In this document: piece after piece, positions 1 to 64,000 of the stretch
Layout of the letters: each line of letters starts with the position of its first letter
Position numbering within the stretch: position 1 is the first letter of the stretch
Origin: a bacterium
GTDB lineage: Bacteria > Patescibacteriota > Microgenomatia > Levybacterales > UBA12049
Direction: 5' to 3'
Length of the DNA stretch: 64,000 nt
NCBI GenBank assembly: GCA_021824155.1
Contig: JAKALN010000002.1
Coordinates: 15,775 to 79,774, forward strand
Made by a program: the position numbers and the translations under genes
The notes under the pieces: model-generated
The model's input: only the letters and a program-made list of their open reading frames with translations
What the model was told of the DNA's origin: nothing
Database searches by the model: none

Positions 1-1
1 T

Positions 2-754
2 AAAAATGTATATTATTGTCTTGAGCCCTTGAGAAACGCCTATGAGTATTCACTAAGATTAAAAAAGAATGTCTCTGTCTTTAATAGATTTTATGAGGAT
101 GTAAACAGATGGATTAGAAAACAGATAGACAGAAAAAACACCCTTAGTGCGGATAAAACAGTAACACTTTCTTTATTTGCCAGGGAAAGAATGATATCTT
201 CTTATGATTTATATCCTAAAGTATCGTATTTAGGAATTGATGAAAAATTGTTTAGGCCGAAATCAATAAAAAAGAAGAAACAGGTTTTTTTCGTTGCCGA
301 AAAATATCCGATTTACGGATACGATTTGGCTAAAGAAGCTATAAATTTAATACCCAAAAATATTAGGCCGGAATTAAAAATTATTTCCTGGACAAAAAAC
401 AATAACGAAAGATTATCGGATGAAGAACTGGTTGATTTATATAACGAATCTTTTGTCACGCTTTCATTAAGCAGATTTGATACATTTGGTTTGGTTCCGT
501 TGGAATCTATGTCATGCGGTGTACCTGTAATTGCATTAAACGTTGCAGGATATAGGGAAACAATACTAGACGGAAAAACAGGTTATCTTGTTGATTTTGA
601 GCCAAAAGAAATTGCCGAGAAAATAATTTTTTTGATGAATAACCCGGAAACTGCAACAAAAATGGGAGAGAACGGCAGAAAGTGGATTGAAGAGAAATGG
701 ACATGGAAAGAAAAGAATAAAGAATTAGAAACTATTTTAAAAATATATAAATAG
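2..754 (+). CDS. Glycosyltransferase family 4 (GT-B fold), C-terminal part. The 5' end lies upstream of the window.
   Basis: The reading frame is open back to base 2. It carries the GT4 C-terminal motif 'FGLVPLESMSCGVPVIA...GYRE...DGKTGYL' (the EX7E region). Confidence 0.8.
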   Translation, partial: KNVYYCLEPLRNAYEYSLRLKKNVSVFNRFYEDVNRWIRKQIDRKNTLSADKTVTLSLFARERMISSYDLYPKVSYLGIDEKLFRPKSIKKKKQVFFVAEKYPIYGYDLAKEAINLIPKNIRPELKIISWTKNNNERLSDEELVDLYNESFVTLSLSRFDTFGLVPLESMSCGVPVIALNVAGYRETILDGKTGYLVDFEPKEIAEKIIFLMNNPETATKMGENGRKWIEEKWTWKEKNKELETILKIYK

Positions 755-769
755 TAAATTTCCAAATAA

Positions 770-1459
770 ATGAATATTTTATTTCAAAGATATAAGCAAG
801 TTAAGGGATTAGTTTTTTTTTCTTATATATATTTAGTCTCTAGATTTAGAATTTTGACAAACAATCCTATATATCACGTAATAGGAGATAGTCATTCAAC
901 CAGTTTTCTAGATCCTGCTTTCGTTATTCATCATATCGGTCCGGCAACTGCATATAAATTAAGTTTTGAAAAGAGTACGACAAGGAGTAGGGAAAAGGTT
1001 TTAGAAATACTTAACAAAATTTATAAACAAAAAAAGTTAAATGTAATCTTTGTGTTTGGGGAATTAGATGTTAGGTTGCAAATAAATAAAATTGCTAATG
1101 AAAAAAATCTTCCGATAAGTAAGGTGATAAATTCAACCGTGAATTCGTACCTCAATTTTTTGAAGCTAGTTAAGGATAAATATCCTTTAATAAATATTTA
1201 CGTATTAAATGTTTTGCCTCAGGGTGAGGAAAAAAATATTTACAATGTTCATCATTATGCGAGTAGAGATATGAGATCCTCTATCGCCCTTGAAACGAAT
1301 AAGGAGTTAAAAGCATATGCAAAAAAAGAGAATTTTAAATTTATCGAAATTTACGATAAACTAATAGACAAAAGTGGGCAAAGAAAAAAGGAATATGTAT
1401 TTGATGAAGTACATTATAATAGAAAAATTACGAGATTCATAATTGATGAACTTAAATAA
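770..1459 (+). CDS. Hypothetical protein, possibly an SGNH/GDSL-type hydrolase
   Basis: It has an 'IGDSHS' block I-like motif, an 'FGELD' motif and a 'DEVHYN' (DxxH) block V-like motif. It sits inside a glycosyltransferase cluster. Confidence 0.4.
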   Translation: MNILFQRYKQVKGLVFFSYIYLVSRFRILTNNPIYHVIGDSHSTSFLDPAFVIHHIGPATAYKLSFEKSTTRSREKVLEILNKIYKQKKLNVIFVFGELDVRLQINKIANEKNLPISKVINSTVNSYLNFLKLVKDKYPLINIYVLNVLPQGEEKNIYNVHHYASRDMRSSIALETNKELKAYAKKENFKFIEIYDKLIDKSGQRKKEYVFDEVHYNRKITRFIIDELK

Positions 1460-1460
1460 T

Positions 1461-3644
1461 ATGGGTGTTTCAATAATTATTGTCCACTACAAAGTAAAAG
1501 AAAAATTATTTGAATGTATTGATTCTATTTACTCTTCCAAACCCAAAAACTCATTTGAAATAATTGTTGTTGATAACGATGAGATTAAAACAATAGAAAA
1601 AGATTTAAAGAAAAAATTTCCAAAAGTAAGGTATATAAAAAGCAATGAGAATGTGGGATACGGTGCGGGAAATAATCTGGGGGCAAAGAATGCAAGCGGG
1701 AAATATTTGTTTTTTCTTAACCCCGATATCCGAATAGCTGGTAATTCAATAGATGTATTATATAAATTCTTGGAAAAAAATAAAAAAGCCGGGATTGTTT
1801 CGCCATTAATACTTGGCTCTGACAAAAAACCGCTTGACCGCCAGGGGTATAAAGAACTCAATCTTTTAAATGGTATTTTTACTTTTTCCTTTTTAAGAAG
1901 AAAATTTCCTCAGTTTAGCGTCGCAAGCTATTACTCCTTTTCCGATTGGGTAAAGGAGCCAATTAAGAAGGTTGATACCGTTTACGGAGCGGCATTAATG
2001 ATTTCTTCGAAACTTTTTAAAGAAGTTGGGGGATTTGACGAAAGATTTTTCCTGTATTTTGAAGAAAACGATTTGTCAAAAAGAGTAAGGGACTTAGGTT
2101 ATGAATTATATATAAATTCAAACTCAAAAATAATACATCATGTCGGCCAAAGTACAAAACAAACAAAGGAAAGAGACAAAATTTTTGCTAAAAGCAGATT
2201 TTTATATTTTAAAAAACATTTTGGAATAATCCAGGCATTACTTTTGGAATCTTTATTAAAAATTAATAAGGTTACACTTTTTTTAACATTGGTTTTAGCT
2301 TTGGCACTTGGTTTGAGGTTATATAACCTTTCCAACGGAATGGTATTTATAGGGGACCAGGGATGGTTCTATCTTTCCGCAAGAAACCTACTTATTTACG
2401 GAAACATTCCCCTCGTAGGTATAACATCAAGCCATACATGGCTTCATCAGGGTCCTTTATGGACATATATGCTGTCAATTGCGTTATTCTTATTTAATTT
2501 TAATCCTCTTTCGGGCGCGTATCTGACAATTCTATTTGGGTTGGGGACAATATATTTAATGTATAAAGTGGGGTCAATTTTATTATCTCAAAGAGCGGGT
2601 TTAATTGCAGCTTTGTTATATGCCTTTTCTCCTCTTCCCGCCTTCTATGATAGAATGCCTTTTGATCCTACACCGATTCCTTTTTTTACAATTTTATATT
2701 TTTATGTTTTAGCAAAGTGGGTGAGGGGAAATATAAACCACTTTCCTTTTATTTTACTGTTAATTGCTGTTCTTTATAATTTGGAGCTTTCCACGTTCAT
2801 ATTATTTTTTCCTTTCATGTTAATTATTATTTACGGATTGTTTACAAAAAAATACTGGGCAATTGGAATATTTAATAAAAAAACATTTATTTATTCATTA
2901 CTGGGAGCTTTATTTCCAATGCTTCCTGTAATAATTTATGATTTTTCCCATGGTTTTCCCCAAACCATTATTTTTTTAGGTTGGACAGTATATAAACCTT
3001 TTAGTTTTCTTGTAAAACATTCCTCCGGAAACTTGACCTCTAATTTTTACCCGGTTTTGAATTTTCTGGCCGTTAATATCCAAAATCTGGTTCTTGAAAA
3101 CGGATATTTTATAGGTCCGCTTCTTTTTGTACTTAGTATGGCCCTTCTGTTTTATATTACGGTTATAAAAAATAAGTTTAGGATTGAAAATCCAAATTCC
3201 ACCCTTTTGTTTTTATTGCTGTTTTCCCTTTTTGGGATCTTGGTTAACCAGACCCCTTCAGGAGCATATCTTTTTATACTATTTCCATTGGTAGTATTTT
3301 GCATTGCATTGTTTTTTGATTTTTTAATAGATATAAAACGAATGAAATATTTTGTAATTTTATTGCTAATTATTATTTCTATGTCGAATATAGTCTCTAT
3401 TTATAAAAATGATCATATTCCGGAATTTAAGAACAGGCTTAAAGCTGCCAGCGAAATAATTTCCCTAAGCGGGAATAAAGAGTACAATTTAATTGGAAAG
3501 GGAGAGGGAAGCCAGTTTAGAAGCTTTACAATGAATTATGAATATCTACTTTGGTGGAAAGGATATCCTGTTTCGGCAAATCCCGTAAAAACAAAAATTA
3601 TTGTCTGGGAGACAGGGAAAGGAATAACAGTATATAAATTATGA
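1461..3644 (+). CDS. GT2 glycosyltransferase domain fused to a large polytopic membrane domain of roughly 470 aa
   Basis: The N-terminus is 'VSIIIVHYKV...VVDNDE...YGAGNN' (GT2/GT-A). The C-terminal roughly 470 aa has many predicted TM helices. The start may be 1443 or 1461. Confidence 0.75.
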   Translation: MGVSIIIVHYKVKEKLFECIDSIYSSKPKNSFEIIVVDNDEIKTIEKDLKKKFPKVRYIKSNENVGYGAGNNLGAKNASGKYLFFLNPDIRIAGNSIDVLYKFLEKNKKAGIVSPLILGSDKKPLDRQGYKELNLLNGIFTFSFLRRKFPQFSVASYYSFSDWVKEPIKKVDTVYGAALMISSKLFKEVGGFDERFFLYFEENDLSKRVRDLGYELYINSNSKIIHHVGQSTKQTKERDKIFAKSRFLYFKKHFGIIQALLLESLLKINKVTLFLTLVLALALGLRLYNLSNGMVFIGDQGWFYLSARNLLIYGNIPLVGITSSHTWLHQGPLWTYMLSIALFLFNFNPLSGAYLTILFGLGTIYLMYKVGSILLSQRAGLIAALLYAFSPLPAFYDRMPFDPTPIPFFTILYFYVLAKWVRGNINHFPFILLLIAVLYNLELSTFILFFPFMLIIIYGLFTKKYWAIGIFNKKTFIYSLLGALFPMLPVIIYDFSHGFPQTIIFLGWTVYKPFSFLVKHSSGNLTSNFYPVLNFLAVNIQNLVLENGYFIGPLLFVLSMALLFYITVIKNKFRIENPNSTLLFLLLFSLFGILVNQTPSGAYLFILFPLVVFCIALFFDFLIDIKRMKYFVILLLIIISMSNIVSIYKNDHIPEFKNRLKAASEIISLSGNKEYNLIGKGEGSQFRSFTMNYEYLLWWKGYPVSANPVKTKIIVWETGKGITVYKL

Positions 3645-4393
3645 TTAGCGCGATTGTTCTTACAAAAAACGAAGAAAATAACATTATTGACTGTTTAGAT
3701 AGTATTTCCTGGTGTGATGAAATAATAGTTATAGACGATATCTCAAAAGACAGGACTCTTGAAGTTATAAGAAATTTTAATCCAAGGGTTAAAATATATC
3801 AAAGAAACTTACAGAATGATTTTTCCGCGCAAAGGAATTTCGGTTTGTCTAAGGCAAAAGGGGATTGGATTTTGTTTATAGATGCAGACGAAAGATTAAG
3901 TAACGGTTTAAAAGGAGAAATACAGGATTTTCTTGAGATAAAAAATAAAAATAATAAGGGGTTTTATTTGTATCGTAAAGACGTACTTTGGGGAAAACAA
4001 TTAAATCATGGCGAAGCGGGGAGTATAAAACTTTTAAGGTTTGGAAAAAAGGATACGGGAGAATGGAAAGGAAAAGTTCATGAAGTTTGGGATATAAAAG
4101 AAAACCTGGGAAATTTTAAGATGCCTCTTTACCATTTTCCGCATCAAAATATCGAGGAATTTATAAGAGAGATAAATTATTATACCGACTTACGGTCTAA
4201 GGAACTATTTGATAGGGGAGAGAGTGTCTCTTTTATAAAGATAGTTTTATATCCTCTTATAAAGTTTAAAGTAAACTATTTTTTAAGACTCGGGTTTCTG
4301 GATGGGGTCGAAGGCCTTGTTTTTGCCCTGATGATGAGTTTTCATTCTTTTTTGGTAAGAAGTAAGCTTTGGCTTTTATGGCAAAAAAAATAA
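3641..4393 (+). CDS. GT2 glycosyltransferase (WaaE/KdtX-like)
   Basis: It contains 'ISAIVLTKNEENNI...IIVIDDISKDRT...FIDADE'. Its start overlaps the upstream stop by 4 nt. Confidence 0.8.
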   Translation: MISAIVLTKNEENNIIDCLDSISWCDEIIVIDDISKDRTLEVIRNFNPRVKIYQRNLQNDFSAQRNFGLSKAKGDWILFIDADERLSNGLKGEIQDFLEIKNKNNKGFYLYRKDVLWGKQLNHGEAGSIKLLRFGKKDTGEWKGKVHEVWDIKENLGNFKMPLYHFPHQNIEEFIREINYYTDLRSKELFDRGESVSFIKIVLYPLIKFKVNYFLRLGFLDGVEGLVFALMMSFHSFLVRSKLWLLWQKK

Positions 4394-4454
4394 GTTATCT
4401 TATCTTCATTTTCTGGGCCCTTGCTGTTTTGTATGCTTATTTATCTTATATTCT

Positions 4455-6077
4455 TTGCCGGGGAGGTATATGTTTTCATTTGCCGTTATAATAGGAGTTT
4501 ATTCTTATATTATTTTTTTTCTTGGAGTAGCGGGTCTGCTTTTTAAAAATTACGTTTTTATAACTTCTTTGGTTTACATAGGAATATCTTTTTTCTTATT
4601 AAGAAATAAGATTTCAATTTGTTTTGGCAGGGTAAAAAATTTTTTTAGCGTTAAAGATAAGCTGTCTTTGAGTTTAACTTCTCTGATAATAGTTCAGGTA
4701 TTGGTTAACTTTATAGGTGTTTTAGGACCTGAAATTTCTTTTGACGCTCTTTGGTATCACCTTACATTGCCGAAAATCTATATTCTAAACCACGGTATTT
4801 TTCATATTCCGGGAAATCTTTTATATTATTCCGACATGCCAAAGCTGACAGAGATGCTTTATATTCCTTCATTGATGTTTTCAAATGAAATTACGGCAAA
4901 ATTAATACATTTTTCTTTTGGAATACTCGTTTTGGTTGTGCTATACCGGCTTTCGAGAAGATACTTCTCCAAAAGTTTATCCTTATTGGTTTTAATAATC
5001 TTTTATTCGAATTTAGTAGTTGAATGGGAATCCGTAACTGCTTATGTTGATTTGGCAAGAACATTTTTTGAGATCTCTGCACTTTTGGCTTTTATAATTT
5101 GGGTAGAAGAAAAGAAAACCAAATTGTTGATATATTCTGCGGTTATATTGGGATTTGCAATAGCCTCAAAAGTAATAGCTTTGGAATCTCTGTTAATATT
5201 TTTAACCCTGTTTCTTGCTCAATTATTTATATACAGAGAGCCAATACTCAAGCAAATAAAAAATATGGTTATTTTTATTTTCTTTTCTATTCTTGTTCCT
5301 TTGCCTTGGTTTATTTTCTCTTTTTTAAATACAAAAAATCCTTTGTACCCCTTTTTCGATAGCAGAATAAATATTGGAACGAATTTTGTTTTTCCTAATA
5401 TCCTTAATTTTCCAAAAGATTTTTTAAGTCTTTTGATTTTTTCCAGTGACCCTATTTCGCCTTTGTATTTAATAATGTTTCCCCTTTTGATAATTTTATT
5501 CACGAAAGTTAAAAATAATATAAAACTTGTATATGTTTATTCTTTACTGGCTCTTATATTATGGTATTTAACTCCAAGAATCGGCGGGGGGAGATTTGTT
5601 CTTCCTTATCTTCCTGCTTTTTCGCTTGTAACTGTTTATTGTATAAATCTTATCAGCAGCAAAAAACTGAAATTTTTCCTAATTTCCATAGCCTTAATAA
5701 TTTCTTTATCCTCTATAGGTTACCGTTTTATAGCCAACGAAAGATATATTCCGGTTATTTTAGGCCGGCAAACAAAAACAGAATATCTGACTAAGCATTT
5801 GAATTTTTCTTTTGGGGACTTTTATGACACAGACAATTATTTTAAATCCCATATTAAGAATACGGACAGAGTTTTATTGTACGGATTTCATAACCTTTAT
5901 TATGTTGATTTTCCCTTTACTGATTCTTCCTATGTTAAAAAAGGAGAAACTTTTAATTATATTGCTCTGCAGAATACTTCTTTGCCCGGGAGGTTTAACT
6001 CTTGGAATTTGGTTTATTACAATCCCATTACTCATGTTAAACTATATTCAATGGGGGGAGAAAAATGGGTTTATTAA
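4455..6077 (+). CDS. Polytopic membrane protein, GT-C-type glycosyltransferase (ArnT/PMT-like)
   Basis: It is 540 aa with more than 10 hydrophobic helices and resembles the PMT_2/ArnT-like N-terminal region. Confidence 0.5.
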   Translation: MPGRYMFSFAVIIGVYSYIIFFLGVAGLLFKNYVFITSLVYIGISFFLLRNKISICFGRVKNFFSVKDKLSLSLTSLIIVQVLVNFIGVLGPEISFDALWYHLTLPKIYILNHGIFHIPGNLLYYSDMPKLTEMLYIPSLMFSNEITAKLIHFSFGILVLVVLYRLSRRYFSKSLSLLVLIIFYSNLVVEWESVTAYVDLARTFFEISALLAFIIWVEEKKTKLLIYSAVILGFAIASKVIALESLLIFLTLFLAQLFIYREPILKQIKNMVIFIFFSILVPLPWFIFSFLNTKNPLYPFFDSRINIGTNFVFPNILNFPKDFLSLLIFSSDPISPLYLIMFPLLIILFTKVKNNIKLVYVYSLLALILWYLTPRIGGGRFVLPYLPAFSLVTVYCINLISSKKLKFFLISIALIISLSSIGYRFIANERYIPVILGRQTKTEYLTKHLNFSFGDFYDTDNYFKSHIKNTDRVLLYGFHNLYYVDFPFTDSSYVKKGETFNYIALQNTSLPGRFNSWNLVYYNPITHVKLYSMGGEKWVY

Positions 6078-7264
6078 AAATAATTTTTATCATATTCATT
6101 CTTAGCTTTCCTCTTGCGGAATTAGGAAGATTCCAATTTCCAAACGGAATAGCATTTTCGGTTAACGAAGTTATTTTGGCAGTTTTAATTGTTTTTTGGG
6201 GCATTTATAAAATAACAAAAAATAAAAAAGTTAAAAAAAGCATTATTTTAAAACCATCTTCTATCTTCGTTTGCATAGCCTTCTTTTCTTTAATTTTAAA
6301 TTTTTTTAACTTGAGCTTAGATAAATTTTTAATATCTTTTTTATATCTATTAAGGTGGGTTTCATATTTGTTACTATTTTTTATTGTTAGAGATTTTGAC
6401 ATTAATTATAAAAAGAAAATTCCTTATTTTATGCTGTTTTCAGGGGGTATGGTAGTTTTAGGAGGGTATGTACAGTATTTTCTTTATCCGAGTCTTAGGA
6501 ATTTATACTATCTGGGGTGGGATGAACATCTTTATAGGATGTTTTCAAGCTTTTTAGACCCGAATTTTCTCGGTTCATTTCTTGTACTGCTTTTAATGCT
6601 TATTTTGGGATTACTTTATAAGCAATTTAAAGTTAAAAATGTTTACTTGGGAGTAATTTTATCGGCTTTTGGCTTTGTGACTTTGATTGCCGTATATCTT
6701 ACTTATTCCAGAGGCGCTCTGATAATGCTGATTGTCAGTCTGGCTTCATTTCTTTTTCTGATAGGGAAGAGGAAGATTATTATGGTTTCTATTTTGGCTC
6801 TTATCCTTATTATATTTTTTATTCCCAAATCATTTAAAACAGAAGGAACAAATTTTCTAAGAACGGCTTCAAGTGAGGCAAGGATAAGTTCGGTACAGAT
6901 TGCCTTTAAAATATTTCAGACAAGCCCTGTTTACGGAATAGGGTTTAATGCCTACAGATACGCACAAAATAAATACGGTTTGGATAATAATGGCTGGATG
7001 GTAACGCATTCGGGAGCGGGAACAGACAACAGTTTTATTTTTGTATTGGCCACGACTGGGATTATCGGTTTCGCTTCTTTTATTTATTTAGTTATAAGTG
7101 TATTTATGCTTGCTAAAAAAAATCTGAAAAATAATTTCCTTTCTCTTGTACTTTTTTCTTCTTTTGCAGGTTTGGCGGTAAACAGCCTTTTTATAAATAG
7201 CTTGTTCTATGTATTTATTCTTGAGTGGATATGGATTGTCGGAGGACTTATTGAGAGTAATTAA
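6065..7264 (+). CDS. O-antigen ligase/polymerase (Wzy_C) family membrane protein
   Basis: It is polytopic. It has 'YSRGALIMLIVSLASF' and a 'THSGAGTDNSFIFVLATTGIIG' block resembling the Wzy_C signature. Confidence 0.6.
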   Translation: MGLLKIIFIIFILSFPLAELGRFQFPNGIAFSVNEVILAVLIVFWGIYKITKNKKVKKSIILKPSSIFVCIAFFSLILNFFNLSLDKFLISFLYLLRWVSYLLLFFIVRDFDINYKKKIPYFMLFSGGMVVLGGYVQYFLYPSLRNLYYLGWDEHLYRMFSSFLDPNFLGSFLVLLLMLILGLLYKQFKVKNVYLGVILSAFGFVTLIAVYLTYSRGALIMLIVSLASFLFLIGKRKIIMVSILALILIIFFIPKSFKTEGTNFLRTASSEARISSVQIAFKIFQTSPVYGIGFNAYRYAQNKYGLDNNGWMVTHSGAGTDNSFIFVLATTGIIGFASFIYLVISVFMLAKKNLKNNFLSLVLFSSFAGLAVNSLFINSLFYVFILEWIWIVGGLIESN

Positions 7265-7958
7265 CCTTTAAATCTTTCTCCGTCTTATTTCCCGCTTGGT
7301 CTGTTGCGATTACTTTGATTTGATTATCCCCGTTTTGTAAAGGAAGGTTATAGGAGAAATTATTGTTTTCGTCCATTACCGCCCAGAATCCGTTAACGGT
7401 TACATTTACTCCCGGGTCGGTTGTGCCTGTTACGTTTACTGAATTTTGGTCCTTAGAGAAAGATTGTCCGTCGGTCGGAGTATTTATGTTTAAAGAAGGG
7501 GCCTTATTAATAAGACTTACAGTAAAAGTGTTTGAAAAATCACTATTTTTGTTATTATCTTCGGTTTTTGCAGCTATTTGATTGTTTCCGCTTGAAAGTG
7601 ATTCAGTAAAAAAGAAATTACCGTCTTTGTCACTTTGGACGGTATCTTTTAAGTCACTGTTTATGTATAAATTTACGGTTTTATTAGCCTCTGCTTTACC
7701 CGATATAATTATTTGAGCGCTGTTGGTTGCCTGAGGCAGGGGGTTAAGTACCGGTGCGGGAATAAACGTAACATTAGAATTGACATTTAAAGAAGCTGGT
7801 TGATTTTTTGTTCCGGCAAGAAATACGCTGAATCCCACTAAAAGATTAATGCCAAATTTGATGAGCAAGAACAATATTATTATTATTCCAAGGGAGGTAA
7901 GTATAATAGTTTTTTTTGTTTTTCTTTCTGTTTTTAAAGCTAACCGTGATCTTCTCAT
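7248..7958 (-). CDS. Membrane-anchored surface protein with beta-sandwich/Ig-like repeats
   Basis: It has a basic N-terminus followed by one TM helix. The rest is rich in Asn, Thr and Ser, and 'DGNFFF'-type motifs suggest a beta-rich ectodomain. Confidence 0.45.
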   Translation of the reverse strand: MRRSRLALKTERKTKKTIILTSLGIIIILFLLIKFGINLLVGFSVFLAGTKNQPASLNVNSNVTFIPAPVLNPLPQATNSAQIIISGKAEANKTVNLYINSDLKDTVQSDKDGNFFFTESLSSGNNQIAAKTEDNNKNSDFSNTFTVSLINKAPSLNINTPTDGQSFSKDQNSVNVTGTTDPGVNVTVNGFWAVMDENNNFSYNLPLQNGDNQIKVIATDQAGNKTEKDLKVNYSQ

Positions 7959-8105
7959 AAATTCTACTTTTTATTATACCTCTTTCCCAAAAATTTTCTT
8001 CCCGCTTCTATAGCACTTACATATATACTAGTGCTAACAGTCTTACCTGAGCCAACGGCAGGAATCGGACCTTCGACCTAATGTTTACCTGTCCGTCATT
8101 TTTTG

Positions 8106-8177
8106 AGCCGGAGGTGGGACTTGAACCCACGACTTGCTCTTTACGAAAGAGCTACTCTACCACTGAGTTACTCCGGC
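8106..8177 (-). tRNA. tRNA-Thr (anticodon CGT)
   Basis: The reverse complement folds as a cloverleaf. The acceptor is GCCGGAG/CTCCGGC, the D-stem ACTC/GAGT, the anticodon stem GCTCT/AGAGC with loop TTCGTAA, and the T-arm GTGGG-TTCAAGT-CCCAC. The discriminator is U and no CCA is encoded. Confidence 0.9.
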
Positions 8178-8219
8178 GACATCCTACATATTTTATGAAA
8201 TTTCAGTACGGAAGGCAAA

Positions 8220-8633
8220 TTAAGAGGTCCTTATTTTATTTTTTCGGGCAACTTTTAATTCAAGAATAGCTCTTCTGAGTTCCGATTCTGCAATTTTGAA
8301 ATCTTTATCCTTTTCATGTTCTTCCATTCGCTTTTTTGCTCTTTCCTGGGCTTCCTGGGCTTTTCCTATTTCGATATCTTCCGCACGGACGGCGTAGTCT
8401 GCAAGAATGCTTATTTTATTTTCCGATACCTCTAAAAAACCGCCTGTAACCGCAAAATGGTCGTTTTTCCCGTTATTTTTAATAGTCATTTCTCCGGGTA
8501 TAATTTTAGTCAGAAGATTTTCATGATTGGGGAGTATAGATATTTCGCCCGTTGTTGTTGAAATTGTTATTTCATCTACTTCCTCGTCTAGAATTACTTT
8601 TTCGGGAGTAATGACTTCCAAATGAAGTTTCAT
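8220..8633 (-). CDS. atpC: F0F1 ATP synthase epsilon subunit
   Basis: 'MKLHLEVITPEKVILDEEVDEITISTTTGEISILPNHENLLT' matches epsilon. The start is taken at the internal ATG at 8631-8633. Confidence 0.85.
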   Translation of the reverse strand: MKLHLEVITPEKVILDEEVDEITISTTTGEISILPNHENLLTKIIPGEMTIKNNGKNDHFAVTGGFLEVSENKISILADYAVRAEDIEIGKAQEAQERAKKRMEEHEKDKDFKIAESELRRAILELKVARKNKIRTS

Positions 8634-8634
8634 A

Positions 8635-10872
<2,238 letters not shown>

Positions 10873-10873
<1 letters not shown>

Positions 10874-12402
10874 TAGACTGAAAATCCTTTCTTAAATTCC
10901 TGAGTTGCCTTTTGTAATTGTTTTAAAGTCTCCTCATCGGGTTTTGAGCCTTTTGATAAAGCTGTGATAATTTTTGGGTAAGTCGCCTTTATAAAGTTAT
11001 GGTATTCTTTTTCGAATCTTGAGACTTCGGTTGCAGGGACGTCATCGGCATATCCGTTTGTAACAACCCATATACTTAAATACTCTAAAGCCTCAGTAAG
11101 AGCCCCGTACTGGGGTTGTTTAAGCATTTCCGTTGTTCTTCTTCCTCTGTCAAGCTGTGCTGCAGTGGCCGGATCCAATTCGCTTCCGAATTGTGCAAAA
11201 GAAGCCATTTCCCTGTACTGGGCAAGTTCAAGCTTCATTTTTCCGGAAACAGATTTCATTTCCGGTGTTTGCGCCGCTCCTCCGACCCTTGAAACAGAAG
11301 TGCCTATATTTATGGCCGGTCTTATGCCGCTGTAAAAAAGGTCTCCTTCAAGGTAAATTTGTCCGTCGGTAATTGAAATTACGTTTGTGGGGATATAGGC
11401 AGATACGTCATTTCCCTGTGTTTCGATAATGGGTAAAGCCGTTATCGAGCCTCCTCCTTCTTCTCTGTTGAGCCTTACCGCTCTTTCCAAGAGCCTGCTG
11501 TGCAGATAGAAAATATCTCCGGGGTAAGCTTCTCTTCCGGCCGGCCTTTTTAAGACAAGAGATATCTGTCTGTAGGCCCATGCGTGTTTTGTTAAATCGT
11601 CATAGACTACCAATGCATCTTCACCTTTTTGCATAAAGTATTCTGCTATGGCAACTCCTGCATAAGGAGCCAAATATTGCAGGGAAGCCGGGTCGGCAGC
11701 TGAAGCTACAACAACTATGGTATAGTCTATTGCCTCGGTTTCTTTTAATTTGTCAATTATCTGTGCAATCCTGCTTTGTTTTTGTCCGATTGCAACATAA
11801 ACGCAGGTGACCGGTTTAAGCCCTCCGTTTTTTTGGTTATTTTTCTGGTTAATTATTGTATCTACGGCAATTGCGGTTTTCCCCAAGCCCCTGTCTCCGA
11901 TAATAAGTTCCCTTTGTCCTCTTCCTATGGGAAACATTGCGTCAATTGCTTTTATTCCGGTTTTAAGCGGGGTATTGACCGGTTCTCTTTCTACGACTCC
12001 CGCTGCTATTTTCTCAAGGGACATTTCTTTTCCTTGTTTCCTAGGCTTTGCTTTTCCGTCAAGAGGTTCTCCCAAAGGGTCGATAACTCTTCCTATTAAA
12101 TCCTCGGAGACGCTAATCGAAAGCATTCTTCCCGTCGTCTTTACCCTGTCGCCTTCTTTTATGTCATCTCCTTCGCCTAAAAGGATTATTGAAATATTGT
12201 CTTCATCCAGGTTTAGAACCATTCCTATTGTTCCGTTTTCAAAAGATACCAGTTCTCCCATCATTGCTTTTGATAATCCCGAGGCTACAATAACTCCGTC
12301 CGTATTTGTTTGCACTTCTCCCACATTCTGAAGCTTAGTATCAAGGCTAAAAGAGGATAACCCTTTTTCTAACTGCTTAATAATTTCGTCGCTGTTTACC
12401 AT
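10873..12402 (-). CDS. atpA: F0F1 ATP synthase alpha subunit
   Basis: It has 'GDRGLGKTAIA' (Walker A) and the typical alpha C-terminal region. Confidence 0.95.
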
Positions 12403-12405
12403 AAT

Positions 12406-12756
12406 TTATGCATTTATATGTGATTTTAGATTTTCAAGAGTGTCTTTAAGACTTAATTCGTATACCAAATCGTTATTTTCCACTCTTAGTCCTGCTAAAA
12501 GGGACTGGTCTTGTTTGAAAACTATTTTTTTCCCCGCAAAAACACCAGAAAGCTGTTTTTCTATGTCTTTCTCTTTATATAGATGGGGAACTACTACCGT
12601 TATCTGTTTCCCTTTTTCAAGTTCTTTGAGAATTTTAATATATTCCCTAAGCTCTTGTCTAGATAGAAATTTTACGATTTTTTTTACTTTTTTCTCGTCT
12701 AATTGGTTTTTTGTATAACTTGCCGCTGCCAATTTTTTTATTTGTTTTTTTATCAT
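12406..12756 (-). CDS. atpH: F0F1 ATP synthase delta (OSCP) subunit, unusually short at 116 aa
   Basis: It sits between atpF and atpA. The C-terminus 'LAGLRVENNDLVYELSLKDTLENL' resembles the OSCP C-terminal motif. Confidence 0.6.
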   Translation of the reverse strand: MIKKQIKKLAAASYTKNQLDEKKVKKIVKFLSRQELREYIKILKELEKGKQITVVVPHLYKEKDIEKQLSGVFAGKKIVFKQDQSLLAGLRVENNDLVYELSLKDTLENLKSHINA

Positions 12757-12761
12757 AATAT

Positions 12762-13265
12762 TTATTTCTTTTTACTCAATTGTTTTGCCGCTTTTTCAAT
12801 TAGTTGTTTTTGTTCTCTTTCCCCAAATAATTCTCCCACGGATTTTTTTATAAGTTCTATAGACAGGTTTGTAACGTTTTCGGATAATCTTCTTTCCGTA
12901 TCTTTTGCTTCCTGTTCAATTTGCCGTTTTGCTTCTTCCAGTATTTTTTCAGCTTGTTTTCTCGAATTTTCTTCTATTTCTTTTGATATGCTGACCGCTT
13001 GTGTATTTGCATCATCAACAATTTTTCTTGATTGATCCTGCGCCTTTTTTAGTATCTTTTTTTCTTCCTCCAGAGCCTTTTCCAGCGTCAGCCGGCCTTC
13101 TTCTGCCTGTTTTATTCCTTCCTTAATGCTATCGGAGCGCTTTTTTAGCATGTCCAGAACAGACTTATATAAAAGCTTCTTTAAGATATAAAGAATAATT
13201 AAAAAATTTACGATTTGAGCGGCCAATAAATATGGATTTAGCCCAAATTCTTTAACAATTTCCAT
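12762..13265 (-). CDS. atpF: F0F1 ATP synthase subunit b
   Basis: It has one N-terminal TM helix followed by a long charged coiled coil, in the expected operon position. Confidence 0.8.
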   Translation of the reverse strand: MEIVKEFGLNPYLLAAQIVNFLIILYILKKLLYKSVLDMLKKRSDSIKEGIKQAEEGRLTLEKALEEEKKILKKAQDQSRKIVDDANTQAVSISKEIEENSRKQAEKILEEAKRQIEQEAKDTERRLSENVTNLSIELIKKSVGELFGEREQKQLIEKAAKQLSKKK

Positions 13266-13268
13266 AAT

Positions 13269-13475
13269 TTATTTTATGAAAGCCAATATTAACGAATAAA
13301 TTGCGATTGCTTCTGCGAAAGCCATTCCTAAAAGCATTGCGGGAAGAATTCTTCCGGACGCTTCAGGATTTCTTCCGATAGCCTCCATTGCCTTAGCCCC
13401 GATTAAACCGATTGCCAAAGCGGCCATTTGTCCTCCGATAGCAATAATTAAGCCTCCTGATACGCTAAATGTCAT
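13269..13475 (-). CDS. atpE: F0F1 ATP synthase subunit c
   Basis: It is a 68 aa two-helix hairpin. 'GLIGAKAMEAIGRNPEA' and the conserved carboxylate helix 'GMAFAEAIAIY' are present. Confidence 0.9.
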   Translation of the reverse strand: MTFSVSGGLIIAIGGQMAALAIGLIGAKAMEAIGRNPEASGRILPAMLLGMAFAEAIAIYSLILAFIK

Positions 13476-14215
13476 TTTGCGCTCACCTCCTTAGCCTCAT
13501 GATGAGGCGTTGTAAGAATTGCCATAAAAGCCATTGTCAGCATTGAAAAAACTAAAGCCTGGACCAGCCCTACAATTACTTCTAAGAGTAAAAACGGAAG
13601 TGGGAAAAGAAAGGCGGATAATCCGGCAACTGTGCCTAAAACAACTTCCCCTGCGAATATATTCCCAAAAAGACGGAAAGAAAGTGAAATTACTTTTGTA
13701 ATTTCACCAATAATCTCAAGAACGCCTACATAAAGATTTATTGGATTTAAAGAAAAGTACCTTCCCAGATATTCTTTAATTCCTAAAGTCGTAGAACTTA
13801 GCATATGAGTAGCAACTAAAGAAACAATTGCAAGGCCAAAGGTTGTATTTATATCGCTTGTTGCGCTTCTTAAAAGCGGAACAAAAGTCCGTTCTTTTCC
13901 TTCGTAAAGGCCTATTGTTCCAAAACCGGGAATAAGCCCGCTCCAGTTTGCTATAAGAATAAAAAGGAAAAATGTCATTAAATAAGGAAAAATTTTTGAG
14001 GCTCTTTCTCCTGCAACCGATTCGGTTAGGCTATAAAATGTTTCAATTGCCATTTCGATTAGATTTTGGATAAAACCAGGCACCAATTTTATATTTTTTT
14101 TAATATAAACGGCTAACGCTATTAGTAAGACATCCACAATGATAGTGTCTAAAACTGTGTTTGTCACCGGAAAAAAGCCCAAACGAAATATAGGTTCTGC
14201 TGCGAATGAAACCAC
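13472..14215 (-). CDS. atpB: F0F1 ATP synthase subunit a
   Basis: It is polytopic. It has the conserved 'FRLFGNIFAGE' region carrying the essential Arg. Confidence 0.9.
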   Translation of the reverse strand: MVSFAAEPIFRLGFFPVTNTVLDTIIVDVLLIALAVYIKKNIKLVPGFIQNLIEMAIETFYSLTESVAGERASKIFPYLMTFFLFILIANWSGLIPGFGTIGLYEGKERTFVPLLRSATSDINTTFGLAIVSLVATHMLSSTTLGIKEYLGRYFSLNPINLYVGVLEIIGEITKVISLSFRLFGNIFAGEVVLGTVAGLSAFLFPLPFLLLEVIVGLVQALVFSMLTMAFMAILTTPHHEAKEVSAK

Positions 14216-14247
14216 GTAACTTATTTTATCTATAAAATAGCCTCAAG

Positions 14248-17200
14248 TCAAGAAGAAAAATGACTGAAAGCCGATATTTTCTCCGCAATAATTATCGGTT
14301 TATCGTTTTTTGTGTCAATTTTTCCGTTTACTACGATGACAGAGTCTTTTGAAAGAATAGTTTTGTACATTTCGAATACTCTTGGGAAAACTATGCATTC
14401 TGCCAATATTCCTTTTTCATCGCTTATAGTTACGAAGGCCATTTCACTTCCATTTTTCTTTGTAAATATTCTCCTTATGTTTTCTATGAGTCCGCCTATA
14501 GTGACTTGCGTGCCCTCGTTTTCTTCCGTTAAAAGTTCTATTTCGTGGGTAACGTGTTCCCTTATTTTTATTAAGCTTTCCATTTGCGGGTGGGAGGTTA
14601 AATAGAAACCCAAAAACTCTTTTTCAAAGGCCAGCTTTTCGTTTGGGGTAAAGTCTTCAATGTTTTTTGGGCTTACTGATAATTCCTCGTTTTCTTCGGA
14701 GTCTCCGAATAAACTTGTTTGTCCGGACTTAATATCTTTAGTTTTTTTATGGGATTTTTCTATTATCTCAGGATATTTTATTAGAAGGTTTGCTCTGTTT
14801 CCAAATGAATCCATCGCGCCTGCTTTTATTAAGCTTTCAACGGTTTTTTTGTTTACAGCGCCCAAATCAACTCTGGAACAAAGGTCTTCAAGGGTTTTAA
14901 AAGTGCCTTTTTCTCTCTGCTCTAAAATACTGTTTATAGCCGCTTCTCCGACATTTTTTATTGCGGAGAGACCGAATCTTATATTGGTGTTTTCTTCAAT
15001 TGTAAATTCGCTTCCGGATTTATTTATATCCGGAGGTAGGACAGGAACTTTTAACCTTCTGCATTCGGCAACGGCCTGAGCTATTTTTTCATTCTTTATA
15101 GGCCCCGAACTGCCTCTGGATTCTGCGGTTAAAAGGGCGGTCATAAATTCAACGGGAAAATGGGCCTTAAGATATGCAGTTCGAAATGCGATTGTTGCGT
15201 AGCAGGCCGCATGGGCTTTGCCAAATCCATATCCGGCAAAGGGTTCAAATAAAATCCATAGTCCTTCGGCGTTTTTTTTAGACATACCGTTTGTTACGCA
15301 TCCGTCAACAAATTTATCGTGCTGTTTTTTCATTTCGGCGGGGATTTTCTTTCCTACGGCTTTTCTAAGCTTGTCCGCTTCAAGCCAGGAATATCCGGCA
15401 ACGTTAATGGCAGTTAAGAGAAGATCGTCCTGGAAGGTTATAATACCGTACGATTCTTTTAGTACTTCTTTTAGCCTTGGATCAGGATATTTAATAAGGT
15501 TGGGATTGTTTTTTCTTCTTATAAACTCCGGGATATTAGCCATAGGTCCCGGCCTATATAAAGCTACCATTGCCTGAAGATCAAAAATAGAAGTAGGTTT
15601 TAATTCTTTAATATATCTTCTCATTCCGGAAGATTCAAGCTGGAATATTCCGGTAGTCTCTCCCGATGCCAAAAGATCGTATGTTTTTTTGTCTTCAAAA
15701 GAAATATTGGAAAAATCTATGTCTTTATTCTGGTTATCTTTTATAAACCTTAACGCTTCCTGTATAATGGTTAAATTCCTAAGTCCCAAGAAGTCTATCT
15801 TTAAAAGTCCCACACCATCTTCTCCGATACTGTACATATCGTATTGAGTGACAATTTTATCTCCGTTTGTTTCCCTTTGAAGCGGTGTGTATTCTGTTAA
15901 TTCTTTGTCTGCAATAACTACTCCGGCAGCGTGGACCGAAGCATGCCTGGCAACACCTTCTATTTTTTTTGCCAAATCCAAAAGTTTTTTTGTCTCGGAT
16001 TCGGTTTGATATACCGCACGAAGCTCCGGATTTTGTTCCAAAGCTTTTTCTATTGTCATGGCATGTCCCTGCCAGCCCAGGGGTATCATTTTTGATATCC
16101 TGTCTGGTACAGAATAGGGAAGTCCCATTACCCGTCCGGTATCCCTTACCGAGCCTCTTGCCTCGATTGTTCCGAAGGTTATAATTTGGGCTACTTTATC
16201 TCTTCCGTATTTATCGGTGACGTATTCTATTACTTCGTCTCTTCTGTTATCAGCAAAATCCAAATCAATATCGGGAGGTGACGGACGCATAGGGTTTAAA
16301 AATCTCTCAAAGGGGAGTTTAAAAAATAATGGGTCTATGTCCGAAATTCCAAGGGCATAGGATATTATTGAGCCTGCATTAGAACCTCTCCCCGGGCCTA
16401 CCGTAATTCCTTTGGATTTTGCCCAAATAACAAAGTCTGCGACTATTAAGATATAAGTTTCATACCCTTTTTTTAAAATTATTGAAAGTTCGTAATCTGT
16501 TCGGTCTCTTATTTCTTTGGTAATAGTTCCATACCTATTTTTTAATCCTTCTTCTACTTTTTCAGTCATATACTGGGCGGGGGTTTTACCTTGGGGTACA
16601 TCAAATTGGGGCATTATCCATTTTCCAAGCGTTATTTCCAAATTACACATATCGGCTATTTTGACCGTGTTTTCTATAGCTTCCGGTGTTTGAATAAAAA
16701 GTCCTGCCATTTCTTCCGGGCTTTTTATATAAAAGTCGGGTGAAGAAATCATAGACAATTTCCTGTTAGGAGTGTCTAATGTTGTTTGGGTTTGGATGCA
16801 TAGAAGCGTTTCCTGGCCCTCTGCGTCCGTATTGTAAACGTAATGGTTATCGTTGGTTGCAACTAATGGGAGTCCGAGTTTTTGGGAAAGTGCAATAATT
16901 TTTTCGTTTAAAATATCCTGGCCTTTTATATTTGTGTGTTTTTGAATTTCAAGGTAAAAATGGTCTTTTCCAAATATTTCCGATAAAGTTTGTGCTCTTT
17001 TTACCGCTGTTTCTTCCTGGTTATTTAATAATGGTTCGGAAACATACCCGTTAATACAAGCGCTTAAACAAATAATTCCTTCATGGTATTCGCGCAGAAG
17101 TTGTATATCTGTTCTAGGTTTATAATAGTAACCTTCAAGATTGGCTACGGATATAATTTTCATTAGATTTTTATATCCGGTCAGGTTTTGAGCCAAAAGC

Positions 17201-17469
17201 ACTAAATGGTTGGAATCTCCGTCCACACCCGCTTCTTTATCGTGCCTGGTCCTTTTGCTTATGTATATTTCGCATCCTATTATGGGTTTTATTCCGGCCT
17301 CCAAGCATGTTTTATAAAAAGTAATAGTCCCATACATGTTTCCATGGTCTGTTATTGCGAGAGCTTTCATGTTCAGTTCCTTAGCACGGTTAACCATGTC
17401 TTTTATTTTCGAAAGACCGTCTAAAAGTGAGAATTCGCTGTGATTATGAAGGTGTACAAAATCTGCCAT
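14248..17469 (-). CDS. dnaE: DNA polymerase III alpha subunit
   Basis: The N-terminal PHP domain '[18 protein letters not shown]...[12 protein letters not shown]' is present. The 1073 aa length and a polymerase core motif '[14 protein letters not shown]' fit DnaE. Confidence 0.95.
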
Positions 17470-17476
17470 ATCTATA

Positions 17477-17968
17477 TTATATTGCTTTTGATAACAGTAC
17501 TGACGGGGCCTCCTGTGCCGGTTCCGCCGATATTATCTCTATAGGTACTCCTTTTTCCGGTGTTAGTTTTATTACTCCATCCCTTTGCATAGCTCCCAGG
17601 TGCCCGTATTCAGGATGAGGAACCGGTTCCTGTGTTTCTTGTATCCGAATTTTTGTTCCGTTTACCATTTTTCCCACCAATTCTTTTAAAATTCCAAATC
17701 TTTCAAGGCCGGTAGGAGGAATTGCTGAGCCGATTTTTTCAGCGGTTATTAAAAGGTCTATGTCTTTTCTTGGCAAGTTTTTTTTCAGGGTTCCTCCTAC
17801 AGCATAGATATTTCCTGTTATGCCTTGTTCATCTGTGACGTCTTCGAATCTTTGTATAAGTGTTTCTATGTTGGTTCTGTCATCCGTCTCTCCTGCAGAG
17901 GTGAATCTTTCAAGATAACTTGTTCTATCTAATGGTGTTTGTTCTGCGACTGCTGTTATTTCTGCCAT
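17477..17968 (-). CDS. Minimal nucleotidyltransferase (Pol-beta superfamily NTase fold) protein
   Basis: '[19 protein letters not shown]' matches the hG[GS]x9-13 DxD NTase signature. Its amino-acid composition is poorer in K, I and N than its neighbours. Confidence 0.5.
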
Positions 17969-17972
17969 ATTA

Positions 17973-18770
17973 TTAGTTTCCGTTACTTGGGTTATCTATT
18001 GTTGTGACGTTTTGGTAATCTTCATAGGAATATAGAATGTTGTGACCTTCTGTTTTTGAGTCTTTTTTAGCCATGTAAAGAACTTTGTCAGCTTTCTTAC
18101 TTAATTGTGCGATAATTTCAGTTATTTGTTGTTCTATTTCACCTGGTTCATGTTTCTCTCCCAAGAAACCTAGCTCTTCCGGATGGAGTGTTGCGATTCC
18201 TGCTCCGATAAATATGTTGTTTGCATTGAATTGAAAATTAAGTCTTTCAAATAATTTTCTTATCCCTTCAGGACTTACACCGCTTAATACAAGTGCGAAT
18301 TCATCTCCTTTTTCCCCCATTCTTGAAACAAAATCTAGTCCTTCCCTTGTGTTTTCACTTAATATTTTTGCTGTATTTTTAAGCAGTTTATCGCCTGCTG
18401 GGTGTCCTCCATGTTCTTCGTCATCATTAACAGCTTTTAAATTATTCAAATCTAACAGCATTAGACTTACCGTATCTCCTGTTCTTGCGGTTCTTCTTAA
18501 GGTTTCCCTTATTTCTCTTTCAAACCCGTTTCTGTTATAAATTTCTGTTAAAGAATCTATTTCACCCTTTTGCCTTTCAGCATCAATTTCTATATCTTTT
18601 ACTTCAACTGTATCGAAAACTGCTCTTCGAACAGCTTTTATATCCGAAGGATGAGCGAATTTCCTTCTCCCATTTTCTATAGCCCTTTTTATGTACGGTC
18701 TTGCTTTTTCATATTGTGCGCGTAATGCAGTAAATCCTGTAGGCTGTTTTTCTGGAATAGATTCGCTCAT
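17973..18770 (-). CDS. Stand-alone GGDEF-domain protein (diguanylate-cyclase-like) with a non-canonical 'GEKGDEF' signature
   Basis: It aligns with the GGDEF domain through 'DSLTEIYNRNGF...LLDLNNLKAVND...GH.AGDKLL...VSRMGEKGDEFALVL...AKKDSKTEGHNIL'. It has no sensor domain or TM helix. Its start overlaps the gatB stop by 4 nt. Confidence 0.7.
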   Translation of the reverse strand: MSESIPEKQPTGFTALRAQYEKARPYIKRAIENGRRKFAHPSDIKAVRRAVFDTVEVKDIEIDAERQKGEIDSLTEIYNRNGFEREIRETLRRTARTGDTVSLMLLDLNNLKAVNDDEEHGGHPAGDKLLKNTAKILSENTREGLDFVSRMGEKGDEFALVLSGVSPEGIRKLFERLNFQFNANNIFIGAGIATLHPEELGFLGEKHEPGEIEQQITEIIAQLSKKADKVLYMAKKDSKTEGHNILYSYEDYQNVTTIDNPSNGN

Positions 18771-20086
18771 TTTAACTCCTCTAAAATTAATTTTCTTAGC
18801 ATATTGGTATCTATTTTCTTTTTCAGTATATACATAACCTGACCGATTGCAAATTGTATTACAGAATCTTTGCCTTTTTTGTAATCTTCTTTGATTCCGG
18901 GATTGTCTTTGAGTACTTTCCGTACAATATTTCTCAGTTCATCTGCATTAATGTCTTCTTTTTTTTCGGATTGCAGTATGTTTTCAATCAACTTAGCAGG
19001 GACAATGTTGCCTATGTCAACTTTTTTATTAATTATGTTGTTAGCTATTTGTTTAGCTGTTACTCTATTTTTTTGGCCGATTTTAAATACTTCTTCAAAA
19101 TAGTCCGCTAGGGTTTTTTCTTTTGTTAGTATTTCACCGTCGTATAGGGAAAGCCCGTATTGTTTTTGGAACCTGTTTAGCTTGACGTTGGGAAGTTCGG
19201 GTAAAGTTTCTTTGAGTTTGTTAATTTCCGGTTCCTTCCATCTAATCGGCGGAATATCCGGCTCGGGAAAGTATCTATAATCTGATGCCTCTTCTTTAAC
19301 CCTCTGTGAAACAGTAGATGAATTTTTTTCTACAAATCCTCTTGTTTCCTGGACAGGTGTTTTCCCCTCGTCTAGAATTTCGGCCTGTCTTTTAATTTCG
19401 TAATCTATTGCTTTTCCTACGAAAGCAAAAGAGTTTATATTTTTAACTTCTACCTTGTATTTTGGTAATCCCTTCTCTCCGTCTTTTTTTAAGGATATGT
19501 TCGGCTCAAGTCTCATATTTCCTTTTTCCATGTCGGCATTTGAAACCCCTAAATACCTGACAATTTGTTGTAGTTTTTGCAGGTATTCTTTTACTTCGTC
19601 CGCGGTTTCAAAATCCGGCTCTGTGACTATTTCTACCAAAGGAACACCCGAGCGGTTAAAATCTATAAGGCTTACTTTTTTTTCGTCTACGGTTTCGTGT
19701 ATCAGTTTTCCGGTGTCTTCCTCCATGTGTACTCTGGTTATTCCGATTTTTTTACCGTTTTGTAAAGTTATATGGCCGTTTAAACAGAACGGTTTATCAT
19801 ATTGGGAAATCTGATAGCCTTTTGCTAAGTCCGGATAAAAATAATTTTTTCTGTCAAATTTTGAAAACAGGGGGATCCCGCAGTTTAATGCGAGGCCAAT
19901 TTGGACACACCATTCGACCGCCTTTTTATTTGGTACAGGTAAGGCTCCCGGCAGTCCAAGGCAGACAGGACAAGTATGCGTGTTTGGTTTTTGTCCAAAG
20001 TAGTCCGCGCTGCAGCTGCAAAACATTTTTGAATTGGTTTTTAATTCAACGTGTACTTCCAGTCCTATTACCGCTTTGTATTTCAT
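18767..20086 (-). CDS. gatB: Asp-tRNA(Asn)/Glu-tRNA(Gln) amidotransferase subunit B
   Basis: 'MKYKAVIGLEVHVELKTNSKMFCSCS' is the GatB N-terminus. Confidence 0.95.
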   Translation of the reverse strand: MKYKAVIGLEVHVELKTNSKMFCSCSADYFGQKPNTHTCPVCLGLPGALPVPNKKAVEWCVQIGLALNCGIPLFSKFDRKNYFYPDLAKGYQISQYDKPFCLNGHITLQNGKKIGITRVHMEEDTGKLIHETVDEKKVSLIDFNRSGVPLVEIVTEPDFETADEVKEYLQKLQQIVRYLGVSNADMEKGNMRLEPNISLKKDGEKGLPKYKVEVKNINSFAFVGKAIDYEIKRQAEILDEGKTPVQETRGFVEKNSSTVSQRVKEEASDYRYFPEPDIPPIRWKEPEINKLKETLPELPNVKLNRFQKQYGLSLYDGEILTKEKTLADYFEEVFKIGQKNRVTAKQIANNIINKKVDIGNIVPAKLIENILQSEKKEDINADELRNIVRKVLKDNPGIKEDYKKGKDSVIQFAIGQVMYILKKKIDTNMLRKLILEELK

Positions 20087-21522
20087 AAATTAGGTTTTAA
20101 TTTCCTCCACTGCTCAGTTTGGGTTATTTTTTCGTATTCAAATGCAACGGACAGAACCAGTTCCTCGCTAAACTGCGGTCCTATTATTTGCATTCCTATC
20201 GGAAGCCCCGAATTTGAAAAGCCGACGGGGATATTTATTCCTGCCAAACCCGCAATTGAAGAGGGTTCTACCAAAACATCCGCAATTTCGCCAAACATGG
20301 CAGCGTCTTTCGTCGCTCCGACAGGCAGAGCAAGGGAAGGGCTTGTGGGGGCAATTATTACATCCACTTTTCCAAAAGCTTTCTCAAAGTCATTGATTAT
20401 TACAGTTCTTACCTGTTGGGCTTTATTGTAATATTGGTCGTAGTAACCTGAAGAAAGTGCGTAGGTCCCAAACATTATCCTTCTTTTTGCTTCATCTGCG
20501 AAGGCGCCTCTACCGTTTCCGTATCTAATTCCGTCGTATCTTGCGAGGTTTGAGGATACTTCCGATCTCTGGATTATCGTATAGACATCTATTGCATATT
20601 TTGGGTCGAATAATTTAATGTTTTCTATTTTGCCGCCTGCTTTTTCCAGTTTTTTTATAGCTTCTTTTACGTTTTTTTCGACTTCTTTGTCCAACCCTTC
20701 TATGAAATATTCGTTTGAAATTCCGATTTTTAGTTCTTTAATATCTTTTTTTAGTTTTTGGCTGTACTTTAAAACAGGTTTGGGGGAAGTAGTTGCATCC
20801 ATTTCGTCTTTTCCGGCAAGGACCTCCAGGATTATAGCGCTGTCTTCGGTTGTTTTTGTTATGGGGCCCGGGGAGTCAAGTGATGAACCCATTGCGATAA
20901 CTCCGTATCTGGATACTCTTCCGTAGGTGGGTTTTAATCCTACCACACCGCACCATGAGGCGGGCTGCCTTATTGATCCGGCTGTTTCCGAACCTATTGC
21001 GGCAATTGTCTGGTCGGCTGCTACGCTGGCTGCTGAGCCTCCTGAAGAGCCTCCAGGCAAGTGTTTCGTGTTCCACGGGTTTTTACTGGCTCCGAAGTCT
21101 GAAGTTTCTGTAGAGGAACCATGAGCCCAGGCATCCATGTTGGTTTTCCCCAATATTACACAGCCGGCTTCTTTTATCTTTTTTATAACTGTAGAATCAA
21201 ACGGGGGAATATAACTTTCTAAAACCTTACTGGATGCAGTAGTTTTAATTCCTTTTGTGGAAAAATTATCTTTTACCGCAAGCGGAATTCCCAAAAGGGG
21301 AAGTTCTACTGCGTCCGAAAGGGCTTTGTCTGCAATTTTAGCCTGCTCAAGCGCGTCTTTTTCCGTAACCGTAACAAATGCATTTAATTTAGGTTCAGTT
21401 GCTTTAATCCGTTCAAGACATGCTTTTGTTAATTCAACAGATGAAAAATCTTTATTTTTCAAACCTTCTTTTGCCTGTTTTAATGTTAAATTATTAAGAT
21501 TCATTTTCTTCAAAAATAGCAT
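20083..21522 (-). CDS. gatA: Glu-tRNA(Gln) amidotransferase subunit A
   Basis: It has the amidase signature 'GGSSGGSAASVAA' and 'GTDTGGSIRQPA'-like 'GSETAGSIRQPA'. Confidence 0.95.
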   Translation of the reverse strand: MLFLKKMNLNNLTLKQAKEGLKNKDFSSVELTKACLERIKATEPKLNAFVTVTEKDALEQAKIADKALSDAVELPLLGIPLAVKDNFSTKGIKTTASSKVLESYIPPFDSTVIKKIKEAGCVILGKTNMDAWAHGSSTETSDFGASKNPWNTKHLPGGSSGGSAASVAADQTIAAIGSETAGSIRQPASWCGVVGLKPTYGRVSRYGVIAMGSSLDSPGPITKTTEDSAIILEVLAGKDEMDATTSPKPVLKYSQKLKKDIKELKIGISNEYFIEGLDKEVEKNVKEAIKKLEKAGGKIENIKLFDPKYAIDVYTIIQRSEVSSNLARYDGIRYGNGRGAFADEAKRRIMFGTYALSSGYYDQYYNKAQQVRTVIINDFEKAFGKVDVIIAPTSPSLALPVGATKDAAMFGEIADVLVEPSSIAGLAGINIPVGFSNSGLPIGMQIIGPQFSEELVLSVAFEYEKITQTEQWRKLKPNL

Positions 21523-21784
21523 TTACTTTAAACATTCCGTTGTGCGCAGATTTTGTATTAGACAGAGACTCATCTTGGGTTAAGGAAGGTCCGGCCAGGT
21601 CTTTCCTCGTTACGTTTTCAAGGCCGGTTACCTGGCTTGTGGGTTCAATGCCTTTTGTCTCAACATCACCAAGCTCCTCAACGTATTTGATTGTTTCTTC
21701 AAGCTGTTTTTCGAATTTTGTTTTTTCTTCCAAGGACAAAGGGAGATTTGCAAGTTTTGCTATATGGGAGACATCAATTTTCAT
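21494..21784 (-). CDS. gatC: Glu-tRNA(Gln) amidotransferase subunit C
   Basis: 'MKIDVSHIAKLANLPLSLEEKTKFEKQLEETIKYVEEL' is GatC. Confidence 0.9.
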   Translation of the reverse strand: MKIDVSHIAKLANLPLSLEEKTKFEKQLEETIKYVEELGDVETKGIEPTSQVTGLENVTRKDLAGPSLTQDESLSNTKSAHNGMFKVNAIFEENES

Positions 21785-21816
21785 TGAGAATATTATATTC
21801 TACTGCCATATTTATA

Positions 21817-22275
21817 TCAATTGGAGGATTTTCTTACAACTTGGTGTATTCTTAAATTTAACCTTTTTGCTGTTTGATATTCATTTGTTGCTCCTTTTGA
21901 CAGCTCCCATTGTGGAGTCATAAAGACGTCTGTAATGTATCCTGATTCTAGGATTTCCCTCCAGAATCTTTGAGATAGTTCCTCTCTGCCCGCCGGCGGT
22001 TTGGGTAAGAGCCTAAAAGCCGCTTCACTTTCTATAAAATCCAGTGCACAAAAGACAGGGTAGTCAACGTTCCTTTTTATAAATCTTGTATATCTGGCAA
22101 GGTTTTTAATATTTCTCACTAAATATACAGAACCCTCAGATTTAATTACTCCGGATACAAACCCTATTTTTCCTGATTCGCTTTGTTCTTTTGCTTCCTT
22201 TAATATATCCAATGCACGCTGTTTAGTTCTTTCAAAATCTCTAGAGTCTGCAAACGCTTTTAATCTCTCTGTCAT
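21817..22275 (-). CDS. DUF4406-like protein with a nucleoside 2-deoxyribosyltransferase-like fold
   Basis: 'IGFVSGVI...' resembles the G-rich N-terminus of that family. 'DVFMTPQWELSKGATNEYQTAKRLNLRI' matches the C-terminal MxPxWxxSxGAxxExxxA motif. Confidence 0.45.
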   Translation of the reverse strand: MTERLKAFADSRDFERTKQRALDILKEAKEQSESGKIGFVSGVIKSEGSVYLVRNIKNLARYTRFIKRNVDYPVFCALDFIESEAAFRLLPKPPAGREELSQRFWREILESGYITDVFMTPQWELSKGATNEYQTAKRLNLRIHQVVRKSSN

Positions 22276-22276
22276 C

Positions 22277-23035
22277 TTAAATATTTATATTTAACCTTTT
22301 AGCAATTACTTTTCTGGCTTTTTCTTCTTCTGAATTATCTAATTTTTCCAGTTCAAAATTTTTTCCGTATTTTATTTCGAGAGCCTTCTTTATTAAGTAA
22401 TCTGCAAGCTCAGGATTTTTTGGCAGTATTGGTCCGTGGAAATAAGTACCGATAGAGTTTTTATAAATAGCCCCTTCTTCCTTTGCGCTGTCGTTGCTTC
22501 CGAATCCTTTTAATACTTTTCCCAAAGGTTTAATGCCATTTCCAAGGATAGTTCTTCCGCCGTGATTTTCAAAACCGACAAGAACTGTTTTTTTGCCGAA
22601 TAAGTTTTGGGCATCTATCGCAATATTACCAATTAGACGTTTTCTTCCCGGATTTTCCGTGTACATATCCAGTATTCCCAGTTGAGGTAATTTATTGCCA
22701 TCGGCAGTTTTGTAATACTGTCCCAAATACTGAAATCCTCCGCAGATATATAGTCCCGGAATTCCGTTTTCAATAGCTTCTTTAAAAGCTTTTTTCTTTT
22801 TTGTTAAGTCTTTTGCCACAACTTCCTGCTGTGTATCCTGTGCGCCGCCCATCATAAAGAGGTCGCATAATGAAAAATCCTTATCCGATATTCCAATTCC
22901 TATTTCTTTAATTTCGGCTGTAATTCCGCGCCACTGGCAGCGTTTTTGCAGAACAATAACATTGCCCCTGTCCCCGTATGTATTCATCAGCTCGGGGTAA
23001 AGCCATCCAATGACCAATGATTTCTGATTTGTCAT
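22277..23035 (-). CDS. gatD: Lipid II isoglutaminyl synthase, glutaminase subunit GatD (CobQ-like GATase)
   Basis: 'LYPELMNTYGDRGN', 'ICGGFQYLG', 'GFENHGGRT' and 'GTYFHGPILPKN' closely follow Staphylococcus GatD. Confidence 0.9.
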   Translation of the reverse strand: MTNQKSLVIGWLYPELMNTYGDRGNVIVLQKRCQWRGITAEIKEIGIGISDKDFSLCDLFMMGGAQDTQQEVVAKDLTKKKKAFKEAIENGIPGLYICGGFQYLGQYYKTADGNKLPQLGILDMYTENPGRKRLIGNIAIDAQNLFGKKTVLVGFENHGGRTILGNGIKPLGKVLKGFGSNDSAKEEGAIYKNSIGTYFHGPILPKNPELADYLIKKALEIKYGKNFELEKLDNSEEEKARKVIAKRLNINI

Positions 23036-24315
23036 AATATTTTCTTGCCTATTAAAATCTTCCTGGTTTCAAGCATTGCAGAGTAGGTAGGCAGGATAAA
23101 AAGGGTTTCTCCTTCCGGCACATTGTTTAGAGATACTTTTACAGCTTGGTCCAAATCTTCAAAAGTTTCGGATTTAAGCTCTGAATACTTTAGCCTTAAC
23201 GCCATATCATAAGCCCTGTCGCCTGAGGTAAATATTTTAATCTTTGAGTCTATTAAAATTTCGAAGTCAATGTCCCAAATCCATGATACATCCCTTCCAT
23301 CTGGAATCCTATCGTTAAGAATTATTAAAAGGTACTTTGCTTTAGCATCGTTTATTGTTCTTAAAGATTCATTGAAGCTTGTTGGATTTTTTGCAAGAAA
23401 AAACTTAATTTTTTTATCTTTGGCAATGATCTCTTCCTGCCTTCCAAAAGCAGGCTTGAAATTAATGAGAGATTTATTTATGTTATCTTCACTTATACCT
23501 GTATCTTTTGCAAAAAGAATCGCTGCCAAGACGTTATACATGTTATAAACACCTTCAAGAGGATGATTATTTGTTTTCTCTATGTCTAAAAGCGGTCTTT
23601 TAAGATTACAGTTTGGGCAAGACCAGTTTCCAAGATGAGAATAATAAACCGGGTTTAATTCCAGTTTAGACGAACATTTGGGACAGAGAGTGGAGTCTGC
23701 AGCGTTTTGGGGAATTTCGTTTTTTAAAGAAAGTTCATTCAAGCCAAAATATTGAACATTCATTCCCGGCTTCATTCCAAGATAAGCTATTCGGGGATCG
23801 TCGGCGTTTAGGATAAACTTGGTTTTGTCCTTAAGCTTTTCGTAAATTTGTGCCCAATTTTTTGAAATTGTGTTAACTTCTCCATATCTGTCCAATTGAT
23901 CCCTGAAAAGGTTAAGAGCAATTAGATAATCAGGCTTAATTTTTTGACTGATTTTTGTAAGCGCGTTTTCATCTATTTCAAATACCGCAAAATCTTTTCT
24001 AATTTTGCCAAAGATATCTGCTTCAATAACCAGAGAAGATGCGACACCGTTTAATAAATTTGCTCCCGATTGGTTTACAAAGACAGTTTTGCCGTTTTTT
24101 TCCAGAATTGTTTCTATAAGTTTTGCAGTTGTTGTTTTACCGTTTGTGCCGGTTACAAAAATAACTGTTGTTTTTGAATATTCAAGGATATCGGAAACAA
24201 AATCAGGATTTATGGAAAGGGCAATGTGTCCGGGCCACGTTGAGCCATTCCCAAGGTTTAAAGCCCCGCTTAAAAAAGATAAGAATTTTCCTATTAATAT
24301 TAACAATGTGTTCAT
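23032..24315 (-). CDS. murT: Lipid II isoglutaminyl synthase, Mur-ligase-like subunit MurT
   Basis: It has a Mur ligase central domain 'VTGTNGKTTTAKLI'. It has a Cys4 ribbon 'CPKC...CPNC' and a DUF1727-like C-terminus. It overlaps gatD by 4 nt. Confidence 0.9.
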   Translation of the reverse strand: MNTLLILIGKFLSFLSGALNLGNGSTWPGHIALSINPDFVSDILEYSKTTVIFVTGTNGKTTTAKLIETILEKNGKTVFVNQSGANLLNGVASSLVIEADIFGKIRKDFAVFEIDENALTKISQKIKPDYLIALNLFRDQLDRYGEVNTISKNWAQIYEKLKDKTKFILNADDPRIAYLGMKPGMNVQYFGLNELSLKNEIPQNAADSTLCPKCSSKLELNPVYYSHLGNWSCPNCNLKRPLLDIEKTNNHPLEGVYNMYNVLAAILFAKDTGISEDNINKSLINFKPAFGRQEEIIAKDKKIKFFLAKNPTSFNESLRTINDAKAKYLLIILNDRIPDGRDVSWIWDIDFEILIDSKIKIFTSGDRAYDMALRLKYSELKSETFEDLDQAVKVSLNNVPEGETLFILPTYSAMLETRKILIGKKIL

Positions 24316-24322
24316 TTAAGTA

Positions 24323-25225
24323 TTACATTTCCCGCAGAGCTTTTATTCTTTCTTCAACCGGAGGATGAGTATCAAATAGGGAAGCAAACCATGATTTTGC
24401 CGATTTGCCTTTAAAAGGGTTTACTATAAAAAGATGGGCCGTAGCATTATTGGCAGTTTTTAAAACGTTCGGGTCTTTTGAAATTTTTTCCAATGCGCTT
24501 GCTAATCCTTCGGGATACCTTGTTAATAAAGCTCCCGAAGCATCTGCCAAAAATTCTCTTTTTCTTGAAACAGCAAGTTGGATAAGAGTTGCTGCTATAG
24601 GTGAGAGTATTGCTAAAACAATTCCAATTACAAGAAACAAAGCTTGTATATTATTTCCTCTACTGTCTCTGTCTTCATTAAATCCTCCAAACCAAAGTTG
24701 TCTCATGAAAAGATTAGCCAAAATCGCAATAAACCCTACAAGAATTGCGACAACTCCCATGAGTCTTATATCATAGTTTTTGACGTGCGATAGTTCATGC
24801 GCAATTACTCCCTCAAGTTCGACATGGTCGAGTTTATTTAAGATTCCGCTGGTTACACAGACAACAGAGTGTTTGGGGTCCCTTCCCGTTGCAAAGGCGT
24901 TTGGCGACGGGTCATTTATTATATATATTTTAGGCATCGGAAGGCCATCTCCAATACATAAGTTTTCAACGGTCCTGAAAAGTTCGGGGTTGTCCGATTT
25001 TTTTATTTCTTTTGCTCCGGATGTTGCAAGTACCAGTTTATCCGAGTAATAATAGCTTCCGATGCTGGTAATTCCGGCAAAGACAAGAGCAAATCCTGCC
25101 AAAGAAAGTCCATAACCCATTGCTTTGCTGAAAACGTAAACAATGGTTGTAACAAAAATGACAAAAAAAAGCATTATCAGCCAAGTTTTTGTCTTATTTC
25201 CGGAAATAGACGAATAAACTTTCAT
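24323..25225 (-). CDS. htpX: Zinc metalloprotease HtpX (M48)
   Basis: It has N-terminal TM helices, 'HELSHVKNYD' (HExxH) and a downstream Glu. Confidence 0.9.
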   Translation of the reverse strand: MKVYSSISGNKTKTWLIMLFFVIFVTTIVYVFSKAMGYGLSLAGFALVFAGITSIGSYYYSDKLVLATSGAKEIKKSDNPELFRTVENLCIGDGLPMPKIYIINDPSPNAFATGRDPKHSVVCVTSGILNKLDHVELEGVIAHELSHVKNYDIRLMGVVAILVGFIAILANLFMRQLWFGGFNEDRDSRGNNIQALFLVIGIVLAILSPIAATLIQLAVSRKREFLADASGALLTRYPEGLASALEKISKDPNVLKTANNATAHLFIVNPFKGKSAKSWFASLFDTHPPVEERIKALREM

Positions 25226-25229
25226 CGAA

Positions 25230-25781
25230 TTAGAAACTTACTTTTACGGGTTTTTTCTCCTCGTCAGTTGCGCCGAAAAATTCTGCTTCTTTAAAATTTA
25301 ATAGTTTGCCTATAAAAACGTTAGGGAAGACTTGAAGTTTCGTGTTGTAATCTAAAACTGTACTGTTGTAGAACTGCCTTGCGTAAGCAATTTTATTTTC
25401 CGTGTCCGAAAGTTCATCCTGCAGTTCCATGAAATTCTGGCTTGCTTTAAGCTCGGGATAATTTTCTGCAACAGCAAAGATTGACTTCAGAGTTTCCGAA
25501 AGCTGATTATTTGCGGTAGCTTTTTCTGCCGCACCTTTTGCCGAAACAAGACTCGCTCTTTCTTCTGTTACTTTTTCAAAAAGTTCCTTTTCGTGTTTCG
25601 CATAACCCTTTACCGTTTCTACAAGATTGGGGATTAAGTCTGCTCTTCTCTTAAGCTGTACATCTATTTGGGAGAAAGCTTCGGAAACCCTCATTCTTGT
25701 TACAATAAGGCTGTTATACAAATACCAAACGAAGATAATAATGGCCGCAGCTATTACTATAAGGATAATTGTACTATTCAT
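25230..25781 (-). CDS. lemA: LemA family protein
   Basis: It has an N-terminal TM helix followed by '[43 protein letters not shown]'. Confidence 0.85.
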
Positions 25782-25794
25782 TGTTTCACCTCCT

Positions 25795-27567
25795 TTACTT
25801 TCTTAACCACTCCAGGAATTTATTATACGATAATGTATTGAGTATGTCACTTTTTGTAGCCCAACCGCGCTTTGCCATTGCGACTCCGTATTTCTGCAGA
25901 TACATTTGATCTTTCGCATGGCTGTCGGTATCTATAACCATTTTTACGTCTGAGCTTACGGCCATTCTTATTACAGAATCGGAAAGGTCGAGTCTTGCCG
26001 GCCAGCTGTTTATTTCCAGGGCTTTATTATTTTTTTTGCAAAATTCAAAAATTTTATCCCAGTTTAATTCATAACCCTGCCTCTCGTTAAGAAGCCTTCC
26101 TGTCGGGTGGGCGAGTATCTTAGCCTTTTTATGTGATAAACCGTTTATTACACGCTCTGTCATTTTATCTTTATCCATATTAAAGACACTATGGATTGAT
26201 ACAATTGCTCCATCCAATAAATCCAGAGATTTATCGTCAATTGCAAGCTTACCGTCCGGTAAAATATCTATTTCGAGCAATTTAAATATACGAGCATCTT
26301 TATTACTCGATAAAATATGTTCAATAGTTTCATTTCGTCTTGATATAAGTGAATAAATTTGTTCTTTAGTATGTTTGGATATGCTTGGATTGTGCTCAGA
26401 AAACCCTACATAATCGTAATTGAGGCTTTTGGCTGTTTCCAGCATTTCTTTAAAACTGCTGGTTCCCAAGTCATGGCTGGGTTCAATCGGAAAATTTGAA
26501 TGAAGGTGAAGGTCTCCCTTAATATCTTTAATTTCGACGACTTTAGGCAGTTTGCCTTCTGCCGCAAGTTCAATTTCCCCGGTATCTTCCCGCATTTCGG
26601 GGGGAATCCAGGGAAGACCCACTGCTTTATAAAAATCCTCTTCATTTTCATATTGTTCACTTTTCCATTTTCCGTCTTTTGATTTTCTTTTTATGCCGTA
26701 TTCCGAGAGGGAAAGTCCTTTTTTAAGAGCAAATTCCCTAAGATGAACGTTATGGTTTTTACTTCCCGTAAAATGCTGAAGTAATGCCCCGAAGCCTTCG
26801 GGCGGCTGAATAAGAAGGTCTATCTGTTTTCCTCCGGAGGCAAGAATGGAGGAGGAAACTGCTCCTTTTTCTATAACCCTGTCTATGTAAGGATATGCAG
26901 TAAAGTAATTCAATACTGCCTTGGGGTTTTTTGAGGCTACAGCTATATCGATATCACCAACTGTCGGCGAGCTTCTTCTAAGGCTTCCTAAGGGTTCTGC
27001 TCTTAGGACGTCTTCTGATTTTCTTAAATATTCAAGCATTTTGCCGGCTACTTCGGAAGCAAAAGGCAAAGTCATTCTTGTAGTTTTACCGCTTCCTTTT
27101 CTAAATTCGGAAATAGCCCTTAAGATGTCGCTCTGGGATTTTTCTCCAAAACCGGCAAGCGGTGCGATTTTTCCAATTTTTGCGACTTTTTCGAGGTCGT
27201 CTATAACGGTATCAGGATTCTTAAAGTTGAACTCTTTTACCAGTTTATATGCTTTTTTAGGTCCGAATGAAGGAATATCCAATAAAGGAAAAACGGCTTC
27301 CGGAATTCCGGAAAGGGCCCATTCATAATGTGAAACTTTTCCCTTCTTAAAAAGCTCTTCAAGTCTTGATTTAAGAGTGATTCCGATTCCGGGTATTTCA
27401 TCTAAGCGGCCTTCCCTGTAATAATCTTTTATTTCCGAAGTAAGGCCGCCGATTGCTTCCGCAGCCCTCTGGTAAGCGACAATTTGAAAATGAAATTTTT
27501 TTTCATCTTTAATTGTATAAGCTGCGGCGACGTTTTTTAATAATTTAGCGATTTCGGCGTTATTCAT
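25795..27567 (-). CDS. polX: DNA polymerase/3'-5' exonuclease PolX (Pol-beta-like domain plus PHP domain)
   Basis: '[22 protein letters not shown]...[13 protein letters not shown]' is the PolX N-terminus. The NTase motif '[17 protein letters not shown]' is present. The C-terminal PHP domain has 'LHLHSNF' and His-rich motifs. Confidence 0.9.
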
Positions 27568-27613
27568 GGCAAAAAAATAATAACACTTCATCTTTTTTTA
27601 CACAAGCAAAGCA

Positions 27614-27642
27614 TTGACTATAGCTATACAATTTGTTAGGAT
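27614..27642 (+). promoter_or_regulatory. Candidate sigma70-type promoter for tRNA-Asp
   Basis: A TTGACT -35 box at 27614-27619 is followed by a 17-nt spacer and a TAGGAT -10-like box at 27637-27642. The tRNA starts 19 nt downstream. Confidence 0.35.
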
Positions 27643-27660
27643 ACTCTAAATCTTAAGTAG

Positions 27661-27735
27661 GGGGTGGTAGCTCAGTTTGGTTAGAGCGCTTCCCTGTCAC
27701 GGAAGAGGTCGCGGGTTCGAGTCCCGTTCACCCCG
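27661..27735 (+). tRNA. tRNA-Asp (anticodon GTC)
   Basis: It folds as a cloverleaf. The acceptor is GGGGTGG/TCACCCC, the D-stem GCTC/GAGC, the anticodon stem CTTCC/GGAAG with loop CTGTCAC, and the T-arm GCGGG-TTCGAGT-CCCGT. Confidence 0.9.
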
Positions 27736-27781
27736 CTTATACTTATAAATTCCTTACCTCTGTCCAGGAAGGAGGACAAAA

Positions 27782-28405
27782 ATGCCAAGAACAAAAAAAA
27801 CAGCAAAAAACAAAACTGCTTCCAAAAATATTGTTAAAAACAATATTTTTCCCGAAGTCAAATGGGGGGAATCATACACAAGCTTATTTTTAGGGATAGT
27901 AGTAGTTGTAGTTGCGGCAATTCTTGTTTTTTCTTTCCTAAAAGGAAGAAATTTTAACAAAACAACTTCAACCCAATCTACCTCAACAGCTTCTGCGACT
28001 GCGCAGCAGCAAGTGGGTGGTACAAAAATGCTCCCAAAAACTTACGAAGTTAAACCGGGAGACGATCTTTGGAGTATAGCCGAAAAAATTTACGGTTCGG
28101 GGTACAACTGGGTGGATTTGGCAAGCGCAAATAAATTAGAAGATCCCAATCTTTTATATTCAGGAACTAAGCTTATTGTTCCTAATGTAAAAACAAAGGA
28201 GATCACAGCGCCTTCTGCAGTGGTTGAGCAACCGGTGAATTCTATAACCGGAGTTACCTATACTGTTGAAAAAGGAGACTACCTTTGGGCAATTGCAATA
28301 AGAGCTTACGGAGACGGATACAAATGGGTTGAAATAGCGAAAGCTAACAATCTTGTAAATCCGGACATAATACATACGGGTAATGTATTAAAACTTCCCC
28401 GTTAA
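27782..28405 (+). CDS. Membrane-anchored LysM peptidoglycan-binding protein (two LysM domains)
   Basis: It has a basic N-terminus, one TM helix and an S/T/A/Q-rich linker. Two LysM repeats follow: 'YEVKPGDDLWSIAEKIYG...LIVP' and 'YTVEKGDYLWAIAIRAYG...LKLP'. Confidence 0.85.
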   Translation: MPRTKKTAKNKTASKNIVKNNIFPEVKWGESYTSLFLGIVVVVVAAILVFSFLKGRNFNKTTSTQSTSTASATAQQQVGGTKMLPKTYEVKPGDDLWSIAEKIYGSGYNWVDLASANKLEDPNLLYSGTKLIVPNVKTKEITAPSAVVEQPVNSITGVTYTVEKGDYLWAIAIRAYGDGYKWVEIAKANNLVNPDIIHTGNVLKLPR

Positions 28406-28460
28406 CTTATTGTAAAAGGGATAAAGGCCTTATTGAATGGGTGGTACAATACCGCAATAA

Positions 28461-28492
28461 TTGACGTATCCATTAGTGAATTATGCTAAAAT
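28461..28492 (+). promoter_or_regulatory. Sigma70-type promoter with an extended -10 box, for tRNA-Gly
   Basis: A TTGACG -35 box at 28461-28466 is followed by a 17-nt spacer, TG at 28484-28485 and TAAAAT at 28487-28492. The tRNA begins at 28502. Confidence 0.55.
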
Positions 28493-28501
28493 AGTTCACA
28501 T

Positions 28502-28573
28502 GCGGATGTAGTTCAGTGGTAGAATGTCTCCTTCCCAAGGAGAAGGTCACCGGTTCGAATCCGGCCATCCGCT
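28502..28573 (+). tRNA. tRNA-Gly (anticodon CCC)
   Basis: The acceptor is GCGGATG/CATCCGC and the anticodon stem TCTCC/GGAGA with loop TTCCCAA. The T-loop is TTCGAAT and the discriminator is U. Confidence 0.9.
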
Positions 28574-28724
28574 CAGGACAACTTCCGTTGCGAGTTCCCG
28601 CCTGCATTGCCTTTTGGCAAAACCGATGGCGGGCAGGGATTCACGTATCCCAGCTCAATTTAAACTGACTACAAAAAAGCTTACCGGTTTTAGTCCGGCC
28701 TTTTCGTTTGTATAAAATTTATTA

Positions 28725-28753
28725 TTGACCTTTTGAAAGTATTCTGATATCAT
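28725..28753 (+). promoter_or_regulatory. Candidate sigma70 promoter for pyrG
   Basis: A TTGACC -35 box at 28725-28730 is followed by a 17-nt spacer and a TATCAT -10 box at 28748-28753. The GTG start of pyrG is at 28759, so the leader is very short. Confidence 0.4.
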
Positions 28754-28758
28754 AAATC

Positions 28759-30429
28759 GTGCCCTCTAGTAATATTAAAAAAACAAAATACATATTTGTT
28801 TCCGGAGGAGTAATATCCGGAATAGGTAAAGGAACTACTGCCGCTTCCATAGCTCTTCTTCTTAAATCTGCGGGTTATAAGGTAAATCCTATTAAGTTTG
28901 AGAATTATCTGAATCTTGACGCGGGTACAATAAATCCTATAGAGCATGGAGACCCATTTTTATGCGAAGACGGAACAGAGGCAGATATGGATATCGGCAG
29001 CTATGAGAAGTTTTTGAATGAGAATATGGGTAAAAATAACTTCGTAACAATGGGACAAATTTACAAAACCGTTATAGACAGGGAAAGAAGATTTGAGTAT
29101 GACGGGGAAGATGTAGAAGCAATTCCCTATATCACAAATGAGATTATTCACCGAGTAGAAAATGCCGGAAAGGTAAACAATGCGGATATAGTAATTATAG
29201 AACTGGGCGGTACGGCAGGTGAATATCAAAACGTATTTTATTACGAAGCATCAAGGATGATGACTTTAAAAAAGCCGGGGGACGTAATTCATGTGCATGT
29301 GAGCTATGTCCCTACTCCGGGACATTTGGGAGAACCCAAAACTAAGCCGACCCAGCTTTCGGTAAGGACGTTAAATTCAATGGGAATTCAGCCCGATTTT
29401 GTAATCACCCGGTCGTCAAAATTTTTAGATGAGAGAAGAAAAGACAGGCTTGCGCTATTTTGCAACATGCACAAAGATGACGTAATTTCCAGCCCCGACT
29501 TAAATTCTGTTTACGAAATTCCTCTGGTCTTAAAAAAACAGGGTTTAGATAAGAAAATACTAAAAAAATTGGGACTGAGGCAAAGAGTTGCAAATCTTAA
29601 AGAATGGGAAAACATGATTGATAAAATGAAGCACGTAAAAAAAGAAGTAGAAATCGCGATTGTGGGAAAATATTTTGGAACGGGAGAATACCAGCTAAGA
29701 GATTCCTATGCGGCGCTTTTTGATGCGATTGACCATGCATCATGGGAAAGCGGGGTAAAAGTAAAAACACATTGGGTAGATGCTGAAAAAATTGAAAAAG
29801 AGGGGGCGGAGAAAATAATAGGAAAAGTAAATGGAATTATTGTTCCGATAGGATGGGGAGAGCGCGGAGCGGAGGGGATGATTCAGGCTGCAAGTTATGC
29901 GAGAAACAAAAAAATTCCTTATCTTGGTCTTTGTTACGGAATGCAGCTTGCGGCAGTTTCTTTTGCCAGAGACGTATTGGGTTTAAAAAATGCAAATACT
30001 GTAGAAAACGACCCGGAAACAAAAAATCCGGTAATTCATTTTATTCCAAACCAAAAAGAACTTATGGAAAGAAGAGCTTACGGGGGAACGATGAGGCTAG
30101 GCGGTTGGGAAGCTAAAGTTAAAAAAGGGACCATGGCTTATAAGATTTACGAAAAATATAATAGTTTCTTAAATAAAAATAAGTCCATTATCAGCGAAAG
30201 ACATAGACATAGATATGAATTTAACGATGTTTTTTCAAAACAGTTCGAGGAAAAGGGAATGATTATAAGCGCAAGATCCGTAATAGAAAACCTTGCGGAA
30301 ATAATAGAAATTCCAAAAACCGAGCATCCGTTTTATTTCGGTACGCAGGGTCATCCGGAGTATAAAAGCAGGCCTTTATCACCCCACCCTATTTTTATCG
30401 AATTTATAAAGGCCGCGGCGGAAAACTAA
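28759..30429 (+). CDS. pyrG: CTP synthase
   Basis: 'KYIFVSGGVISGIGKG' opens the synthetase domain. The C-terminal GATase has 'LGLCYGMQ' with the catalytic Cys. The start is GTG. Confidence 0.95.
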   Translation: MPSSNIKKTKYIFVSGGVISGIGKGTTAASIALLLKSAGYKVNPIKFENYLNLDAGTINPIEHGDPFLCEDGTEADMDIGSYEKFLNENMGKNNFVTMGQIYKTVIDRERRFEYDGEDVEAIPYITNEIIHRVENAGKVNNADIVIIELGGTAGEYQNVFYYEASRMMTLKKPGDVIHVHVSYVPTPGHLGEPKTKPTQLSVRTLNSMGIQPDFVITRSSKFLDERRKDRLALFCNMHKDDVISSPDLNSVYEIPLVLKKQGLDKKILKKLGLRQRVANLKEWENMIDKMKHVKKEVEIAIVGKYFGTGEYQLRDSYAALFDAIDHASWESGVKVKTHWVDAEKIEKEGAEKIIGKVNGIIVPIGWGERGAEGMIQAASYARNKKIPYLGLCYGMQLAAVSFARDVLGLKNANTVENDPETKNPVIHFIPNQKELMERRAYGGTMRLGGWEAKVKKGTMAYKIYEKYNSFLNKNKSIISERHRHRYEFNDVFSKQFEEKGMIISARSVIENLAEIIEIPKTEHPFYFGTQGHPEYKSRPLSPHPIFIEFIKAAAEN

Positions 30430-30469
30430 ACGATTGTCAAGCTCCGAATTTTAAGATATAATATGCTTT

Positions 30470-30757
30470 ATGTTAAATACGGTTAATTTTGTTCCCGGTG
30501 ATATTATAAGAGTTCACCAAAAAATAAAAGAAGGCGAAAAAACGCGAATTCAGGTTTTTGAAGGTGTAGTTTTAAAAATTAAAGGAAGAACCGGAAATAA
30601 AACTTTTACGGTCAGAAAAAATGTAGGAACTGTGGCCGTCGAGAGAATATTTCCCGTTAATACTCCTAATATAGATAAGGTTGAAGTTAAGGGCCATCTT
30701 AAAGAAAAAACAAGAAGGGCGAAATTATATTTCCTTCGGGAAAAAAAGAACAACTAA
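30470..30757 (+). CDS. rplS: 50S ribosomal protein L19
   Basis: '[25 protein letters not shown]...[14 protein letters not shown]' is the L19 signature. Confidence 0.9.
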
Positions 30758-30767
30758 TTTTCACTAA

Positions 30768-31133
30768 ATGAGGATTTCTAATCCTACTGCCAAAAAAGGA
30801 GAGGATCTCGCCGCCAAATATCTTCAAAACCACGGTTACAAAATCATTGAGAGAAACTTCAGAAAAGGTTATGGAGAAATAGATATTATTTGCTTAAAAG
30901 ATAATACTTTGATTTTTGTTGAGGTAAAGACAAGAACTACAGAAGCTTTTGGGGGAGTAAGGGAATCAATATCCGGATTTAAAATCCGAAAACTGATTCA
31001 AACTGCGCAGTTCTATAAAATGATCCACTCAAATCTTCCGGAACTGCTTCGCATAGATGCAATATTAATAGACCTAAACGGAATAAATAAAGTTGAAAAT
31101 ATGGAACACATAGAGAACATCAGTCAATTTTAA
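30768..31133 (+). CDS. yraN: YraN/UPF0102 family endonuclease
   Basis: 'GEDLAAKYLQNHGYKIIERNFRKGYGEIDIICLKDNTLIFVEVKTR' is the YraN signature. Confidence 0.85.
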   Translation: MRISNPTAKKGEDLAAKYLQNHGYKIIERNFRKGYGEIDIICLKDNTLIFVEVKTRTTEAFGGVRESISGFKIRKLIQTAQFYKMIHSNLPELLRIDAILIDLNGINKVENMEHIENISQF

Positions 31134-33108
31134 GGTGGCGGATTTGGTCCCGGAGGATTGTTGCAGTTTCAAAATCAAGCTCCTTTGCGGCTTTTCGCAT
31201 TTCCTTGCCCAGGTTTTTTATAAGTTTTTCGCGTTCATCGGGAAGTATCACTTCTTTTTTACTCAGCGTTAAAAGAAAATTCATCTCTTCTTTCTCTTTT
31301 TGTTCTTGTATAAGTTTTGCACGGACCGATTTTTCTATCCCTTTTGGAGTTATGTGGTGCTTTTTGTTGTAAGTTATTTGGATTTCTCTTCTTCTTTCCA
31401 CTTCTTTTATTGCAGCGTCCATAGAGCCGGTTACGCTGTTTGCATACATGATTACTTCCGCTTCAAGGTGTCTGGCTGCTCTTCCCATAGTCTGGATCAA
31501 AGACGTTTTGCTTCTTAAAAATCCTTCTTTGTCTGCATCTAAAATCGCAACCAAAGAAACTTCCGGCAGGTCAAGCCCTTCTCTTAAAAGGTTTATTCCC
31601 ACAAGAACATCATATTCACCAAGCCTTAATCTATCCAAAACATCCTGTCTTTCCAGAGTTTCAACATCGGAGTGTAAATAAGAAACTTTAATGTCCCTTT
31701 CTTCAAGATAGGAAGATAAATCTTCTGCCATTCTTTTTGTTAAAGTGGTGACTAAAACTCTTTGTTTTTTCTTAACCCTTTTTTGGATTTCGCTTATTAA
31801 ATCTTCTATCTGTCCTTTTGTAGGTTTAATTGTGATTTTCGGGTCAACAAGACCGGTGGGTCTTATAAGCTGTTCTATAATACTGTCCGATTCTTTTGCA
31901 AGAGAAAGTTCATAATCGTCCGGTGTTGCGCTGACATAGACATTCTGGTTTATTCTTTGCATAAATTCTTTGTATTTTAACGGTCTGTTGTCCAAAGCCG
32001 ATGGGAGTCTAAAACCATATTCAATTAGAGTTTCCTTTCTTGATCTGTCTCCGTTGTACATTCCTCTGATTTGGGGAACCGTAATATGTGATTCATCTAT
32101 TACCGTAAGAAAATCAGGGGAACATTCCCGGAAGAAGTTTAATAAGGTATAGGGGGGCTCTCCCGGTTTTCTCCCGTCAAAATACCTGGAATAATTTTCT
32201 ATTCCGTTGACATATCCTAATTCCTGGATCATTTCCAAATCGTAATTGGTTCTCTGGGAAAGCCTATGCGCCTCAAGTATTTTTCCTTTTTTGTTAAGTT
32301 CAAATACCCTTTTTTCCATGTCTTCCCTGATTTTAGGAAAAACGTCTTTGTATGTGTCCGGATTGGTCATATAATGCTTTGCCGGATAAATTATTGTTGC
32401 GTCAATTGCTCCTGATATATTTCCCGTCAGAGGGTCAAATTCGTAGATATTTTTTATCAAATTATTGCTTAGTTCAATTCTGACCCCGTTATCCAGGTAT
32501 GCCGGAAATAAGTCTATATCTTCTCCTCTTACTCTAAATGTTCCACGTTTAAATCCGTAGTCATTTCTTTCGTACTGGAGGTCGGAAAGTCTTAACAAAA
32601 TACTTTTCTGGTCAATTTTAACTCCCTTTTTTATTTCCATAACAAATTTTCCGTATTCCATAGGGGAGCCAAGGTTATAAATGCAGGATACGGAAGCAAC
32701 TACGATTACGTCTTTTCTTGTCAAAAGGTTTGTTGTTGCAGAGAGCCTTAGCTTATCTATTTCTTCGTTAATTTCAACCTCTTTTTCAATATAAGTGTCG
32801 CTGTGGGGAATATAAGCCTCAGGCTGATAATAATCGTAATAAGATACAAAGTAACAAACAGCATTGTCCGGAAAAAAATCCCTAAACTCCTGATAAAGCT
32901 GTCCCGCCAGGGTTTTATTGTGTGAAATTACAAGGGTGGGTTTTTGTATATTCTGTATGACGTTTGCCATTGTAAACGTTTTTCCGCTGCCGGTTACGCC
33001 AAGCAATACCTGGTGTTTATTATTTTTTTCGATGCTTTGCGTGAGCTTATCAATAGCCTGGGGCTGATCACCGGTAGGTTTGAAATCCGATTTAAGTTTA
33101 AATTTCAT
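31120..33108 (-). CDS. uvrB: Excinuclease ABC subunit B
   Basis: 'FKPTGDQPQAI', 'LGVTGSGKTFTMANVI' and the helicase motifs are present. The UvrB/UvrC interaction motif 'ELDFETATILRDQI' lies at the C-terminus. Confidence 0.95.
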   Translation of the reverse strand: MKFKLKSDFKPTGDQPQAIDKLTQSIEKNNKHQVLLGVTGSGKTFTMANVIQNIQKPTLVISHNKTLAGQLYQEFRDFFPDNAVCYFVSYYDYYQPEAYIPHSDTYIEKEVEINEEIDKLRLSATTNLLTRKDVIVVASVSCIYNLGSPMEYGKFVMEIKKGVKIDQKSILLRLSDLQYERNDYGFKRGTFRVRGEDIDLFPAYLDNGVRIELSNNLIKNIYEFDPLTGNISGAIDATIIYPAKHYMTNPDTYKDVFPKIREDMEKRVFELNKKGKILEAHRLSQRTNYDLEMIQELGYVNGIENYSRYFDGRKPGEPPYTLLNFFRECSPDFLTVIDESHITVPQIRGMYNGDRSRKETLIEYGFRLPSALDNRPLKYKEFMQRINQNVYVSATPDDYELSLAKESDSIIEQLIRPTGLVDPKITIKPTKGQIEDLISEIQKRVKKKQRVLVTTLTKRMAEDLSSYLEERDIKVSYLHSDVETLERQDVLDRLRLGEYDVLVGINLLREGLDLPEVSLVAILDADKEGFLRSKTSLIQTMGRAARHLEAEVIMYANSVTGSMDAAIKEVERRREIQITYNKKHHITPKGIEKSVRAKLIQEQKEKEEMNFLLTLSKKEVILPDEREKLIKNLGKEMRKAAKELDFETATILRDQIRHLKID

Positions 33109-33130
33109 AGGTAAACTATTTTAACACAGA

Positions 33131-33145
33131 ATTCTAATATTGAAC
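33131..33145 (-). promoter_or_regulatory. Candidate SOS operator GTTCAATATTAGAAT, placed directly downstream of a TATAAT box of the uvrB promoter
   Basis: On the minus strand a TATAAT box (33159..33154) is followed 8 nt later by GTTC-N7-GAAT. The same GTTC-N7-GAAC element sits in the same position at uvrA (50833..50847). Confidence 0.35.
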
Positions 33146-33167
33146 CAGTTTGTATTATATTGTTTTC

Positions 33168-33197
33168 TTGACAAAGTTCCACTTTTTTTCGTATAAA
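33168..33197 (+). promoter_or_regulatory. Candidate sigma70 promoter for lexA
   Basis: A TTGACA -35 box at 33168-33173 is followed by an 18-nt spacer and a TATAAA -10 box at 33192-33197. The lexA ATG is at 33238. Confidence 0.45.
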
Positions 33198-33237
33198 ATA
33201 TACATACGGATAAATAATTGATTTTTCTAAAAATATT

Positions 33238-33867
33238 ATGCCGGGAGTTTTATACAAAAAAGAAAGAGAAGTTCTGGAGTTTTTAGCCCAATTCCAAAGA
33301 CAATACGGGTATTCTCCAACTTTGGCGGAAATAGCAAAAGCTACGGGACATAAAAGCAACTCAACTGTCCATACGCTAATTCGTTCGCTTGTTGAAAAAG
33401 GATATGTGCAAAAAGTTGACGGAAATACCAGAGTGCTTAAAATAATAGATGAAAAAGTAACAATGTCAATGTTGGGAAGCGAGCCGGCAATTGAACTTCC
33501 CTTAATGGGGTTTATAGCTGCCGGCCGGCCCTTAGAGCCTCACACCGACCCTAATGCTTCCGTTTTCGTAGCAGCTAATATGATTTCGGGGGGAAAAACC
33601 GCGTATGCATTACAGGTAAAGGGTAATTCAATGATTGAGGAAGGAATTTTTGACGGAGACTATGTTGTTATAGAAAGGGTAAATGTTGCCGATAACGGAG
33701 ATATTGTTGTTGCTATTGTGGACGACAATCTGGCGACATTAAAAAAATTCTACAAAGAAGACGGAAGAGTTGTTTTAAGGCCCGCAAATTCGGAAATGGA
33801 CCCTATTTACCCTAATTCTTTGTTAATACAGGGAAAAGTTGTCGGTTTAGTCCGAAGGTTCCAGTAG
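33238..33867 (+). CDS. lexA: LexA repressor (S24 peptidase)
   Basis: The N-terminal winged helix is 'LTKKEREVLEFL...GYSPTLAEIAKATGHKS'. The Ala-Gly cleavage site 'FIAAGRP' is present. The S24 Ser 'VKGNSMIEEGI' and Lys 'ATLKKF' are present. Confidence 0.92.
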   Translation: MPGVLYKKEREVLEFLAQFQRQYGYSPTLAEIAKATGHKSNSTVHTLIRSLVEKGYVQKVDGNTRVLKIIDEKVTMSMLGSEPAIELPLMGFIAAGRPLEPHTDPNASVFVAANMISGGKTAYALQVKGNSMIEEGIFDGDYVVIERVNVADNGDIVVAIVDDNLATLKKFYKEDGRVVLRPANSEMDPIYPNSLLIQGKVVGLVRRFQ

Positions 33868-33868
33868 T

Positions 33869-34495
33869 TTATTTCCTTTTGAATCTAATAATCTTAAGCT
33901 TATAATTTATATAAAAGAGAAGTCCTAGAATCAATAAAACCGCTATTACAACTTCAAACTTCCTAAAGTATCCTCCCAAAACATCCCATCTGCTGCCAAG
34001 ATAAAACCCGATTGAAGAAACTACAGTTACGTAAACCAGTGCTCCCAAGAGGTTTGCCATTAAGAATTTAATGAATTTGATTTGGGTTATTCCTGCCGCT
34101 ACGGAAACAAATGATTTAACTCCGGGAGTCATTTTTCCAACAAAAACAAACGGCGCACCGTATTTTTTAACCCATCCGGTAGCTTTTGTATAATCATGCT
34201 CCGTAAGAAGAATAAGCTTCCCGTATTTTTTTATAAGGTTTAAAAGAAGCGTCTCTTCAAGAAAGTAACCGACAGAATATCCGATTATTGAACCAACCGA
34301 ATCGCCTAATATGCCTATAATTATTACAAGGGTTAATGACAGAAACCCCTGGCTTGATAAAAAGCCCGCAAAAGGAAGTGTAACTTCGGAGGGAAACGGT
34401 ATAGCAGCGGCGTTTAAAACCATAAGGAAGAAAACACCGAAATAGCCTGAAGATTGGATTAGATGTATAATAAGACCGGTTAATTGTCCTAACAT
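33869..34495 (-). CDS. DedA/SNARE-associated family membrane protein
   Basis: It is polytopic. 'FAGFLSSQGFLSL...LGDSVGSIIGYSVGYF' and 'GALVYVTVVSSIGFYLG' match DedA motifs. Confidence 0.8.
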   Translation of the reverse strand: MLGQLTGLIIHLIQSSGYFGVFFLMVLNAAAIPFPSEVTLPFAGFLSSQGFLSLTLVIIIGILGDSVGSIIGYSVGYFLEETLLLNLIKKYGKLILLTEHDYTKATGWVKKYGAPFVFVGKMTPGVKSFVSVAAGITQIKFIKFLMANLLGALVYVTVVSSIGFYLGSRWDVLGGYFRKFEVVIAVLLILGLLFYINYKLKIIRFKRK

Positions 34496-34504
34496 AATAA
34501 GCTT

Positions 34505-35209
34505 ATGGGCACTTTGTATATTGTAGCAACACCAATCGGAAATTTACAAGATATATCTTTACGGGCAATAGACACGCTTTGCTTAGTTGATTTTATTCTA
34601 TGTGAGGATACAAGAAAAACATCTGTTCTTATTAAACATATTCAAAAGCAATTTCCAAATGTAAAAATAAAAGCAAGGCTAATATCTTTTTACGAAGAAA
34701 ATGAAATGCAGAGACTTCCGGAAATATTACAGATGTTAAATAAAGATTTTAATTTTGCTTTAGTATCGGATGCCGGTACTCCTACAATTTCCGATCCGGG
34801 GTTCAAGCTGGTGAGGGACAGTATGCTTCTGGGAATAAAAATAGTTTCAATTCCGGGAGCATCTTCAGTTATATCTGCCCTTGTGAGTTCCGGGTTGCCT
34901 ACCGATAAGTTTATGTTTCTTGGATTTCTACCAAAAAAATCCGGACACAGAAAGGATTTATTGGAAAATGTTAAAAAGACCTTGCAAATTGTTAAACAAA
35001 CAGTAATTTTTTTTGAGTCTCCGTTTAGGCTTGTTGAAACCTTGAAAGAATTAACTGATATTTTCGGAGACATTGATGTTGTTACCGCCAGAGAGTTAAC
35101 CAAGCTTTATGAGGAAGTAAGAAAAGAAAAGTTGTCGGAAAGTATAAAACATTACGAAAAAACAAATCCAAAAGGAGAGTTTGTTGTTCTTTTTAACCCA
35201 GAGATTTGA
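34505..35209 (+). CDS. rsmI: 16S rRNA (cytidine1402-2'-O)-methyltransferase RsmI
   Basis: 'GTLYIVATPIGNLQDISLRAIDTLCLVDFILCEDTR' is the RsmI tetrapyrrole-methylase-fold N-terminus. Confidence 0.9.
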   Translation: MGTLYIVATPIGNLQDISLRAIDTLCLVDFILCEDTRKTSVLIKHIQKQFPNVKIKARLISFYEENEMQRLPEILQMLNKDFNFALVSDAGTPTISDPGFKLVRDSMLLGIKIVSIPGASSVISALVSSGLPTDKFMFLGFLPKKSGHRKDLLENVKKTLQIVKQTVIFFESPFRLVETLKELTDIFGDIDVVTARELTKLYEEVRKEKLSESIKHYEKTNPKGEFVVLFNPEI

Positions 35210-36455
35210 TTTCTCTTTCTATTTCCAGAAGCCTGTTATATTTTGCAACTCTTTCCCCTCTAACAGGCGAACCGAATTTTATGTAATCGGCAGATACCGC
35301 TACGGCAAAATCCGCAATAAAATCATCATTGGTTTCTCCGCTCCTATGGGAAACTATAATTTTAAGCCCGGATTGTCTGGCTATTTCTACAACAGCCAAT
35401 GATTCTATAACGGTTCCAATTTGGTTAGGCTTAATTATTATTCCGGTAATTGCTTTTTTATCCAAAGCCATTTGGAGCCTGTAGGGATTTGTTGCGGTTA
35501 AATCATCTCCGACAACCAAAGTTTGCTGGGAAAGGGCAGTATAAATATTTGACCAGCCGTTCCAATCGTCTTCTGCAAGAGGATCTTCCAGGTAAAGAAG
35601 ATGGAATTCCTTATTAATCTCCTCATAAAAAGATATCATGTCACTGCTTGAAAGGGGCATTGTCCTGTCTTTTATACGGTATCTGCCGTCGTTGAAAAAA
35701 CCTGTTGCTGCGGCATCAAGGCCTAAGAAAACATCAAAACCGAATCGGAAAGATGTTGTTTCGATAGACTGTTTTAAAAGATTTAAACCGTCTTTGTTAT
35801 TTGCAAGTTTTGGGGCAAATCCGCCCTCGTCTCCTATTAAAGTAGTAAAGTTATTTTGTTCCAGCGTTTTTTTTAAAGACCCGTATAATACTAAAGCCAT
35901 ATTTAAAGATTCGCTGTATGTTTTGGAAGAGGCGGGAATTATCATAAACTCCTGAAAATTTACATTTTCCCCGGCGTGTTTTCCGCCGTTTAATATATTA
36001 AAAGCAGGAGTGGGAATCTTCATGGGAACGTTCTCTTTCTTTATGAATTCCCTAAGATACAGAAATGTGGGAAGAAGAGAGCTTTTCGCGGCTGCTTTTG
36101 CCGTTGCCATGGAAACTGCCAGTATTGCGTTTGCACCCAGCCTTCCTTTATTTTGGGTGCCGTCCATCTCAATCATTTTTTTATCTATTTCCGGCTGTTT
36201 TGTTGCTTCCATTCCCAAAAGCGCGGGAGCGATAGTATCCTGAATGTTGGATACAGCCTTTAAGACTCCATATCCCTGAAAGTGCTTTTCGTCGTGGTCT
36301 CTTATTTCACTTGCTTCATAATTTCCGATAGAAGTTCCGCTGGGAGTTGAGGCTGTTCCGGATTTTCCGTCGCTTAGAGTAACTGTTGCCTCTACTGCCG
36401 GCATTCCTTTTGCATTAAGTATTTCTCTTGCAGTTATTTGCTTTATCTTAGCCAT
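35193..36455 (-). CDS. eno: Enolase
   Basis: 'SHRSGETNDDFIADFAVA' and 'IKPNQIGTV' are enolase signatures. It is 420 aa. Confidence 0.92.
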   Translation of the reverse strand: MAKIKQITAREILNAKGMPAVEATVTLSDGKSGTASTPSGTSIGNYEASEIRDHDEKHFQGYGVLKAVSNIQDTIAPALLGMEATKQPEIDKKMIEMDGTQNKGRLGANAILAVSMATAKAAAKSSLLPTFLYLREFIKKENVPMKIPTPAFNILNGGKHAGENVNFQEFMIIPASSKTYSESLNMALVLYGSLKKTLEQNNFTTLIGDEGGFAPKLANNKDGLNLLKQSIETTSFRFGFDVFLGLDAAATGFFNDGRYRIKDRTMPLSSSDMISFYEEINKEFHLLYLEDPLAEDDWNGWSNIYTALSQQTLVVGDDLTATNPYRLQMALDKKAITGIIIKPNQIGTVIESLAVVEIARQSGLKIIVSHRSGETNDDFIADFAVAVSADYIKFGSPVRGERVAKYNRLLEIEREIKSLG

Positions 36456-36456
36456 A

Positions 36457-38730
36457 TTAACTTAGTATTTTTTTCTCTGCAGCGGCAATAATTTTTCTGG
36501 TATTATCAACGGCATCCGGAGAAATGGAAACACTCGTTGCACCCCATTTGACCAAATTTTCAATTAGGGAGGGATAGGTTGAAGCAGCCTGTCCGCAAAT
36601 GGATGCTGTTATTCCATGTTTGTGGGCAGTTTTTATAACATGTTCAAATGCCCACATTACGGAAGGATTGAGTTCGTTAAATTCCGGAGCGACTTCGTCG
36701 TTATCCCTGTCGGTCCCAAGAAGAAGCATTGTTAAATCATTTGAGCCTATGGAAATTCCGTCGATACCCACATTTATAAAATCGTCCAATAGAATAACGT
36801 TAGAAGGAATTTCCACCATCATCCATACTTTAAAAGTAGGGGAGCGCACAAGTCCTGAAATATTTATTATTTTTTTTACCTCTTCGAGTTCTTTTACGGT
36901 GCGGACAAAAGGAAGCATTACCCATAAGTTTTTAAACCCTTTTTTGTTTCTTACTAATTTAATAGCTTCAAGTTCGAGCTCAAAAACTTCAGAGTCGTGG
37001 ATATAGCGGTAAACACCTCTATAGCCAAGCATAGGATTTGGTTCTTCCGGCTCAAACGCACTGCCTCCTATAAGGGCCCTGTATTCGTTTGTTTTAAAAT
37101 CGGAGGTTCTGTAAACCACAGGTCTCGGACTGAACGGTTTGCAAAACATTTCAATATCGTTTGCAAGTTTTTCTATAAAGACATGCTTTTTGCCTTCCCT
37201 TATAAGTTTTTTGGGGTGGACTCCAATTCCCGCCATCATAAATTCCGCCCTTAGAAGGCCTACTCCGTCCACGTTTTCTTTTGAGATTTTTTCCGCTAAT
37301 TCGGGTTCCGCCAGGTTAACATAGACTTTTGTAGCTGTTTTTATAAAATCTTCCGGATTAATAACGTTGGTATTTATATTTGAAGTTAAATGGCCCCCCT
37401 TATATATTTCTCCCTTAGTTCCGTTTACGGTAACAACTTCACCTGTTTTTAGCACTTTTGTAGCCCTTTCCGTTCCGACTACGGCAGGAATTCCGAGTTC
37501 CCTGGAAACTATAGCTGCATGGGATGTTCTTCCGCCGCTGTTTGTTACTATTGCAACCGCTTTTTTCATAGCCGGAACATAATCCGGATTAGTTTGGGGT
37601 GCGACAAGGACTTCTCCGGGTAGTACTTTTCCTATTTCTTTTGCGCTTTCTATTACTCTAACAGGACCGGCTGCTATTCCGGGACTTGCGGGGTCGCCTT
37701 TTAATATAGGGGTTCTTAATGTGTTTTCAATTTCAAGAGTATCCTTTTTTGACTGTTTTTTCTCGTTAGTAGTGGTAACGGCTCTGGTCTGGACAAGATA
37801 TACCTTGTCTTTCTCTATTGCCCATTCACTGTCTTGGGGAAAATAATAATGTTTTTCCAGCTTTAACCCTAGGCGTGCCAAAGCAACAATTTCTTTGTCG
37901 GAAATTTTCTGTTTTTTACCCTGAGACTGCGACAATTTAACTTCTTTATTTTTTGCTCCGACCTTTTTAAGCATCTTTTTCTGCAAAGCGGTGCTTTTTA
38001 CCGTAATCGATAGATCATTTTTTAATACTTCATAATGGTCCGGGTTTTCAATTCCTCCGACAATAAGCTCCCCCAGGCCGAAAATTGCTTCTATTATAAT
38101 TTTAGATTTGTCATTTGTTACCGGGTCTATCGTAAACATTATTCCCGATTTTTCCGATTCGACCATTTTTTGCACAACCAATGCTATGCCTACCCTTAAA
38201 TGGTCGTAATGCTGCTGGTGTCTGTAGAAAAGCGCTCTCGCATCAAAAAGAGAAGCATATCCTTCTTTTATTTTTTCCAAAAGTACCGCTTCCCCTTTTA
38301 CGTTAAGGTATGTTTCCTGCTGTCCGGCAAAAGAGGCGTTAGCCAAATCTTCTGCTGTTGCCGAAGACCTTACCGCTACCAAGGCATCCTCAAAAGCATT
38401 ACCTAGCTTACTGTAGGCCCCGAAGACTTCGCTTACTATTTCATCTGATAATTTACCCTCCAATATAGTTTTTTTTATGTGCTGCGAAACCTGCGTAAGC
38501 GAATCAGGCCTTTCAAAGTTGGCAGTTTCAAGAAGGTGTTTAATCTTAACGGCTAAGTTATTATCTTTTATAAATTTGTAGTAAGCATTCGAAGTTACTA
38601 TGAAACCGTTGGGGACAGGGAAACCGGCTTGGGTAATTTCACCTAAATTTGCGCCTTTTCCGCCTACCAGTGCAACGTCTTCTTTATCAACCTCGTTAAA
38701 CCACGCTACAAACTTAGATTTGGCAGTCAT
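36457..38730 (-). CDS. ppsA: Phosphoenolpyruvate synthase (PEP-utilising enzyme family)
   Basis: The N-terminal PPDK_N domain has 'VGGKGANLGEI'. The mobile His domain is 'GGRTSHAAIVSRELGIPAVVG'. A C-terminal PEP-utilisers TIM barrel with 'GIDGISIGSNDLT' follows. Confidence 0.85.
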   Translation of the reverse strand: MTAKSKFVAWFNEVDKEDVALVGGKGANLGEITQAGFPVPNGFIVTSNAYYKFIKDNNLAVKIKHLLETANFERPDSLTQVSQHIKKTILEGKLSDEIVSEVFGAYSKLGNAFEDALVAVRSSATAEDLANASFAGQQETYLNVKGEAVLLEKIKEGYASLFDARALFYRHQQHYDHLRVGIALVVQKMVESEKSGIMFTIDPVTNDKSKIIIEAIFGLGELIVGGIENPDHYEVLKNDLSITVKSTALQKKMLKKVGAKNKEVKLSQSQGKKQKISDKEIVALARLGLKLEKHYYFPQDSEWAIEKDKVYLVQTRAVTTTNEKKQSKKDTLEIENTLRTPILKGDPASPGIAAGPVRVIESAKEIGKVLPGEVLVAPQTNPDYVPAMKKAVAIVTNSGGRTSHAAIVSRELGIPAVVGTERATKVLKTGEVVTVNGTKGEIYKGGHLTSNINTNVINPEDFIKTATKVYVNLAEPELAEKISKENVDGVGLLRAEFMMAGIGVHPKKLIREGKKHVFIEKLANDIEMFCKPFSPRPVVYRTSDFKTNEYRALIGGSAFEPEEPNPMLGYRGVYRYIHDSEVFELELEAIKLVRNKKGFKNLWVMLPFVRTVKELEEVKKIINISGLVRSPTFKVWMMVEIPSNVILLDDFINVGIDGISIGSNDLTMLLLGTDRDNDEVAPEFNELNPSVMWAFEHVIKTAHKHGITASICGQAASTYPSLIENLVKWGATSVSISPDAVDNTRKIIAAAEKKILS

Positions 38731-38774
38731 AATATTATTATTGAGATATTTCAGCCTTTTTGCAAGGGGACCGC

Positions 38775-39809
38775 TTATTTTTTAAGCTGTTCTTTAAAAT
38801 AATCTACCCATGGAATAAGGCTGGGGTTTTCTTCATAGAGCAATGAAAGATATAAAGATAAAAATGCTCCGAAAGATAACACATTAAGTACCTGGCCGAT
38901 TTTTGAATCTCCTTTTGCATTAAACTCAAGGATATTTAATCCGTTTTTTTGAATTACGTCTTTTGTAAGAATAGCTCGCTTTTTAATTTTGTCGGAATAC
39001 AGGCCGGAATTTAAAAATAAAGCTACAATGTCTTTAGTCGGATACTTAAGGCCTTCCATTAAATGATGGTTTAATTCGGGTAAAACCGCAAAATCAGAGA
39101 AACTTTTTGCAGTTTCATTTAATTGGTTTCTTGCAATATGAGCATTTCCTTCCAAAAACTCCGCGGCTATAAGAAGCGGAATTTTGTTTTGGAGTAAAGG
39201 GGCAAGTTTTTTTGCTTCATCTTTTACGTTTTCGATGCCCGTTTTTAAAAGATTTATTGCATCCAAAACTTCAGTTTCTTCCAACTTTATAAGTCCCATT
39301 TCGTTAAATACCGCAAGGGTTCCGAAAACAATATAACCGGTTCCAAGCCTCGGTTGCCCGGAAGGATTAAATTTTGCAAGGAATGTATAGTTCGGATAAT
39401 TGCCGTTTCTTAAAAATTCTCCCAGGTTTCCTCCGCTTGTCAGCCCCGCAATAGCGCAGTTTTTCTGGATAGCTTCTCTTGAGCAGGAAAGTGTTTCTTC
39501 GGTTGTCCCCGAATAGCTCGTTAAAAATACCAGGGTAGAAGAATCCGCAAATGCCGGTAAATGATAATCGTTTACAACAAAAACGGGTGCTTTTAATGAA
39601 TCCTGGAAAAGGGATTTTAATACATGCCCTCCGTAAGAAGAACCGCCCATTCCGCAAATAACAATATTTTTCGGTTCAACTTTAGGCAGATTGAGTTTTT
39701 TTATATCTTCCCAAACCTGTTCACACTGCTGGGCAAGCATTTCGGTTGAGCCATAAACATTTTTAGGGTCCAGTTTTTTTATTTCATCCAGGTTATTTAA
39801 GTCTGTCAT
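38775..39809 (-). CDS. Bifunctional phosphoglucose/phosphomannose isomerase-type SIS-domain protein
   Basis: It has two SIS-like halves with 'ICGMGGSSYGG' and 'FLTSYSGTTEETL'. Its 344 aa length is typical of the archaeal-type PGI/PMI family. Confidence 0.6.
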   Translation of the reverse strand: MTDLNNLDEIKKLDPKNVYGSTEMLAQQCEQVWEDIKKLNLPKVEPKNIVICGMGGSSYGGHVLKSLFQDSLKAPVFVVNDYHLPAFADSSTLVFLTSYSGTTEETLSCSREAIQKNCAIAGLTSGGNLGEFLRNGNYPNYTFLAKFNPSGQPRLGTGYIVFGTLAVFNEMGLIKLEETEVLDAINLLKTGIENVKDEAKKLAPLLQNKIPLLIAAEFLEGNAHIARNQLNETAKSFSDFAVLPELNHHLMEGLKYPTKDIVALFLNSGLYSDKIKKRAILTKDVIQKNGLNILEFNAKGDSKIGQVLNVLSFGAFLSLYLSLLYEENPSLIPWVDYFKEQLKK

Positions 39810-41185
39810 TTTTTTAAAGCCTCAATTTTATCTATAAGCTCTTCTTTACGGCCTTCCATTTCTTCTTTATTGTAACCCTCCACGTTTAACCGTAAAAGTG
39901 GTTCTGTATTTGATGTCCTTACGCTGAATCTCCAGGTAGGGTAGGAAATTGCTATGCCGTCTAACTCCGATAATTCCCCGTCTTTATAGTCGTTTTTAAT
40001 AGATTCTATAATTTCCGGCGCGTTTGTTACTTTATAATTAATTTCCCCCGATTCAAAACTTTTTTGAAGCTCTTTTACTATTTCGGAAAAGGCTTTGTTT
40101 TCTTCTGTAAGAACTTTAAGTACGGCTAGTATTATTGCAACCGAGCTTTCGGCATTTCCGGTTGACTGAAGATAATAATGTCCGGATGATTCGCCTGCAA
40201 AAATTCCGCCGGTTTTTTCGAGTTCCTCTGTAATAAAAGCATGCCCCACTTTTGTTATAACCGGTACTCCTCCTAATTCTTCAACAATTTTTTTTGGGGT
40301 CAGAATATACCGAATGTCAAAAAGTATTTTGCTTCCTTTGTATTCTTTTAATAATTCTCTTGCGACAAGGGATGTAATTATGGTGGGAGGAACCACTTGG
40401 CCTTTTTCGTCTATGAAAAATATTCTGTCTCCGTCTCCATCGGGGGCAAGGCCCAAATCGGCTTTTTCCTCAATTACTCTTTTTTGCAAATCAACAAGGT
40501 TTTCTGCTTCCAAGGGATTTGGCGCATGGACAGGAAACGTACCGTCCAGCTCAAAATTCATTCTTATAAGTTCAGCAGGATATTTTTTAAATAAAGCATC
40601 TATAAAAGTTCCTCCCATTGCATTTGCAGGGTCTGCCACTATCTTGAACCTTTTTATATCCGGGCTGCCCAATACTTTTGAGGCGTTTTCCACCTCGTCT
40701 TCCATAATATTGTCTTTTACCGTTATTGTCCCCTTTTTATCAGCGGGAAGATCTATTCCTGAAACCGCATAATTTTTGACGTCTTCCATTCCCGTTGCTT
40801 TGCCTATTTTGATTAAGCCTTTGGGTCCGTATAAAACAAATTTGGCTCCGTTATATTCCTTGGGATTGTGAGATGCGGTTATTTGAATTCCGGCGTCGTA
40901 TTTGTAATTATAAATTGCAAAATAAAAAGTAGGTGTGGAAAGCATTCCCATATCTATTACGTTTGCTCCCAAGGAAACTAGCGTTTCCATGGCTATCTTA
41001 TAAAAGATAGGGGAAGATATTCTCATGTCTCTTGCCAGTCCAACCGTGAACCCCGGTTTCTCAATTTTAGTAGTAAAAAATTTGTAAATGGCTTTGATAA
41101 TTTCTGCTATATTTTCTTCGTTAATTTGTTGGGGATAGATTCCTCTGATATCGTATGATTTGAAAATTGAAGGGTCGATGTTCAT
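39806..41185 (-). CDS. Alpha-D-phosphohexomutase (phosphoglucomutase/phosphomannomutase or GlmM-like)
   Basis: It has the active-site Ser loop 'TASHNPKEYNGAKF' and the metal-binding loop 'APDGDGDR'. It overlaps the downstream gene by 4 nt. Confidence 0.85.
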   Translation of the reverse strand: MNIDPSIFKSYDIRGIYPQQINEENIAEIIKAIYKFFTTKIEKPGFTVGLARDMRISSPIFYKIAMETLVSLGANVIDMGMLSTPTFYFAIYNYKYDAGIQITASHNPKEYNGAKFVLYGPKGLIKIGKATGMEDVKNYAVSGIDLPADKKGTITVKDNIMEDEVENASKVLGSPDIKRFKIVADPANAMGGTFIDALFKKYPAELIRMNFELDGTFPVHAPNPLEAENLVDLQKRVIEEKADLGLAPDGDGDRIFFIDEKGQVVPPTIITSLVARELLKEYKGSKILFDIRYILTPKKIVEELGGVPVITKVGHAFITEELEKTGGIFAGESSGHYYLQSTGNAESSVAIILAVLKVLTEENKAFSEIVKELQKSFESGEINYKVTNAPEIIESIKNDYKDGELSELDGIAISYPTWRFSVRTSNTEPLLRLNVEGYNKEEMEGRKEELIDKIEALKK

Positions 41186-41194
41186 TCCTTAATC

Positions 41195-41884
41195 TTATAA
41201 ACCGAGGAGAAAAAAGTCAATGGCCTGGGGAAGCGATAGCGCAAGTTTTCCCGATTTTTGCCCGGAGTCAATCTCATAAAGCTTTTTATAGCTCTCTTTT
41301 AATTTACTATATCCAAAAACAGATGCCTGGCTTTTTAATTTGCCGGTTTGCCATGGAGCCATGCGTTTTACTTCGTCAATGTTTTGAGGTGAATTTAGAT
41401 CGGATATTGCCAGAAGAAGCCTGAATTGTCTTATTATCATATAGAAAATAAGCTCCGCTTCCATTTCATTTAGAAGATTATGGAATAATTTTATTGAGTT
41501 TTGGTTTGAAGGTTTAATACTATCAAGAAATGTAAATAAATTTTGAGGAACTTTGAATAGCTTTAAAACAGGGTTTTTAAAAGTATTTATGTTTGATTTT
41601 GAAACCTCTCCGTTCTCCCAGAAAAATATTTTTGCGTCCTTGCTATTTTCAAGGTATTCAATAATTTTTTTAAAATCCGGGTTTGCCTTTTTGGCAAAAA
41701 ATAAATTTTCAATAAAAATTTCTTTTTCTTCGTTAAATAGAGAACCGCCTTCGAGGCTTTGCATTAAATCGGAAAGGCTAAGTTTGCTTCCTTCAAAGAC
41801 AACAGGGTTTGCGGATTTTTGTCTTTCGTTAAGATAATAATTTCTGGATGCCGTCAAATCGTCTCCATGAATTAGAGTAATCAT
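41195..41884 (-). CDS. holA: DNA polymerase III delta subunit-like protein (short form)
   Basis: The N-terminus 'MITLIHGDD...' follows the HolA pattern. Its leucine-rich helical C-terminus is typical of clamp-loader delta subunits. It is 229 aa. Confidence 0.5.
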   Translation of the reverse strand: MITLIHGDDLTASRNYYLNERQKSANPVVFEGSKLSLSDLMQSLEGGSLFNEEKEIFIENLFFAKKANPDFKKIIEYLENSKDAKIFFWENGEVSKSNINTFKNPVLKLFKVPQNLFTFLDSIKPSNQNSIKLFHNLLNEMEAELIFYMIIRQFRLLLAISDLNSPQNIDEVKRMAPWQTGKLKSQASVFGYSKLKESYKKLYEIDSGQKSGKLALSLPQAIDFFLLGL

Positions 41885-41886
41885 AG

Positions 41887-42291
41887 CTATTTTTGGGTTA
41901 TATTTTTATATTCCCTAAATAATTTTATCACTTCGTTTTCGAGTTTTCTGTTTCTCCCCCGGTGGGGAAGAAGTGCACCGGAAAAATTCTTGGGTATATG
42001 TAATAGCTCATGTATCAGCACTTGTTTTTTCCTGTCCTCGTCCAAATTATCATAATATTTTGATAGGACTTCAATTACATATGAAGGTTCCAGGTTAAGT
42101 GCCGACTGAAAAATTTTGGGGAACGTCCAAATTCTGGCATAGGAGCGCGATTTAGAACCATAGGTTCTGTAACAAAAAATTCTTTTTGGGTCTATATAAT
42201 CTAACCCTAGGATTTTTATTATTTGTACTATTTCTTTTTTAACTTCCTGAGCTTTTTCCCATTCCAGTTTTTGAGTTTTTGAATTCGCCAT
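41887..42291 (-). CDS. SprT/YgjP-like HExxH metal-dependent hydrolase-like protein
   Basis: 'VLIHELLHIPKNFSGALLPH' contains HELLH plus a downstream His, as in the DUF45/SprT pattern. Confidence 0.4.
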   Translation of the reverse strand: MANSKTQKLEWEKAQEVKKEIVQIIKILGLDYIDPKRIFCYRTYGSKSRSYARIWTFPKIFQSALNLEPSYVIEVLSKYYDNLDEDRKKQVLIHELLHIPKNFSGALLPHRGRNRKLENEVIKLFREYKNITQK

Positions 42292-42339
42292 CTTATTGGT
42301 TGTTTGAAATTTGAAATTTGCAGTATTTGTAGTATTTTA

Positions 42340-42870
42340 TCATGTGTGTTTATCGGCAACGTAAGAAGCCCCGTAGGCATCAGGTTTTGTTTTTGCGACA
42401 AAACCGTTTCCCGTTACCATTCCGACAACTTCTTTTATCATATCTCTGGTATCCCCATGTTCGCCTACGTCTACATGAATTTCCAGGTTATAATTAGGAG
42501 AGTGTCCGTTTAGGCCTTTCCTTAGAAGAGGGACAAAAGATGTTGCAAAGTTAAGCGAAGTTAATGTTTCCGCGTAAATTTTGTCACGTAACGTATGGAT
42601 ATTATCTATGTCCTTTCTTATCCAAAAATATTTGCCTCCAAAACCTTTCCTGTGAATAAGTATTGCTGTTACAACGTTTATTGTTTTTCCGTCGGACTTG
42701 ACCCTCTTTATGCCGTTTTTTTCATGCGAATCGGTGCCTATTACAAGACTGTACTGCGCATTCGGATCTTCTTCCAGAAATTGTTTTATAAGAATAATTA
42801 TTTCTTCAATTTTAAGGGTTCCGTGCGTTATGCTCTGAAAAGATTGCTTATTAAGTTCGATACTTTCCAT
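42340..42870 (-). CDS. Hypothetical protein, possibly a YkuK/DUF458 RNase-H-like fold
   Basis: It is 176 aa. It has an 'LVIGTDSHEKNG' acidic motif and 'VDVGEHGDTRD'. The assignment is from memory of family patterns only. Confidence 0.25.
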   Translation of the reverse strand: MESIELNKQSFQSITHGTLKIEEIIILIKQFLEEDPNAQYSLVIGTDSHEKNGIKRVKSDGKTINVVTAILIHRKGFGGKYFWIRKDIDNIHTLRDKIYAETLTSLNFATSFVPLLRKGLNGHSPNYNLEIHVDVGEHGDTRDMIKEVVGMVTGNGFVAKTKPDAYGASYVADKHT

Positions 42871-42947
42871 ACATGTTTAAGCCTATACGGTGAAGTCCCA
42901 TGCTTTTTTGCCGGAAAAGGAGACAGGGTGAAATTATACCACAAAAA

Positions 42948-44111
42948 TCAAATATTTAGAAGCCATTTGACAAAAATTACGGTTGCCCGGGAAACAGTAG
43001 CTGTGTAATTTCTTTTGGCATTATTGTCAAAACTTTTTGTAGGCAAAACCGGTTTTATAAAGTCTTGGGCAGAGGCTAAGGGATAATTGTTAATGTCCGG
43101 TTGTCCTTTTGGCTTTGGCAGCTTTTGCAGAGTAAGGTATTTTTGTGATTTATCCGAAGAACCATTAATAAACGAAAATTGCTCAAATGGCCCGGCGCCT
43201 GCGGTTAACAGAAAGGGTGTTACCGCAATAACGTCTTTATCGTTCCATATAGAGTTAAATGATTCTTTATAGTATATGGCCTGTACAGATTCGGGAATTT
43301 GGTTGTCGGTCCATCCGGTCTCTGTAATAAATACCGGGAGATTTTTATTTCCGAGATAAGAAGCAAGGTTTTCTTCATACTTAAAACTTGAAACACCCTC
43401 ATATCCGTAAGACAAAGGCGGTTGGGAAAAGCCGGGATTTGGATATGAATGGCTTGCAATCCCATCTATTTCTCCAAATATTCCGGGGACCGCAGCGTCC
43501 ATTTGTCTCATAAAAGTGTATTCATTTATCGATTGTCCGGAAACATTATCGGATGCATTATCCAATCCTGCAGAAAGAATAAAAAAATCATCACTTCTTT
43601 CTTTAAACGCATGAACTGCGTAATCTAGAATTCCGGCGTATTCAGACGCATTTGGAGCTCCTCCCCATTCATCCCCTCTGTTTGGCTCGTTATAGACGAT
43701 TACATACCTGTTTTTGGTAGGCCAGTTAAGAGAATTAAGAAAATTAGCAAAATCCAAAACGTTATAGTCGTTTGGTTTTTCCCAGGATGACTGGTTAAAA
43801 TAGTCTCCGTTTGTGGCAAGCCTGATGATCGGTATTAAATGAAATTTACGGCAGTCGTCCATAAAACTTTGCCATTTTTGAATGTTTAGATCCGTTGACT
43901 GAATGGGTATGGTGATATAGCCCCAGTCTCCGCCTGATGAGTTTACTAATTTTGCGGCGTCCTGAAGTTCGCTTGGAAACAGTATATGAATTCCGACTAT
44001 GTTATTTGGTTTCGAGCTTGGGTCATAAATAGCCTGTGCTTTAGGGGAAATTAATGAATAAGCTAAGACAGCAAAAAAAAGCATCAGGATAATCTTAATA
44101 AAGGATTTCAT
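42948..44111 (-). CDS. Secreted glycoside hydrolase, clan GH-A (GH5-like)
   Basis: It has an N-terminal signal peptide/TM 'KIILMLFFAVLAYSLISPKAQA'. 'IVYNEPN' is the NEP acid/base motif. 'FITETGW' is the nucleophile TE(T)G motif. Confidence 0.6.
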   Translation of the reverse strand: MKSFIKIILMLFFAVLAYSLISPKAQAIYDPSSKPNNIVGIHILFPSELQDAAKLVNSSGGDWGYITIPIQSTDLNIQKWQSFMDDCRKFHLIPIIRLATNGDYFNQSSWEKPNDYNVLDFANFLNSLNWPTKNRYVIVYNEPNRGDEWGGAPNASEYAGILDYAVHAFKERSDDFFILSAGLDNASDNVSGQSINEYTFMRQMDAAVPGIFGEIDGIASHSYPNPGFSQPPLSYGYEGVSSFKYEENLASYLGNKNLPVFITETGWTDNQIPESVQAIYYKESFNSIWNDKDVIAVTPFLLTAGAGPFEQFSFINGSSDKSQKYLTLQKLPKPKGQPDINNYPLASAQDFIKPVLPTKSFDNNAKRNYTATVSRATVIFVKWLLNI

Positions 44112-44149
44112 AAAGAGGACTTAATTGTACATCAACACGAAGCTGATTT

Positions 44150-44872
44150 CTACCTTACAGCAGACCTGATGTTAATGTGTTTGAGATTTACAGACCAGTC
44201 GATTCCAACTATACCCTGCCAGTCTCCGTTAATCCAGGGAAGATCAAGGAAGAGGTCTTTTGTCATTGGGTCTTTTTGTAATCCCGCAGGTAATATTTTT
44301 TCCAATAAACCGTGGTTTATGGATACGGGAGCTTTCGCGGTTTGTGCAGTTGTATCCGATGTAAAGAAAATTTCTATAGTTTTTTGTCCTGTTCTATACA
44401 TTTCTCTGGGGTTCAATTCGGAACTTCTTTTTGTTGCAGGTGTTGCACCTGTTTCTCCAGCGCTTATAAATATTACATCTCCTGAATTCCGGTTGTATTT
44501 AACTGTCATCTCATTCTTTCCTATTTTTGCGGAAATAGATAAAGAATTTTGATGCCGGTCGGTAGAAATTTCAAAAAAGTCTCCTTCGTTTTTACCTAGT
44601 AATCTGAAATGCTCAAAAGTTGAGGGAAACTTTCCATTTGAATTAAAAACGATTTCTGCTTCTAAAGCTTTGTCTGCGCTTTCCGGGGAACTGGGAATTT
44701 CTCTGTAATATTGTCTGATTGTACGGCAATTGGGGTCGGAGCTGTCCGGCTGGCGGGCTACAAACAAGCGTTCCGGGATTATTGTAAGCCGTTCTTTTGC
44801 ATTGCCAAATGGCCTTTGGCTTAACACAAATTCGGTAAATGGGTCGTGTGTGGGAAATTCCTGTTCTGCCAT
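44150..44872 (-). CDS. Hypothetical protein with atypical composition for this window
   Basis: It is a 240 aa ORF with no TM helix or signal peptide. It is richer in E, R, G, A, P and S than its K-, I- and N-rich neighbours. It has a 'LDLPWINGDWQGIVGIDWS' C-terminal motif and no recognised family. Confidence 0.4.
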   Translation of the reverse strand: MAEQEFPTHDPFTEFVLSQRPFGNAKERLTIIPERLFVARQPDSSDPNCRTIRQYYREIPSSPESADKALEAEIVFNSNGKFPSTFEHFRLLGKNEGDFFEISTDRHQNSLSISAKIGKNEMTVKYNRNSGDVIFISAGETGATPATKRSSELNPREMYRTGQKTIEIFFTSDTTAQTAKAPVSINHGLLEKILPAGLQKDPMTKDLFLDLPWINGDWQGIVGIDWSVNLKHINIRSAVR

Positions 44873-44899
44873 AAGCGGATTATAGCATGTTCTTTAAAA

Positions 44900-44925
44900 T
44901 AGCCGCAAAAAAACCCCTTGCGGGG
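44900..44925. repeat. First copy of a 26-nt perfect direct repeat: TAGCCGCAAAAAAACCCCTTGCGGGG
   Basis: It is identical to 45082..45107. It contains two mutually exclusive hairpins, CCGCAA/TTGCGG or CCCC-TTGC-GGGG. Confidence 0.85.
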
Positions 44926-45081
44926 CGGAGTCGGTATCCCCGACGAGCCCGCTTGCAAACCAAAGGTTTGACAAGGGAGGCATGAGCAGTGTCAGCAGAC
45001 ACTGTGAATACATTTTAAAAAGACCCCGCAAGCAAAGTGAATTCTGAATAATTTGATGATTGGAAGCAAATGACTGCATTT

Positions 45082-45107
45082 TAGCCGCAAAAAAACCCCT
45101 TGCGGGG
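45082..45107. repeat. Second copy of the 26-nt direct repeat, followed by TCTTTTC, which gives a terminator-like shape on the plus strand
   Basis: It is identical to 44900..44925. Its 3' part, CTTGCGGGGTCTTTT, is the perfect reverse complement of AAAAGACCCCGCAAG at 45018..45032, giving a 15-bp long-range stem. Confidence 0.85.
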
Positions 45108-45270
45108 TCTTTTCGGGGTGACATATTGCTATGTCTCCTGCCTTTTGAAACTTACGTTTCTGAGGTATGAGCATTATATGCCTCAAAGCTACCTTTGTCA
45201 ACTAGGACTTTTTGTATCAGAGAATAGCAAAATTACAATATTACATTTTACATAGTATAATTATCGTAGT

Positions 45271-47700
45271 TTGAAGAAAACTATATTCAAAAAACAAACG
45301 ATTTTATCTTTTTTACTGATTGCTGCCGGAATAGTTTCTGTATTTTGGCAATTTTTCTTGAAGGGATTGTTTCTTTTCTCCGGCAATTATTTATTGGCGT
45401 GGTTTGAACCCTATAAAACAGAAAATTTTTCCGGAAATTTTATATCTTTAGCACACAAACCGATAGCGGAAGATACTTTCAAATCAATTTACCCTTTTAA
45501 AATTTTAGCTATTGATCTTATAAAAAATTTTCGGTTACCGCTTTGGAATCCATATAACGGAAGCGGTATGCCTCTTCTTGCAGCAATTAATCCGGGATAT
45601 TTTGATCCTTTTAATATTTTGTATTTTATATTTCCAAACTATTTTGCCTGGACGTTAATAATTATATTAGAAACTATATTGATAGGAATTTTTACTCTTT
45701 TTTATGCTAGGAGCTTAGGTTTGGGCAACAGAGCATCCATTTTGACAGCGGTAGTTTTTACTTTATCGGGAGCTGTTGTAACTAGAATTATATACTCGGA
45801 ATTTGCCCTTGGGATAGCTATGTTGCCGCTATCTTTGTATTTATTGGAAAAATATCAGGAAGAATTTCAAGCGAAATATCTTTTTATCTTATCTCTTGCC
45901 GCAGGTGTTCTTCTTTTATCGACGCACTTTCAATATTCAATTTATATTTTATTTTTTGTTTGTATTTATTGGGTATTAAGAACTAAAAATAAAATGTCAG
46001 TTAAAGGTATAAAAAAAATTGTCACGCCCTTATTGTTTATCATTTTGGGTTTAGGTTTTGCGTCTGTTCAGTTAGTTCCTGCAATCGAACTTTTTAAATA
46101 TGCAAACTTAAACCCTCAGTCTTCGTCTTTTATTTTTAATACAGCACTTATTCCGTTAAAGAATGTTATAACCCTTTTAGTTCCAAATTATTATGGCAGT
46201 CCGTCTACGTATAATTATTGGGGAACAGGAGATTATATAGAAACAGCAATGTACATAGGAATCATTCCTTCATTTTTTGCTTTTTTATCTCTATTTAAAA
46301 TTAAAGAAATTAAATATGCATTTTTTATAAAGTTTTATTTTTTTATCCTGTTATTTACTTTACTAATCTGTCTTAATCTTCCCTTTGTGACCTGGCTTTA
46401 TGTTTTGAATATTCCTCTTTTGTCGGTAGGTGTTCCAACAAGAATCTTTTTTATAACAACGTTCTCCCTGGCAATGCTTTCCGGGTTTGGGTACAAATAT
46501 TGGATAGAGTTATCAAGTCCAAAAAAACACCTGCTCATACCCATTCTCATATTCAGTTTTTTTATCGGGTTAATTTTTATAATTACAGTTTTAAATTTGA
46601 ATTCAAACTGTCCTGAGCTAATGAAAAATTGTCGCGTAACTTCTATAAGAAATACGATTATAGAGTTGGTGGGGTTTGCTGCAGCGCTTTTTTTAATAAT
46701 TGTTTATTGCTTTTTAAAATTAAATAAGAAAAAAGGAGGTTATGCTGCTTCTTTTATTGTTATCTTAATAGTTTACTTGTTGGGGTTTTATAATAGCTAT
46801 AAGTTTTTGCCGTTTTCTCCTAAAGAAACATTTTTCCCAGAAAATAACGTTATTAATTCTATAAAACAGGTGGCCGGAAATACGCGCATACTTGGAATAG
46901 GTAAAGCTAATATATTGCCGGATTTTGCCACATATTTTCATTTTTATGACCCTCAATACGTAAACCCTCTTTATATAAAGCGTTACGGAGAGCTTGTTAA
47001 TTTTGCTAACACCGGGGTTTTTCCTCCGCCCTTATTAAGAAGCGACGTAGATATTAAAGCGGACGCTACTCTAAGTGCAGCTTTAGAATTTCAGCGGGAC
47101 AGGTTAATGTCCATTTTAAATATTAATTATCTTATTTATAAAAAGGATGAAATCCCTGCGGATTATAAAAATAATGCGGTTGTATGGGAAAATGATAAAT
47201 GGTATATAATTCAACGCCCGAAAAGGCTTCCGCGGGCTTATTTTGTCAATAATATAAAGGTTATAGAAAAAGATAAAAATGAACTCAAAATGCTTTTCAG
47301 CCCATCTTTTGATCCTGCTACAACCGCCGTTGTGGAACAAAATTTTTCCGGATTGGCTCAAATTAATGGAGTAGAAAATCCGGGTAAAGCTGTAATAAAA
47401 AAATACAGTGAAAACAATGTGCTAATAGAAACAAGCTCTTCGCATAATAGTTTTCTTGTATTATCAGATAATTATTATCCGGGTTGGAAAGTTTTTATAG
47501 ATAAAAAAGAGGTCTCGGTATATAGAACAAATTATACGCTGCGCGGAATTGTAGTGCCTTCCGGAAAACATCTTGTATATTTTTCATACGACCCGCTTTC
47601 TTTTAAAGTAGGCTTATTGCTTTCATTTTTGTCCGGAGCTATATTTCTAATATTAATTTTGGGGGCTATGATAAAAAACGTTTTAAGTAAAAAGAAATAA
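45271..47700 (+). CDS. Large polytopic membrane protein, YfhO/GT-C-like family
   Basis: It is 809 aa. It has about 14 N-terminal TM helices, a large extracytoplasmic C-terminal domain and a final TM helix. The start is TTG. Confidence 0.45.
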   Translation: MKKTIFKKQTILSFLLIAAGIVSVFWQFFLKGLFLFSGNYLLAWFEPYKTENFSGNFISLAHKPIAEDTFKSIYPFKILAIDLIKNFRLPLWNPYNGSGMPLLAAINPGYFDPFNILYFIFPNYFAWTLIIILETILIGIFTLFYARSLGLGNRASILTAVVFTLSGAVVTRIIYSEFALGIAMLPLSLYLLEKYQEEFQAKYLFILSLAAGVLLLSTHFQYSIYILFFVCIYWVLRTKNKMSVKGIKKIVTPLLFIILGLGFASVQLVPAIELFKYANLNPQSSSFIFNTALIPLKNVITLLVPNYYGSPSTYNYWGTGDYIETAMYIGIIPSFFAFLSLFKIKEIKYAFFIKFYFFILLFTLLICLNLPFVTWLYVLNIPLLSVGVPTRIFFITTFSLAMLSGFGYKYWIELSSPKKHLLIPILIFSFFIGLIFIITVLNLNSNCPELMKNCRVTSIRNTIIELVGFAAALFLIIVYCFLKLNKKKGGYAASFIVILIVYLLGFYNSYKFLPFSPKETFFPENNVINSIKQVAGNTRILGIGKANILPDFATYFHFYDPQYVNPLYIKRYGELVNFANTGVFPPPLLRSDVDIKADATLSAALEFQRDRLMSILNINYLIYKKDEIPADYKNNAVVWENDKWYIIQRPKRLPRAYFVNNIKVIEKDKNELKMLFSPSFDPATTAVVEQNFSGLAQINGVENPGKAVIKKYSENNVLIETSSSHNSFLVLSDNYYPGWKVFIDKKEVSVYRTNYTLRGIVVPSGKHLVYFSYDPLSFKVGLLLSFLSGAIFLILILGAMIKNVLSKKK

Positions 47701-48335
47701 TGCAAAAAATGACAGAAGATAAAGTTAGAAAAACAATCAAAGCTTATAAAAAGCTCGCAAAAACTTATGCAAAACAAAACGAAAATAGAGCGCATATATA
47801 CTCCGAGATTGTAAAATTTACAAAGCTGCTTCCTCAAAACGGAAGCTTACTCGATTTAGGCTGCGGAACTGGGTTTGACAGCAAGGATTTCCAAAAACTA
47901 AGACCGGATTTAACTATCCTTGGTATAGACATATCTAAAGAAATGCTTGAAGAATTTGAAAAAATAGCTCCCGGAATAGAACATATACGGGCAGATATGG
48001 TTACTTACATATTTCCAAAAAATGTTTTTGACGGAATTTGGATGAATGCGTCTTTTCTTCATATACCAAAAGAAAATGCGGATACGGTAATCAAAAAAGT
48101 TGTAGGCGCGCTTAAACCCCAAGGGTTACTCTATATAAGGGTAAAAGAGGGAAGTGGCGAAAAGTTTGTTCCTGCCCAAAATTACGGCCATAAAGACATA
48201 GAAAGATTTTTTTCTTTTTATACAAAAGATGAATTAGAAAACTTATTATCAAAATATCCCGTGAAAATTATTGAACTTGGAGAGGGAAAGGTAAAAACAA
48301 CAAAATGGATTTTTGTAACCGCAATTAAAAACTAA
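47700..48335 (+). CDS. Class I SAM-dependent methyltransferase
   Basis: Motif I 'LLDLGCGTGFDS' and motif II/post-I 'ILGIDISKEM' are present. The start ATG overlaps the upstream stop. Confidence 0.85.
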   Translation: MQKMTEDKVRKTIKAYKKLAKTYAKQNENRAHIYSEIVKFTKLLPQNGSLLDLGCGTGFDSKDFQKLRPDLTILGIDISKEMLEEFEKIAPGIEHIRADMVTYIFPKNVFDGIWMNASFLHIPKENADTVIKKVVGALKPQGLLYIRVKEGSGEKFVPAQNYGHKDIERFFSFYTKDELENLLSKYPVKIIELGEGKVKTTKWIFVTAIKN

Positions 48336-48356
48336 GTACCGTGTAGGGGAGTCGAA
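48335..48356. repeat. 22-nt direct duplicate of the tRNA-Glu 3' end
   Basis: AGTACCGTGTAGGGGAGTCGAA is identical to 48478..48499, which covers the T-loop through the discriminator plus 2 nt. Beyond this the sequence diverges and cannot form a T-stem, so it is not a second tRNA. Confidence 0.8.
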
Positions 48357-48436
48357 GTCACAAGTTCGCTTCGCGCCTCGCGACCCCGCCTCCTTCATTG
48401 CATTCAGTCCGGCAGGTTCGACTACTACCTGATATT

Positions 48437-48477
48437 AAAAAAACTTTCGTAAGTTTATAACTTACAAAAGTTTTCTC
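48437..48477 (-). terminator. Rho-independent terminator downstream of tRNA-Glu on the minus strand, with a weaker hairpin on the plus strand
   Basis: It is a 15-bp imperfect stem, AAACTTTCGTAAGTT/AACTTACAAAAGTTT, with a short loop. On the minus strand it is followed by a U7 tract. Confidence 0.7.
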
Positions 48478-48479
48478 AG

Positions 48480-48553
48480 TACCGTGTAGGGGAGTCGAAC
48501 CCCTGATTCTCTGGCTGAAAACCAGATGTCCTAGGCCACTAGACGAACACGGC
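48480..48553 (-). tRNA. tRNA-Glu (anticodon TTC)
   Basis: The reverse complement GCCGTGTTCGTCTAGTGGCCTAGGAC...CAGGGGTTCGACTCCCCTACACGGTA parallels canonical tRNA-Glu. The anticodon stem is TCTGG/CCAGA with loop TTTTCAG. Confidence 0.88.
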
Positions 48554-48602
48554 AGGAGTATAATTATAGCTTAAGTTCAAATTTTAGGCAATAATGCTTT
48601 AT

Positions 48603-49262
48603 TTATTTGAACCTTTTTCTAACTCCTTCGACAATGTCTCTTGCTGTTCCCTGTCCTCCGAGTCCGAAAGCAATTCCGCCTGCAATGGCTAACATTGCTA
48701 CAAGACCGGTAAACAAGATTCTGATAAGGTCTGTTGCAACTCCAAGCTGGCTCAGTACTGCAAGAATTACAAAGACATTAACGGACCATCTTGTAATTGT
48801 TGCGATTGCTCTAGACGTCTGCGGGTCGATTCCTTTCGTCGAAGCAAGAATTACATCATGTGAAAGCCTTGCAAAAACAAATCCGACCAAAGCTATTACG
48901 GCCGCAACAAAAACATTGGGAAGATACAAGAGAAATTCGTTTAGGACCGTAATTATCTGGGGAAGTCCCCAAATATCGGCAGTCGGAATTAAGAAGATTA
49001 TTATAACAAACCACCTTACTATTTCTGCAAGAAGGTTTGTCCATGTGAATTCTTCTTTTAATTCCGGAACACCGTATTTTTTAAGGAAAGACTCAACTTT
49101 CAAAGCTTTAAAAAGCCCGACAATAACCTGTTTTAATACGGTTGCGATGATTATGCCGATAAGAAGAATAATTAGTCCGGCAACGAACTTAGGAATAAAG
49201 ATAGCAATACCTAACAGGGCATTGTTAAGGGAGGTTGCTACTATTTGGCCTATATTTGGCAT
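48603..49262 (-). CDS. Small polytopic membrane protein with duplicated 'conserved TM helix' motifs (MscS-N-terminal-like)
   Basis: It is 219 aa and strongly hydrophobic. Motifs of the type 'GLIILLIGIIIATVLKQVIVGLFKAL' and 'AAVIALVGFVFARLSHDVI' recur. The overlapping plus-strand ORF 48607..49371 looks like an antisense shadow. Confidence 0.4.
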   Translation of the reverse strand: MPNIGQIVATSLNNALLGIAIFIPKFVAGLIILLIGIIIATVLKQVIVGLFKALKVESFLKKYGVPELKEEFTWTNLLAEIVRWFVIIIFLIPTADIWGLPQIITVLNEFLLYLPNVFVAAVIALVGFVFARLSHDVILASTKGIDPQTSRAIATITRWSVNVFVILAVLSQLGVATDLIRILFTGLVAMLAIAGGIAFGLGGQGTARDIVEGVRKRFK

Positions 49263-49400
49263 CAGTTATTCACCCCCTTCCTTTTTAAAGTTACCTAAGT
49301 GTATAAATTTTAGTAAAAAAAAGTCAAGTGACAGAATAGACGGGTATCTTGTAAAGCTAACTTGTGCTTGATATAATTTCAGTGTTCGTAATTTTTGCTC

Positions 49401-49472
49401 GGGCCGGTAGCTCAGCGGTAGAGCAGGAGCCTTTTAAGCTCTTGGTCGTGGGTTCGAATCCCACCCGGCTCA
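49401..49472 (+). tRNA. tRNA-Lys (anticodon TTT)
   Basis: The acceptor is GGGCCGG/CCGGCTC, the D-stem GCTC/GAGC, the anticodon stem GGAGC/GCTCT with loop CTTTTAA, and the T-arm GTGGG-TTCGAAT-CCCAC. The discriminator is A. Confidence 0.88.
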
Positions 49473-49478
49473 CTCGCG

Positions 49479-49506
49479 AAAAATCCCACCTTGAGTGGGA
49501 TTTTTT
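49479..49506 (+). terminator. Rho-independent terminator after tRNA-Lys
   Basis: It is AAAATCCCAC-CTTGA-GTGGGATTTTTT, a 6-bp GC stem extended by A/U pairs and followed by a T6 tract. Confidence 0.75.
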
Positions 49507-49543
49507 GTGAGTAAATCTTATGAGGACCGCAGGTGAGAATCTT

Positions 49544-49588
49544 GTAGCTCATCAGAGCGAAATACTTGATAAAGTACCACCCGGCTCA
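49544..49588 (+). pseudogene. tRNA-Lys-derived fragment (D-arm-like piece plus a 12-nt copy of the tRNA-Lys 3' end)
   Basis: GTAGCTCATCAGAGCG resembles the D-arm GTAGCTCAGCGGTAGAGCA of the upstream tRNA-Lys. CCACCCGGCTCA at 49577..49588 is identical to tRNA positions 49461..49472. No T-arm or 5' acceptor strand is present. Confidence 0.5.
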
Positions 49589-49661
49589 TTGAAAAATCAC
49601 CGTGGCTTTTGCTAAGACGATTTTTTTATTGAGGACCGAGTTAAATTATTTGGAGGTTAAT

Positions 49662-50750
49662 CTAGATTTTATCTTTTAACCAGGGCTTGCTTTCTTCTCT
49701 TCCGGCTTCCGAAACAAGAGCAAATTCTGCTTTTTTCTGGAAATCCTCAATACTTTGTGCTCCCGAGTATGTCATTGCGCTTCTTAAGCCACCCATTAAA
49801 TCGTTTACAACGTTTTCAACAGGACCCTTAACGGGTACTTGTATGGCAACTCCTTCTGCTGTTCTGAATTCTCCTGTTTCTACGCCATTATCCTTCATAT
49901 ACTCTGCCGAAGCCTGTCCTCTTGCTATCTTAAATCCTTTGACAACTTTACCGGGTGTTTCATCGGTTCCGGCAAATAAGGAGCCTATCATTACCATTCC
50001 GGCTCCAGCCGCAATTGCTTTTGCAAAATGTCCGGGACCTTTTATTCCTCCGTCGGCTATTACAGGTATATCTGCCGAGGTAGTTTCAAAAATAGCAGAC
50101 AATTGGGAAAAACCGGTTCCTGCAACAAGCCTTGTTATACACAATCCTCCGGGGCCTACTCCGACTCTTGCCCAGTCTATATCGTTTTTTTTATATTCTT
50201 TGGCCTGTTCATAACTTACAATATTCCCGGCAATTACATATAATCCAAGTTTTTTCTTTATTTCCCGGGCCAATTGTTTAACTTTTCCCATTCCTCCGTG
50301 TGCGACGTCAACCAGTATTATTTCGGCACCTTTTTCTTTTAAAAGAGTTGCTTCTTCCATGCCATTTTTAAGACCGACCGCGTAAACGCACGGAACTTTT
50401 TCTTGGGAAAAAATTTCGCAGAACGTCAGCCTTTCTTTTATGTCGCCTCTTGGAAGTATTCCGATTGCACCAAGCTGTGCCAACTTTCTTATCATTTTCT
50501 CGCCGGATACGGTATCCATAGGAGCGGCAATTATGGGTTTCTCGAGCATATAGGGCCCAAACTTAACAGAAGTATCAACCGATGACCTTGATACCACCGA
50601 AGAATTCTGCGGCACAAGAAGTACATCATCGTACGTTAAGGTTGTGGGATTTGCCCAACTTAAATCGGGCCAGGTTTCCTTTTTTCCTAATGCTTTATAA
50701 AATACTTTGGACATCGCCGGGGAATTTCTGCGTCCCTTGGAATAGTACAT
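49662..50750 (-). CDS. IMP dehydrogenase/GMP reductase family protein lacking the CBS subdomain
   Basis: 'LTYDDVLLVPQNSSV', the catalytic Cys loop 'GVGPGGLCITRLVAGTG' and 'GGIKGPGHFAKAIAAGA' are present. It is about 360 aa. The start is ambiguous (TTG 50756, ATG 50750 or ATG 50714). Confidence 0.8.
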   Translation of the reverse strand: MYYSKGRRNSPAMSKVFYKALGKKETWPDLSWANPTTLTYDDVLLVPQNSSVVSRSSVDTSVKFGPYMLEKPIIAAPMDTVSGEKMIRKLAQLGAIGILPRGDIKERLTFCEIFSQEKVPCVYAVGLKNGMEEATLLKEKGAEIILVDVAHGGMGKVKQLAREIKKKLGLYVIAGNIVSYEQAKEYKKNDIDWARVGVGPGGLCITRLVAGTGFSQLSAIFETTSADIPVIADGGIKGPGHFAKAIAAGAGMVMIGSLFAGTDETPGKVVKGFKIARGQASAEYMKDNGVETGEFRTAEGVAIQVPVKGPVENVVNDLMGGLRSAMTYSGAQSIEDFQKKAEFALVSEAGREESKPWLKDKI

Positions 50751-50799
50751 TAACAAAAAGAGATTGTCAATTGCATGCTGTTTTACTGCGTTTATCCGA

Positions 50800-50847
50800 T
50801 TGAATATCGACCCGGATTGGTATATAATTTAAGTTCGATTTATGAAC
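50800..50847 (+). promoter_or_regulatory. uvrA promoter with a candidate SOS operator immediately downstream
   Basis: A TTGAAT -35 box at 50800-50805 is followed by a 17-nt spacer and a TATAAT -10 box at 50823-50828. The palindrome GTTC-GATTTAT-GAAC lies at 50833-50847. A GCGAGG/CCTCGC hairpin sits in the leader at 50869-50887. Confidence 0.5.
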
Positions 50848-50920
50848 CCTATACATTCTTATTTTCTTGCGAGGTTTACATCCTCGCCTCGAAAGGGTGA
50901 ATCTACGGGGCAAGCAAACT

Positions 50921-53803
50921 ATGGATAAAATAATTATCAAGGGTGCAAGAGAGCACAATCTAAAAAATATCGATATAGAAATTCCCAAAAATAAGCTTGT
51001 TGTGTTTACAGGACTATCGGGAAGCGGGAAATCTTCATTGGCATTCGACACGATTTACGCCGAAGGACAAAGACGTTATGTTGAAAGCCTCTCTTCTTAT
51101 GCAAGGCAGTTCTTGGGTGTAATGAAAAAGCCCGATGTTGATTTAATAGAAGGGTTGTCTCCGGCGATTTCAATTGACCAGAAATCAACATCCCACAATC
51201 CAAGATCAACAGTGGGAACGGTAACAGAAATATATGATTATTTAAGGCTTTTATTTGCAAGAATAGGCCATCCTCATTGCCCTGTTTGCGGACGCGAAAT
51301 CTCGCATATGTCAAAAGAACAAATAACAAATTCGATAATGGAATTACCTCTAAGGCAAAACTCCCAAAAGTTGAAAGTATATATTTTATCCCCGATCGTA
51401 AAAGACAGGAAGGGAGAATATACGGAGTTGTTTTCCGATTTAAGAAAAAGAGGATATAAAAAGGTTAGGGTTGACGGAGAAATTTTTTCGTTAAACGAAG
51501 AATTTATCCTTATAAAAACAAACAGGCACACAATAGAAGCGGTAATCGACCAGGTAATTTTTGATAAAAAAACAGATAAAGGAAGAGTTTCCGCAGACGT
51601 TGAACAGGCGTTAAGGCTTGGCAACGGTGAGTTAATCCTATCCGTAATTAAAGACCCGGGTTTTGATATTCCCGAAAAACCGAAGAAAATGCATGACGAG
51701 TTATTCTCGGAAAAATTTGCATGCCCTATAGACGGAATTGCCTTACCGGAGATCGAACCGAGAATTTTTTCTTTTAATACCCCTCACGGCGCCTGTCCTG
51801 TTTGTAATGGCTTGGGGACAATTCTGACCGTAGATAGGGACTTAGTATTCAACGATAATCTGACTATAAATGAGGGGGGAATTCTTCCTTATTCGACAAC
51901 TTTTTCACACGATACCTGGTTTACAAGAACTTTTAGAACATTTGCAAGCGAAAACGGTATTCCTTTAACAACCCGCTTAGGACAAATTTCCGATTCGCAG
52001 AAGGAGCTGATTCTTAACGGTACAGGAGATAAAGAATACTACGTAGAGGGGGAAAACAGGTGGGGGAGAGAAACCGCAATACAGGAACCATTTAAGGGAA
52101 TTCTTTATGATTTAAAGCAGAAGTATCAATCTACGGAATCTATATTTATGAAGGCGCAAATCGAAAAGTTTATGAGATATGAAGTTTGCAGCGGTTGTAA
52201 CGGAGCAAGGCTAAAAAAAGAAGCATTATCAATAACGATAGACGGCAAATCTATAGTCGAGATTTCAGATATGCCAATATCGGCAGTTTTTAATTTTATA
52301 AAAAATATTGAATCGCAGTCTTCTTTACGGGAAAAGGAAATAGGACGAATAATAATAAAGGAAATAAAGCAAAGGTTATTGTTTTTAATCGATGTCGGAT
52401 TGGATTACCTTACGCTTTCACGGGGAGCGCAAACTCTTGCAGGAGGAGAGGCGCAAAGAATAAGGCTCGCATCTCAAATAGGGAGCGGGTTAACAGGGGT
52501 TTTATATGTTTTGGACGAACCTTCGATAGGATTACACCAAAGGGACAATAAAAAATTGATAGATACTCTTAAAAAGCTAAGGGACTTGGGAAACACCGTT
52601 TTGGTTGTAGAACACGACCAAGAAACAATGGAGGAATCGGACTATATAGTCGATTTTGGCCCGGGTGCGGGCGAAAAAGGAGGAAATATAATATCCCAGG
52701 GTTCTATAGACAAAATAAAAACCGACCCCAAATCTTTAACCGGAGAATATCTCTCCGGGAAGAAGAAAATAAAAATTTTAAATGCAACGGGGCAGAATAA
52801 CAGTAATAAATCCCTGACAATTATGGGCGCAACAGAGCATAACTTAAAAAATGTAACAATCTCATTTCCGCTAAATAAGTTTGTAGTTGTGACGGGAGTT
52901 TCCGGAAGCGGGAAATCAACATTGGTAAACGACATTCTTTATCACGCATTAATGCAGAAAAATAATCCTTTCCATAGGCAAAAACCCGGAAAATACAAGG
53001 ATATAAGCGGTTTTGAAAATATAAAAAACATATTTCTTATAGACCAGTCTCCTATAGGACGAACTCCAAGAAGTAATCCTGCAACCTATACGGGGGCATT
53101 TAATTACATAAGGGATATTTTTGCAAAAACTAAAGACGCGAAAATTAAAGGTTACGGACCGGGACGATTTTCATTTAATGTTAAAGGCGGAAGATGTGAG
53201 GCATGCCAGGGAGAAGGAAAAATAAAAATTGAAATGCAGTTTCTGCCCGACGTTTATGTTACATGCGAAGTATGTAACGGACTCCAGTACAATAGCGAGG
53301 CTTTAGAAATACTTCTTAACGGAAAAAACATCGCGGAAGTTTTGGCAATGAGCGTTTCAGAGGCTCTGGGTTTTTTCTCATTTGTACCGGGACTTTCGCA
53401 TAAACTGCAGACATTAAATGATGTCGGCCTGTCTTATATAAAACTTGGCCAGCCAGCTCCTACCCTATCCGGTGGGGAAGCCCAAAGGGTAAAACTGGCG
53501 GCAGAATTGTCTAAGCGGGGTTCAAACTCGTTATATCTCTTAGATGAACCGACAACAGGGTTACATTTTGCGGACCTTGAAAAATTATTAAGCGTTTTAA
53601 GGAAACTTGTTGATTTGGGGAATACCGTAATAGTAATAGAACATAATTTAGATGTTATTAAAAACGCTGACCATATAATTGATTTGGGCCCCGAAGGAGG
53701 GGAAAAAGGCGGCCAGATAGTGGCAACGGGTACACCATGGGAAATAGTTAAAACACCCGCTTCGTACACAGGACAATTCTTAAAAAAAGTTTTAGACCGC
53801 TAA
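50921..53803 (+). CDS. uvrA: Excinuclease ABC subunit A
   Basis: '[64 protein letters not shown]' opens the protein. Two ABC modules and zinc-finger Cys clusters are present. The ORF track's N-terminal extension from 50867 is rejected. Confidence 0.95.
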
Positions 53804-53841
53804 TCTATTTTTTAATAAACCGATATTGTATACTGGTTTAA

Positions 53842-55680
53842 ATGAAAAGATTTATATTCTTTTTATTATTTTTTTTATCATTAACATTATTTTTTACTAA
53901 AAGTGTATTTGCGTCTTCAAATTTTTCTACAGATTACAATGTAATTTATACGGTCGGTAAAAATTCCGTAACGCACGTAAATTTAAATATAATTGTAACA
54001 AACTTATCATCTCAATATTATACCCCCTCTTATGAAATCCAATCAGGGTTTAAAAACATTACTAATTTAAAAGCGTCGGACGAAAACGGAGAACTTTCCC
54101 CAAATATAACTGCCAACGATAAAGGGACCAGTATCCAAGTAAGTTTTAACCAAAGAGTTGTGGGAATTGGAAATAAGCACAATTTGAATATTTCTTTTGA
54201 CACGGATGAGGTTGCCGAAAACCTTAACCACGTTTGGGAAATAAATGTGCCAGGGCTTTCCGAAAAGAGCGACTTTTCCAGTTTTAATGCTACCGTGGTT
54301 TATCCAAGTGAACTAGGCAAACCCTCTTACATAAAACCTGCAGTTTATACCCAGAACTATTCCGGAAACCGGTTAACCTTTAATAAAGACCAGCTGGGAA
54401 CATCCGGAATTTCAATAACATTCGGGTCCTATCAGATTTATTCTTTTGATTTAATTTATCATTTGGAAAATACAAATTTATTTCCCGTAAAAACGGAGAT
54501 AGCACTTCCTCCGTCAACAAATTATCAGGATGTAATAATAGACAGTATCGGGCCTAAGCCTACAAATGTAATTACAGATGCAGACGGTAATTGGCTTGCG
54601 CAGTATTTTCTTTCCCCATCACAGAGGATAAATGTTGAGGTAAAAGGAAAAGCAAAAATATACCTTGTTCCAAAAACAGAGCCTTTATCAAGCTCGGAAA
54701 TCTCCAACTATATAAAACCTCAACCTTATTGGGAAAGCAATAACTCTAAGATAAAATCACTTGCAAAGGAGCTGAAAACTCCCGATGCAATATATAATTA
54801 TGTTGTAACACATTTAAATTATGATTTTTCGCGGGTTTCTACAAATGAACCAAGATTAGGAGCTGTAGGGGTCTTGAACTCGCCGGGTTCTGCTGTATGT
54901 CTTGAATTTACAGACCTTTTTATCGCCATTTCCAGGGCGGCAGGAATACCTGCAAGAGAGATAGACGGCTTTGCATACACTAAGAATACGCAGCAGAGGC
55001 CGCTTTCGCTGGTTTCGGATATTTTGCACGCGTGGCCCCAATATTATGATTTTGGAAAAAAGGAATGGATATCGGTTGATCCGACTTGGGGAAATACAAC
55101 AGGAGGAGTGGACTATTTCAACGTTTTGGACTTTGACCATTTTGCATTTGTTGTTAAAGGGTTAAACAGCAGCTATCCGGTACCTGCGGGAGGGTATAAG
55201 TTTTCCCGGGATAAAAATTCAAAAGATGTAAATGTTGATATAGGTGATAGTTTTTCCCCGACAATTAGCACAGCCCCCGATATAACAATACAAAATCCTG
55301 TTTTTGCGGGGTTTCCCGCAGACGTTTTAATTAACATAAAAAATACAGGTAATTCCCCTGCGGCTTCTAATAGTTTTCTGGTTACGACAGGTTTTTTAAA
55401 GCCATCCTCACAGACGGTATATTTCCAAAAAATTCCCCCTTTCGGTTTTGTGTCAATTCCAATAAGGTTTGAGCCAACTCCATTTTTGACAAATCAAACC
55501 GACATGGTTAAAATTACACTTGGAAATACAACGTACTCACAAAATATTAGGATTTTGCCCATATTTCTATACAAAGGGTTACTTGTGTTTGGAGGTGCTA
55601 TCTTAGTTGTTATCTGCATTATCTTATCAATCATTATCTACAGGTCCAGGCGTATATCTTTTCCTCAACCGGGAAAGTGA
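53842..55680 (+). CDS. Secreted, membrane-anchored transglutaminase-like domain protein
   Basis: It has a signal peptide. The transglutaminase core has Cys in 'GSAVCLEFTDLFIAISRAAGIPAR', and His/Asp in 'LHAWPQYYDF...WISVDPT'. It ends with a C-terminal TM helix and basic tail. Confidence 0.75.
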   Translation: MKRFIFFLLFFLSLTLFFTKSVFASSNFSTDYNVIYTVGKNSVTHVNLNIIVTNLSSQYYTPSYEIQSGFKNITNLKASDENGELSPNITANDKGTSIQVSFNQRVVGIGNKHNLNISFDTDEVAENLNHVWEINVPGLSEKSDFSSFNATVVYPSELGKPSYIKPAVYTQNYSGNRLTFNKDQLGTSGISITFGSYQIYSFDLIYHLENTNLFPVKTEIALPPSTNYQDVIIDSIGPKPTNVITDADGNWLAQYFLSPSQRINVEVKGKAKIYLVPKTEPLSSSEISNYIKPQPYWESNNSKIKSLAKELKTPDAIYNYVVTHLNYDFSRVSTNEPRLGAVGVLNSPGSAVCLEFTDLFIAISRAAGIPAREIDGFAYTKNTQQRPLSLVSDILHAWPQYYDFGKKEWISVDPTWGNTTGGVDYFNVLDFDHFAFVVKGLNSSYPVPAGGYKFSRDKNSKDVNVDIGDSFSPTISTAPDITIQNPVFAGFPADVLINIKNTGNSPAASNSFLVTTGFLKPSSQTVYFQKIPPFGFVSIPIRFEPTPFLTNQTDMVKITLGNTTYSQNIRILPIFLYKGLLVFGGAILVVICIILSIIIYRSRRISFPQPGK

Positions 55681-56878
55681 AGTTATATATGTCGGGAAGG
55701 CAATAAACCTCAGAAAAAGGGTTTCTTCTTATTTTGCAAACAGGAAAAACCTGGGTGAAAAAACAAAAAATCTTGTCTCGCAGGTTGTAAGCATAAAAAC
55801 CATAAAGGTAGAATCGGAAATCGAATCCCTACTTTTAGAAGCTAATTTAATAAAAAGATACAACCCTAAATACAATATAAAGCTAACCGACGGAAAAGCT
55901 TACCCTCTAATTAGGATTACTATAAAAGACAAATATCCTAAAATTCTCGTGGCCAGGCGCTCTGACGATGGCAATTCCCTGTATTTTGGCCCTTTCCCGA
56001 ATGCAGGAGCAATGAGGCTTGTTTTAAAAACCATAAGAAGAATATTCCCATTTCAATCTGTTTTAAACCATCCAAATAAGCCTTGTTTTTATTACCATAT
56101 AGGGCTTTGTCCCTGTCCTTCGGTTTTCAATGATAAAAATTATAAAAAATCAATAAAACATATTGTTAAATTTTTAGAAGGTAAAACAAAAAATGTAATC
56201 GGCGATTTAGAAACAGAAAGGGACAGTTACAGTAAAAATCAGGAATTTGAAGAAGCCGGGGAAGCCCAAAAAAAGATAGAGGCTATAAAACTCATTACAA
56301 GTAAATTTTATAAGCCGGTTGAATATGAATCAAATCCTAATCTAAGAGAAGACATTAGAAGCGAAGAACTGGCCGGACTTAAAAAGGAATTGAATAACAG
56401 CGGTGTTAATGTTTCACAGCTTTCAAGAATCGAATGCTACGATATATCAAATACTTCAGGGAAAAATGCGACTGCATCTATGATAGTTTTTAAAAACGGA
56501 GAGAAGGATTCTTCCTCTTACAGAAGGTTTAAAATACGGGGGATATACAACGGAAAGCCAAATGATTTTGCAATGATGGAAGAGGTTATCAAACGAAGGT
56601 TAAAACATTACGAATGGCAAACACCGGACTTAATTGTTGTGGACGGGGGAAAGGGACAGATTTCCTCGGCGCTGAAAGCACTAACCGGTGCCGGAAGAAA
56701 TATACCTTTGGTAGGGCTTGCTAAAAAAGAGGAAATAATAATTACCCCGGATTTTAAGGAAATAAAACTTCCCAGTGACTCAAAACAGCTTCATTTAGTT
56801 ATGAGGATAAGAGATGAGGCACATAGATTTGCTATAACTTACCATAAAAAACTAAGATCGAAGTCTGTTTATATTTGA
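55607..56878 (+). CDS. uvrC: Excinuclease ABC subunit C, short form lacking the C-terminal HhH region
   Basis: The GIY-YIG domain is 'PGVYLFLNRESEVIYVGKAINLRKRVSSYF'. The UvrB-interaction motif is 'EFEEAGEAQKKIEAI'. An RNase-H-like endonuclease region with 'ECYDISNTSG' is present. It starts with TTG and overlaps the upstream gene by 74 nt. Confidence 0.8.
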   Translation: MLSALSYQSLSTGPGVYLFLNRESEVIYVGKAINLRKRVSSYFANRKNLGEKTKNLVSQVVSIKTIKVESEIESLLLEANLIKRYNPKYNIKLTDGKAYPLIRITIKDKYPKILVARRSDDGNSLYFGPFPNAGAMRLVLKTIRRIFPFQSVLNHPNKPCFYYHIGLCPCPSVFNDKNYKKSIKHIVKFLEGKTKNVIGDLETERDSYSKNQEFEEAGEAQKKIEAIKLITSKFYKPVEYESNPNLREDIRSEELAGLKKELNNSGVNVSQLSRIECYDISNTSGKNATASMIVFKNGEKDSSSYRRFKIRGIYNGKPNDFAMMEEVIKRRLKHYEWQTPDLIVVDGGKGQISSALKALTGAGRNIPLVGLAKKEEIIITPDFKEIKLPSDSKQLHLVMRIRDEAHRFAITYHKKLRSKSVYI

Positions 56879-58236
56879 GCTGAATTCCTTTTTACCGTAT
56901 AAGAGTAGGGAAAATATAGAAAAGTTGCAGGAGCGTCATCTAAAAGGTATTTCTGAAAATCACTGTAAATTTGTATTCTGGACTGTAAATCTTCTGTTTG
57001 CCTTCCGTCTTCCAGAAGTTTGTCAATCCTTAAATTTTTGTAATTTGTGATGTTATTCATTTGTCCCGAATGCCAAAGGGTATATTGGTCGGGGTCTTTG
57101 GGAAGTCTGAATTCGCCAAGGAAAGCCTGAAAATTTGACGGCAAAGAATTTACAACTACGATTTTCGTATTTACTCCAATGTGCTTCCACGATTTAGATA
57201 ATTCATTGGCAACTCCCTGATATTGCGGGAGGGTTTGCAGTGTTATATTTATTTCCGCGCTTTGCGATGCTGTTTGGGACTGGGAAAGCAGTAATTTTGC
57301 GTGCGCGTAATCTTTTTGGTTGCTTGAAACCTGATACGACCACATATTCGGAGAAAACGGCCCATAATTTCTTTTTCCCTCTATAAAATTGTCGGGCGTT
57401 GCATAAGTAAGCGCTTCCCTTAGTCTTTTGTCGGATAAAACTTTATCCTGAGTGTTATAGAATAAAGTTACCAAATGCTGGTAGTCAATTGACTTTTCCG
57501 TTACGGCGTTTACAAAAGAATTAAACGTTGTGTTTTCAAAGTTTGCGTCATTTAAACCTAATACTTTGTCAACTTCCCCCAGTGCAAAAGCATTTTTTAA
57601 TGCATCTTGCGTAGGATAAAACTGGTAGGTAAGCGTGCTGTTTTTTATTTTAGTTGAGGCTAGTGTTATGGAATTTAAGAAGTCACCGTTTAAATCGAGC
57701 GACTCAACTTTATAGTCTCCAACACCTATCATTCCGTCTTTAAATATAGGTTCGGAAACAGTCACTAAAAAAGGCGAATAGGTCTCTTTTAACTTAAATA
57801 TTATTGTATATTTATCCGGCCTTTGTACGCTTACGTCTATAAAGTTATATCGGATTGAATCGGACGTAAGGTTATTTCCGTCCGTAAAATAAATATTATG
57901 CTTAAGGTTAAATATATAGGTTTTGCCATTGTCTTTAATACTCCAGCTTTTTGCTACGTCCGGTATAGGTTCGCTGTTTGAAGAAATTTGAGTCAAACCA
58001 TGCGAAAGGTTATCGATTACTTCCGGCGGGAGATTATCGGTAGTATAATCTCCGACGATTCCGATTACTTCATGTTGGTTAAAAGGAAGTCCGGGAACTA
58101 TTACGCCCCAACCGAAATATATTGCAAAAAATACCAGGAGGCCAAAAATAAATGAAGCAAAAATAGTTTTTCTCCATTTTTTGAAATAAGCCTTAATGAG
58201 CCAGAATATTAGTCTTCTTCTCCTTAGTAAAATCAT
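56869..58236 (-). CDS. ABC transporter substrate-binding protein, family 5 (peptide/nickel type), membrane-anchored
   Basis: It has an N-terminal TM helix. 'WSIKDNGKTYIFNLKHNIYFTDGNNLTSD' and 'DPDQYTLWHSGQ...YKNLRIDKLLEDGR' are typical SBP_bac_5 blocks. Confidence 0.55.
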   Translation of the reverse strand: MILLRRRRLIFWLIKAYFKKWRKTIFASFIFGLLVFFAIYFGWGVIVPGLPFNQHEVIGIVGDYTTDNLPPEVIDNLSHGLTQISSNSEPIPDVAKSWSIKDNGKTYIFNLKHNIYFTDGNNLTSDSIRYNFIDVSVQRPDKYTIIFKLKETYSPFLVTVSEPIFKDGMIGVGDYKVESLDLNGDFLNSITLASTKIKNSTLTYQFYPTQDALKNAFALGEVDKVLGLNDANFENTTFNSFVNAVTEKSIDYQHLVTLFYNTQDKVLSDKRLREALTYATPDNFIEGKRNYGPFSPNMWSYQVSSNQKDYAHAKLLLSQSQTASQSAEINITLQTLPQYQGVANELSKSWKHIGVNTKIVVVNSLPSNFQAFLGEFRLPKDPDQYTLWHSGQMNNITNYKNLRIDKLLEDGRQTEDLQSRIQIYSDFQKYLLDDAPATFLYFPYSYTVKRNSAQI

Positions 58237-58242
58237 ATTTTG

Positions 58243-58455
58243 CTAGTGGATTACCAGAAGTACGATTGATAAAAGGCCGAAAAGAATTGCCAAGCCGATT
58301 GTGGCCCAAACCAACATTTTTTCCACGCTTCTTTTGCTTCTATAAAATTCTCCGCTTCCGCCAAACGCTCCAGATATTCCGCTGCCCTGCATTTGTAAAA
58401 GAATAACCGCTATTAATAAAGCACCCACGATAATTTCGAGTATCTTAAAAATCAT
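58243..58455 (-). CDS. secG: Preprotein translocase subunit SecG
   Basis: It is 70 aa with two TM helices. The 'LLQMQGSGISGAFGGSGEFY' Gly-rich loop is present. Confidence 0.8.
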   Translation of the reverse strand: MIFKILEIIVGALLIAVILLQMQGSGISGAFGGSGEFYRSKRSVEKMLVWATIGLAILFGLLSIVLLVIH

Positions 58456-58464
58456 TAGTACTAA

Positions 58465-59439
58465 TTATATATTTTCCATGATGGCTTTTGCAAGCTTATC
58501 AGAGTCGTGATAAATTGGGAAATCTTTGTTTATAACATCTTTTAATATTATTTTAGGGTTATGTTGTTTGTTTATGGCCAATGTCCCGATTTCAATATAT
58601 TTATATCTTTTATATTTACGGGGTATTTTAATTGACGTATTGCTATTTTTAATTATTGTGTCAAAGGGAAAAACATCAAGATGCTCTCTCATTGCGGATA
58701 AAAAATCTTCCAGTGAGAAATCTTTCGTTTCAAACGGTTTGTTAGCAATATTAAGTATAAATATTTTTCTGCATTGTCTCTCCAGCAAAGCTTTTCTTAT
58801 CCGGGGAATAATTAGTACCGGGAGCTGATTTGTATAAAAATCCCCGGGACCGCTAATAATTACATCTGCATGAAGAAGGTTATCAATTACTTTTTGGTTA
58901 ACTTTCGGATTTTTCGGAGTTATGTATATTTTTCTTAATCCATAGGGCTCGGCATATCTTACTAAATCGAGCGCAGTTTCCCCGTGTACACGCCTGCCGT
59001 CTTTAGTGACCGCGCTTAAATGAACCCTATCGTCTGATGCAGGGAAAATATCGGCTTTAACTCCAAACATCCTTTTTGTCACCTCAAGGGCCTTGTAAAT
59101 ATCCTTGGTCCTAAGAAATTCCGCGAGCATGATGATATTACCAAGTTTATGGCCGTCTATTGCTTTGTTTTCGCGGCTTAAACCGGGAAACCTATAGGTA
59201 AGAAGTGATGCCAAGTCTTCGTTTTGGACAAGAGCCGCAATGCAGGAAATTAAATCTCCCGGAGGCATTATGTTATATGCTTTCCGGAGTCTCCCGGACG
59301 AACCTCCGTCATCGGCCATTGAAGTTACCACCGTTATATTTGAAGTATATTTTTTCAGGCCGTGGATAAGTACACTTGTTCCGATTCCTCCTCCAAGACA
59401 AACTATCTTAAGGTCTCTTTTTATTTTTTCATTAGCCAT
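58465..59439 (-). CDS. yvcK: YvcK/CofD-like (UPF0052) gluconeogenesis factor family protein
   Basis: 'KIVCLGGGIGTSVLIHGLKKYTSNITVVTSMADDGGSSGRLRKAYNIMPPGDL' is the YvcK signature. Confidence 0.88.
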   Translation of the reverse strand: MANEKIKRDLKIVCLGGGIGTSVLIHGLKKYTSNITVVTSMADDGGSSGRLRKAYNIMPPGDLISCIAALVQNEDLASLLTYRFPGLSRENKAIDGHKLGNIIMLAEFLRTKDIYKALEVTKRMFGVKADIFPASDDRVHLSAVTKDGRRVHGETALDLVRYAEPYGLRKIYITPKNPKVNQKVIDNLLHADVIISGPGDFYTNQLPVLIIPRIRKALLERQCRKIFILNIANKPFETKDFSLEDFLSAMREHLDVFPFDTIIKNSNTSIKIPRKYKRYKYIEIGTLAINKQHNPKIILKDVINKDFPIYHDSDKLAKAIMENI

Positions 59440-59825
59440 GATATGAAAGTAACTATTACGGATTGGAGCAGGGCAATCAGGATAAATGCAAACAATGTAT
59501 TAAAGAATATTTTAGGTATTATAAATCCCGCAAAAGAATATCCGTTAAACAGGAATGCGGATATTGAAATACCGGGAACAAATACGGTAAGAAGATAAAA
59601 AATAATTGCATTGGTTAAAAATGAAAAAAGCCCCATTGTTACAAGGTTAAGCGGCAAAGATATTATGTTTAAGATGGGTTTCACAAGCATAAAAAGAAGG
59701 GAAAGCGCAATTCCTCCGGCGATAACTGTAATAAGCCCCCCGGAAATTTTTAGGGCCGGAACGTACTGTGCAAGAAGAAAAATAGATAAGGAATTTACAA
59801 AAATACTCCTTATAAAAGACTTCAT
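59421..59825 (-). CDS. DUF360/Phage_holin_4_2 (YvlD-like) small membrane protein
   Basis: It is 134 aa with four predicted TM helices. It has 'LITVIAGGIALSLLFMLVKPIL...LVTMGLFSFLTNAIIFYLLTVFVPGISI'. Confidence 0.65.
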   Translation of the reverse strand: MKSFIRSIFVNSLSIFLLAQYVPALKISGGLITVIAGGIALSLLFMLVKPILNIISLPLNLVTMGLFSFLTNAIIFYLLTVFVPGISISAFLFNGYSFAGFIIPKIFFNTLFAFILIALLQSVIVTFISWLMKK

Positions 59826-59897
59826 ATTTGTATATAAATGCTATCAGATATAGATTTGTCTTGCAATATATTCTCCTCAGAGGTATATTATTGGAAT

Positions 59898-60980
59898 ATG
59901 AACGACATCACATGCCCATTTTGCAAAAAAAAATTCGAGCTTTCGGATGCACTAAGACATCAGATTGAAGAAGCAGTTTCAAAAAAACAACAGGAAGAAT
60001 ACGAAGAAAAACTTGAAAAAATTAAAATTGATGTTGCAAGGTCAACGGAGAGAAAAATAAAAGACGAGTCATTGAAAGAACTGGAAAAAGCTAATAAAGA
60101 AAAACAGTTACTCGAAGAAAAACTTCTAAAAGAGCAAAAAGATAGGGATGAGTTCGAGAAATTAACAGCGGAAAAAGCCGCAAGAGAATCAGCAAAAGCA
60201 TCCAGATTGGAAAAACTGGAATACGAGAAGAAAATAAGCGATATGCAAAAATCCCTTGAAGAAGCGCAGAGAAAAGCAAAGCAGGGCTCCCAGCAGCTAC
60301 AGGGGGAAGTACTGGAGCTCGATTTGGAAAATAAACTGAAAATCGCTTTTCCTACGGATGAGTTTGTTCCCGTTCCAAAAGGCGTCGAGGGAGGAGATAT
60401 TTGGCAAAAGGTTAAATTCCAGGGAAGCATAGTAGGATCAATACTTTGGGAAACAAAAAGGACTAAGCAATGGAGTAATTTGTGGCTTAATAAGCTAAAA
60501 GACGATGCGGCGCGAATTAGCGCCAGCGAGTCAATAATTGTTTCGCAAATTTTACCCCAAGACTCACAAAGTTTTGACAGAAAAGACGGCGTATGGATTA
60601 CAACTTACGAGCACGCGACAAATATTGCAAGGTATATCCGGTTTTTAATCACCTCTTTATCAAAAGTTAAATCTTCGGCATCGCAAACGGATGAAGAGTG
60701 GACAAAGGTTAGGGATTATATGTTAAGCGATGCTTTTAAGCATAGAATGCAGGCCCATTTCGACGCGGTAAAAGTGCTTAGAGATGTTTTGGAAACGGAA
60801 AAAAGGACTTCAACTTTAAGGTGGAAAAGGCAGCAGGCGCAAATTGATAAACTTGATTCAAATACTTTAAATTTATATGCGGAACTTAAAGAGATAGTGT
60901 CGAAGCTCCCCGAGCTTGAGGAATTAGAAGTTCCGCTCCTTGAAGAAGGTGACAAAGATGACCAAGAGTCCCTCTTATAA
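59898..60980 (+). CDS. DUF2130 family protein (zinc ribbon plus long coiled coil plus conserved C-terminal domain)
   Basis: It starts at 'MNDITCPFCKKKFELSDALRHQ'. A lysine/glutamate-rich coiled coil covers about 130 aa. The C-terminal 'FVPVPKGVEGGDIWQKV...ILWETKRTKQWSNLWLNKLKDD' region follows. Confidence 0.6.
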   Translation: MNDITCPFCKKKFELSDALRHQIEEAVSKKQQEEYEEKLEKIKIDVARSTERKIKDESLKELEKANKEKQLLEEKLLKEQKDRDEFEKLTAEKAARESAKASRLEKLEYEKKISDMQKSLEEAQRKAKQGSQQLQGEVLELDLENKLKIAFPTDEFVPVPKGVEGGDIWQKVKFQGSIVGSILWETKRTKQWSNLWLNKLKDDAARISASESIIVSQILPQDSQSFDRKDGVWITTYEHATNIARYIRFLITSLSKVKSSASQTDEEWTKVRDYMLSDAFKHRMQAHFDAVKVLRDVLETEKRTSTLRWKRQQAQIDKLDSNTLNLYAELKEIVSKLPELEELEVPLLEEGDKDDQESLL

Positions 60981-61545
60981 TTTAACCTTTGGTATGGACG
61001 AGGTGGGGAGGGGTTGTTTTGCCGGACCAATCGTCGCCGCCGCTGTTGCTTTTGAAAAAGATTACGTGTGGATTAAAAACATTAAAGACTCAAAACTTTT
61101 AACGCACAAAAAAAGAAAACAACTTTCCAGACTAATACTAAAAAATGCAATTTGCTTTATCGAATTAATTGATGTTGATATTATAAATAAATTAGGGATA
61201 GGAGAGGCTAACAGGCTTATTTTTGAAAAATTAGTTATTAAAATTAGCAAGAAATATGGAAATAAAAATGTTTATTTTCAAATAGACGGGAGTAAAAAGA
61301 AAATCAAAGGTAAAAACATCGATTTTATAGTGAGGGGGGATCAACGAGTTACTTCGATTTCCGCAGCGTCAATAATTGCTAAGGCTTACAGGGATGAGCT
61401 AATGGAAAGTTTGGAAAATCGGTATCCCGGATATAACTTTTCGAAAAATAAAGGCTACGGCACAAAATTTCATCAAAAAGCGATAAAAAAACTGGGGCTA
61501 TGCGAAATACACAGAAAATCCTTTAATCTAAACAAATTTCTTTAA
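60958..61545 (+). CDS. rnhB: Ribonuclease HII
   Basis: 'FGMDEVGRGCFAGPIVAAAV' is the catalytic DEVGRG motif. 'ISAASIIAKAYRDELM' is also present. It overlaps DUF2130 by 23 nt. Confidence 0.9.
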   Translation: MTKSPSYNLTFGMDEVGRGCFAGPIVAAAVAFEKDYVWIKNIKDSKLLTHKKRKQLSRLILKNAICFIELIDVDIINKLGIGEANRLIFEKLVIKISKKYGNKNVYFQIDGSKKKIKGKNIDFIVRGDQRVTSISAASIIAKAYRDELMESLENRYPGYNFSKNKGYGTKFHQKAIKKLGLCEIHRKSFNLNKFL

Positions 61546-61784
61546 ATAGGTCCTCTGTATGGGTTCTCGTGTGTGAATTCTCCAGTTGCCTTTGGACACA
61601 CTGAGCTTTTGAAACGTATTATCGCCCTATTGTTTTCCTCTATTGCTTCTTCTCCTCTACCAACATCTGCTAACCCTACACGTCCAATTTCACATAATTG
61701 ACACGTAATAACAGTCATCACAAAATCAGGATTTTTATGTTGTTCTTGAGTAAATATTGCTTCGCAGTCTTTTCTTTCGGTCAT
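61542..61784 (-). CDS. Small Cys-containing hypothetical protein of 80 aa; coding status uncertain
   Basis: It is the only ORF of 60 aa or more in a GC-richer 240-bp patch between rnhB and tRNA-Lys. It has four Cys (C7, C28, C31, C63, including 'TCQLCE'). No family was recognised. Confidence 0.3.
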   Translation of the reverse strand: MTERKDCEAIFTQEQHKNPDFVMTVITCQLCEIGRVGLADVGRGEEAIEENNRAIIRFKSSVCPKATGEFTHENPYRGPI

Positions 61785-61792
61785 AATACTTG

Positions 61793-61865
61793 TGAGCCGC
61801 CAGGGAGTCGAACCCTGAACCTATTCCTTAAGAGGGAATTGCTCTGCCAGTTGAGCTAGCGGCCC
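61793..61865 (-). tRNA. tRNA-Lys (anticodon CTT)
   Basis: The reverse complement is GGGCCGCTAGCTCAACTGGCAGAGCAATTCCCTCTTAAGGAATAGGTTCAGGGTTCGACTCCCTGGCGGCTCA. The anticodon stem is ATTCC/GGAAT with loop CTCTTAA. Confidence 0.88.
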
Positions 61866-61915
61866 TTTATATCAATTACGAAATTTAGTATACTATATCA
61901 GGCTCAATTCAACAA

Positions 61916-61988
61916 GCGCCTGTAGCTCAATGGATAGAGCACTTCGCTTCGGACGAAGGGGTTGGGGGTTCGACTCCCTTCAGGCGCG
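61916..61988 (+). tRNA. tRNA-Arg (anticodon TCG)
   Basis: The acceptor is GCGCCTG/CAGGCGC, the D-stem GCTC/GAGC, the anticodon stem CTTCG/CGAAG with loop CTTCGGA (G37), and the T-arm GGGGG-TTCGACT-CCCTT. Confidence 0.85.
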
Positions 61989-62042
61989 CACTCAGACCTT
62001 CCGAGTGTTGTGTTGCCTGCTATTAGGTTGTATAGTTTAATT

Positions 62043-63098
62043 GTGAAGATAATTAAAGATTTATTTGCTCGAATAAAGGCCCTTGTATTAAGCCACAAAA
62101 AGCTGTCGTTACTTTTTCTCGCAATTTTAATAGCCGCAGGATATTTTTTATTTCCCAAAGGGGGCCCAACAGTTCTGACGCAAGCTGCAAAAACAGAGGA
62201 TGTAATTAGAACAGTGTCTGTAACCGGAAATGTTGATTCGGATAACACTGTCAATTTAACTTTCCAGACTGCCGGTACTTTAGATTATTTAGGAATAAAA
62301 GTAGGAGATACAGTTAAAAAAGGACAGCTTATTGCATCTTTAAATAAAGACGACTTATGGGCTGCTTTCAGACAGGCTCAACAGGATTTTACTGCCGCAA
62401 AAGCAGCTTCCGAACAGTATTATAGCGGACATACAAATGCAACGGAAAGTTATGATGAAAAAGTTCAAAGAACGGCCCTAGATGCTGCACAGAATAAAGC
62501 TTACGATAATATGGTTATTGCTCAAAAGGCAATAGCTAATTCAAATCTTTACTCTACAATAGATGGAATAGTCACCAAAGCGGATGCACAGAGCGCAGGA
62601 GTTAATATTACTGTTACCACTACGTTTACAATAACCGACCCTACTTCTTTAAATTTTAAAATGGAAGTAGATGAAGCTGATATAGGACAGGTAAAAATAG
62701 GACAAAACGTTAACGTATCACTTGATTCTTTTCCCAATGATAATCTTAAGCTAATAGTAGATAAAATCGACTTTGTAAGCCATTTAACATCATCGGGCGG
62801 AAACGCATTTTATGTAAAGGCAAATCTTCCCGAAAATAGTGCCTACAGGGTCGGGATGAATGGTAATGCTGACATAATTGTAGGCGAAGCAAAAAATGTC
62901 CTTGCAATTCCCAGCTCGAGTATATTTGATGACAATTATGTTTATGTTAAACAACGGGATAAATTTGAGAAAAAGAAAATAAGGCTGGGTCTTCAAAGCG
63001 ATACGGAAGCAGAGGTAAAGTCCGGTTTACTAAATGGGGATATTGTAGCCGTTGACCCAAGTTCAGTTCCTTCAAACCTTATAATCAAAACCAAATAA
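62043..63098 (+). CDS. Efflux periplasmic adaptor (HlyD/MacA-like membrane fusion protein)
   Basis: It has a basic N-terminus and one TM helix ('KKLSLLFLAILIAAGYFLF'). Coiled-coil and beta-barrel motifs 'GQLIASLNKDDL' and 'IDGIVTKADAQ' are present. The start is GTG at 62043, because the ORF-track start at 61962 overlaps tRNA-Arg. Confidence 0.7.
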   Translation: MKIIKDLFARIKALVLSHKKLSLLFLAILIAAGYFLFPKGGPTVLTQAAKTEDVIRTVSVTGNVDSDNTVNLTFQTAGTLDYLGIKVGDTVKKGQLIASLNKDDLWAAFRQAQQDFTAAKAASEQYYSGHTNATESYDEKVQRTALDAAQNKAYDNMVIAQKAIANSNLYSTIDGIVTKADAQSAGVNITVTTTFTITDPTSLNFKMEVDEADIGQVKIGQNVNVSLDSFPNDNLKLIVDKIDFVSHLTSSGGNAFYVKANLPENSAYRVGMNGNADIIVGEAKNVLAIPSSSIFDDNYVYVKQRDKFEKKKIRLGLQSDTEAEVKSGLLNGDIVAVDPSSVPSNLIIKTK

Positions 63099-63103
63099 GC
63101 TTC

Positions 63104-63790
63104 ATGAATAAACAAAACGAAATAATAAAAATGGTAGACATTACCAAAATATATGACTCTTCAGATGTCGAAACAGTGGCTTTAAAAGATATTGACCTTG
63201 TAGTAAATAAAGGTGATTTTGTTGCAATTACAGGCAGGTCGGGTTCGGGAAAATCAACCCTCATGCACATAATAGGACTTTTGGATAACCCGACTTCCGG
63301 CAAATATACATTAAACGGAACAGACGTTTCATCCTTAGAGGAAGACGAATTAGCATTTCAGAGAAATAAAGAAATAGGATTTGTTTTTCAATCTTTTAAC
63401 CTCTTATCCAGATCAACTGCAGTAGAAAACGTACTTTTACCTGGAATATACGCAGGCATGGGGAGTCAGGAACGAGTGCAGAGGGCAGTAGAATTACTTA
63501 CGGAATTGGGATTGGAAGATCATTTGAATAAAAGGCCGAATCAAATGTCCGGAGGCCAGCAGCAAAGAGTAGCCATAGCAAGAGCTTTAATGAATGATCC
63601 GGAGCTGATACTTGCAGACGAACCAACGGGAAATTTGGATACACACTCGGGGGATGATGTAATGAACACGCTTAAAGCTTTAAATAAAGAAGGCAAGACA
63701 ATTGTCTTGATTACCCATGAACATGATATCGCCGCCCAGGCAAAAAAGATTCTGCATTTGGAAGACGGGAGGCTGGTTAGTAAAAAATGA
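63104..63790 (+). CDS. ABC transporter ATP-binding protein (MacB/LolD-type)
   Basis: Walker A 'GRSGSGKST', the Q-loop, the signature 'MSGGQQQRVAIARAL', Walker B 'ILADEPTGNLD' and the H-loop are all present. Confidence 0.92.
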   Translation: MNKQNEIIKMVDITKIYDSSDVETVALKDIDLVVNKGDFVAITGRSGSGKSTLMHIIGLLDNPTSGKYTLNGTDVSSLEEDELAFQRNKEIGFVFQSFNLLSRSTAVENVLLPGIYAGMGSQERVQRAVELLTELGLEDHLNKRPNQMSGGQQQRVAIARALMNDPELILADEPTGNLDTHSGDDVMNTLKALNKEGKTIVLITHEHDIAAQAKKILHLEDGRLVSKK

Positions 63791-64000
63791 AATTTAACGA
63801 ACTGATAATATTAGCTTTTAAATCTATCGCCGCAAATAAGTTAAGAAGCTTTCTAACGACTTTAGGCATAATAATAGGGGTTTTTTCTATAATTTTATTG
63901 GTATCTATAGGGTCGGGTTTGCAAAGTTACATTACTAACGAAATTTCTTCTTTAGGGTCAAATCTTATAGATGTACTGCCCGGGAGCACAAGCAGCGGAT
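63787..64000 (+). CDS. ABC transporter permease (FtsX/MacB-like), 5' part only; the gene runs off the window end
   Basis: ATGA start/stop overlap with the upstream ATPase. 'LKSIAANKLRSFLTTLGIIIGVFSIILLVSIG' is the typical MacB N-terminal TM1. Confidence 0.7.
   Translation, partial: MKFNELIILAFKSIAANKLRSFLTTLGIIIGVFSIILLVSIGSGLQSYITNEISSLGSNLIDVLPGSTSSG

What the first reader, a model, noticed from the sequence alone, without database searches (positions are those of the whole stretch)
17477..18770. Stand-alone GGDEF domain with a disrupted 'GEKGDEF' signature, co-transcribed with a minimal nucleotidyltransferase inside a core-gene array
The minus-strand array gatC-gatA-gatB-[GGDEF]-[NTase]-dnaE-atpBEFHAGDC is packed with 4-nt overlaps or gaps of 10 nt or less. 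The GGDEF protein aligns well to PleD-type domains but carries a 2-residue insertion in the catalytic GG(D/E)EF loop (RMGEKGDEF). It has no sensor or TM domain. It is followed immediately by a 163-aa Pol-beta-type minimal NTase (GGx9DIDLL). Both proteins are compositionally less K/I/N-rich than their neighbours. A nucleotide-signalling pair is unexpected in a reduced genome. An altered signature loop could mean a non-c-di-GMP product or a degenerate receptor.
Basis: partly seen in the sequence, partly recalled or inferred. Interest (0 to 1): 0.55.

Follow-up and report, generated by a model that had tools for sequence, protein, structure and literature searches.

The report
Orphan GGDEF protein plus minimal nucleotidyltransferase
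Between two housekeeping genes of a small, CPR-like bacterial genome sit a sensor-less c-di-GMP-cyclase-like protein, whose catalytic loop has a two-residue insertion found only in this species, and a tiny nucleotidyltransferase from an unnamed family; related genomes carry the two side by side, fused, or one without the other, so they look like a loosely coupled, uncharacterised nucleotide module rather than an artefact.

Summary
Both genes are real. The 265-aa protein (17973..18770, minus) matches Pfam GGDEF at 85.9 bits. Alignments to solved cyclases confirm RMG-EK-GDEF against RYG--GEEF. Metal, guanine and phosphate residues are kept, but the I-site is RxxxD. The EK insertion is specific to this species: the syntenic orthologues read GGDEF, GGDEF and HGDEF, and it was the only such case among 171 homologues.

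Across relatives, the gatB-dnaE slot holds GGDEF+NTase (3 lineages), one GGEEF::NTase fusion, NTase alone (4 lineages) or GGDEF alone (1 lineage). The link is therefore supported but not obligate. The NTase is the constant part and the GGDEF site is often degenerate.

Composition is not atypical and no defence-system profile matches. Whether the insertion abolishes c-di-GMP synthesis, and what the NTase modifies, cannot be decided by computation. I rate it a new variant of known kinds, of moderate interest.

The parts
17973..18770 (-). Gene for a 265-aa stand-alone GGDEF-domain protein
   Evidence: The ORF is. Pfam PF00990 scores 85.9 bits and TIGR00254 84.5 bits. There are 45 PDB diguanylate-cyclase sequence hits, best E 9.8e-14. 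It is single-copy in the window.
18561..18770 (-). N-terminal ~70 residues: no known domain, no TM segment, basic and probably helical. This is the best-conserved part of the protein against the orthologue.
   Evidence: The only Pfam hit covers residues 71-238. Residues 21-80 are 85-95% identical to P0002, against 45-75% for the rest.
18057..18560 (-). GGDEF (diguanylate-cyclase-like) domain, residues 71-238
   Evidence: D107, K112, N115, H123, D127, D156, E157, F158 and K235 align with the conserved catalytic and binding columns.
18306..18317 (-). Codons GGG GAA AAA GGA, encoding G152-E153-K154-G155. The 2-residue EK insertion (18309..18314) splits the GG of the GG[DE]EF hairpin.
   Evidence: It is absent from orthologue P0002 (RIGGDEF) and unique among 171 GGDEF homologues.
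18414..18422 (-). 3-residue insertion (about D117-E119) between the N115-D116 and G-H123 motifs of the nucleotide pocket, shared with the L001 orthologue only
   Evidence: The query reads NDDEEHGGH against ND---FGH in the PDB alignments. P0002 reads NDDKIYGGH. L006, L022 and the other homologues lack it.
17477..17968 (-). Gene for a 163-aa minimal Pol-beta-fold nucleotidyltransferase (ORF2) of an unnamed family
17756..17797 (-). NTase signature G58-G59-x9-D69-I-D71
   Evidence: G58, D69 and D71 are invariant in 93/93 family members, G59 is present in 88/93 and R67 in 90/93.
17537..17539 (-). E144, the predicted third catalytic carboxylate (motif GVPIEII)
   Evidence: E in 79 and D in 10 of 93 family members. 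It lies on a beta-strand (143-147) of the model.
18767..20086 (-). gatB, the upstream flank of the slot (4-nt overlap with the GGDEF start)
14248..17469 (-). dnaE, the downstream flank of the slot (7-nt gap after ORF2)
21792..21820 (-). Best sigma-70-like promoter match (11/12), just upstream of gatC. It is the candidate start of the gatCAB-GGDEF-ORF2-dnaE transcription unit.
   Evidence: This is a consensus match only.

Best explanation
The region encodes two functional, co-transcribed proteins that fill a conserved slot between gatB and dnaE in a clade of small-genome (Microgenomates/CPR-like) bacteria.

The constant element is ORF2. It is a minimal Pol-beta-fold nucleotidyltransferase with an invariant GG...DxD...E metal site, and most likely an active Mg-dependent NMP-transferase. 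Its acceptor is unknown; it could be an RNA 3' end, a protein side chain or a small molecule.

The GGDEF protein is an ancestral but dispensable partner of this enzyme. Across the clade it is adjacent to ORF2, fused to it, lost, or degenerate at its active site. I infer that it acts as a guanine-nucleotide-binding or c-di-GMP-producing accessory to the NTase, not as part of a conventional sensor-driven c-di-GMP network.

In the window's species all ligand-contacting residues are kept. Three indels have nevertheless accumulated around the pocket: a 3-residue insertion, an I-site changed from RxxD to RxxxD, and the species-specific EK insertion in the GG|DEF hairpin. Canonical cyclase output is therefore probably reduced or altered, while the protein as a whole stays under purifying selection.

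Shown: domain and fold identities, the indels, synteny, the fusion, and residue conservation.
Inferred: co-transcription, the functional coupling, the impaired cyclase activity, and the NTase activity.
For: - GGDEF identity and the insertion.
- The insertion is specific to this species: P0002 has RIGGDEF, P0210 has RLGGDEF, P0172 has RRGGEEF, and only 1 of 171 homologues carries an insertion.
- Purifying selection: GGDEF dN is 0.22 against the L001 orthologue, equal to atpB at 0.23. ORF2 dN is 0.50, with omega below 1.
- ORF2 catalytic residues: G58, D69 and D71 in 93/93, and E/D144 in 89/93.
- Coupling: gatB-GGDEF-ORF2-dnaE occurs in the window, L001 and L006. The fusion P0172 sits in the same slot of L026 on a 41.6-kb contig. 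P0126 is ORF2 plus a degenerate GGDEF-like C-terminal domain (hhalign probability 86%, E 4.7e-6).
- GGDEF site decay across the module: GEKGDEF in the window; HGDEF with D344->T in L006; PGKYG in P0126; altered base-recognition residues (GEPEGN) in P0172.
- Operon: tight junctions and no terminator.
Against: - ORF2 occurs without any GGDEF in the same slot in four lineages (L011, L012, L015, L030) and in other contexts (L013, L014, L023). A GGDEF occurs without ORF2 in L022. Each protein can therefore work alone.
- The adjacency could simply reflect conserved gene order in a very syntenic region.
- Fusions of genes 4 nt apart can arise by loss of one stop codon and need not be adaptive. Only one clear fusion was found among 153 clusters.
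- The P0126 GGDEF-like call is of moderate confidence.
- From my own knowledge, natural AGDEF and SGDEF variants show that the first signature position tolerates change. The EK insertion may therefore leave cyclase activity intact.
- No interaction, activity or receptor was tested. No PilZ, EAL, HD-GYP or c-di-GMP riboswitch was seen in the 64-kb window, but the rest of the genome was not available.
Confidence: 0.45

Rival explanations
1. The GGDEF protein is a fully active, constitutive diguanylate cyclase that dimerises through its N-terminal helices. It supplies c-di-GMP to receptors encoded elsewhere in the genome. The EK insertion merely lengthens a tolerant beta-hairpin turn, and ORF2 is an unrelated neighbour.
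For: - All residues assigned to metal, guanine and phosphate binding are present: D107, N115, D127, G155-D156-E157-F158 and K235.
- The third signature residue holds the Mg ion and the fourth is the general base (PMC6456294). Both are intact.
- Purifying selection is comparable to atpB.
- The orthologues in L001 and L022 are canonical.
- ORF2 occurs without a GGDEF in many lineages.
Against: - The active-site geometry is tight. The 'Goldilocks' distance model shows that a one-methylene change can inactivate the enzyme (PMC6456294).
- The insertion is unique among 171 homologues.
- Two further indels flank the pocket and the I-site.
- No c-di-GMP receptor, phosphodiesterase or riboswitch is seen in the window.
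- The fusion P0172 argues that ORF2 is not an unrelated neighbour.
Confidence: 0.3
2. The adjacency has no functional meaning. GGDEF and ORF2 are two independent small accessory genes that occupy the same permissive junction of a highly syntenic operon, and the fusion is a neutral read-through of adjacent genes.
For: - All four occupancy states of the slot exist: both genes, fused, ORF2 only, GGDEF only.
- ORF2 family members also sit next to rpmB (L023) or opposite Fic genes (L014, L027).
- There is only one clear fusion among 153 clusters.
Against: - The order GGDEF then ORF2 is kept across lineages whose GGDEF proteins share only about 28-32% identity.
- A second, reversed-order architecture (ORF2 plus a degenerate GGDEF-like domain, P0126) lies in a different genomic context.
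- Reduced genomes rarely keep two non-functional or unrelated inserts inside a core operon.
Confidence: 0.2
3. The pair is a mobile anti-phage or toxin-antitoxin type nucleotide system, comparable to CBASS or Pycsar, or to MNT-HEPN.
Against: - No PADLOC model matches either protein above noise.
- There is no HEPN or effector gene; the neighbours are gatB and dnaE.
- The position is the same in diverged genomes, which fits vertical inheritance.
- Composition matches the genome.
- ORF2 is about half the size of a CD-NTase.
Confidence: 0.05

Closest known systems
[quoted passage not shown]
   Same: The domain matches over its full length (85.9 bits). The metal-binding Asp, guanine-recognising Asn and Asp, the D-E-F of the signature and the C-terminal Lys are conserved.
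   Different: - The GG of the signature is split by a 2-residue insertion (G-EK-GDEF).
- There is a 3-residue insertion in the N-D...G-H loop and a ~20-residue insertion late in the domain.
- The I-site spacing is RxxxD instead of RxxD.
- There is no sensor, receiver or TM domain.
- The gene sits inside a gatCAB-dnaE operon of a small CPR-like genome.
Degenerate GGDEF domains used as nucleotide receptors or interaction modules (for example those reviewed for E. coli in PMC5635695; PelD- and LapD-type proteins, from my own knowledge)
   Same: The signature motif departs from the consensus. Related module members have HGDEF or a fully lost motif.
   Different: Known receptor-type degenerate GGDEFs usually keep an intact RxxD I-site to bind c-di-GMP. 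Here the I-site spacing is altered, while the active-site ligand residues are intact.
Hypr GGDEF enzymes (GacA; cGAMP synthases; PMC6456294)
   Same: This is a GGDEF enzyme family in which small active-site changes alter the product.
   Different: The defining Ser at the PleD D344 position is absent; the window protein has Asp (D127). Only the L006 relative has Thr at that position.
Minimal nucleotidyltransferases of the Pol-beta superfamily (Pfam NTP_transf_2 PF01909; MNT antitoxins, ANT(2''), MenT toxins, and the catalytic cores of TUTases and CCA-adding enzymes)
   Different: - There is no significant sequence-profile match. Only 3 of 93 relatives touch PF01909, at E about 1e-3.
- There is no HEPN partner and no substrate-binding second domain.
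- The family has its own conserved motifs (N33, K-P-x-P-R-K-D-I-D, P115, H-x-G-S, G-T-P-I-E).
- It has a recurrent position between gatB and dnaE.

Membership tests
GGDEF domain / diguanylate cyclase (PF00990) | Domain HMM match above the curated threshold | tested here: met
   85.9 bits against a cut-off of 23.8; TIGR00254 84.5 against 37.4.
GGDEF domain / diguanylate cyclase (PF00990) | Contiguous GG[D/E]EF active-site hairpin | tested here: not met
   The sequence is G-E-K-G-D-E-F, with a 2-residue gap in every aligned cyclase.
GGDEF domain / diguanylate cyclase (PF00990) | Metal-binding Asp (PleD D327) plus the third and fourth signature residues (Mg ligand and general base) | tested here: met
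   D107, D156 and E157 are conserved. Their roles are taken from PMC6456294.
GGDEF domain / diguanylate cyclase (PF00990) | Guanine-recognition Asn and Asp (PleD N335, D344) | tested here: met
   N115 and D127 align to these columns.
GGDEF domain / diguanylate cyclase (PF00990) | Allosteric I-site RxxD five residues before the signature (present in many members, not all) | tested here: not met
   The window reads R-E-G-L-D (RxxxD), as does P0002 (R-Q-G-L-D). L006 and P0172 keep RxxD.
GGDEF domain / diguanylate cyclase (PF00990) | Synthesis of c-di-GMP from 2 GTP by a homodimer | not testable with these tools
   This needs an enzyme assay.
Hypr GGDEF (cGAMP-forming) | Ser in place of the guanine-specific Asp (PleD D344 / GacA S348) | tested here: not met
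   The window has D127. The criterion is from PMC6456294.
Pol-beta superfamily nucleotidyltransferase (minimal NTase, PF01909-like) | Sequence-profile match to an NTase family | tested here: not met
   There is no Pfam, NCBIfam or PADLOC hit and no PDB sequence hit. Only 3 of 93 relatives reach PF01909, at E 1.4e-3 or weaker.
Pol-beta superfamily nucleotidyltransferase (minimal NTase, PF01909-like) | hG[GS]-x9-13-Dh[DE]h motif plus a third acidic residue | tested here: met
   The motif reads [18 protein letters not shown]58, D69 and D71 are invariant in 93/93, and position 144 is E or D in 89/93.
Pol-beta superfamily nucleotidyltransferase (minimal NTase, PF01909-like) | NTase alpha-beta core fold | tested here: met
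Pol-beta superfamily nucleotidyltransferase (minimal NTase, PF01909-like) | Nucleotidyl-transfer activity | not testable with these tools
   This needs an enzyme assay.
MNT-HEPN toxin-antitoxin | Adjacent HEPN-domain partner | tested here: not met
   The neighbours are the GGDEF gene and dnaE. No PADLOC hit.
CBASS / CD-NTase defence systems | CD-NTase profile match and an adjacent effector gene | tested here: not met
   No PADLOC model matches ORF2. At 163 aa it is about half the size of a CD-NTase, and there is no effector gene.

The most novel reading that the evidence does not exclude
GGDEF and ORF2 form a previously undescribed two-enzyme nucleotide module that is ancestral to a clade of CPR/Microgenomates bacteria and hard-wired into the gatCAB-dnaE operon. 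In this reading the minimal NTase is controlled by the GGDEF partner's guanine-nucleotide product, or acts on that product. This would give these reduced genomes a private second-messenger or RNA/protein-nucleotidylation circuit linked to translation and replication genes. The window's GEKGDEF variant would be a natural intermediate toward a non-catalytic regulatory GGDEF subunit.
Probability: 0.15. Interest if true: 0.7.

Novelty: new variant of a known kind. Interest (0 to 1): 0.45.

Why it matters
c-di-GMP signalling is essentially unexplored in CPR/Patescibacteria. Full-text searches found no paper that deals with it.

This locus offers three things:
- A natural insertion inside the GG|DEF hairpin, with a canonical 68%-identical orthologue as a built-in control. 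That gives a clean test of how much geometric change the cyclase active site tolerates.
- An unnamed family of about 150 clusters of minimal nucleotidyltransferases with an invariant catalytic set, repeatedly wedged between gatB and dnaE.
- Gene-fusion evidence that links a GGDEF domain to a Pol-beta-fold NTase, a combination I did not find described.

If the coupling is real, it would define a new output for GGDEF proteins. If not, the result is still a tidy example of active-site drift in an orphan signalling gene of a reduced genome.

Tried and rejected
- **Foreign origin or horizontal transfer.** Rejected. GC, GC3 and K/I/N content lie within the range of neighbouring core genes, and the position is syntenic in diverged relatives.
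- **Sequencing or assembly artefact for the EK insertion.** Rejected. The identical protein is found on 8 contigs from several assemblies.
- **Pseudogene or decay.** Rejected for the gene as a whole. Its dN equals that of atpB, although dS is saturated, so omega values are only rough.
- **Defence system or toxin-antitoxin.** No PADLOC support, and PHROGs gave only generic GGDEF matches.
- **Sequence-profile identification of ORF2.** Pfam, NCBIfam, PADLOC, PHROGs, and both phmmer and a 93-sequence profile against PDB sequences all gave nothing significant.
- **c-di-GMP partners in the window.** No Rfam riboswitch was found, only 7 tRNAs. There are no EAL, HD-GYP or second GGDEF motifs. A single PilZ-regex hit at about 61036 is low-complexity and was dismissed.
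- **C-terminal extension of P0100.** It is not GGDEF-like.
- **Searches that failed or were unavailable.** The search for related loci failed with the broad alignments because no conserved 7-mer was available. The afdb50 fold library was unavailable. The listing of cluster members returned no names or taxonomy.
- **Literature searches.** Searches for GGDEF in CPR/Patescibacteria, or together with minimal NTases, found nothing relevant.
Full report
**1. What is in the sequence**

The minus strand carries a gene array:
- gatC (21494..21784), gatA (20083..21522), gatB (18767..20086)
- a 265-aa ORF (17973..18770) and a 163-aa ORF (17477..17968)
- dnaE (14248..17469)
- atpB-E-F-H-A-G-D-C

The junctions around the two ORFs are a 4-nt overlap (ATGA) with gatB, a 4-nt gap between the two ORFs, and a 7-nt gap before dnaE. 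The strongest promoter-like match on the minus strand (11/12) lies just upstream of gatC. No terminator-like site occurs on the minus strand between gatC and the end of dnaE. The 32-nt dnaE-atpB spacer carries further promoter-like matches. A gatC-to-dnaE transcript is therefore a reasonable inference, but it is not shown.

The claim of atypical composition also fails. K+I+N is 21.5% and 19.0%, against 17-31% in the neighbours. GC is 0.358 and 0.413, against 0.372 for the window.

**2. The GGDEF protein**

Pfam GGDEF matches residues 71-238 at 85.9 bits, and TIGR00254 matches at 84.5 bits. Forty-five solved cyclase sequences match, with a best E of 9.8e-14. No other domain is found, and the N-terminal 70 residues are hydrophilic and basic.

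The HMMER alignments show RMGEKGDEF opposite RYG--GEEF, so the 2-residue insertion is real. They also show a 3-residue insertion, NDDEEHGGH against ND---FGH. A 14-sequence alignment adds two more differences: an I-site changed from RxxD to R-E-G-L-D, and a ~20-residue insertion late in the domain.

The ligand-contacting columns are intact: D107, K112, N115, H123, D127, G155, D156, E157, F158 and K235. According to the Hypr-GGDEF study (PMC6456294):
- the third signature residue holds the Mg ion;
- the fourth is the general base, acting across the dimer;
- the distance between the Mg ion and the base-reading residue is critical (the 'Goldilocks' model).

The window protein keeps Asp at the base-reading position, so nothing suggests a non-guanine substrate.

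**3. The insertion is specific to this species**

In a database of 5.8 billion proteins, the protein has one close relative, P0002 (68% identity). P0002 lies in the same gatB-X-Y-dnaE-atpB context in another assembly (L001) and reads RIGGDEF. Two more syntenic relatives read RLGGDEF (P0210, L022) and AHPHGDEF (P0209, L006).

Of 171 retrieved GGDEF homologues, 162 have GG[DE]EF and only the window protein has an insertion. The identical window protein occurs on 8 contigs from several assemblies, so the insertion is not an error.

Against L001, the gene's dN is 0.22, the same as atpB at 0.23. dS is saturated. Residues 21-80 are 85-95% identical to the orthologue, more than the catalytic domain. 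The gene is therefore under purifying selection.

**4. The second protein (ORF2)**

It has no hit in Pfam, NCBIfam, PADLOC, PHROGs or PDB sequences. The word-based search found only three distant relatives. A profile search of 1.84 billion cluster representatives found 153.

In a 93-member alignment:
- G58, D69, D71, P115 and G131 are invariant;
- G59, R67 and N33 are nearly invariant;
- position 144 is E or D in 89 of 93.

This is the hG[GS]-x9-DhDh ... h[DE]h pattern of Pol-beta-type nucleotidyltransferases.

ORF2 is therefore a minimal NTase by motif and fold, and it belongs to an unnamed family.

**5. Comparative context**

The slot between gatB and dnaE is occupied in four ways:
- GGDEF then ORF2: the window, L001 and L006.
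- A single 439-aa fusion, P0172: GGDEF domain at residues 75-221 with RRGGEEF, and the ORF2 domain at 273-436. It lies in L026 on a 41.6-kb contig and was seen on two contigs.
- ORF2 alone: L011, L012 (a Levybacteria MAG, with near-identical metagenome copies L016-L019), L015 and L030.
- GGDEF alone: L022.

ORF2 relatives also occur elsewhere: after rpmB in L023, and convergent with a Fic gene in L014 (a Daviesbacteria MAG) and L027.

The L027 protein, P0126, carries the ORF2 domain followed by a region that hhalign aligns to the GGDEF profile (probability 86%, E 4.7e-6). Its signature is replaced by PGKYG. I treat this as tentative.

A rough tree from the first 149 residues of DnaE scatters the GGDEF-containing loci among the ORF2-only ones. 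That fits an ancestral GGDEF+ORF2 pair with repeated losses, but the tree is too short to be reliable.

**6. Interpretation**

ORF2 is the constant element, with an invariant catalytic set. The GGDEF partner is dispensable and often altered at its active site:
- GEKGDEF in the window;
- HGDEF with D344->T in L006;
- altered base-recognition residues in P0172;
- a lost motif in P0126.

The fusion, together with the kept gene order across GGDEF proteins that share only about 28-32% identity, supports a functional link. The solo occurrences show the link is facultative.

I therefore favour a loosely coupled module. In it, the NTase is the working enzyme, and the GGDEF protein supplies or senses a guanine nucleotide. 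In this species, cyclase output is probably reduced or changed by the accumulated indels.

Cyclase activity cannot be ruled out. Natural AGDEF and SGDEF variants are active (my own knowledge), and every ligand residue is intact. The acceptor of the NTase is unknown.

Readings as a defence system or a toxin-antitoxin pair are disfavoured.

**7. Limits**

- Only 64 kb of the genome was available. No c-di-GMP receptor, phosphodiesterase or riboswitch was seen there.
The assignment to a CPR/Microgenomates-like lineage rests on 66-85% DnaE identity to MAGs labelled Levybacteria and Daviesbacteria, and on shared synteny. Two related MAGs are labelled 'uncultured Gammaproteobacteria', but they have the same gene order and a DnaE N-terminus 81% identical to the Levybacteria MAG's.
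- No co-fold or structure of the GGDEF protein could be run, because the quota went to ORF2.
- Literature searches found no prior description of GGDEF proteins in CPR or of GGDEF-minimal-NTase pairs.

**8. Verdict**

The disrupted signature is a single-species quirk in an otherwise canonical, rare orthologue group. The more interesting result is the recurrent, sometimes fused association with an unnamed minimal NTase family in the gatB-dnaE slot. I rate it a new variant of known kinds, with moderate interest (0.45).

Noticed in passing
L026:5001-6320 (JGI 3300050184, contig Ga0502760_0001592): P0172 is a 439-aa single protein that fuses a GGDEF domain (RRGGEEF) to the ORF2-type NTase domain. 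It lies between gatB and dnaE. In the NTase part, the third acidic residue is Q (GTPIQIS).
   Followed up: partly
L027:77-1195 (Logan SRR22388341): P0126 is a 372-aa protein with an N-terminal ORF2-type NTase domain and a C-terminal region that aligns to the GGDEF profile (hhalign probability 86%) but has PGKYG in place of GGDEF. This may be a reversed-order fusion with a dead GGDEF-like domain.
   Followed up: partly
L014:6797-7873 (-) and L027:1176-2252 (-): In two loci, ORF2-family genes are followed by a convergent 358-aa Fic/DOC-family gene (Pfam PF02661, about 78-80 bits). Fic proteins are AMPylators, so this second nucleotidyl-transfer neighbour may be meaningful or may be lineage synteny.
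   Followed up: no
P0105, P0116 (267 and 287 aa) and P0100 (326 aa), ORF2-family members: These members carry C-terminal extensions of about 90-150 residues with no Pfam match. The extensions of P0105 and P0116 resemble each other (…LTHPDG…ILKMLMN…). The P0100 extension is not GGDEF-like.
   Followed up: partly
L026:576-1816 and 3228-3677: In this relative the gatCAB genes are interrupted by two tandem His_Phos_1 (histidine phosphatase) genes between gatC and gatA, and by a DUF5680 gene between gatA and gatB. The gat-dnaE array seems generally permissive to small inserts in this clade.
   Followed up: no
window 21817..22275 (-): A 152-aa ORF lies immediately upstream of gatC. It has no Pfam match and only weak PHROG similarity to nucleoside 2-deoxyribosyltransferase (E 3e-4) and MazG-like pyrophosphatase (E 3e-3). 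It could be another nucleotide-metabolism gene next to the array.
   Followed up: partly
window 22277..24315 (-): A GatD-like glutamine amidotransferase (GATase_3, 134 bits) overlaps by 4 nt with a MurT-type Mur ligase (MurT_C plus Mur_ligase_M). This is the lipid II isoglutaminyl synthase pair, located upstream of the gat operon.
   Followed up: partly
L011 and L013 (CAYHUY010000005.1, CAYWJV010000022.1): Two MAGs titled 'uncultured Gammaproteobacteria' carry ORF2-family genes. L011 has the CPR-type gatA-gatB-ORF2-dnaE-atpB order, and its DnaE N-terminus is 81% identical to that of a Levybacteria MAG. The taxonomic label looks wrong.
   Followed up: partly
window 14223..14318 (-): Two strong promoter-like matches (11/12 and 10/12) sit at the 3' end of dnaE and in the 32-nt spacer before atpB. 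This suggests the atp genes have their own promoter, separate from the gatC-dnaE unit.
   Followed up: no

Follow-up and report, generated by a model that had tools for sequence, protein, structure and literature searches.

Background

The small RNAs that bacteria encode in trans have a promoter of their own, a few hairpins, an unpaired stretch that carries the function, and an intrinsic terminator that serves as the 3' module. Several other kinds of elements share parts of this layout. RNAs of the CsrB/RsmY/RsmZ type are bound by CsrA or RsmA at A(N)GGA motifs, of which they carry many, mostly in hairpin loops. In attenuation leaders and riboswitches a promoter, a structured 5' domain, and a terminator precede a gene on the same strand. 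Rho-independent terminators can be bidirectional and stand between convergent genes, and in ordinary terminators the sequence drifts and the structure is kept. Finally, the attL/attR duplications at tRNA and tmRNA genes are direct repeats of the 3'-terminal part of the RNA gene, with DNA of different composition and foreign appearance between them.

A large part of bacterial diversity belongs to the Patescibacteria, also called the Candidate Phyla Radiation, whose genomes are small and whose members, for the most part, cannot be cultured on their own. In the literature that we searched, no non-coding RNA has been described for Patescibacteria beyond the universal ones, and there is no description of the RNA that is the subject of this report. 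We analyzed a 64-kb stretch of DNA from one such genome, referred to as the window, and in it the intergenic gap at 44873-45270. This gap very probably holds, on the minus strand, the stand-alone gene of a small RNA that is non-coding and about 78 nt long. The homologous loci with which the gap was compared are designated L001 and upwards.

The gap and its flanking genes

The gap is bordered by two genes that are transcribed away from each other, and each has a promoter-like site close to its start codon.

44150-44872, minus strand: gene X, a fast-evolving gene for a hypothetical protein of 240 amino acids, downstream of the predicted small RNA
44879-44887, minus strand: extended -10 promoter of gene X, TGcTATAAT, 6 nt before the ATG (44872-44870), as read from the sequence
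45232-45261, plus strand: promoter-like site of the divergent YfhO gene, ATTACA-18-TATAAT, 10/12 matches to consensus, with the -10 box 9 nt before the start
45271-47700, plus strand: YfhO-family coding sequence (PF09586, E = 7.5e-19)

A first-pass annotation of the window had described a GC-rich region between a hypothetical minus-strand gene and a plus-strand gene for a YfhO-like membrane protein, and we found the same: the 240-aa ORF has no Pfam match (and no NCBIfam match either), the plus-strand ORF belongs to the YfhO family, and the GC content is 0.46-0.50 over 44700-45099 compared with about 0.27-0.44 nearby. That this is the largest non-coding gap in the window is about right, except that 30430-31119 and 59440-59837 are equal or larger when only ORFs of at least 150 aa are considered; both of these hold smaller ORFs. 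A search of 5.8 billion proteins returned a single homolog of gene X, and its locus is L005. The protein is 53% identical to the L005 copy and 32% identical to the copy in L037. The arrangement TGnTATAAT, 6 nt, and ATG ahead of gene X is also present in L005, and the other gene X homologs carry promoters of their own, namely, TTGACA-17-TATAAT in L037 and TTGTAA-17-TATACT in L019.

A predicted small RNA gene on the minus strand

The region makes sense on the minus strand only. Read in that direction, it contains a promoter followed by three hairpins.

45173-45201, minus strand: sigma-70 promoter, TTGACA (45201-45196), 17 nt, TATAAT (45178-45173), 12/12 matches to consensus
45089-45166, minus strand: predicted small non-coding RNA of about 78 nt (covariance-model match 45168-45082)
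45141-45165, minus strand: hairpin 1, with a CCU/AGG outer stem, a CA/AAA internal loop, and a GAAAC-GUAA-GUUUC inner stem closed by a GNRA loop
45136-45140, minus strand: single-stranded linker CAGGA with an invariant AGGA (NAGGA(A/G)A in 20/20 variants, unpaired in the folds)
45120-45135, minus strand: hairpin 2, GACAUA-GCAA-UAUGUC
45085-45118, minus strand: hairpin 3, which is terminator T2, CCCCGAAAAGACCCC-GCAA-GGGGUUUUUUUGCGG; it holds the second copy of the 26-nt repeat (45082-45107)

This promoter is the only one in the 64 kb that matches the sigma-70 consensus at all 12 positions, which suggests that the RNA of about 78 nt is strongly expressed. Transcription probably starts near 45166, as the distance of 6-7 nt between the -10 box and a conserved ACC is constant, and the 3' end would lie within the U7 tract (45095-45089) that follows hairpin 3. 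Each of the three hairpins has a GNRA loop in nearly all variants. The RNA of the window has covariance-model scores of 107 bits (R1; E = 1.8e-21) and 102 bits (R2), and its predicted fold has a free energy of -31.9 kcal/mol with z = -6.1; the corresponding values for the L005 homolog are -36.0 kcal/mol and z = -6.1. The suggestion in the first-pass annotation that the gap is a candidate small RNA was thus right in kind, except that the gene occupies only 45166-45089 and lies on the minus strand, and the hairpin had been read on the plus strand.

Known RNA families were searched for in several ways. With Rfam 15, whose 4227 models include SRP RNA, 6S RNA, tmRNA, RNase P, riboswitches, and leaders, there was no minus-strand match at 45082-45168 with E <=10, and at gathering thresholds the window yielded tRNAs only. 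Five homologous loci likewise gave no Rfam match at the RNA with E <=5, and ARAGORN detected no tRNA or tmRNA in the region. SRP RNA was also considered by eye. Hairpin 1 does have an internal loop and a GNRA loop, but the AGCA and GG loop nucleotides that mark helix 8 of SRP RNA are missing from it, and this candidate was rejected, there being no Rfam SRP match either. From these searches and the comparisons given below, the predicted RNA belongs to no Rfam 15 family and is conserved in a group of Patescibacteria.

Conservation in related Patescibacteria

Twenty variants of the RNA, 19 of them full and one truncated, were found in related Patescibacteria loci, and the element spans 88 positions. 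The homolog set consists of L005 and L018, which are identical in sequence, L019, L034-L037, and 13 of 80 metagenome loci; the further copies came from loci that were fetched through homologs of the 387-aa downstream gene, which belongs to a large Patescibacteria family. A second covariance model retrieved no loci beyond these 20 variants. In all 18 homologs that have upstream sequence, a promoter of the form TTGAC(A/G)-17-TA(T/A/C)A(A/T/C)T is present at the same distance. The gap is identical across the four contigs of the same species (L001-L004). L005 keeps the promoter, a 36-nt block that is identical to the window, and the terminator; the sequence of its hairpin 2 differs, yet it pairs, and there is no second copy of the terminator.

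Two wider scans were carried out. When 185,579 species genomes were scanned with an 18-mer, two of the 22 matches proved real, and the window species itself was not matched. A degenerate pattern, in which CTCAG was fixed and the stems were specified as purines and pyrimidines, gave no match in JGI metagenomes; the sister clade has CTTCAG and GATAC, unlike this pattern.

Conservation is distributed unevenly over the element. Among 19 variants the mean pairwise identity is 93% in hairpin 3 with its tail, 78% in hairpin 1, and 49% in hairpin 2.

Structure and coding potential

The predicted pairing was examined in an alignment of 19 sequences. Paired cells amount to 94.7% compared with 34-58% when the partners are slid by 1-3 columns, a contrast that has to be read knowing that the alignment used for counting was fitted to the model and that the 19 sequences are related, both of which inflate the apparent support. 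Eight pairs show changes on both sides, and none of 500 shuffles reached the observed covariation score. Hairpin 1 shows a compensatory change from A-U to U-A (GAAAC/GUUUC as against GAUAC/GUAUC), and its outer pair occurs as CG, UA, or UG. The stem sequence of hairpin 2 differs in most variants and pairing is kept, with changes on both sides in 5 of the 6 modelled pairs and a GNRA loop in 19 of 20 variants. RNAalifold likewise predicts hairpins 1 and 3, as well as the apical part of hairpin 2. Since hairpin 3 is invariant, it offers no covariation evidence. Compensatory changes thus support the predicted hairpins 1 and 2. Covariation in relatives, which had been suggested as a check on the gap as a whole, is found in these two hairpins of the small RNA, but the features of the spacer that the first-pass annotation had emphasized have no counterpart in any relative.

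The same alignment fixes the strand. G.U cells make up 56 of 528 (counted from the pair table) and fit the minus strand only; because they would be mismatches on the plus strand, the strand is minus.

It could be argued that the region encodes a small protein, for example the 76-aa minus-strand ORF at 44894-45124, because in the window AGGAGA stands 9 nt ahead of the ATG that opens these 76 codons. The homologs argue strongly against this. In 7 of 19 variants a TTG inside the terminator is the only start codon in the element, downstream of the AGGA or elsewhere, and for this reason the element would not be protein-coding. The sole candidate start in L005 is in another frame relative to the conserved sequence, and the indels in hairpin 2 have lengths that are not multiples of three and so shift the frame. 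There is no Pfam match, and the gene callers put no gene here in L001-L003. We regard a small protein as having next to no chance of being the right explanation; judged by these comparisons, the element has no conserved reading frame and is non-coding.

The predicted terminator hairpin

The 26-mer TAGCCGCAAAAAAACCCCTTGCGGGG is present on the plus strand at 44900-44925 and at 45082-45107, 182 bp apart, and the two copies are 100% identical, exactly as had been reported. Allowing 3 mismatches brings up no further match in the window, and two matches were not obtained in any of 100 shuffles. On the minus strand it reads CCCCGCAAGGGG, then U7, then GCGGCTA, and in both copies CCCC-GCAA-GGGG is followed by U7 on this strand, which is the form of an intrinsic terminator. 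In the first-pass annotation the 26-mer was taken for a switch with two mutually exclusive folds. This interpretation does not hold, as the sequence consists of the loop, the 3' arm, the U-tract, and the GCGGCTA tail of an intrinsic terminator. The GC-rich repeat, read on the wrong strand, resembled a riboswitch-like element; it is really, on our prediction, the 3' end of an RNA gene.

Hairpin 3 sits 75-80 nt downstream of the conserved promoter in 20 of 20 loci, facing the end of a convergent obg gene in 10 of them, and is the predicted intrinsic terminator of the RNA. The A-tract ahead of it mirrors the U-tract, and the hairpin can be extended to about 15 pairs. Because an A-tract precedes hairpin 3, termination in both directions is possible, and terminator T2 could be bidirectional. 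A simple terminator scan called the terminator in the first copy of the repeat, T1, and did not call T2; it is likely that T2 was missed because its extended stem takes in the T-run, which pairs with the A-tract upstream. Conservation of hairpin 3 does not stop at the U-tract but reaches past it into the GCGGCTA tail.

A palindromic GC-rich hairpin with a T-run that is present twice resembles both REP elements and terminators, and the 26-mer might for these reasons be a generic dispersed repeat of the REP or MITE kind or the standard terminator of this genome. Its distribution makes this hardly credible. Two copies are all that the 64 kb contain even with 3 mismatches allowed, and the core CCCCGCAAGGGG occurs just twice. 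In about 556 kb of related loci CCCCGNAAGGGG is present only as the 3' hairpin of the conserved RNA; the window species, with its extra copy, is the one exception. Dispersal of the 26-mer over the genome, which the first-pass annotation had named as the observation that would count against its proposal, is accordingly not seen in the window or in the 556 kb. By this distribution, the 26-mer is the most conserved module of the predicted RNA rather than a dispersed element or a generic terminator.

Gene neighborhood and the possibility of a leader

The RNA is found in three arrangements, all of them upstream of the same 387-aa GH5-like gene.

Arrangement 1 (5 loci): the RNA, 50-95 nt, the 387-aa gene
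Arrangement 2 (5 loci): the RNA, the fast-evolving gene X (as in the window), the 387-aa gene
Arrangement 3 (10 loci): the RNA facing a convergent obg, then an rRNA-methyltransferase-like gene, then the 387-aa gene

In 7 of the 10 obg loci the stop codon of obg is the CTA of the GCGGCTA tail of the RNA, so the terminator would serve both genes. The obg gene is absent from the 64-kb window. At 6-12 nt ahead of the ATG, gene X and the GH5-like gene each carry a -10 or extended -10 box, and they have no Shine-Dalgarno sequence; a -10 box near the ATG without a Shine-Dalgarno sequence is a common pattern in the window.

The first-pass annotation had also considered a riboregulatory leader. For the YfhO gene this fails, as its transcription runs away from the RNA and a separate -10 box stands close to its start. 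The order on the minus strand, that is, promoter, conserved 5' domain, terminator, and gene, speaks for a cis-acting leader, an attenuator or a riboswitch whose terminator would govern whether transcription continues into gene X and the GH5-like gene. Ten of the 20 loci have a same-strand gene next, and with the RNA constantly upstream of the GH5-like gene, a role in cis in some lineages keeps a small probability. Against such a leader, the other 10 loci have the convergent obg next, and the GH5-like gene follows only after another gene, at a distance of about 2 kb. A leader would occupy the 5' untranslated region of the gene that it regulates, on the same strand and not separated from that gene by a promoter, and the same-strand neighbors that we inspected have -10 boxes of their own, which in gene X and the GH5-like gene are conserved. 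By inspection, we saw no conserved antiterminator or other alternative pairing with the 5' arm of the terminator; the sequence of hairpin 2 changes freely, that of hairpin 3 not at all. No riboswitch or leader of Rfam matched. A cis-acting leader is very unlikely on this evidence, and the predicted RNA is, as far as its neighborhoods indicate, independent of the downstream gene and not a leader of it.

Neighboring genes were also considered as functional partners of the RNA. A conserved gene for a zinc-ribbon protein is divergently upstream in 7 loci and occurs also in loci without the RNA, and 66 of 80 loci with the GH5-like gene have no RNA within 2.5 kb of it. Both candidates were rejected because both are also found without the RNA.

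The second copy of the terminator and the spacer

The first copy of the 26-mer and the sequence that separates it from the RNA gene were analyzed in the same manner. The 26-mer copy 1, the long-range stem of 15 bp, and the three GC-rich hairpins on which the first-pass annotation had laid stress sit in or beside a species-specific spacer of 156 nt.

44900-44925, minus strand: 26-mer copy 1, which is terminator T1, CCCCGCAAGGGG, U7, GCGGCTA (called by the terminator scan)
44926-45081, minus strand: species-specific spacer of 156 nt between the terminator copies, identical in four contigs of the species
44930-45004, minus strand: three GC-rich hairpins at 45004-44987, 44970-44956 (extended), and 44944-44930, the candidate body of a second small RNA
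45012-45041, minus strand: weak promoter-like site TTCACT-18-TAAAAT, 9/12 matches to consensus, which could start a transcript near 45005 and has no comparative support
45018-45032, minus strand: inverted 15-nt fragment of the 5' arm of hairpin 3, CUUGCGGGGUCUUUU (minus), a perfect inverted repeat with 45099-45113

The inverted repeat of 15 nt is perfect, and the three local hairpins, at 44930-44944, 44956-44970, and 44987-45004, are present both in the sequence and in the minimum-free-energy fold of 44903-45008; on these features the earlier description was correct. The 15-mer also matches the hairpin 3 arm in the RNAs of other species. When the spacer was compared by BLAST with 117 fetched loci, matches beyond the terminator module were obtained only with the same species (L001-L004), and no other fetched locus has a second copy of the terminator module. 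T1 has no upstream A-tract and would thus be one-directional. Taken together with its TTTT flank, copy 1 shares 30-31 identical nt with the RNA 3' ends of L058, L086, L047, L068, L097, and L102, which are obg-linked lineages. Copy 2 has the AAAT flank that is seen in the lineages other than these. Copy 1 directly precedes the TGcTATAAT box of gene X, and its TTGCGG is 18 nt upstream of this -10 box and may serve as a -35 element for gene X. We consider copy 1 to be a duplicated terminator module, and its most likely effect is that it stops read-through from the RNA promoter into gene X.

Another explanation for copy 1 is that the left half of the region, from about 45005 to 44907 on the minus strand, is a second, lineage-specific small RNA that ends at copy 1 and shares with the first RNA only the conserved 3' module. 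This reading competes with that of copy 1 as a back-up terminator and not with the main RNA gene. Three hairpins and a terminator are present, the fold of 44903-45008 has a free energy of -44.1 kcal/mol with z = -4.0, the 9/12 promoter-like site is at a fitting distance, and the GC content is near 0.5-0.6 in a genome of roughly 36% GC. Strong constraint on a shared module in this family could, moreover, explain why just these 26-31 nt are identical. On the other hand, the candidate body has no homolog in any fetched locus and hence shows neither covariation nor conservation, the promoter is weak compared with that of the family, and the z-score of the fold is the same on either strand, so the structural signal is not strand-specific. 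A second small RNA is a possibility, though a doubtful one.

The two 26-mers could also be scars of the attL/attR kind, left by a mobile element that inserted site-specifically into the RNA gene at its 3' end and of which 156 nt are left after decay. In favor of this are the perfect direct repeat of that 3' end, the identity of copy 1, TTTT flank included, to RNA 3' ends of other lineages, and the inverted 15-nt fragment of the same hairpin that lies between the copies. At the same GCG/G position, L080 carries about 70 nt of unrelated inserted sequence, and what lies downstream of the RNA differs between lineages. However, only 156 nt separate the repeats, without an integrase or other mobile gene, and no strain free of the insert is seen among the contigs of the same species. 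The region had no match in phage and plasmid collections, and none of 2.9 million viral contigs contains the 23-mer. Integration scars are an unlikely origin of the repeat, and the duplicated terminator module that would block read-through is the reading that we retain for copy 1.

Proposed function

We propose the following model. The sigma-70 promoter at 45201-45173 would drive a minus-strand RNA that starts near 45166 and ends in the U7 tract. T2 would also end the convergent obg transcripts in many relatives, and in the window copy 1 would block read-through from the very strong RNA promoter toward the 240-aa gene. As to what the RNA does, it may act in trans and be constitutively expressed, and its AGGA linker, held between two stable hairpins, may be what a protein or a C/U-rich partner RNA recognizes. 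Hairpin 3 would then add a second site of sequence-specific recognition, besides being a terminator. This part of the model is tentative, and we put it forward as a plausible possibility rather than as the expected outcome. Targets were searched for within the window. The complement of the seed has 14 matches with <=3 mismatches where 7.5 are expected, which is no better than chance, and the one perfect match is that to the RNA gene. Among duplexes with start regions in the window, the best reaches -14.6 kcal/mol, which does not improve on shuffled seeds, for which the mean best value is -14.3 kcal/mol. A role as an RNA that sequesters CsrA or RsmA was rejected because there is a single GGA and it is in the linker and not in a loop.

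It is also conceivable, though rather improbable in our judgment, that hairpin 3 (ACCCCGAAAAGACCCCGCAAGGGGUUUUUUU with GCGGCUA) is more than a terminator and is a docking site for an RNA-binding protein or a target of recombination, shared by two RNAs (45166-45089 and about 45005-44907) whose bodies are unrelated. If so, the sharing of hairpin 3 would amount to a modular small-RNA system in Patescibacteria. The invariance of the terminator and the duplication of exactly this module in one species hint at where a binding partner or a recombination activity might be looked for. The locus provides a concrete small-RNA candidate, with the strongest promoter in 64 kb, compensatory changes, and retention where neighboring proteins are about 55% identical, and the RNA can be used as a covariance model for annotating Patescibacteria genomes and for searching metatranscriptomes.

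Comparison with known systems

With the CsrB/RsmY/RsmZ RNAs the predicted RNA has in common an invariant, exposed AGGA and presumably high abundance, and this is a resemblance only: theirs are many GGA motifs, mostly in hairpin loops, whereas here there is one (45138-45136), in a linker. In attenuation leaders and riboswitches the order of promoter, structured 5' domain, terminator, and same-strand gene is the same as in half of the loci. Unlike them, no conserved antiterminator was seen here, half of the loci are convergent, the downstream genes have their own promoters, and Rfam gave no match. The perfect direct repeat of the 3'-terminal 26-31 nt of the RNA gene is similar to the attL/attR duplications at tRNA and tmRNA genes, and the DNA between the repeats is likewise compositionally different and foreign-looking; the insert, however, is of only 156 nt and without an integrase, and no attP match was found in viral, phage, and plasmid collections.

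The likeness of hairpin 3 to bidirectional Rho-independent terminators is closer. It too has a CCCC/GGGG stem with a GCAA loop, an A-tract upstream, and U7 downstream, and, as with terminators between convergent genes, the obg stop codon lies in its tail in 7 relatives. It differs from ordinary terminators, in which structure outlasts sequence, in that its identity is 93% while the neighboring proteins are at about 55-70%, and in that GCGGCTA is kept beyond the U-tract.

The closest likeness in layout is to the trans-encoded small RNAs of bacteria. Like them, this RNA has a consensus promoter to itself, three hairpins, and an unpaired stretch that is conserved; it is short (about 78 nt) and non-coding, it ends in a GC hairpin and a U-tract, and its location is conserved within a lineage. 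It departs from them in that its terminator hairpin is far more conserved than its internal hairpin, which is the reverse of the usual situation, in that it matches no Rfam 15 family, and in that its host belongs to a Patescibacteria lineage. Taken together, these comparisons suggest that the RNA would work like an ordinary trans-encoded small RNA with an intrinsic and bidirectional terminator, and nothing in them overturns what is expected of such an RNA.

Convergent obg gene and insertions at the tail of the small RNA

In seven of the relatives that carry the small RNA, the TAG stop codon of a convergent gene for the GTPase Obg falls within the conserved GCGGCTA tail of the small RNA. These obg genes, by related locus (L-number), are the following:

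L047 626-1585
L052 569-1528
L058 96-1061
L062 310-1269
L068 552-1517
L086 56-1015
L102 529-1494

Since the stop codon is inside the tail, a single hairpin would terminate both obg and the small RNA in those seven relatives. When obg was looked for across the window it was found to be absent. In another relative, L080, some 70 nt of inserted sequence (515-600) separates the tail's GCG from the stop codon of obg. This insertion is unrelated to the 156-nt spacer between the two terminator copies in the window, and the closest relative, L102, has no insertion at that position. The tail is thus interrupted at this point for a second time, again in one lineage.

It was observed by eye that CCUCCCUU in the spacer (44968-44975, minus strand) and AAGGCAGG in the small RNA (45137-45144, minus strand) could form 7 pairs flanking a C.C mismatch. 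Because of this complementarity, the possible second RNA encoded in the spacer could interact with the small RNA.

The contigs assembled by Logan from one sample end exactly at conserved blocks of the small RNA (L004 1-26, and position 1 of L007 and L008). These breaks are probably due to two co-occurring species having the stretches in common, which makes the assembly graph branch there. A weak covariance-model match at 57762-57847 on the minus strand of the window (19.4 bits, E about 0.17), which is within a 455-aa ORF, is probably noise.

Genes upstream of the small RNA

Directly upstream of the small-RNA promoter, IS1595-family transposase genes or N-terminal fragments of them were found at four independent loci:

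L034 1544-2422
L036 2850-3755
L052 1-316
L102 1-266

Their recurrence hints that this region may be preferred for insertion. In seven loci (L035 3182-3766 and L037 2332-2898, both on the minus strand, and L036, L038, L041, L047 and L062) the upstream gene is divergent, and its product of about 190 aa, in which a zinc-ribbon unit is repeated three times, is 83-93% identical between loci. This gene is also found in loci without the small RNA, for example L066, and in the window yfhO and a methyltransferase gene stand in its place.

Genes downstream of the small RNA, and translation starts across the window

The two downstream genes in the window are:

44150-44872, minus strand, gene X, a hypothetical protein
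42948-44111, minus strand, a highly conserved 387-aa protein

Gene X evolves very fast, its two clear homologs (L005 8001-8714 and L037 3220-3960) being 53% and 32% identical whereas its neighbours are at 66-82%; the counterparts at L019 2587-3420 (minus strand) and L040 658-1494 are related to it only faintly.

The whole window has 57 ORFs that are 150 aa or longer. Shine-Dalgarno motifs are rare among them (8 ORFs), and in 15 a TAnnnT box precedes the start codon by no more than 16 nt, examples being 44879-44872 and the sites upstream of 42948-44111 and 14248-17469. Together these counts suggest that leaderless or very short-leader mRNAs are widespread in this genome.

The 387-aa protein has more than 6000 homologs, mainly in Patescibacteria, with Levyibacteriota among those named. 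At threshold it matched no family, and no PDB entry matched it by sequence. Of 20 members of its family, 6 matched GH5 cellulase (PF00150) weakly and 2 matched PF11790, and the protein itself has NEP and ITETGW motifs, which are typical of clan GH-A glycoside hydrolases.
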